From Chthoniobacteraceae bacterium (GTDB lineage Bacteria; Verrucomicrobiota; Verrucomicrobiia; Chthoniobacterales; Chthoniobacteraceae): DNA of 14,090 bases. Positions within the stretch are counted from its first letter, which is position 1. The number at the start of each line of letters is the position of its first letter. Made by a program: the position numbers and the translations under genes. The stretch spans positions 1-14,090 of the forward strand of contig JANNWY010000324.1 of NCBI GenBank assembly GCA_031409335.1, in the 5' to 3' direction. This document shows positions 1 through 14,090 of this stretch, in pieces. The notes beneath the pieces were generated by a model, which ran no database searches, had not been told where the DNA came from, and was given only the letters and a program-made list of their open reading frames with translations.

Positions 1-67
1 TCGATCCGGGTCCGCGACCGAATAATAATGGGCCGAATGCTTGAAAAAACGGAGTGATGTTAGGCAT
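1..67 (-). CDS. N-terminus of a probable IS4-family transposase (partial)
   Basis: ATG at 67 gives MPNITPFFQAFGPLLFGRGPGS, open to the window edge and just inside the IS4-like end. Only 22 codons are visible. Confidence 0.45.
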   Translation of the reverse strand, partial: MPNITPFFQAFGPLLFGRGPGS

Positions 68-140
68 ACTTACTTACCATTAACCACCCAGCGACATTAG
101 CAGCTTTTTATCCGAAATTGCCCTTAACTTAATGCCATTC
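1..140 (-). mobile_element. End of an IS4-family-like insertion sequence extending off the left edge
   Basis: The minus strand from 140 reads GAATGGCATTAAGTTAAGG, resembling IS4-group terminal inverted repeats. A near-identical end (GAATGGCATTAATTTAAGG) occurs at 1074-1092. An ORF starts about 70 nt inside. Confidence 0.6.
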
Positions 141-155
141 AAAGCTGACCCCGTT
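141..155 (+). repeat. GACCC-site repeat, partial copy (5' part replaced by the IS end)
   Basis: AAAGCTGACCCCGTT is identical to the reverse complement of 1108-1122. Confidence 0.8.
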
Positions 156-385
156 CTTCGGACCCGCGGTGCCGTAGCCGGGAGCGCGCCAGGTTTCGGC
201 TCCGCTTCGTTCCAAGGGTCTCGCTCGACCGGAAAGTTCCCGGAAGTGCCTTCCCTCGCAGCCGTGGAGGCGGGTCGAAGCAGCGGCGACCGGTGCTCGG
301 CAGCCGCAGATTTCCCTCAGCGCAAGAATATTCTCCTGATCCCTTTCTTCGGCTTGGCGGGGAATGTGGTGCAGGACGTGATCGC

Positions 386-1054
386 CTAAGTCGCGCCTTC
401 TGGATTTGCATTCCGGGGGCGAAGCTCTTGTCCGAGCACCATGCCGTTCAAAGCCAAAGAACCGCCCTTCAGTTCGCTCGATAAAGCCGGCGTTCGATTG
501 TAAACAATAGCAAAACTGTGCTGAGGGAAACCCTGAAGAGGAACGATCTCTATTTGAGGTTCTTCCCATTTCTCGCCGCGTTTCGCGGTCATGGCTTCCT
601 TAAAGGCGAGGACATCAAGACTGCTGACGATATAGGTTTCGTAGCAGATGCCTGCCCGGGGGCCGTGATACGTTTCTCGAACGATAATCTCTTGGTATGA
701 CGGGTTGCGGTTATCCGGCTGACACAGAGCTTTGTAACCCGTGAACAGCAATTGACCATGAACAAATTCCCAGCCGCGAATCGAAAAAATAGGAGGTCTG
801 CTGCGTCGACCGCGGTGCTCCCGAGGTCCGCCTTTAATTTTCCGCGCTTGGTGGTGTGTTCCGTCCGAGTGGTAGGTAAAATGTTCGTCCCCTTCGGTTT
901 GGTGGAAGCGTACTACGATGCCTCCTTTTCCTTCATGCGCAGTAGCAATTGGGTAACGTGCCCCGCCTACTTCGATCAAGAACGAGAGATGCACAGGTTC
1001 AAGCTGTGTTTTCGCAGAGGCGTTCAGGCGACCGACTTTGAGGAAAGGGGTCAT
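386..1054 (-). CDS. Hypothetical protein (orphan-like; start uncertain, possibly GTG at 994 or 5'-truncated)
   Basis: 222-codon ORF with lower GC than the flanks and protein-like composition. The ATG at 1054 lies within a repeat duplication. Confidence 0.6.
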   Translation of the reverse strand: MTPFLKVGRLNASAKTQLEPVHLSFLIEVGGARYPIATAHEGKGGIVVRFHQTEGDEHFTYHSDGTHHQARKIKGGPREHRGRRSRPPIFSIRGWEFVHGQLLFTGYKALCQPDNRNPSYQEIIVRETYHGPRAGICYETYIVSSLDVLAFKEAMTAKRGEKWEEPQIEIVPLQGFPQHSFAIVYNRTPALSSELKGGSLALNGMVLGQELRPRNANPEGAT

Positions 1055-1073
1055 GAGGAAAGGGGTCAGTCAA
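1039..1073 (-). repeat. GACCC-site partial copy with a 15-bp tandem duplication
   Basis: TGAGGAAAGGGGTCA occurs at 1039-1053 and 1054-1068. The minus strand reads TTGACTGACCCCTTTCCTCA-TGACCCCTTTCCTCA. Confidence 0.8.
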
Positions 1074-1107
1074 GAATGGCATTAATTTAAGGCCGGTTTT
1101 CAGAGGC
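1074..1107. mobile_element. About 34-bp remnant of an IS4-like element end
   Basis: GAATGGCATTAATTTAAGG matches the reverse complement of 122-140 at 18/19 positions. It is cut off by a repeat copy at 1108. Confidence 0.55.
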
Positions 1108-1134
1108 AACGGGGTCAGCTTTAGAAAGTCGCTC
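1108..1134 (-). repeat. GACCC-site repeat, full copy
   Basis: The minus strand reads GAGCGACTTTCTAAAGCTGACCCCGTT. Confidence 0.85.
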
Positions 1135-1144
1135 AAGCGCGGCA

Positions 1145-1237
1145 GGCATTTGTGGTGTGGAAAGCATGCAATCCCCAACAATGAAATCCTTTTGGCCGCG
1201 AGGCGAGAGCGATTTTCTAAAGCGGACACTCTGTTCC
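1145..1237 (+). repeat. 93-bp direct repeat, copy 1 (gene leader plus GACCC site)
   Basis: About 83/93 identical to 5270-5362 by hand alignment. Confidence 0.9.
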
Positions 1238-1248
1238 CACTCTGTTCC
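1207..1248 (+). repeat. GACCC-site variant with an 11-bp tandem duplication
   Basis: GAGCGATTTTCTAAAGCGGACAC; CACTCTGTTCC occurs at 1227-1237 and 1238-1248. Confidence 0.85.
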
Positions 1249-1297
1249 GCAATGGAGCGTGGCCGCTTTGCGGGCGCGGCGCAAGCCGCCCCTTCAA

Positions 1298-1352
1298 CTC
1301 GTTCCCAAGCTCCAGCTTGGGAACGCACTTGTCCCCGAAGCTCTGCTTCGCC
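1298..1352 (+). repeat. REP-like double-hairpin element, left of the RAYT
   Basis: 12-bp stem CGTTCCCAAGCT-CC-AGCTTGGGAACG plus CGAAGC-TCT-GCTTCG. Inverted copies lie at 1928-1982 and 2696-2750. Confidence 0.85.
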
Positions 1353-1363
1353 AAGCTCGGCCA

Positions 1364-1919
1364 ATTCGCAGCCGCTACCATGCTCGCGAATCGGATCACG
1401 GATACTTCATCACCGCCACCGTGGTCGAATGGCTGCCCGTCTTCGCCTCCACGGCGTGCTGCGACATCGTCGTGCGATCGCTTGAATACTGCCTGCCCTG
1501 AGCGAAGTCGAATGGGCCGCGAGCACAAAGGGCTGGCCATCTATGCGTGGGTCATCCTCGACAATCATCTCCACGCCATCCTCGCCGCGCCCGATCTCTC
1601 CGCCGTCCTGCGCGATCTGAAGAGCTTCACCGCCAAACAACTCGTCGAGCAGATCAAGGTCGAACGCCGCGAATGGTTGCTCCATCAGCTTCGGCATTAC
1701 CAGGCTGCGCACAAACCGAACGAATATCAGCTCTGGCAGGAGGGGTCGCATCCGCAGCGCATTCTGCGCGATGAGATGATGGAGCAAAAACGGGCATATC
1801 TGCACCACAACCCGGTAAAGCGCGGGTGGGTCAGCGAGCCGGAGCATTGGCGCTGCTCATCGGCGCACGCGTGGATGCCGGGCGCGCAGCCGATGTTGCG
1901 GTGCGATCCGTGGAGATAG
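1364..1919 (+). pseudogene. REP-associated tyrosine transposase (RAYT/TnpA-REP, Y1 HUH family), frameshifted
   Basis: Frame 1 reads (I)RSRY...YFITATVVEWLPVF...SLEYC. Frame 2 reads REHKGLAIYAWVILDNHLHAI (HUH)...RDLKSFTAK...LWQEGSHP...YLHHNPVKRG (catalytic Tyr)...WRCSSA. Removing 25 nt (1493-1517) rejoins the frames. The expected ATG reads ATT. Inverted REPs flank the gene. Confidence 0.9.
1493..1517 (+). mobile_element. 25-nt micro-insertion (TGAGC..GTCGAA type) disrupting the RAYT
   Basis: CTGCCCTGAGCGAAGTCGAATGGGC lies between the codons TGC and CGC; excising it restores the frame. Confidence 0.75.
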
Positions 1920-1990
1920 CGTGCCGCGGCGAAGCAGAGCTTCGAGGAAAAGTGCGTGCCCAAGCTGGAGCTTGGGCACGAGTTAAAAAA
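1834..1990 (+). repeat. About 155-bp direct repeat, copy 1 (RAYT 3' end plus REP)
   Basis: About 95% identical to 2602-2757 by hand alignment. Confidence 0.9.
1928..1982 (-). repeat. REP-like element, right of the RAYT (inverted)
   Basis: GGCGAAGCAGAGCTTCG...CGTGCCCAAGCTGGAGCTTGGGCACGAG. Confidence 0.85.
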
Positions 1991-1994
1991 CCCT

Positions 1995-2333
1995 TCACAG
2001 AGCGAAGAGTGCGCGGAGTCGTTGCTGGACTTGAGCTTGGAGGTTCGGTGTCAGCGAACCCAACTGCCGCTGAATGATTGTGGAGGAAACCGTCACCATT
2101 CGATGCAGGCGCAATGCAGAGCGGACCCGCAACCCCGCGCGTGCGAAATCTGCGCTGCCCGGGTCGAGCAACACATCGGTCGGTTCCAGTGTGGGCGGCA
2201 CGGCGCTCGTGATGAAGGCAAGCACCACATGACGATGCTGGCCTGCTGCGTCGGTAAGACATACCGCTGGCCTGACCTTGCTGCCGGAGAGGTCGTCGAA
2301 CGGAAACGGAACCAGGACAACCCTATACCGCAT
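1995..2333 (-). CDS. PemK/MazF-family type II toxin
   Basis: MRYRVVLVPFPFDDLSGSKVRPAVCL...AFITS...GLRVRSALRLHRMVTV...LGSL carries the MazF-type motifs. It is 112 aa and overlaps the upstream small gene. Confidence 0.9.
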   Translation of the reverse strand: MRYRVVLVPFPFDDLSGSKVRPAVCLTDAAGQHRHVVLAFITSAVPPTLEPTDVLLDPGSADFARAGLRVRSALRLHRMVTVSSTIIQRQLGSLTPNLQAQVQQRLRALFAL

Positions 2334-2562
2334 CGCGGAAAGGCTCGCCGTCGGCTGATGTGTAGATGTCTTCGGCAGGGTCGGCAAGAAACGCGAAAGC
2401 ATCGCTGGACGCCGCTGCCCGCAGCCAAACATCCTCGGAATCCGTGTCGGACGTGGAAGGAAGCAGCGTCACCATGAGGCTGGCGTTGGCGGGCAGGTCA
2501 TACGGCTCATCGAGAACGATGTGCTCGCCGTCGTAGTGGGCTTGAAGTGCTACCGTAGGCAT
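2323..2562 (-). CDS. Putative antitoxin of the MazF-type toxin
   Basis: 79-aa acidic protein (MPTVALQAHYDGEHIVLDEPYDLP...EDIYTSADGEPF) overlapping the toxin start. Confidence 0.8.
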   Translation of the reverse strand: MPTVALQAHYDGEHIVLDEPYDLPANASLMVTLLPSTSDTDSEDVWLRAAASSDAFAFLADPAEDIYTSADGEPFRDAV

Positions 2563-2601
2563 AATCCAAGATGATACCGGGCTTTCCGTTTCAGGGCAAG
2601 C

Positions 2602-2757
2602 GCGAGCCGGAGCATTGGCGCTACTCGTCGGCGCACGAGTGGATGCCGGGCGCGCAGCCGATGTTGCGGTGCGATCCGTGGAGGCAGCGTGCTGCGGCGA
2701 AGCAGAGCTTCGGGGAAAAGTGCGTGCCCAAGCTGGAGCTTGGGTACGAGTAAAAAA
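2602..2757 (+). repeat. About 155-bp direct repeat, copy 2 (RAYT C-terminal fragment plus REP at 2696-2750)
   Basis: Encodes EPEHWRYSSAHEWMPGAQPMLRCDPWR, followed by a REP palindrome. Confidence 0.9.
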
Positions 2758-2831
2758 GCCTGCCTCGTCCGAGGCGTGTTTGAATCTTTTCGCCTCAGCA
2801 GGCCGCCCGATCAAATTCCTTGTGTCACGAT

Positions 2832-2863
2832 GAGCGAGATTCTAAAGCTGACCCTCTGCTTCT
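2832..2863 (+). repeat. GACCC-site repeat, full copy
   Basis: GAGCGAGATTCTAAAGCTGACCCTCTGCTTCT, 28/32 identical to 4219-4250. Confidence 0.9.
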
Positions 2864-3136
2864 CGCGATGTCATGACCAGTAGCGACGCGGGCAAGGCCA
2901 ATGATGCCATTCCAGATGAAGCGGTGCTGCGGTTTGCCATCGGGAACGGCCGTGCGGTGATTACGCACAACCGCCGGGATTTCCTGCGCCTGCATGGCCG
3001 GAATCCGGACCACGAAGGCATCATTGTCTGCACGGACAATCCCGACTTCCCCGCGCTCGCAGCGAAAGTCCACGCCCGGCTTCACGCGATGGAATCTCTC
3101 AAGGGCCAGTTGCTGCGGATCAATCGCGGAGAGTAA
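2864..3136 (+). pseudogene. 5'-truncated DUF5615-like PIN-domain toxin
   Basis: DVMTSSDAGKANDAIPDEAVLRFAIGNGRAVITHNRRDFLRLH...HEGII. The N-terminal 'DEN' strand and helix are absent, and the frame is closed upstream at 2831. It begins immediately after the repeat. Confidence 0.75.
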
Positions 3137-3213
3137 CCCGCCACCTTCGTGAAGTAGCAAGAGCGCCTGAAATCCCGTGCCCGAGTGGCTATGGAGACAT
3201 CGACCCTGAAAGT

Positions 3214-3245
3214 GAGCGAGATTCTAAAACCGACCCCATCTCCGC
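3214..3245 (+). repeat. GACCC-site repeat, full copy
   Basis: GAGCGAGATTCTAAAACCGACCCCATCTCCGC; 3217-3245 is identical to 4012-4040. Confidence 0.9.
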
Positions 3246-4011
3246 CCCCCGCCGCCACGCTGCTGCCAGCACGTCGGCGCGTTGCACTTCTCCATACAGA
3301 CTCCAAAACCGATACTCCGGCTTGGACTTCGCTTTCCGATACAGGGTGATTTGCAGTTGCCGGACTTTGTCGGGTGCTGTTAGCCCTCGCGGGCCGTCAC
3401 CACCGAGGCGGCGGCGCCCGGGACAAGCGGTGGCAGGGTGTCTCGGGCGAGCCGTCCTTCCGTGCGCTTCCCGCCTGCGGAACAAGTGGCGTCCCTTCGC
3501 TCCTCCGCGGGTTCTCCGAACCAGAGGTCCGGCGCGGGATCATCACTACTACGAACGCCTCCGACTCCTGCCACGGCCCGCGCAGCCTTCCCCTTTGCAG
3601 GGGTTGTGCCGCCAGTTGAGTCTTCTTTACTCGCCATGACAGGTTTGCCTCGGATTTAGGAGAATGTTAGCGAGGCTATCTCCGCTGCGCTCCGGTTCCC
3701 CGCTTACCCGCGCTTCACTTCCCGGCATGTCGCCCACGCCGACCCCGCCGGTCCATTGTCAAAACCCACGACGATTGATTCGGGTTCCGACTCTTCGGCC
3801 TTCGCCCAATCTCGAGGGGCTCGGCTGCCGGGATGACTTTTTCGAGGCTCATTTATGTGGTTCATATGTTCATTGCGACCTGCTGGTTCGACTCCATGCC
3901 TGCTCCCCACCCCGCCTCGCGGCGACGCAGTTGGCACGGTCTTCGGTGCTGAACCGTCTAATTGCACCGACGGGACTTTCACCCGCGTTGAGGCGCGCTT
4001 TGCGGGCGCAC
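3246..4011 (-). mobile_element. Group II intron, 5' fragment (approximately domains I-III and the start of the IEP; domains V/VI absent)
   Basis: Starts GTGCGCCCG at 4011, followed by GGGTGAAAGTCCC. It has DII/DIII-like GGAGTCGGAGGCGTTCGTAGTAG...GGAGCGAAGGGACGCC and then an RT N-terminal coding sequence. Confidence 0.9.
3250..3383 (-). pseudogene. N-terminal fragment of a group II intron reverse transcriptase/maturase
   Basis: LTAPDKVRQLQITLYRKAKSKPEYRFWSLYGEVQRADVLAAAWRR, cut off just before the expected 'N.GAPGVDG' motif by the repeat copy. Confidence 0.85.
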
Positions 4012-4040
4012 CGAGATTCTAAAACCGACCCCATCTCCGC
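4012..4040 (+). repeat. GACCC-site repeat split by the intron (the intron's 5' exon)
   Basis: CGAGATTCTAAAACCGACCCCATCTCCGC lacks the leading GAG, which is replaced by the intron 5' end. Confidence 0.9.
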
Positions 4041-4043
4041 TCC

Positions 4044-4205
4044 GCCCTCACCCACTCCGGCAGCAACACGATGTGGATGGCCGTCGCTTGGATCGCCCCC
4101 GCGAAAGACTTCGCCGTCCTCGTCGCCTGCAACCAGGCCAGCGACAAGGCCTGCAACGACGCCGTCCTCACCCTCATCGCCGACCATTTCAAGGACGAGC
4201 GGTAA
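4044..4205 (+). pseudogene. C-terminal fragment of a serine hydrolase (beta-lactamase/AmpC-like family)
   Basis: ALTHSGSNTMWMAVAWIAPAKDFAVLVACNQASDKACNDAVLTLI...* shows the H-S-G triad and the terminal strand and helix. It is not in the ORF track and starts right after the repeat. Confidence 0.7.
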
Positions 4206-4218
4206 TCGTCTTGCGAGT

Positions 4219-4250
4219 GATCGAACTTCTAAAGCTAACCCTCTGCTTCT
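4219..4250 (+). repeat. GACCC-site repeat variant
   Basis: GATCGAACTTCTAAAGCTAACCCTCTGCTTCT. Confidence 0.85.
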
Positions 4251-4546
4251 TGGAGAGAGAATTTTTGGTCAGCACCGGGAACCTTGGAAATCTTATCCAC
4301 TTGATTCTGTGTCAGGTGGACGACGGGCAGTTTCGTTACAGCAGTCGGGGGTGGATATGAAGGCGGTAGCGATAGGATGGAGACATAGGCTGCCTTGCCG
4401 CGTCGCAAGGTTCTTACATAGAATTGTCCTGTGCCTGATATGGGAATTCCGTCAACCAAGATGTCAAAATCAACCTCCCCGTTCTTCAAATCAGCAGCAG
4501 GGAGGTGTTCAGGTAGCGTAACAATAAAACGATCATCAGTTTTCAT
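4235..4546 (-). CDS. Hypothetical protein (103 aa; stop codon lies inside the repeat)
   Basis: Low-GC ORF, co-oriented with the two upstream genes; possibly 3'-truncated. Confidence 0.6.
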   Translation of the reverse strand: MKTDDRFIVTLPEHLPAADLKNGEVDFDILVDGIPISGTGQFYVRTLRRGKAAYVSILSLPPSYPPPTAVTKLPVVHLTQNQVDKISKVPGADQKFSLQEAEG

Positions 4547-4576
4547 ATATTAGGCGTTGGTATTGTGTCGAGGGTG

Positions 4577-5014
4577 CTAGCGGCGAACATAGATGGCGGT
4601 CCCTTGAAGCTGCGCCTGTGAGTTGTGCCCGCCGACTAGCGCAATCGTTGATGCACCTGCCGCCCCGATCATACCGTTCAACGTGCTGCCTGCATTTACG
4701 GAGTTCAGGATAATGCCGTTGGCACCAAGGGAAGCCGCCTGCTTGCGTAACTCATCCACCGCATTTTGGCTGTCGGACTGTTGGGTAAGCCCATTGACGG
4801 AGCGGGACGTGACGATGCCAACGACTTCATACGGCACGGTCGGTGGCTGCGGATAGACGGTAACGCTCATGGGAATGATGGCAGAGCGGCGGTTGCCCGT
4901 AAGGATAGCCGAACCGGTGGCACCGCACCCCTGCAAAAAGGTGGCAGCGCATAAAATGAAAACAACGCGCTGGATTGATTGCAATGGGAGTTTCGTGAAC
5001 GAAATCTGATTCAT
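4577..5014 (-). CDS. Putative lipoprotein, YbjQ/DUF4156-like
   Basis: Signal peptide with lipobox FLQG-C; PYEVVGIV...AVDELRKQAASLGANGIIL pattern; ATGA overlap with the upstream gene at 5011-5014. Confidence 0.7.
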   Translation of the reverse strand: MNQISFTKLPLQSIQRVVFILCAATFLQGCGATGSAILTGNRRSAIIPMSVTVYPQPPTVPYEVVGIVTSRSVNGLTQQSDSQNAVDELRKQAASLGANGIILNSVNAGSTLNGMIGAAGASTIALVGGHNSQAQLQGTAIYVRR

Positions 5015-5292
5015 GGTTCGAGGACGGGTTGCCACTGCTTTTTGTTTGAAAACTGATAGGTGCTAAGGATGTAAGTGGTGCCTGTCCAAGTGTCGATGCG
5101 AAACGTGTCCGACTCTGTTGCGTGGAGTTGGTAACGATTGCCGACGGCCAAATAGCACAGGGCACTTGTCACAATGCCAATCATCATGCCGCAAAGTGTG
5201 GTAAAGACATAGCGAACGACAGGAGTCTTCGGTGGGGATAAATCAGTTGTAGCGTCCTCCTGTGATGCTGGCATTTGTGGTGTGGAAGGCAT
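5011..5292 (-). CDS. Small single-pass membrane protein
   Basis: Hydrophobic segment YVFTTLCGMMIGIVTSALCYLAV followed by RYQL...FRIDTWTGTTY; coupled to the downstream lipoprotein. Confidence 0.65.
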   Translation of the reverse strand: MPSTPQMPASQEDATTDLSPPKTPVVRYVFTTLCGMMIGIVTSALCYLAVGNRYQLHATESDTFRIDTWTGTTYILSTYQFSNKKQWQPVLEP

Positions 5293-5362
5293 GCGTTTAC
5301 CAACAATGAAATCCTTTTGGCGGCGAGGCGAGAGCGATTTTTAAAAGCTGACCCTCTGTTCC
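5270..5362 (+). repeat. 93-bp direct repeat, copy 2, including the GACCC site at 5332-5362
   Basis: The site reads GAGCGATTTTTAAAAGCTGACCCTCTGTTCC; the whole segment matches 1145-1237. Confidence 0.9.
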
Positions 5363-5381
5363 GCACTCCTGACCGGCAAAC

Positions 5382-5595
5382 TCAGCAGATGAGCCAGGGC
5401 CGGAGCACCAGTTTGCGCACGCCGGGGCGGCGGCGCACGGGGCCGCCGCGATGCGGCAGGCGGGAGGGTTTCGGCCTGGTCGAGCAGGCGCGTGCCGAGC
5501 CGCCCGGCGGCGGCGGGATCGCGCGGGGCGATGTCACGGACGATCTGCTCGAGATCGGCGAGGGCGAGCGTGCCGGGGATTACTTTGTCATCCAT
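5382..5595 (-). pseudogene. RelE/ParE-family toxin, frameshifted and 3'-truncated
   Basis: MDDKVI...ALADLEQIVRDIA..DPAAAGRLGTRLLDQAETL, frameshift, then RLPHRGGPVRRRPGVRKLVLRPWLIC*. The final ParE strands are missing. Confidence 0.75.
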
Positions 5596-5798
5596 CCGGC
5601 GAGGCGCTGGCGCGCTTCCTCGATCGTCACGCCGGGGCCGGTTTCCATCGACGCAATGCCGGCGTCGATGGCGGCGAGCATTTCGGGCGTCTCGTCGATC
5701 TCCAAGCCGGCGTCGAGCAAGACGAGACGGCGGAGGATGGTTTGCCGTTCGCCGTCGTCGAGGCGGGGCAGTTCATCGAGGATTTCGGTCATGCTCAT
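5580..5798 (-). CDS. Putative antitoxin (addiction-module type)
   Basis: 72-aa acidic protein (MSMTEILDELPRL...LAAIDAGIASMETGPGVTIEEARQRL) overlapping the ParE start. Confidence 0.75.
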   Translation of the reverse strand: MSMTEILDELPRLDDGERQTILRRLVLLDAGLEIDETPEMLAAIDAGIASMETGPGVTIEEARQRLAGWMTK

Positions 5799-6012
5799 GG
5801 ATCGGGGTTACACGATGGAAGCAGCGAGGCAGCGCGCCTCATTTCGCACCGCGCGTCGCGGGGGTGGCGGCGTTCGTGGGCGGCTTTCCGTGACTCATTT
5901 TGACGGCACAGGTGGGAATTGGGCCGATCGAATCTTTCCTGTTAAACAAACAAAATTGGGACACTTGCGGAAAATGCTCGGCGGCTCGCCGCTGCCTGTG
6001 CAGTTTCCGCAT

Positions 6013-7797
6013 ATGCGAATTCCCATCCTTCTCTCGCTCTTCGCCCTCACCACTTCACTCTATGCCGCGCTTCCGACTTACGATCACATCGTCGTCGTCG
6101 TGGAGGAAAATAAGTCGCGCACGCAAATCATCGGAAATACCGCGGAGGCTCCGTTCCTCAACGCGCTCGCCCGACGTGGCGTGTCGCTCACGAACATGGC
6201 GGGGATCACGCATCCGAGTCAGCCGAACTATCTGGAGATGTTCAGCGGGGATTCGCAGGGCGTGCAGAGTAACAACAAGCCGGGCGGTCTCCCTTTCACC
6301 ACGCCAAATCTGGCGGCGGCACTGATCGCGGCGGGGAAGACTTTCATCGGCTACGCGGAAGACCTGCCGGCAGCGGGGGATGCGGATACCGTAAAGACCA
6401 TCTATCCAGATGGACGGGATCGTTATGCGCGAAAGCATGTGCCTTGGACGAACTGGCAGAGCAGCGCAAATCCGCTGCCGCCCAACGCGCTGCCGCCTTC
6501 GGTGAATCAGCCGTTCAGCGCGTTCCCCACCGATTTTACTCTGCTCCCGGATGTCGCGTTCGTGATTCCCAATGAATCGCACGACATGCACAGCGGCGTG
6601 GATCGCGTGCGCGTGGGCGATCGCTGGCTGGCGGGGCGGCTCGCGGCGTATGCGAGCTGGGCGTTGGCGAATAATTCGCTGCTGATCGTGACGTGGGATG
6701 AGGATGATTCGCGGTCGGGAAATCAGATTCCGACCGTGTTTTACGGCGCCCATCTGCGGGTGGGCGACAATGAGGGGGCGTGGACGCTGCATCATTTGCT
6801 GAGGACGCTCACGGATCTGACGGGGATCGCACCGATGGGGCGCGCGGTGGAGGTTTCGCGGATCGCGGGAATTTTCACGGGGGATGAGCCGGTGATGACG
6901 CGGACTTTCCGACAGGGCGCGACGTATCGGGGGACGCTGGATGTGACGCTGCGGGAGGCTGCGCCGAATGATCCGATCGCGACGACGGTGAAGGGCGTGG
7001 TGGGGATGTCACCAGTTTCGGGGGTCGAGGATCAGGTGTTGTTGCGCTTCGACAATATTTTCGGCCCGACTCCGCAGCAATTGCCCACCGACGCGACGGT
7101 CGTCTCGGCGCAGCTCCGCTTGCAGACGGGGTCGGCGGTGGCAGTGGATGGGACGACACAACTGGTGGCGCTGCATCGGATGCGGATTCCGTTTAGCGCG
7201 GCTTCGACGTGGAATACTTTCGCGGGCGGTGTGGATACGGACGACGTGGAGGCGGAGGCGTCCGCGGAGTTCACGGCGACGCCGCGTTTTGCGAACGATG
7301 TCGCGCGCTTCGATGTCACCCCGACGCTGCTGGATATTGCCGCCGGTGGATCCAACGACGGGTGGCTCGTGAAGCTGGCCGGCACGGATTCGTGGCGCTT
7401 TGTGCTGTCTGAAAGTACCACGAGCATCGCCGGTCGCCCGACGCTGCACGTGACGGTGGCCGCGAGCGAGCTGTCGCTGGATTCCACGCTCGTGCGCGTG
7501 AATGAAAACGCGGGCAGCGTCGCCATCACCGTGCATCGTACTGGCGCGCTGGATGCCGTGGCGACGGTCGATATCATCACGCTCGATGGGACGGCGATCG
7601 GTGGCAGCGATTTCACATCGCGGAGCGGGACGCTCATCTGGCCCGCCGGTGATGCGACCGATCAGACGCTCGTGATCCCGATCCGCAACAACGCGCCGAT
7701 CGAAGGCCGCGAAACTTTCACCGTGAAACTGCGCGCCCCGGCGGGCATCGGAAAGATCGGCGCAATCCGGCAGACGACGGTGGTGATCCTGGAATAG
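6013..7797 (+). CDS. Secreted phosphoesterase/acid phosphatase with DNRLRE-like and Calx-beta domains
   Basis: Signal peptide from ATG 6013; DHIVVVVEENKS, THPSQPNY, YARKHVPW, HDMH and LLIVTWDEDD motifs; LLRFD..SAQLRL..TWN..GW..RPTL; C-terminal VNENAG...DGTA..GSDF...ETFTVKL. Confidence 0.85.
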   Translation: MRIPILLSLFALTTSLYAALPTYDHIVVVVEENKSRTQIIGNTAEAPFLNALARRGVSLTNMAGITHPSQPNYLEMFSGDSQGVQSNNKPGGLPFTTPNLAAALIAAGKTFIGYAEDLPAAGDADTVKTIYPDGRDRYARKHVPWTNWQSSANPLPPNALPPSVNQPFSAFPTDFTLLPDVAFVIPNESHDMHSGVDRVRVGDRWLAGRLAAYASWALANNSLLIVTWDEDDSRSGNQIPTVFYGAHLRVGDNEGAWTLHHLLRTLTDLTGIAPMGRAVEVSRIAGIFTGDEPVMTRTFRQGATYRGTLDVTLREAAPNDPIATTVKGVVGMSPVSGVEDQVLLRFDNIFGPTPQQLPTDATVVSAQLRLQTGSAVAVDGTTQLVALHRMRIPFSAASTWNTFAGGVDTDDVEAEASAEFTATPRFANDVARFDVTPTLLDIAAGGSNDGWLVKLAGTDSWRFVLSESTTSIAGRPTLHVTVAASELSLDSTLVRVNENAGSVAITVHRTGALDAVATVDIITLDGTAIGGSDFTSRSGTLIWPAGDATDQTLVIPIRNNAPIEGRETFTVKLRAPAGIGKIGAIRQTTVVILE

Positions 7798-7863
7798 GCG
7801 GGGAAGCGCTGCGCGAGCGCGCGCCTCCTAAGAAATCTGCGCGCCTCCAGTCTCCCACAGAGC

Positions 7864-10581
7864 ATGTTTTTCCACCCATTTCGCACCCCGTTGCTTCTCG
7901 CGCTCCTCGTCGCGTTCGCTTCCCCGGCCCGCGCAGTCATCGAACCGGGGGAGGTGCTGATCGGCGAGATGAATTGCGTGGCCTGTCACGAGGCGGCGCC
8001 GGCGGTGAAGGAGCGGCTGGCTTCGCGGCAGTCGCCGCGGCTCGGCGCGGATGGCGTGAAGTTGTCGCCGCAATGGCTGCGCGCATTTTTCGCAAATCCT
8101 CAGACGACTCAGCCGGGCACGCTGATGCCCGACATGCTGCATGGCCTCGCGCCTGCGGAGAAGGATTCCGCAGCGGAGGCGCTCACCCATTTTCTCGTCT
8201 CGCTCCAGCCGGCGGCGACGGGAAAGGAGAGCGGCGCGAGCACGGCGGCGATCAAGGCGGGCGCGGAACTTTTTCACTCCGTGGGTTGCGTGATGTGCCA
8301 TGCGCCAGCCGATGCGCCGCGCGGGAAAGAGGGCGATGCGGCGGTGATGGATGCAGTGAAAAAGGTCGCGGAGCACGCGGTGCCGATGGGTGATTTGGCG
8401 AAGAAATATTCGGTCGCGGAACTGGCTGCGTTCCTCCGCGATCCCTTGAAGACGCGGCCTTCCGGGCGGATGCCATCGTTGAAATTGAACGACGGCGAGG
8501 CGCGGGCGATCGCGATGTATTTGCTGCGCGCGCAAGTGCCCGCGGGCGCGGCGGCGAAATTGAGCGGGCTCTCGTACGAGTATTACGAAAAGAGTTTGCC
8601 GGAGCTGCCGGAGTTCGACCGGCTGACACCGGACGCGACGGGGACGACCGAGACTTTCACGCTCGCGGTGGCGAAACGGAAAGGCGATTTCGCGCTGCGT
8701 TTCCGCGGAATCCTGACGGTGCCGACGGATGGCGACTACAAATTTTACACGACAAGCGACGATGGCACGCGGCTCTCCATCGACGAAAAAGTGGTGGTGG
8801 AAAACAACGGAATCCACCCCGCGCAGGAGCGCAGCGCGCCGGTGAAATTGAGCGCGGGCGATCACACGATCACGCTGCTGTATTTCGACGGCGGCGGGCA
8901 GACCGCGATGAAGATCGAGTGGAAACCGCCCGGCGGAAAACGCGAGAGCATTCCCGCAAACCTGCTCTCGCACGAAGGCCAGCCGATGCGCCCGCTCGGC
9001 GAGGTGCCGTTCACTGTCGATGCCGCGAAGGCGGGGCAGGGGAAGGAGCTGTTTGCGCGGATGAATTGCGCGGCGTGTCATCAGCTCGACGCGCCCGGGG
9101 TGAAGGCGCGCGCGCTGGCGGACATCAAGGGCCGCCAGCCGGGCGGATGTCTGGCGACGAATCCGAAACCGAACGTGCCGAAGTTTGAAATCACCGACCG
9201 CCAGCGCGCGGTGCTGATCGCCCAACTCGGCGCGCAGGATCTCCTCTCGGTGCCGCTCAATGCGGGCGATCAAATCAAACGCACGATGACGACGCTGAAC
9301 TGCTACGCGTGCCATCAGCGCGACCGGCGCGGCGGTGTGGAAGGCGTGCGCGGCGAATATCTCGCGAACGTGGGCGAGGTCGATCTCGGCGACGAGGGCC
9401 GCATCCCGCCGCATCTGAATGCGGTCGGCGCGAAGCTGCAGCCGGAATGGGTCAAGACGGTGCTTTGGAAAAATGGCGCGGTGCGTCCGTATATGGCGAC
9501 GCGCATGCCGCAGTTCGGCGAGGCGAATGTGAAGCGGCTGCCCGCGCTTTTCGAGCAGGCCGATGCCAGCCCGGCGGTGGAACTTCCCGCCGATGCAAAC
9601 GCACCGAAATTTGGCCGCAAGCTGGTCGGTGTCGGCGGCTACACCTGCATCGCGTGCCACGTTTTCGCCGATTACAAATCGCTCGGCGTCCCCGCGCTCG
9701 ATCTCACGACCACGGCCACGCGTCTCAAGCCCGACTGGTTCCGCCGCTACCTGCTTGATCCACAAGCGCTCCGACCCGGCACTCGGATGCCGAGCTTTTT
9801 TCCCGGCGGCGTGGCCGCAAACCGCGACGTGCTGGGCGGCGATGCGGACAAGCAGATCGGCGCGATCTGGGCGTATCTCGCGAAAGGCCGGGAAGCCGAC
9901 TTGCCCGCCGGGCTCGTGCAGGGGAAGCAGGAACTCATCGCCGATGCCGAGGCGGTGATTTACCGGAATTTCATCGAAGGCGCGGGCTCGCGCGCGATCG
10001 GCGTGGGCTTTCCCGAGAAGGCAAATTTGGCATTCGACGCAAATGAAATGCGGCTCGCGCTGATCTGGCAGGGACCGTTCATTGATGCCGCTAAACATCG
10101 CAGCGGGCGAGGCGACGGCTTCCAAAAACCACTCGGCGTGAACGTGGTGAAAGGTCCGCCGGGGCCGCCATTCGCCGTGCTGGAAAGCGAGAGCGCCGCG
10201 TGGCCTGCCGCAGTCGGGAAGGACGGCGGCTACCAATTCAAAGGCTACCGCCTCGACGACAAACAACGCCCTGCGTTCCGCTTCACGTTCAATGGCGCGG
10301 AGATCGAAGACTACTCCGTCGCCGTGCCCGCCGAAGTCGATGCAACCCTCAAACGCACGATCACCCTCACCGCGCCGAAAGCGATCGAGCGGCTGTATTT
10401 CCGCGCAGCGGTGGCGGACAAGATCGAAGCGAAAGATGGCGCGTTCATCGTCGGAAAAATGACGCTGAAATTTCCCGGCGCGAAACCCATCGTCCGCGCG
10501 GCGAACGGAAAATCCGAGCTGCTCATCCCGCTCATATTCGCCGGAAAGGAAGCGAAGATCGTGGAGGAGATGGTTTGGTAG
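7864..10581 (+). CDS. Exported multiheme c-type cytochrome with a PA14 domain
   Basis: Signal peptide; five CxxCH motifs (CVACH, CVMCH, CAACH, CYACH, CIACH) with downstream MP motifs; PA14-like FALRFRGIL.VP.DGDYKFYTTSDDGTRL. Confidence 0.9.
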   Translation: MFFHPFRTPLLLALLVAFASPARAVIEPGEVLIGEMNCVACHEAAPAVKERLASRQSPRLGADGVKLSPQWLRAFFANPQTTQPGTLMPDMLHGLAPAEKDSAAEALTHFLVSLQPAATGKESGASTAAIKAGAELFHSVGCVMCHAPADAPRGKEGDAAVMDAVKKVAEHAVPMGDLAKKYSVAELAAFLRDPLKTRPSGRMPSLKLNDGEARAIAMYLLRAQVPAGAAAKLSGLSYEYYEKSLPELPEFDRLTPDATGTTETFTLAVAKRKGDFALRFRGILTVPTDGDYKFYTTSDDGTRLSIDEKVVVENNGIHPAQERSAPVKLSAGDHTITLLYFDGGGQTAMKIEWKPPGGKRESIPANLLSHEGQPMRPLGEVPFTVDAAKAGQGKELFARMNCAACHQLDAPGVKARALADIKGRQPGGCLATNPKPNVPKFEITDRQRAVLIAQLGAQDLLSVPLNAGDQIKRTMTTLNCYACHQRDRRGGVEGVRGEYLANVGEVDLGDEGRIPPHLNAVGAKLQPEWVKTVLWKNGAVRPYMATRMPQFGEANVKRLPALFEQADASPAVELPADANAPKFGRKLVGVGGYTCIACHVFADYKSLGVPALDLTTTATRLKPDWFRRYLLDPQALRPGTRMPSFFPGGVAANRDVLGGDADKQIGAIWAYLAKGREADLPAGLVQGKQELIADAEAVIYRNFIEGAGSRAIGVGFPEKANLAFDANEMRLALIWQGPFIDAAKHRSGRGDGFQKPLGVNVVKGPPGPPFAVLESESAAWPAAVGKDGGYQFKGYRLDDKQRPAFRFTFNGAEIEDYSVAVPAEVDATLKRTITLTAPKAIERLYFRAAVADKIEAKDGAFIVGKMTLKFPGAKPIVRAANGKSELLIPLIFAGKEAKIVEEMVW

Positions 10582-10600
10582 CGGCGGATTTGCCCGCCGC
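10581..10600 (+). terminator. GC-rich hairpin after the cytochrome gene
   Basis: GCGGCGG-ATTTGC-CCGCCGC; no U-tract follows. Confidence 0.35.
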
Positions 10601-10613
10601 GCGAAGGGCTGGT

Positions 10614-10637
10614 GAGCGACCTGGGCTAACCCTTTTC
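10614..10637 (+). repeat. Degenerate GACCC-site-like sequence
   Basis: GAGCGAC-CTGG-GCTAACCCTTTTC has both half-motifs, but the spacer is shorter than consensus. Confidence 0.4.
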
Positions 10638-10669
10638 CCCCACGACATAGCTGGGCGACGCCGTCGAGG

Positions 10670-11024
10670 GGCTTCGAGGCCCTCGCCCCACTGGTGCCAC
10701 GGCGCGAACGCTCTGCGCGCCAGCGCCTTCCCTTTCCACCCCGGAGCGCTCACCGGCTAGCCGCCGGAGCGGCAATTCCGCGCGCGGTGTGAACGCCGGG
10801 CGATAGATCGCGCGAGCCAGCGGCGCACGCAGTTCGTCGGCGAAGAACGCCGGCGGATTGGCGACTATGTTGAAGATCTCGGCCTCAAGCCTTTCGACAA
10901 GCTCATGACCTGACGGCAGCGCGCCGTCATTGCCCTGGGCGATGAAGTTCTGGATGAACTCGTGCGCGAGCTTGATCGGCTCGCCGACAGGCACGCCGAG
11001 GCGGATGAGGTCTTTGGTGTTCAT
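10670..11024 (-). pseudogene. rtcB: N-terminal fragment of an RtcB-family RNA ligase, with two insertions
   Basis: MNTKDLIRLGVPVGEPIKLAHEFIQNFIAQG...LARAIYRPAFTPRAEL, then in another frame APWHQWGEGLEA. This resembles, from recall, the N-terminal extension of PVC-group RtcB. The catalytic MPDAH region is absent. Confidence 0.55.
10890..10916 (-). mobile_element. 27-nt in-frame micro-insertion (TGAGC..GTCGAA type)
   Basis: CCGTCAGGTCATGAGCTTGTCGAAAGG (PSGHELVER) shares its core with 1493-1517. Boundaries are inferred. Confidence 0.55.
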
Positions 11025-11204
11025 GGTGTGGTTCGTTTGAAAATGGCGGGCGCAGCGTGCGGACACACTTCGAGTGCGCAGCGGTGTTTGTTCTTTTTGT
11101 CGTCGGTAAAGATCGCCCTTGGGGAGAAGTGTGAAGCTCTTCTAACCTGCGCGCTTGATGCACAAAATCGAAAGTCAGCTTCGCGAAGAGAAAGAACCGT
11201 CGCT

Positions 11205-11624
11205 GTGATCCGCGCCGTCCTCGATACCAATGTCCTCGATTCCGCTTTTCGCTCCAGTCGCGGCTACTCGTTCGATGTCTTCGTCGCTTTGCGACAAGAC
11301 CGCTGGCGTGCCGTCCTCAGCAATCACCTTATCCACGAGTATGAGGAAATCCTGAAAGCGCACGCTGCTGAACTCGGCCTTGCTCTCGCGGAGATCGACA
11401 CGTTGCTCGATGCCATCTGTGCTCGTGCGGAAGAGTGGCAACTCGCTGCGGGCTGGCTTCCCATTCTCGCCGATCCCGACGATGAACCGCTCGTCCAACT
11501 CGCCTACGACTCCGCCGCCCGCCGTATCGTCACCCACAACGTGCGCCATCTCGCGCCCGCCCGCGCTCTGACCATCGCAGTCTTGCTGCCCCGCGAGTTC
11601 GCAGCCATGATTCCCACGCCATGA
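11205..11624 (+). CDS. PIN-domain putative toxin
   Basis: GTG start; IRAVLDTNV...EYEEIL...DPDDEPLVQLA...IVTHNVRH. Confidence 0.85.
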   Translation: MIRAVLDTNVLDSAFRSSRGYSFDVFVALRQDRWRAVLSNHLIHEYEEILKAHAAELGLALAEIDTLLDAICARAEEWQLAAGWLPILADPDDEPLVQLAYDSAARRIVTHNVRHLAPARALTIAVLLPREFAAMIPTP

Positions 11625-11854
11625 CGATCCAGGTCACACTGCCCGATAGCCTCGCCGCGCAAGCGCGCGAACTCGCCACCCGCGAGCACATCACCGTGGA
11701 TGCCCTCGTGGCCAGCGCCCTCACCGCGCAACTCGATCACACTCCGCAACGCCCCACCATCGCGGAGCGCGCCGCCCGAGTTAATTGGGAAGCGGTGGAC
11801 GCCATCCTTGCTCGCGTTCCGGACGTGCCCCCGGTGCCGGGTGACGAGCGGTAG
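11621..11854 (+). CDS. Putative ribbon-helix-helix antitoxin (downstream of the toxin)
   Basis: MTIQVTLPDSLAAQARELATREHITVDALVASAL; ATGA overlap with the PIN gene. Confidence 0.8.
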   Translation: MTIQVTLPDSLAAQARELATREHITVDALVASALTAQLDHTPQRPTIAERAARVNWEAVDAILARVPDVPPVPGDER

Positions 11855-11858
11855 CGTT

Positions 11859-12004
11859 TCCGACGTCCCCATGCCCTTCTCGGCGCCTGCCTCCTCCGCA
11901 TGTCCGAACTCTGGCCCGAAGCCCCCGTCTTCACCCTCGACTCCGATTTCCGCGCCTATCGCCGCAACAAGCGCCAGTCGCTGCCGCTGATCTGCCCGTC
12001 GTAA
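11859..12004 (+). pseudogene. C-terminal fragment of a VapC-like PIN toxin
   Basis: SDVPM, frameshift, ACLLRMSELWPEAPVFTLDSDFRAYRRNKRQSLPLICPS*. Not in the ORF track. Confidence 0.7.
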
Positions 12005-12009
12005 AAATC

Positions 12010-13119
12010 ATGAGCAGTTGGGTTGCGGAAATTCGGAGACGAGAAGCAGAGGCGCGGCGCTCGGAGCGCGAGACACGCAAGCGGCATCGGGAATTGGAGC
12101 GGCGCATCAAGGAACGCGCGAAACTATCGGCACTGCAACAAGCACAGCTCGACGTGGAGGCGCACGAGAACGCCCTGGAGGTTTTGCTCTCGGTTCACAA
12201 AGAGCAGAGTGCGCCGATCGAGTGGGCGAAATTTGCGGCAGCGCTCCCGCCGCATCAGCCGGTAAGATCGGGTCAGCACGAATTTGCGGCGGTGCTCAGG
12301 CATGGCATCGCTGATTTGGAAAATGCGGCTGAAAGCGGGAACGCTGCTGCGGAGCAGGCGCGCGCGCTGGACGAGCGGGAATATCGGGCACAGCGAGAAA
12401 GTTACGAAGGCGAACTGGCGGAGCGGGAGCGAATGCGTGCGCTGGCGAAGCGGGTGCTGTCCGGCGAAGCGGGAGCTTATTCCGAAGCCATCTCGGAGTT
12501 TTCCGCGCTCGGTGAAATGGCCCACCTCGGCTCTTCCATCCACATCACGGTGTGCAGTCCAAAGCTCGTGGAATGTTTGCTGACGGTGAATGGCCGGGAG
12601 GCGATTCCTGCGGAAGTGAAATCGCTGACCGCGGCGGGGAAGCTTTCCGTGAAGAACATGCCCAAGCCGCGGTTTCACGAGATCTATCAGGACTACGTGT
12701 GCGGCTGTGTCTTGCGGCTTGCGCGCGAAGTGTTGGCCTTGTTGCCAGTCGATCAGGTTCTAGTCACGGCGTCGGTCAAGGGGACTGACGCGCGCACTGG
12801 CCAGCCGGCTGATGTGCCAGTGCTCTCCGGGGCCATGAGCCGTGAGGTTGTCGAGCGGCTGGATTTCGAGCGGCTCGATCCGTCTCACTCGATGGAAAAC
12901 TTCCCACATCGCGGCGACGTGAAGGCGTCACGCAAAGGTGGCGAGTTCGTGGCCATCGTCCCGCTCACGCCCGAAGATTTGGCACCGGCTCAGCCAGAGC
13001 GGATGGACTTCACCGGCTTGCTCAACAACGTCCGCCAGCTTCGCGCGGACATCGGCTCCAAGCTAAAGCCTGCGACGCCGCTGCCTGCTGACCACAAAGA
13101 AGAAACCTCTCCCGCATGA
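12010..13119 (+). CDS. Hypothetical protein with an N-terminal coiled coil and a globular C-terminal domain
   Basis: 369-aa ORF with motif EIYQDYVCGCVLRLAREVLALLP; ATGA overlap with the next gene. Confidence 0.8.
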   Translation: MSSWVAEIRRREAEARRSERETRKRHRELERRIKERAKLSALQQAQLDVEAHENALEVLLSVHKEQSAPIEWAKFAAALPPHQPVRSGQHEFAAVLRHGIADLENAAESGNAAAEQARALDEREYRAQRESYEGELAERERMRALAKRVLSGEAGAYSEAISEFSALGEMAHLGSSIHITVCSPKLVECLLTVNGREAIPAEVKSLTAAGKLSVKNMPKPRFHEIYQDYVCGCVLRLAREVLALLPVDQVLVTASVKGTDARTGQPADVPVLSGAMSREVVERLDFERLDPSHSMENFPHRGDVKASRKGGEFVAIVPLTPEDLAPAQPERMDFTGLLNNVRQLRADIGSKLKPATPLPADHKEETSPA

Positions 13120-14090
13120 CGACCTTTCTTCTGGTGCTTTGGCTGATCACGAGTGCAGCGCTCGCGGTGTTTTATTTCCTCAAACAGCGCTCGGATGCGG
13201 CCGCCTCCTCCGCAAGACAGCAAGCGGCTGCCGCCCGGCAGGAGAGCGAACGTGAAGTCGAATTGGCGCGCCAGGAATCGAAGTCGGCGGTGGCGCGAGC
13301 GCGCGGCGAATCGGATGCAGCGGTGGCCTATGCGCAGCAGACGCTTGAACAGAAGCTCGCCGAGCTGGCCGCGGAATCCGAGCGCGTTCGCGAACATTAC
13401 GAAAGAGAAGCGCTGAAAGTGCATGAAGCGGCGACGCAACAACTGGAAGCGGCGCTGGCTGAACTCGCTCCGCTGCGCGGCTACGCCAGCCTGCAGGATG
13501 CGGAGAGCGAAGTGCGGAAGACTCTCGCCGAAGCCATCGCGGAAGCCGCGGCTTTGCGACGAGAAGCTCAGATGCTGGTGGATCAAACCAAAGAGGCGAC
13601 ATCGCAAGATCGCGCGGCATCGCAGCAGCGGGCGAAGGATCTGCGTGCGCAGGCAGAGGCGCTTCTTGTTCAGGCCAACCGCGATGCTGGCCGGATCATC
13701 GAAGCTGCGGAACGTCGGGCCGAACAAACTGCCGGGGACGCTTACGTTGCCTTGCGCGACAAGCAGGTGCTCGAAGAAGCGATCCCGGCGCTGTGGAATG
13801 AGGTTAATGGTTACGGCGACCGCTACGTGATACCCACGCGCAGCTTGCTGGACGATCTGGCGGCGGACTTCGGCCATACGGAAGCGGGCGAAGAACTAAG
13901 AGCCGCACGTGAGCAGTCGCGCCGCTTGGTTGAGCTGAAGCAGGCAGCGGCCTGCAACTATGAGGAAGAGGATCGGCGGGATCGCGCCAATCGGTTCGTG
14001 ATCGATGCCTTCAACGGGCGCGTGGATGCCATTCTCAGCCGCACCAAGCACGATAACTACGGGACTTTGGAACGAGAGATTCGCGACGCC
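13116..14090 (+). CDS. DUF4041-like membrane-anchored coiled-coil protein (partial, runs off the right edge)
   Basis: Hand-translated: MTTFLLVLWLITSAALAVFYFL (TM), a long coiled coil, then GYGDRYVIPTRSLLDDLA...FVIDAFNGRVDAILSRTKHDNYGTLEREIRDA. No stop codon in the window. Confidence 0.8.
   Translation, partial: MTTFLLVLWLITSAALAVFYFLKQRSDAAASSARQQAAAARQESEREVELARQESKSAVARARGESDAAVAYAQQTLEQKLAELAAESERVREHYEREALKVHEAATQQLEAALAELAPLRGYASLQDAESEVRKTLAEAIAEAAALRREAQMLVDQTKEATSQDRAASQQRAKDLRAQAEALLVQANRDAGRIIEAAERRAEQTAGDAYVALRDKQVLEEAIPALWNEVNGYGDRYVIPTRSLLDDLAADFGHTEAGEELRAAREQSRRLVELKQAAACNYEEEDRRDRANRFVIDAFNGRVDAILSRTKHDNYGTLEREIRDA

Follow-up and report, generated by a model that had tools for sequence, protein, structure and literature searches.

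The window, by which we mean the whole 14,090-nt stretch of DNA analysed (contig C324 of an assembly of 326 contigs; genome 98% complete), holds in its left part a run of cut genes, toxin–antitoxin genes and mobile-element relics punctuated by a short polar repeat (Table 1). The pattern CGANNYTCTARAGCTGACCC matches seven times in the window, at 1112–1131 on the minus strand and at 1210, 2835, 3217, 4012, 4222 and 5335 on the plus strand, as compared to a mean of 0.01 in 200 shuffles. This bears out the recurrence reported in an earlier sequence-only reading of this DNA, as well as the partial copies that it listed at 141–151 (+) and 1039–1073 (-). The reverse complement of the best copies starts GGGGTCAG, with one-base differences in some. 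A viral collection contained one match to the pattern.

The repeat is a terminal inverted repeat (TIR). Solo TIR ends are stacked in the window around a single two-ended miniature element, and the stack has also been struck by an IS4 element and a group II intron, both of which prefer TIRs. The site had been described as non-palindromic, which holds for a single copy, but the motif is one arm of an inverted pair: the miniature element (1111–1229) folds into a hairpin (z = -4.0), and a related small element on C247 has the same flanking tails. The left-facing TIR at 1039–1073 includes an exact 15-nt tandem duplication (1039–1053, 1054–1068); at another locus, L152, this type of TIR ends a gene of the TIRYT transposase class discussed below and carries IS4. 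The earlier statement that the window has no cognate enzyme stands, but a Y1 gene is present, namely the broken RAYT gene (NCBIfam NF047646, E 3.7e-19, below the cut-off; an 89% copy of the element lies on C214), which we rejected as the cognate enzyme on account of its own 60-nt inverted repeats. An apparent dif/Xer site at 115–152, with two arms and a 6-nt spacer, resolves to a TIR tip fused to an IS4 end. Searches with the orphan ORFs 386–1054 and 4235–4546 returned no informative homologue, the only one for the former being 90% identical (176 aa).

Table 1. Features of the array and their coordinates in the window
Position	Strand	Feature	Match or basis
1–140	-	End of multicopy IS4-subgroup element, inverted repeat 123–140	Near-identical ends at four other contig termini
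141–159	+	Outer 11 nt of TIR (probable IS4 target duplication) and short tail	11-mer shared with C35
386–1038 (ORF 386–1054)	-	Orphan ORF, 5' part adjoins left-facing TIR	
1039–1073	-	Left-facing TIR end, different TIR family; IS4-type end follows	Sequence
1074–1105	+	IS4-type miniature element, left end, cut off by next TIR	84% match to C295
1111–1229	.	Two-ended miniature TIRtron, TIRs 1111–1135 and 1206–1229	Inverted pair
1227–1248	+	Exact 11-nt tandem duplication across TIR tip, without microhomology	
1293–1987	+	Broken REP-associated tyrosine transposase (RAYT) gene 1380–1919 between own inverted repeats	
1995–2570	-	PemK/MazF toxin gene (Pfam PF02452) and probable antitoxin gene (position only); cargo	
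2602–2751	+	Second RAYT 3' end and its repeat; left junction without TIR	94% to 1834–1992
2831–2865	+	TIR and tail, junction at 2865/2866	
2866–3136	+	5'-truncated DUF5615 PIN gene	Pfam profile positions 23–109 of 110
3213–3249	+	TIR and tail	
3250–4011	-	5' 762 nt of group II intron, inserted inside TIR	Rfam RF02005
4012–4043	+	Outer part of intron-split TIR and tail	97% identical to 3217–3248
4039–4250	+	Beta-lactamase-like serine hydrolase 3' fragment, then TIR (4218–4241) and tail	
4251–5266	-	Lower-GC cargo (52%), three ORFs, one DUF4156/YbjQ-like	
5267–5362	+	Miniature TIRtron right part, TIR 5331–5354 and tail, left TIR missing	89% to 1142–1237
5360–5798	-	ParE toxin gene, 3' end cut by TIR junction, and antitoxin gene	92% to C107

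The repeat is the end of a TIRtron

The motif is the TIR of TIRtrons, the elements of the Y1/HUH TnpA subclass 2.1 (TIRYT). An intact element in a relative (G006:C38, locus L017) has TIRs at both ends, 1.06 kb apart, with a 328-aa Y1_Tnp protein (P0001) encoded between them, and provides an intact enzyme–TIR pair; the stop codon of the transposase lies inside the TIR. The suggestion of the sequence-only reading, an HUH/Y1 transposase end acting in trans, is borne out. The subclass motifs NH[YF]H, FQ, Y[IV]HLNP and SS are found in P0001 (residues 59, 97–99, 121 and 143) when compared with Table 1 of PMC6006769, one of the excerpts of that paper covered. The subclass is characterised by a C-terminal helix-turn-helix extension; P0001 has a long C-terminal extension, its only Pfam match is Y1_Tnp, and a comparison of its sequence with solved structures gave no match. 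The GGGGWSAS core is present in the alignment of TIR copies, some of which are off by one base.

In this genome the TIRYT relic is a frameshifted, broken copy with motif ends on C257, and a search of the assembly found no intact cognate TIRYT. A genome-wide profile scan, which the sequence-only reading had proposed, returned 50 TIR hits versus 6 in the reversed control; the copies occur single, paired and grouped, with 7 hits on the window's contig and 6 on C107.

TIRtrons and TIRYT were described in 2013 by Di Nocera, De Gregorio and Rocco (PMC3733652) and correspond to TnpA-Y1 subclass 2.1, the second largest TnpA-Y1 group, found in 14.9% of strains (Quentin et al. 2018, PMC6006769), and to group 1 RAYT (Bertels et al. 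2017, PMC5581495). Our literature search found no biochemistry on subclass 2.1. Because the motif ends a named class that forms ordinary two-ended elements and miniature copies, it does not define the novel capture or shuffling system originally proposed; the motif was already known, and the new element of the analysis is the junction anatomy of its ends.

Junctions and short duplications outside the TIR tip

The breakpoints that had been read as switches into unrelated genes are confirmed by homology to other copies. Homology to the intact DUF5615 PIN paralogue on C288 (88%) begins at 2866, 12 nt after the GACCC of the motif, that to the serine hydrolase on C35 at 4039 (+8) and that to ParE on C107 at 5360 (+6), closer to the motif than the roughly 20 nt first estimated. 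Intron homology to relatives ends at 3250 (+14), and the window intron itself breaks off in its RT gene, where the next TIR junction cuts it. The match between the IS4-type end at 1074 and a complete small IS4-type element on C295 reaches only to 1105, next to the TIR starting at 1111. ParE also has a reciprocal case: cut in the window, it runs on on C107, where the antitoxin is cut instead, 13 nt outside another TIR. No TIR lies next to two further junctions, those at 2602 and 5267.

The offset is not confined to the window. Paralogue matches elsewhere in the genome begin +4 to +17 outside TIRs in 10/26 cases (p 8e-6), and in 7/22 when the window's own sites are excluded (p 7e-4). Eleven flanking frames have Pfam hits: three break at the TIR (L021, L068 and probably L046), three are chance matches inside intact genes, three are intact neighbours and two are ambiguous. 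Solo ends are fused 5–15 nt past the tip to unrelated DNA; there is no target duplication, and most of the joints lack microhomology. Five window junctions are the basis for this, and the genome-wide evidence is statistical. The tail has 3 nt in common with ParE and about 4 nt with the hydrolase, and for long segments the exact junction homology is unreadable because the donors are only 86–93% identical.

Some fused pieces are diverged repeats of others. The hydrolase–TIR–tail piece repeats a unit on C35 that comprises the intact gene, TIR and tail (86% over 218 nt), C107 carries another stack, of 5 TIRs that face the same way, in which a unit is duplicated at 93% identity, and at L043 the DNA joined 13 nt outside a TIR matches another TIRYT copy at 97% identity but the resident one at 80%. 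Hydrolase plus TIR is not a widespread cassette, as a TIR core follows the gene within 260 nt in 0/19 of the relatives' homologues.

Exact duplications of at least 10 nt lie just outside TIRs in 19/131 cases versus 0–3/131 at four control positions, and the excess was replicated in new loci (4/34 versus 0–1). These scars are confined to the outer side of the TIR. They start at -13 to +2 in 23/24 cases, with the second copy mostly at +5 to +15; both ends vary, and therefore no single cut site or dinucleotide emerges. Nine of the 12 complete duplications are without microhomology and three have 2–3 nt of it; the geometry of an IS4 footprint is seen in 2/24 short duplications. The outer flanks are pyrimidine-rich with no fixed tetranucleotide. 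The competing account first envisaged, a known IS or MITE end with ordinary target duplications, is right as to the known element but not as to the duplications: none of the 30 two-ended elements has a shared flank of at least 7 nt, and the longest shared flank averages 4.1 nt versus 4.05 nt for shuffled pairings.

Neighbouring TIRs in this genome face the same direction in 10 cases versus 1 outward. In the relatives, whose loci were partly chosen for same-strand hits, 12 pairs face outward versus 8 in the same direction; same-direction stacks are not the rule there.

An IS4 element and a group II intron at TIRs

Part of the mosaic, which had been attributed to the motif, comes from IS4, group II intron and RAYT elements landing on or near TIRs. 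The IS4 element inserts at TIRs at 16/16 ends and the intron in 8/23 cases; three other intron copies in this genome lie outside TIRs, which rules out strict specificity and makes the preference a partial one. In relatives full-length introns measure about 1.95 kb. Two unrelated mobile elements landing on the TIR constitute a separate lead.

The IS4 ends start with GAATGG, and at the paired ends C35/C324 and C5/C46 the flanking 11-mers match. On C35 the 11-mer of 141–151 stands before the other IS4 end, so that the array probably extends leftwards into C35, and we infer a C35–IS4–C324 join from these sequences. The transposase evidence comes from relatives that share this IS4 end, in which a transposase of the IS4 family is encoded (NF033592, E 3e-30, in split frames that score below the cut-off). 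In the part of PMC2266710 covered (its Table 1), subgroup IS4 of the IS4 family has -AATR ends, a 10–13 bp duplication and an IS4-family transposase, and the element at 1–140 and 1074 fits this description. A search that covered few subscription papers found no account of IS4 or intron targeting of TIRtron ends; IS4 target consensus data in the figures or supplements of PMC3733652 and PMC2266710 may include this site.

Origin of the array and comparison with known systems

We consider it probable that TIRYT supplied in trans makes a nick just beyond one end, which it then joins to unrelated DNA. The enzyme would bind the TIR, nick single-stranded DNA about 10 nt outside it and stay tyrosine-linked to the 5' end of the strand reading GGGGTCAG inwards, which would then be joined to any free 3'-OH. 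If this 3'-OH lay a few bases off, tandem duplications of 9–21 nt would result; one that is far away, or a fragment of a different locus with a TIR end, would yield a 5'-truncated segment that ends in a TIR and lies next to the resident TIR with the same orientation. The scheme would be analogous to the one-ended transposition of IS91, and in vitro TnpA-REP joined an added 3'-OH oligonucleotide to the tyrosine-linked end (PMC8266576, in the excerpt covered). For subclass 2.1 the mapped scars predict a cut about 5–15 nt outside the TIR whose products are one-ended joints and short duplications with no target duplication. The notion of a one-sided signal that joins arbitrary DNA is upheld for the joints, which recur genome-wide at a near-fixed offset; growth of the array by capture is a plausible inference.

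We suggest, only tentatively, that TIRtron ends might serve as a general one-ended capture platform, with TIRYT in trans repeatedly inserting TIR-terminated pieces, including intact toxin–antitoxin genes and further accessory genes that originate at other loci or in other strains, at the resident tip to build polar arrays without an integrase, and with the IS4 and intron lineage specialised on the same sites. If true, this would give bacteria a further way to stack accessory genes, an HUH route to cassette-like arrays, and might give a widespread class of Y1 nucleases a function.

An array that collapsed rather than grew seems rather unlikely to us. TIRtrons and miniatures would have accumulated at a hot spot for mobile DNA and then undergone TIR-anchored adjacent deletions, TIRYT still making the junctions but capturing nothing. 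Adjacent deletion yields identical junctions of a fixed and a variable end, IS4, intron and RAYT relics do crowd the region, and the polarity is not general among relatives; yet neither the diverged duplicated units (hydrolase–TIR–tail, the 93% unit on C107, the L043 piece) nor the same-direction bias in this genome is explained by it.

Host repair, which would render strand transfer by TIRYT unnecessary, is an improbable source of the joints. Here a protein-bound TIR or its hairpin would stall a fork or be nicked, and template switching or illegitimate recombination would join incoming DNA. Short local duplications are typical of slippage, and the shared bases at ParE, the hydrolase and three of the 12 duplications would suit it, but nine duplications lack microhomology, the scars lie on the outer side only, and no Ku gene was found in the 98% complete genome, which also speaks against Ku end joining.

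That the mosaic was misassembled at short repeats is very improbable despite the fragmented assembly and the collapsed IS end at the window start, as contig pieces from runs X1 and X2 (one study; one run may be the source sample) cross 1039–1237, 2854, 3236, 4241 and 5354 with zero differences and even depth, bridging all junctions but 4031 among the pieces listed; runs X3 and X4 cover the stretch patchily and are neutral. The attC sites of integrons carry the cores RYYYAAC and GTTRRRY in a hairpin. An integron-like cassette array shares with the window same-direction repeats between accessory genes, with many toxin–antitoxin pairs, and the genome has an integrase above the cut-off (the only full-length hit, on C166 and not at the array), but it is scarcely conceivable here, and for the motif itself refuted: as first stated, the motif is distinct from attC, with neither core in the scanned stretch around its seven ends, the two attC-like sites of the genome, on C122 and C274, are hairpins of 127–130 nt with no relation to it, genes are cut mid-way, and the motif ends Y1 transposase genes.

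The closest match to our preferred reading in kind is the TIRtron/TIRYT class itself, with a Y1/HUH gene between GGGGWSAS-core TIRs that occur single, paired and grouped, and the protein motifs NHYH, FQ, YIHLNP and SS. The published accounts are, in the excerpts covered, sequence descriptions with no activity assay, and hold no junction anatomy, solo-end stacks on cut genes, tip duplications or IS4/intron targeting; the wider literature search, with few subscription papers covered, found no account of capture or duplication at such ends. Classical DDE-IS MITEs differ in the target duplication around a two-ended element, absent from our 30. RAYT/TnpA-REP systems share the protein superfamily and repeats dispersed without the gene and, in the excerpt of PMC8266576 covered, cleavage near the repeat and transfer to a free 3'-OH, as proposed here for TIRYT; REP/RAYT of subclasses 2.2 and 2.5 differ in that the TIR alignment has no GTAG-footed hairpin and the dinucleotides at the examined junctions vary and follow no C|T rule. 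Finally, IS91/ISCR rolling-circle elements, known for one-ended transposition (PMC13181058), differ in that the two ends of IS91, oriIS and terIS, are distinct and its tetranucleotide target is fixed, whereas TIRtron ends are inverted repeats served by a RAYT-like Y1 enzyme with no fixed target seen; what the two have in common is an HUH enzyme, adjacent DNA carried along, and one fixed and one variable end without target duplication, as found at the junctions described here.

Identity and number of the repeat

The sequence-only reading had claimed a recurrent motif in the window, and the claim is borne out: searching for CGANNYTCTARAGCTGACCC with up to three mismatches, we found 7 matches against 0.01 expected, besides further partial copies at 141-151 and 1039-1073. 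A profile made from 62 seed sites detected 50 sites in the 7.9-Mb, 326-contig assembly, compared with 6 in a reversed control; 7 of the 50 lie on contig C324, which begins with the window, and 50 sites placed at random never exceeded 4 per 6 kb in 2000 trials. Contig pieces from X1 and X2, two sequencing runs of the same study, span the junctions at 1039-1237, 2854, 3236, 4241 and 5354 with zero differences; none of the pieces listed bridges the junction at 4031. Alignment of one X2 piece with window 2866-3359 begins exactly at 2866, with 5 differences and 66 other bases ahead, and this piece may represent an allele without the 2854 junction.

On the opposite strand the motif starts GGGGTCAG, in agreement with the GGGGWSAS core given, in the portions available, as a feature of TIRtron terminal inverted repeats (TIRs; PMC3733652) and of TnpA-Y1 subclass 2.1 ends (PMC6006769). 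The Y1 transposase gene carrying the motif at its end, which the sequence-only reading had proposed to look for, was found in a relative (G006, contig C38): an inverted motif pair 1.06 kb apart surrounds an intact 328-aa transposase, P0001. The TGA within the motif serves as stop codon for P0001, whose NHYH, FQ, YIHLNP and SS motifs agree with subclass 2.1. The motif is almost certainly the TIR of TIRtrons, that is, of TnpA-Y1 subclass 2.1. The assembly holding the window (G000) contains a frameshifted copy of the TIRtron transposase, TIRYT, bearing such TIRs (C257) and TIRYT fragments (C38, C59, C95, C221), and no intact cognate gene was found in it. A broader TIR pattern is present in 46 of 151 genomes from the family, G000 counted, and the TIRYT loci collected carry mainly Verrucomicrobia labels.

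The RAYT gene in the window is interrupted at 1499-1540 by an insertion of about 25 nt, and the decayed TIRYT on G000 C38 has a similar one. G000 also holds two Y1 genes that resemble subclass 2.3 and are apparently intact (C88:23761-23929 and C53); they have a GGGACAG end and a tandem duplication just outside it, and on C88 the start of an IS4 transposase is cut at this point. An integron reading was rejected: the motif has no attC cores, and an integrase and attC-like sites lie elsewhere in the genome.

Features of the window and related loci
Feature	Location	Position past GACCC	Remark
IS4-type ends	window 1-151, 1074-1105; 14 others in G000; relatives L140-L152		
Introns 20-21 nt inside GGGG of TIRs	window 3250-4011; L197, L200, L203-L206, L210		TIR sequences differing
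Introns in TIR, other strand	L207, L216		
PIN junction		+12	comparison with fuller copy
Hydrolase junction		+8	comparison with fuller copy
ParE junction		+6	comparison with fuller copy
Intron RT junction		+14	comparison with fuller copy
Miniature element	window 1111-1229		two ends
RAYT	window 1380-1919		repeats unrelated to motif
Non-coding repeat, 150 nt	window 177-329		two copies on C88, 83-86%
Short start, presumably RtcB-like	window 10626-11036		outside array; no Pfam match
Intact PIN_3 toxin-antitoxin pair	window 11205-11854		outside array; no TIR match

Junctions and duplications outside the TIR

Homology of the window to fuller copies changes 6-14 nt past GACCC (see table), confirming the switch into unrelated genes that had been placed about 5-15 nt 3' of GACCC. 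We extended the comparison to 45 genome sites, taking paralogue matches that begin up to 300 nt outside the TIR; TIR-containing alignments, contig-end subjects and one subject adjoining a TIR were omitted. Of the matches kept, 10 of 26 start at +4 to +17 (p 8e-6), as do 7 of 22 once the window sites are removed (p 7e-4). The ParE module is cut reciprocally, the toxin in the window and the antitoxin on C107, 13 nt outside a TIR. A TIR is lacking at two other junctions (2602, 5267). Among coding-like frames beside sites in other genomes (32 of 33 scanned, one near-duplicate omitted), 11 gave Pfam matches: an IS110 transposase is broken at the TIR (L068), a gene is probably broken at the TIR (L046), and a TIRYT right TIR is fused to the interior of an integrase gene whose N-terminal domain is of the integron type, the Pfam break falling at the TIR (L021:7008-7474); the rest comprise 3 chance matches within intact genes, 3 intact neighbours and 2 ambiguous cases. 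At L022:840-890, the junction of a TIRYT right TIR falls midway along an attC-like site.

Exact duplications of at least 10 nt, with the second copy starting no more than 30 nt outside the TIR, occur at 19 of the 131 sites with sufficient flank (out of 153 kept), as compared to 2, 1, 0 and 3 at four control positions and a mean of 0.15 in block shuffles (pooled p 1e-9); a further set of 34 new sites yielded 4 against 0-1 in controls. Most duplicated units begin within the TIR's final 13 nt and extend to 5-15 nt beyond it; 2 of 24 are compatible with IS4 footprints. No target duplication was found at 30 two-ended elements.

IS4 elements and introns at TIRs

Insertions of one IS4-subgroup element, miniature forms included, lie almost exclusively at TIRtron TIR tips, with an 11-nt duplication ending in GACCC. 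All 16 IS4-type ends in G000 are flanked by an 11-mer ending C(T/C)GACC(C/T) with at most one mismatch (background 0.9%); the figure for relatives is 9 of 12. In L152, a TIRYT gene carries the IS within its right TIR. Strong target specificity is described for some IS4-subgroup elements in the available part of PMC2266710. The window's group II intron is inserted 21 nt inside GGGG. Leaving out one unclear match, we found GGGG(T/G)C at a distance of 20-21 nt upstream of the intron 5' end in 8 of 23 cases (background 0.05%); none of the three other intron copies in G000 has this sequence there.

Proposed growth of the array and its possible mechanism

This work establishes the identity of the TIR, one-sided junctions 4-17 nt outside it, tip duplications and the lack of a target duplication. 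We consider it reasonably probable that TIRYT, supplied in trans, would nick the DNA some 10 nt beyond the TIR and that the tyrosine-linked 5' end would be joined to a near or distant free 3'-OH; pieces fixed at one end and variable at the other would thus be added in the same direction.

That serial TIR-anchored deletion made the array seems to us unlikely, and several observations concern gain of pieces. Window 4039-4250 is a second copy (86%) of the end of an intact hydrolase gene on C35 together with its TIR and tail; since C35 terminates in the opposite end of the window's IS4 element, with an identical 11-mer, it probably adjoins the window. C107 carries five same-direction TIRs within 5 kb and a TIR-ended unit duplicated at 93%, and at L043 the 192-nt TIRYT 3' end located 13 nt beyond a TIR matches another copy better (97% identity) than the resident one (80%). 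In relatives (L174, L176, L178), same-direction TIR neighbours surround apparently whole genes, as judged by eye. While 10 pairs of neighbours no more than 3.5 kb apart in G000 point the same way and 1 points outward, the numbers from other sources are 8 and 12, which speaks against the generality of same-direction stacks. The C107 stack (25288-31110, L131), the second one in G000, also contains toxin-antitoxin genes, units duplicated at 88-95% and a sigma-factor-like gene that is cut. The C35 hydrolase (L132:3066-4376) is closer to proteins of three other genomes in two other genera (80-82%) than to those of its own genus (~45%), which suggests horizontal movement.

Host repair is improbable as the maker of the junctions: no Ku gene was found in the genome, and 9 of 12 complete tip duplications are without microhomology, a share no higher than expected from random joining and one that counts against homology-driven slippage.

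The element class is already known. Group 1 RAYTs are covered by distribution only in the available part of PMC5581495, and PMC11602168, searched by term, does not mention RAYTs; among the papers listed by the literature searches, which covered only a minority of subscription papers, none dealt with stacked one-ended TIR junctions or of IS4 or intron targeting of TIRs. The junction findings make the function of an enzyme class, TIRYT, directly testable. For trans-nicking and joining by TIRYT, the available portions of two accounts offer comparisons: TnpA-REP transfers its tyrosine-linked end in vitro to the 3'-OH of an added oligonucleotide (PMC8266576), and one-ended transposition of IS91 carries adjacent DNA along with no target duplication (PMC13181058).

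Follow-up and report, generated by a model that had tools for sequence, protein, structure and literature searches.

A group II intron lineage with a strong bias towards the terminal inverted repeats of TIRtrons

Introduction

What determines the position of a group II intron that lies in a short repeat, further copies of which recur on either side of it? This question is raised by a 14,090-nt stretch of DNA from a Chthoniobacteraceae bacterium (assembly GCA_031409335.1, contig JANNWY010000324.1, positions 1 to 14,090), hereafter the window. The original prediction held that a loop of the intron reads the repeat of an array, that the intron lineage may be specialised on this repeat, and that introns residing in integron attC sites provide the analogy. 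The target specificities covered by the accessible part of a 2015 review on bacterial group II introns are homing sites, terminators and attC sites (PMC4424553).

Results

The window intron is a dead 5' fragment

As predicted, the intron begins with GTGCG at position 4011 of the minus strand, immediately preceded by the exon ...TTTTAGAATCTCG (...GGGGTCGGTTTTAGAATCTCG). Rfam model RF02005 (group-II-D1D4-6) matches positions 3979-3733 with 54.5 bits (E 3e-13, gathering score 49) and is the single Rfam match listed for the window. Over nearly its full length, the fragment is 76-82% identical to its seven best matches in other genomes. The following features were assigned:

3250..4011, minus strand: 5' fragment of a group II intron, ~762 nt, that retains domains I-III plus the first part of the domain IV ORF and lacks domains V and VI
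3804..3820, minus strand: EBS1 hairpin GCCC-CUCGAGAUU-GGGC, with EBS1 at 3814-3808 (CGAGAUU) and U at 3815 in the delta position
3836..3839, minus strand: candidate EBS2, 4 nt after CUCGAAA, forming 2/4 pairs at the window site
3380..3637, minus strand: N-terminal piece (85 aa) of the RT/maturase ORF, matching the start of a 495-aa homologue and put out of frame by a repeat insert
3250..3401, minus strand: second ORF piece (start of the RT), ending at the next repeat
3403..3452, no strand: dispersed repeat insert of ~50 nt, skipped by related contigs and matching many unrelated places
~3644-3696, no strand: second insert of similar size in the intron, skipped by related contigs
3213..3249, minus strand: unoccupied copy of the repeat (a terminal inverted repeat, TIR), whose outer end adjoins and truncates the intron; 29 nt are identical to the intron's 5' exon

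Similarity to full-length relatives ends at ~3250, inside the start of the RT, where the repeat copy at 3213 follows with its outer end. Domains V/VI and an intact RT-maturase ORF, both present in the homologues L004 and L150, are absent from the window copy, which is a dead fragment of a group II intron. Since the intron is truncated at ~3250, its 3' exon is not in place. The claim that the intron splits a repeat between GAG and CGAGATT is thus not borne out as an observation: the window copy has no 3' end, and the exon CTC is deduced from the other repeat copies and from the relative L150, which has CTC. Contigs of two public runs from one study bridge the break point, and one contig bridges the 5' junction, which makes an assembler error at the truncation unlikely; the two runs may be the source samples and do not represent an independent strain. 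A search of plasmids with the intron DNA gave no match, and viral contigs gave 0 matches to the intron motif.

The loop of the 3804-3820 hairpin is EBS1

The CGAGAUU loop (3814-3808) pairs in 7/7 positions with AATCTCG of the 5' exon (4018-4012), exactly as predicted. Folded locally, positions 3804-3820 form the expected hairpin with a 4-bp stem and a 9-nt loop, which sits on a stem-loop of RF02005; in a fold of all 452 nt, the stem is formed only in part (z -1.89). The assignment is carried by co-variation. Among 74 introns with a 17-nt hairpin, which display 41 different loop sequences, loop and exon form on average 6.12/7 pairs, compared to 4.08/7 after permutation (maximum 4.57 in 2000 permutations). 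The candidate EBS2 segment pairs with exon positions -9 to -12 with a z-score of 7.2 for the 74 introns and 5.7 for the 35 non-redundant ones, while the other eight offsets yield z ≤2.6. Co-variation at both segments identifies the hairpin as EBS1, accompanied by a weak EBS2, and upholds the view of the loop as EBS1-like; we take the hairpin to be the one labelled Id3 in the usual nomenclature. For EBS3, no co-varying base was found in the region examined: at the expected place, directly following the EBS1 stem, every intron that could be parsed has G, and position +1 is A in 31/42 and C in 8/42 introns. Alternatively, the U preceding EBS1 could pair with A at +1.

The lineage encodes an endonuclease-less RT/maturase

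The 495-aa homologue scores 403.7 bits on TIGR04416, above the cut-off for group II RT/maturases, and comprises RVT_1 and GIIM but no endonuclease domain. Among four references, the named protein closest to it is Ni.ha.I1 (g3), with 43.6% identity; Ni.ha.I1 matches Rfam D1D4-4 and the lineage D1D4-6. In an RT tree, from which labelled C, D, E, g4 and basal F references were absent, the lineage forms a clade of its own (95%), which groups with g2, g3 and an S.ag.I2-like unclassified reference at 94% SH-aLRT. The suggested phylogenetic classification of the encoded protein places the clade only to within this group. The intron is endonuclease-less and IIB-like; with a 7-nt EBS1 plus a co-varying EBS2, it is not IIC. 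In having RT and maturase only, the lineage resembles a broadly defined class F, comprising g2-g4 and endonuclease-less introns that are unclassified, as outlined in the accessible part of PMC3552965; in Table S2 of that paper, a Chthoniobacter flavus fragment is entered as unclassified.

Two further members in the window genome deserve mention. On C7, positions 14163-14863 (L233), a 700-nt copy has lost most of its ORF but retains intact domains I and V/VI; it lies within a gene that reads on in frame through the junction, and it is possibly still spliced. A more distant member of the clade on C32 (L325), with ~55% protein identity, has its 5' part replaced by an IS-like element.

The repeat is the terminal inverted repeat of TIRtrons

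The repeat is not restricted to the array named in the prediction; 27 copies occur genome-wide at ≤4 mismatches. On contig C257 of the same genome, it forms an inverted pair (arms 20/22 identical) around a frameshifted Y1 gene at 230-1213 (Y1_Tnp, E 1.1e-7), and at 22/30 loci of relatives of this gene an inverted pair carrying GGGGTC was read by eye. TIRtrons, also named TIRYT, constitute subclass 2.1 of the TnpA-Y1 family, and their repeats share GGGGWSAS, according to the accessible parts of PMC3733652 and PMC6006769. Likewise, TIRtrons are portrayed there as Y1 genes between inverted GGGGWSAS repeats that occur both as dispersed families and in clusters, as is the case for the window repeat (PMC3733652, PMC6006769). 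By its position around Y1 genes, the window repeat is the terminal inverted repeat (GGGGWSAS) of these Y1-transposase elements. The C-terminal 231 aa of the C257 transposase, where proteins of subclass 2.1 bear a helix-turn-helix, gave no Pfam match. In the window, besides the copy at 3213..3249, we find:

4012..4032, minus strand: occupied TIR (5' exon), with GGGGTCGG at -21 and IBS1 AATCTCG at 4018-4012
2831..2855, minus strand: unoccupied TIR copy with the same IBS1 AATCTCG
4218..4242, minus strand: TIR copy with diverged IBS1
5331..5355, minus strand: TIR copy with diverged IBS1
1111..1232, no strand: small element between an inverted TIR pair (arms 1114-1134 and 1207-1227), a non-autonomous TIRtron-like unit

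The occupied TIR is 90% identical to a TIR that flanks a Y1 gene in another genome, and the left arm of the small element matches a TIR beside a Y1 gene in 23/24 positions. The copies at 4032, 3237 and 2855 are one base off GGGGWSAS. That unoccupied copies carry the same IBS1 is correct, AATCTCG being present in those at 2831 and 3213. The core of the TIR is a rough dyad, GTCA-N12/13-TGAC. The status of the repeat as a functional site, for which the prediction had invoked the intron, follows from its position around Y1 genes and not from the intron.

The window TIRs are without their transposase. Each of the five co-oriented copies is followed by a gene fragment or by short genes, and two of the fragments have copies elsewhere in the genome, which suggests repeated one-ended rearrangement at TIRs. 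Outside one TIR end, positions 2866-3136 hold a piece of a DUF5615 gene with a copy on C288 (88%); outside another, positions 4044-4205 encode a weakly beta-lactamase-like C-terminus (Pfam E 0.12), a copy of which on C35 (89%) also lies beside a TIR. These two fragments suggest one-ended capture or deletion at TIRs. Elsewhere, introns occupy TIRs of small paired-TIR elements that lack a transposase (L076 and L150); for L076, an identical unoccupied copy is located 709 nt upstream.

A third to a half of the insertions lie in TIRs, at a single register

Intron 5' ends were collected with intron-internal patterns, so that the exons were unselected. These 5' ends were drawn from 151 genomes of the family, which contributed 30 loci, from five of these genomes with every copy included, from a set with one genome per species (48 loci, with record titles mostly from Verrucomicrobiota and many from Chthoniobacterales) and from metagenomes (at least 121 loci). 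Among the matches listed, 204 5' ends were obtained; after five with <24 nt of exon had been dropped, 129 distinct exons remained, and removal of one false call, one tandem insertion and three introns of a sister lineage left 124 distinct sites.

GGGGWSAS (≤1 mismatch) starts at -21 in 23/124 and at -20 in 7/124 of these sites, where 0.67 were expected (maximum 7 in 1000 shuffles); it starts once at -22 and at none of the positions from -8 to -19. The 20-nt register corresponds to a TIR subtype that is 1 nt shorter (L252 vs L170). In an independent comparison with a library of 60 TIRs from Y1 loci, chosen without reference to introns, a strict rule (≥75% library match) places 33 sites in forward and 8 in reverse TIRs, that is 41/124, compared to an expectation of 0.08 from upstream DNA and ~1.0 from shuffles; a lenient rule yields 42 + 15 = 57/124, with a few doubtful calls. 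The strict share is 38/109 without the multi-copy genome, 14/47 in genomes and 27/77 in metagenomes. This one intron lineage hence displays a strong bias to TIRtron ends, where between a third and a half of its insertions lie. Of 13 sites whose exon ending resembles that of the window intron, 10 are TIRs; they were picked by this ending, and the figure is descriptive only.

Insertions into TIRs share a single register, in which only the last two bases of the inner, TG-AC-type half-site lie beyond the insertion point. The equivalent bond of the dyad is entered on either strand: the reverse orientation is seen directly in 7/42 introns with a 3' exon (6 at 1 mismatch), and one reverse-type site (L115) lies directly 3' of the end of a Y1 gene. 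The TIR sites involve 14-16 of the 41 EBS1 sequences. TIR subtypes differ in the middle of the repeat, and the EBS1 sequences of the resident introns match each subtype.

The bias is not exclusive

The prediction that the lineage is specialised on the repeat stands only in part. To its credit are the 41-57 TIR sites at one register; against it, 67-83/124 sites are not TIRs. A location of most homologues outside the repeat had been named as evidence against specialisation, and this is partly what we observe, yet the TIR share is far above expectation. In the window genome, the three other copies with a 5' end all lie outside TIRs, one of them inside an ORF, which points to bias and not to exclusivity. 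In one genome, only 3-5/15 distinct sites are TIRs, and identical introns occupy TIR and non-TIR sites of one genome. A TIR-only subclade was sought and not found: in a domain I tree (79 rows, EBS columns omitted), TIR use is scattered, requiring 19 changes versus a shuffled mean of 22.4, with 50-52/500 shuffles as low.

Perfect IBS1 matches in the window genome are TIRs in only 25/2076 cases (0-7% with a full EBS2 match), so that pairing alone does not yield the bias. For matches outside long ORFs, the CGAGAUU loop has an expected TIR share of 7-12% if EBS2 is disregarded and of 11-46% if 2-3 EBS2 pairs are required; for a CGAAUUU loop, the share is 2-19%. When GTC(A/G) is present at -18, 16/21 perfect IBS1 sites of the window genome are TIR-like. 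The same motif occurs at -18 in 6/67 non-TIR insertion sites, compared to 0.5 expected; decayed TIRs may be among them.

In a sister lineage whose 5' end is related, 0/21 distinct sites are TIRs; this control comprises 10 genomes of two genera, in which the Y1 query matched only 1/11 and 4/22 genomes. Homologues were found phylum-wide in 36/401 genomes, and the parser gave a 5' boundary with a 6/6 match for 1/30 loci, which is not a TIR. The 3' flanks of several of these phylum-wide homologues presumably resemble other short repeats.

Several observations concern the sites outside TIRs. The sister lineage (L294-L323) has recurring targets of its own, e.g., GCGGAGCTGGGGC and CCGTTTTTAGGC. Non-TIR sites of the main lineage often lie in other recurring repeats, namely TGTCATCCTG (11 sites), TTCCC..AATTCC (8 sites) and CTTGCTCTTG/ATCTTAATC, found in the L107 group, in L002, L033, L038, L040, L138, L177, L197 and L198, and in L031, L034 and L041. 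By resemblance, these repeats may be linked to Y1 transposases. Genome G012 carries 21 intron copies (L031-L057), 20 of them on the plus strand of the contigs, with one head-to-tail pair (L048/L049).

Discussion

How could an intron lineage come to reside so often at the ends of one type of transposable element? We consider it slightly favored, with a probability of roughly 55%, that the lineage as a whole has tracked TIRs by ordinary reverse splicing, through re-matching of its EBS segments combined with a soft distal preference. The window intron inserted into the TIR of a TIRtron, as one member of a lineage that may have followed the TIR family in the course of evolution. The start of EBS1, conserved as CAA, CGA or CAG, would fit the conserved half-site of the TIR, and the rest of EBS1 and EBS2 would re-match the local TIR subtypes. 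The bias would be increased by a soft preference for GTC(A/G) around -18 to -15, probably exerted by the intron protein as in RmInt introns; proteins of RmInt introns read the distal 5' exon, according to the available part of PMC4615759. Because GTC(A/G) is present in only 6/67 non-TIR sites, of which some are perhaps decayed TIRs, such reading by the protein is a probable rather than an observed step. TIR-inserted copies may persist because TIRs are multi-copy, intergenic and available on both strands, which would amount to a selective benefit. Later, another TIR end truncated the window copy, and two small inserts entered it.

The strongest competing account, which we nevertheless hold to be rather unlikely, is ordinary homing followed by a survival filter. 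According to it, the match to TIRs arose by chance in an ancestor, EBS1/EBS2 pairing alone directs insertion, insertions into genes are lost, TIRs are the most frequent of the matches that do no harm, and no part of the intron recognises TIRs as such. Indeed, the TIR share of 7-46% computed for the CGAGAUU loop outside long ORFs overlaps the observed 33-46%, identical introns are present in TIR and non-TIR sites of one genome, and most non-TIR sites are without the distal motif. Since pairing plus selection against gene insertions could give 7-46%, any dedicated recognition step is putative. The calculation, however, presupposes an EBS1 that already fits a TIR subtype, and the CGAAUUU loop reaches just 2-19%. 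Moreover, the filter leaves unexplained why 14-16 EBS1 sequences meet at one register while other registers are empty, it does not account for the 0/21 of the sister lineage, and lineage members do persist inside an ORF.

Improbable, and more so than the survival filter, is an entry guided by structure or by a partner, in which the Y1 transposase binds or opens single strands of the TIR, or the dyad forms a hairpin, similar to IIC introns at terminators and attC sites. The use of both dyad strands at the equivalent bond would agree with this, as would the location of an IS end next to a TIR-like motif at 16/17 places, which indicates that TIRs draw several elements. In addition, the protein is without endonuclease, and endonuclease-less introns depend on primers from the replication fork, as stated in the accessible part of PMC4424553. 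On the other hand, the 3' arm of the dyad overlaps IBS1, such that a hairpin would hide the very bases that pair with EBS1, which makes guided entry less likely. The 7-nt EBS1 and the co-varying EBS2 are unlike IIC, and a Y1 match was found at only 4/42 forward-type sites, although many of these loci end at the intron.

We reject as very improbable an integron-type cassette array in which the repeats serve as attC-like sites and the intron is attC-specialised: five co-oriented copies do lie between short genes, including toxin-antitoxin genes, and the genome does carry an integron integrase (C166, 416 bits), but the repeat flanks Y1 genes as inverted pairs at 22/30 loci and on C257, no copy lies within 700 nt of the integrase, the pieces that adjoin the repeats are gene fragments instead of whole cassettes, and the intron, with its 7-nt EBS1 and co-varying EBS2, is not IIC, so that the predicted attC analogy is wrong in kind.

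Insertion of an intron into the ends of another mobile element has a precedent. RmInt2 of Sinorhizobium meliloti GR4 (class D) sits in the inverted repeats of ISRm17, with all seven copies located in the IS (accessible part of PMC4615759). Like the lineage described here, it is endonuclease-less, resides in TIRs of another mobile element, has a short and relaxed EBS2, and finds its sites available on both replication strands (PMC4615759). As far as that part of the paper tells, RmInt2 represents one intron with one target in one strain, whereas here at least 14 EBS1 sequences meet many subtypes of Y1 (HUH) repeats; unlike RmInt2, the lineage enters both strands of a single repeat at one register and uses other sites as well. 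With IIC-attC introns, as described in the accessible parts of PMC4424553 and PMC7923331, the lineage shares insertion at a fixed point of a recombination-type repeat that belongs to another mobile system. Those introns, however, pair over 3-4 nt, are without EBS2 and read a hairpin (PMC4424553, PMC7923331), in contrast to 7-nt pairing, a co-varying EBS2 and TIRtron ends that account for only a third to a half of the sites. The accessible parts of the TIRtron literature mention no introns in TIRs (PMC3733652, PMC6006769), whereas here a TIR is occupied by one. Our search of titles and abstract starts, subscription literature being outside its range, retrieved no description of TIRtron targeting by introns. 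Introns in IS ends are already known from RmInt2. A paper from 2007 reportedly deals with specialised group II intron lineages.

One genetic parasite, the intron lineage, appears to track another, the tyrosine-transposase elements. A single register in a diversifying repeat family with a rewritten EBS1 would represent natural retargeting in action, and the lineage supplies dozens of matched EBS-target pairs, with which the sequence read by the intron protein can be tested directly. TIRtrons themselves are barely studied, and we found the word TIRtron in one paper. The significance is tempered by the RmInt2 precedent, by the dead state of the window copy and by a mechanism that may be pairing plus selection. 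In a broader and tentative reading, less probable than TIR tracking by reverse splicing, the clade, perhaps much of class F, would be a dedicated parasite of Y1 repeats, whose protein reads the half-site or which is drawn by the transposase, with EBS1/EBS2 re-tuned for each subtype. If so, such repeats would join homing sites, terminators and attC as a fourth class of target, and TGTCATCCTG, TTCCC..AATTCC and CTTGCTCTTG would represent additional repeat families of this type.

Other elements in the window

An IS-like end, TTAACTTAATGCCATT, occurs at window positions 124-139 and 1075-1090 and at 15 more places in the genome, often at contig ends; at 16/17 places it was read by eye to adjoin a TIR-like motif, and C227 carries a related end next to a DDE_Tnp_1 gene. 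The corresponding IS, presumably of the IS4 family, may also target TIRtron ends. The fixed insertion point of the introns, together with an IS at the same repeats, makes it likely that the GTCA...TGAC dyad is the working part of the TIR. A RAYT-type gene at 1293-1987 (Y1-type gene 1317-1919) scores 74.9 bits on NF047646, below the cut-off of 80, with an apparent frameshift near 1500; the 60-nt inverted repeats around it are unrelated to TIRs, and its 3' end is duplicated at 2602-2760. Finally, the window contains a PemK/MazF-type toxin gene at 1995-2432 (Pfam E 1e-11) with a probable small antitoxin upstream, as well as an antitoxin-like short ORF at 5580-5798 and a PIN-like pair near 11210-11854, the last two recognized by eye.
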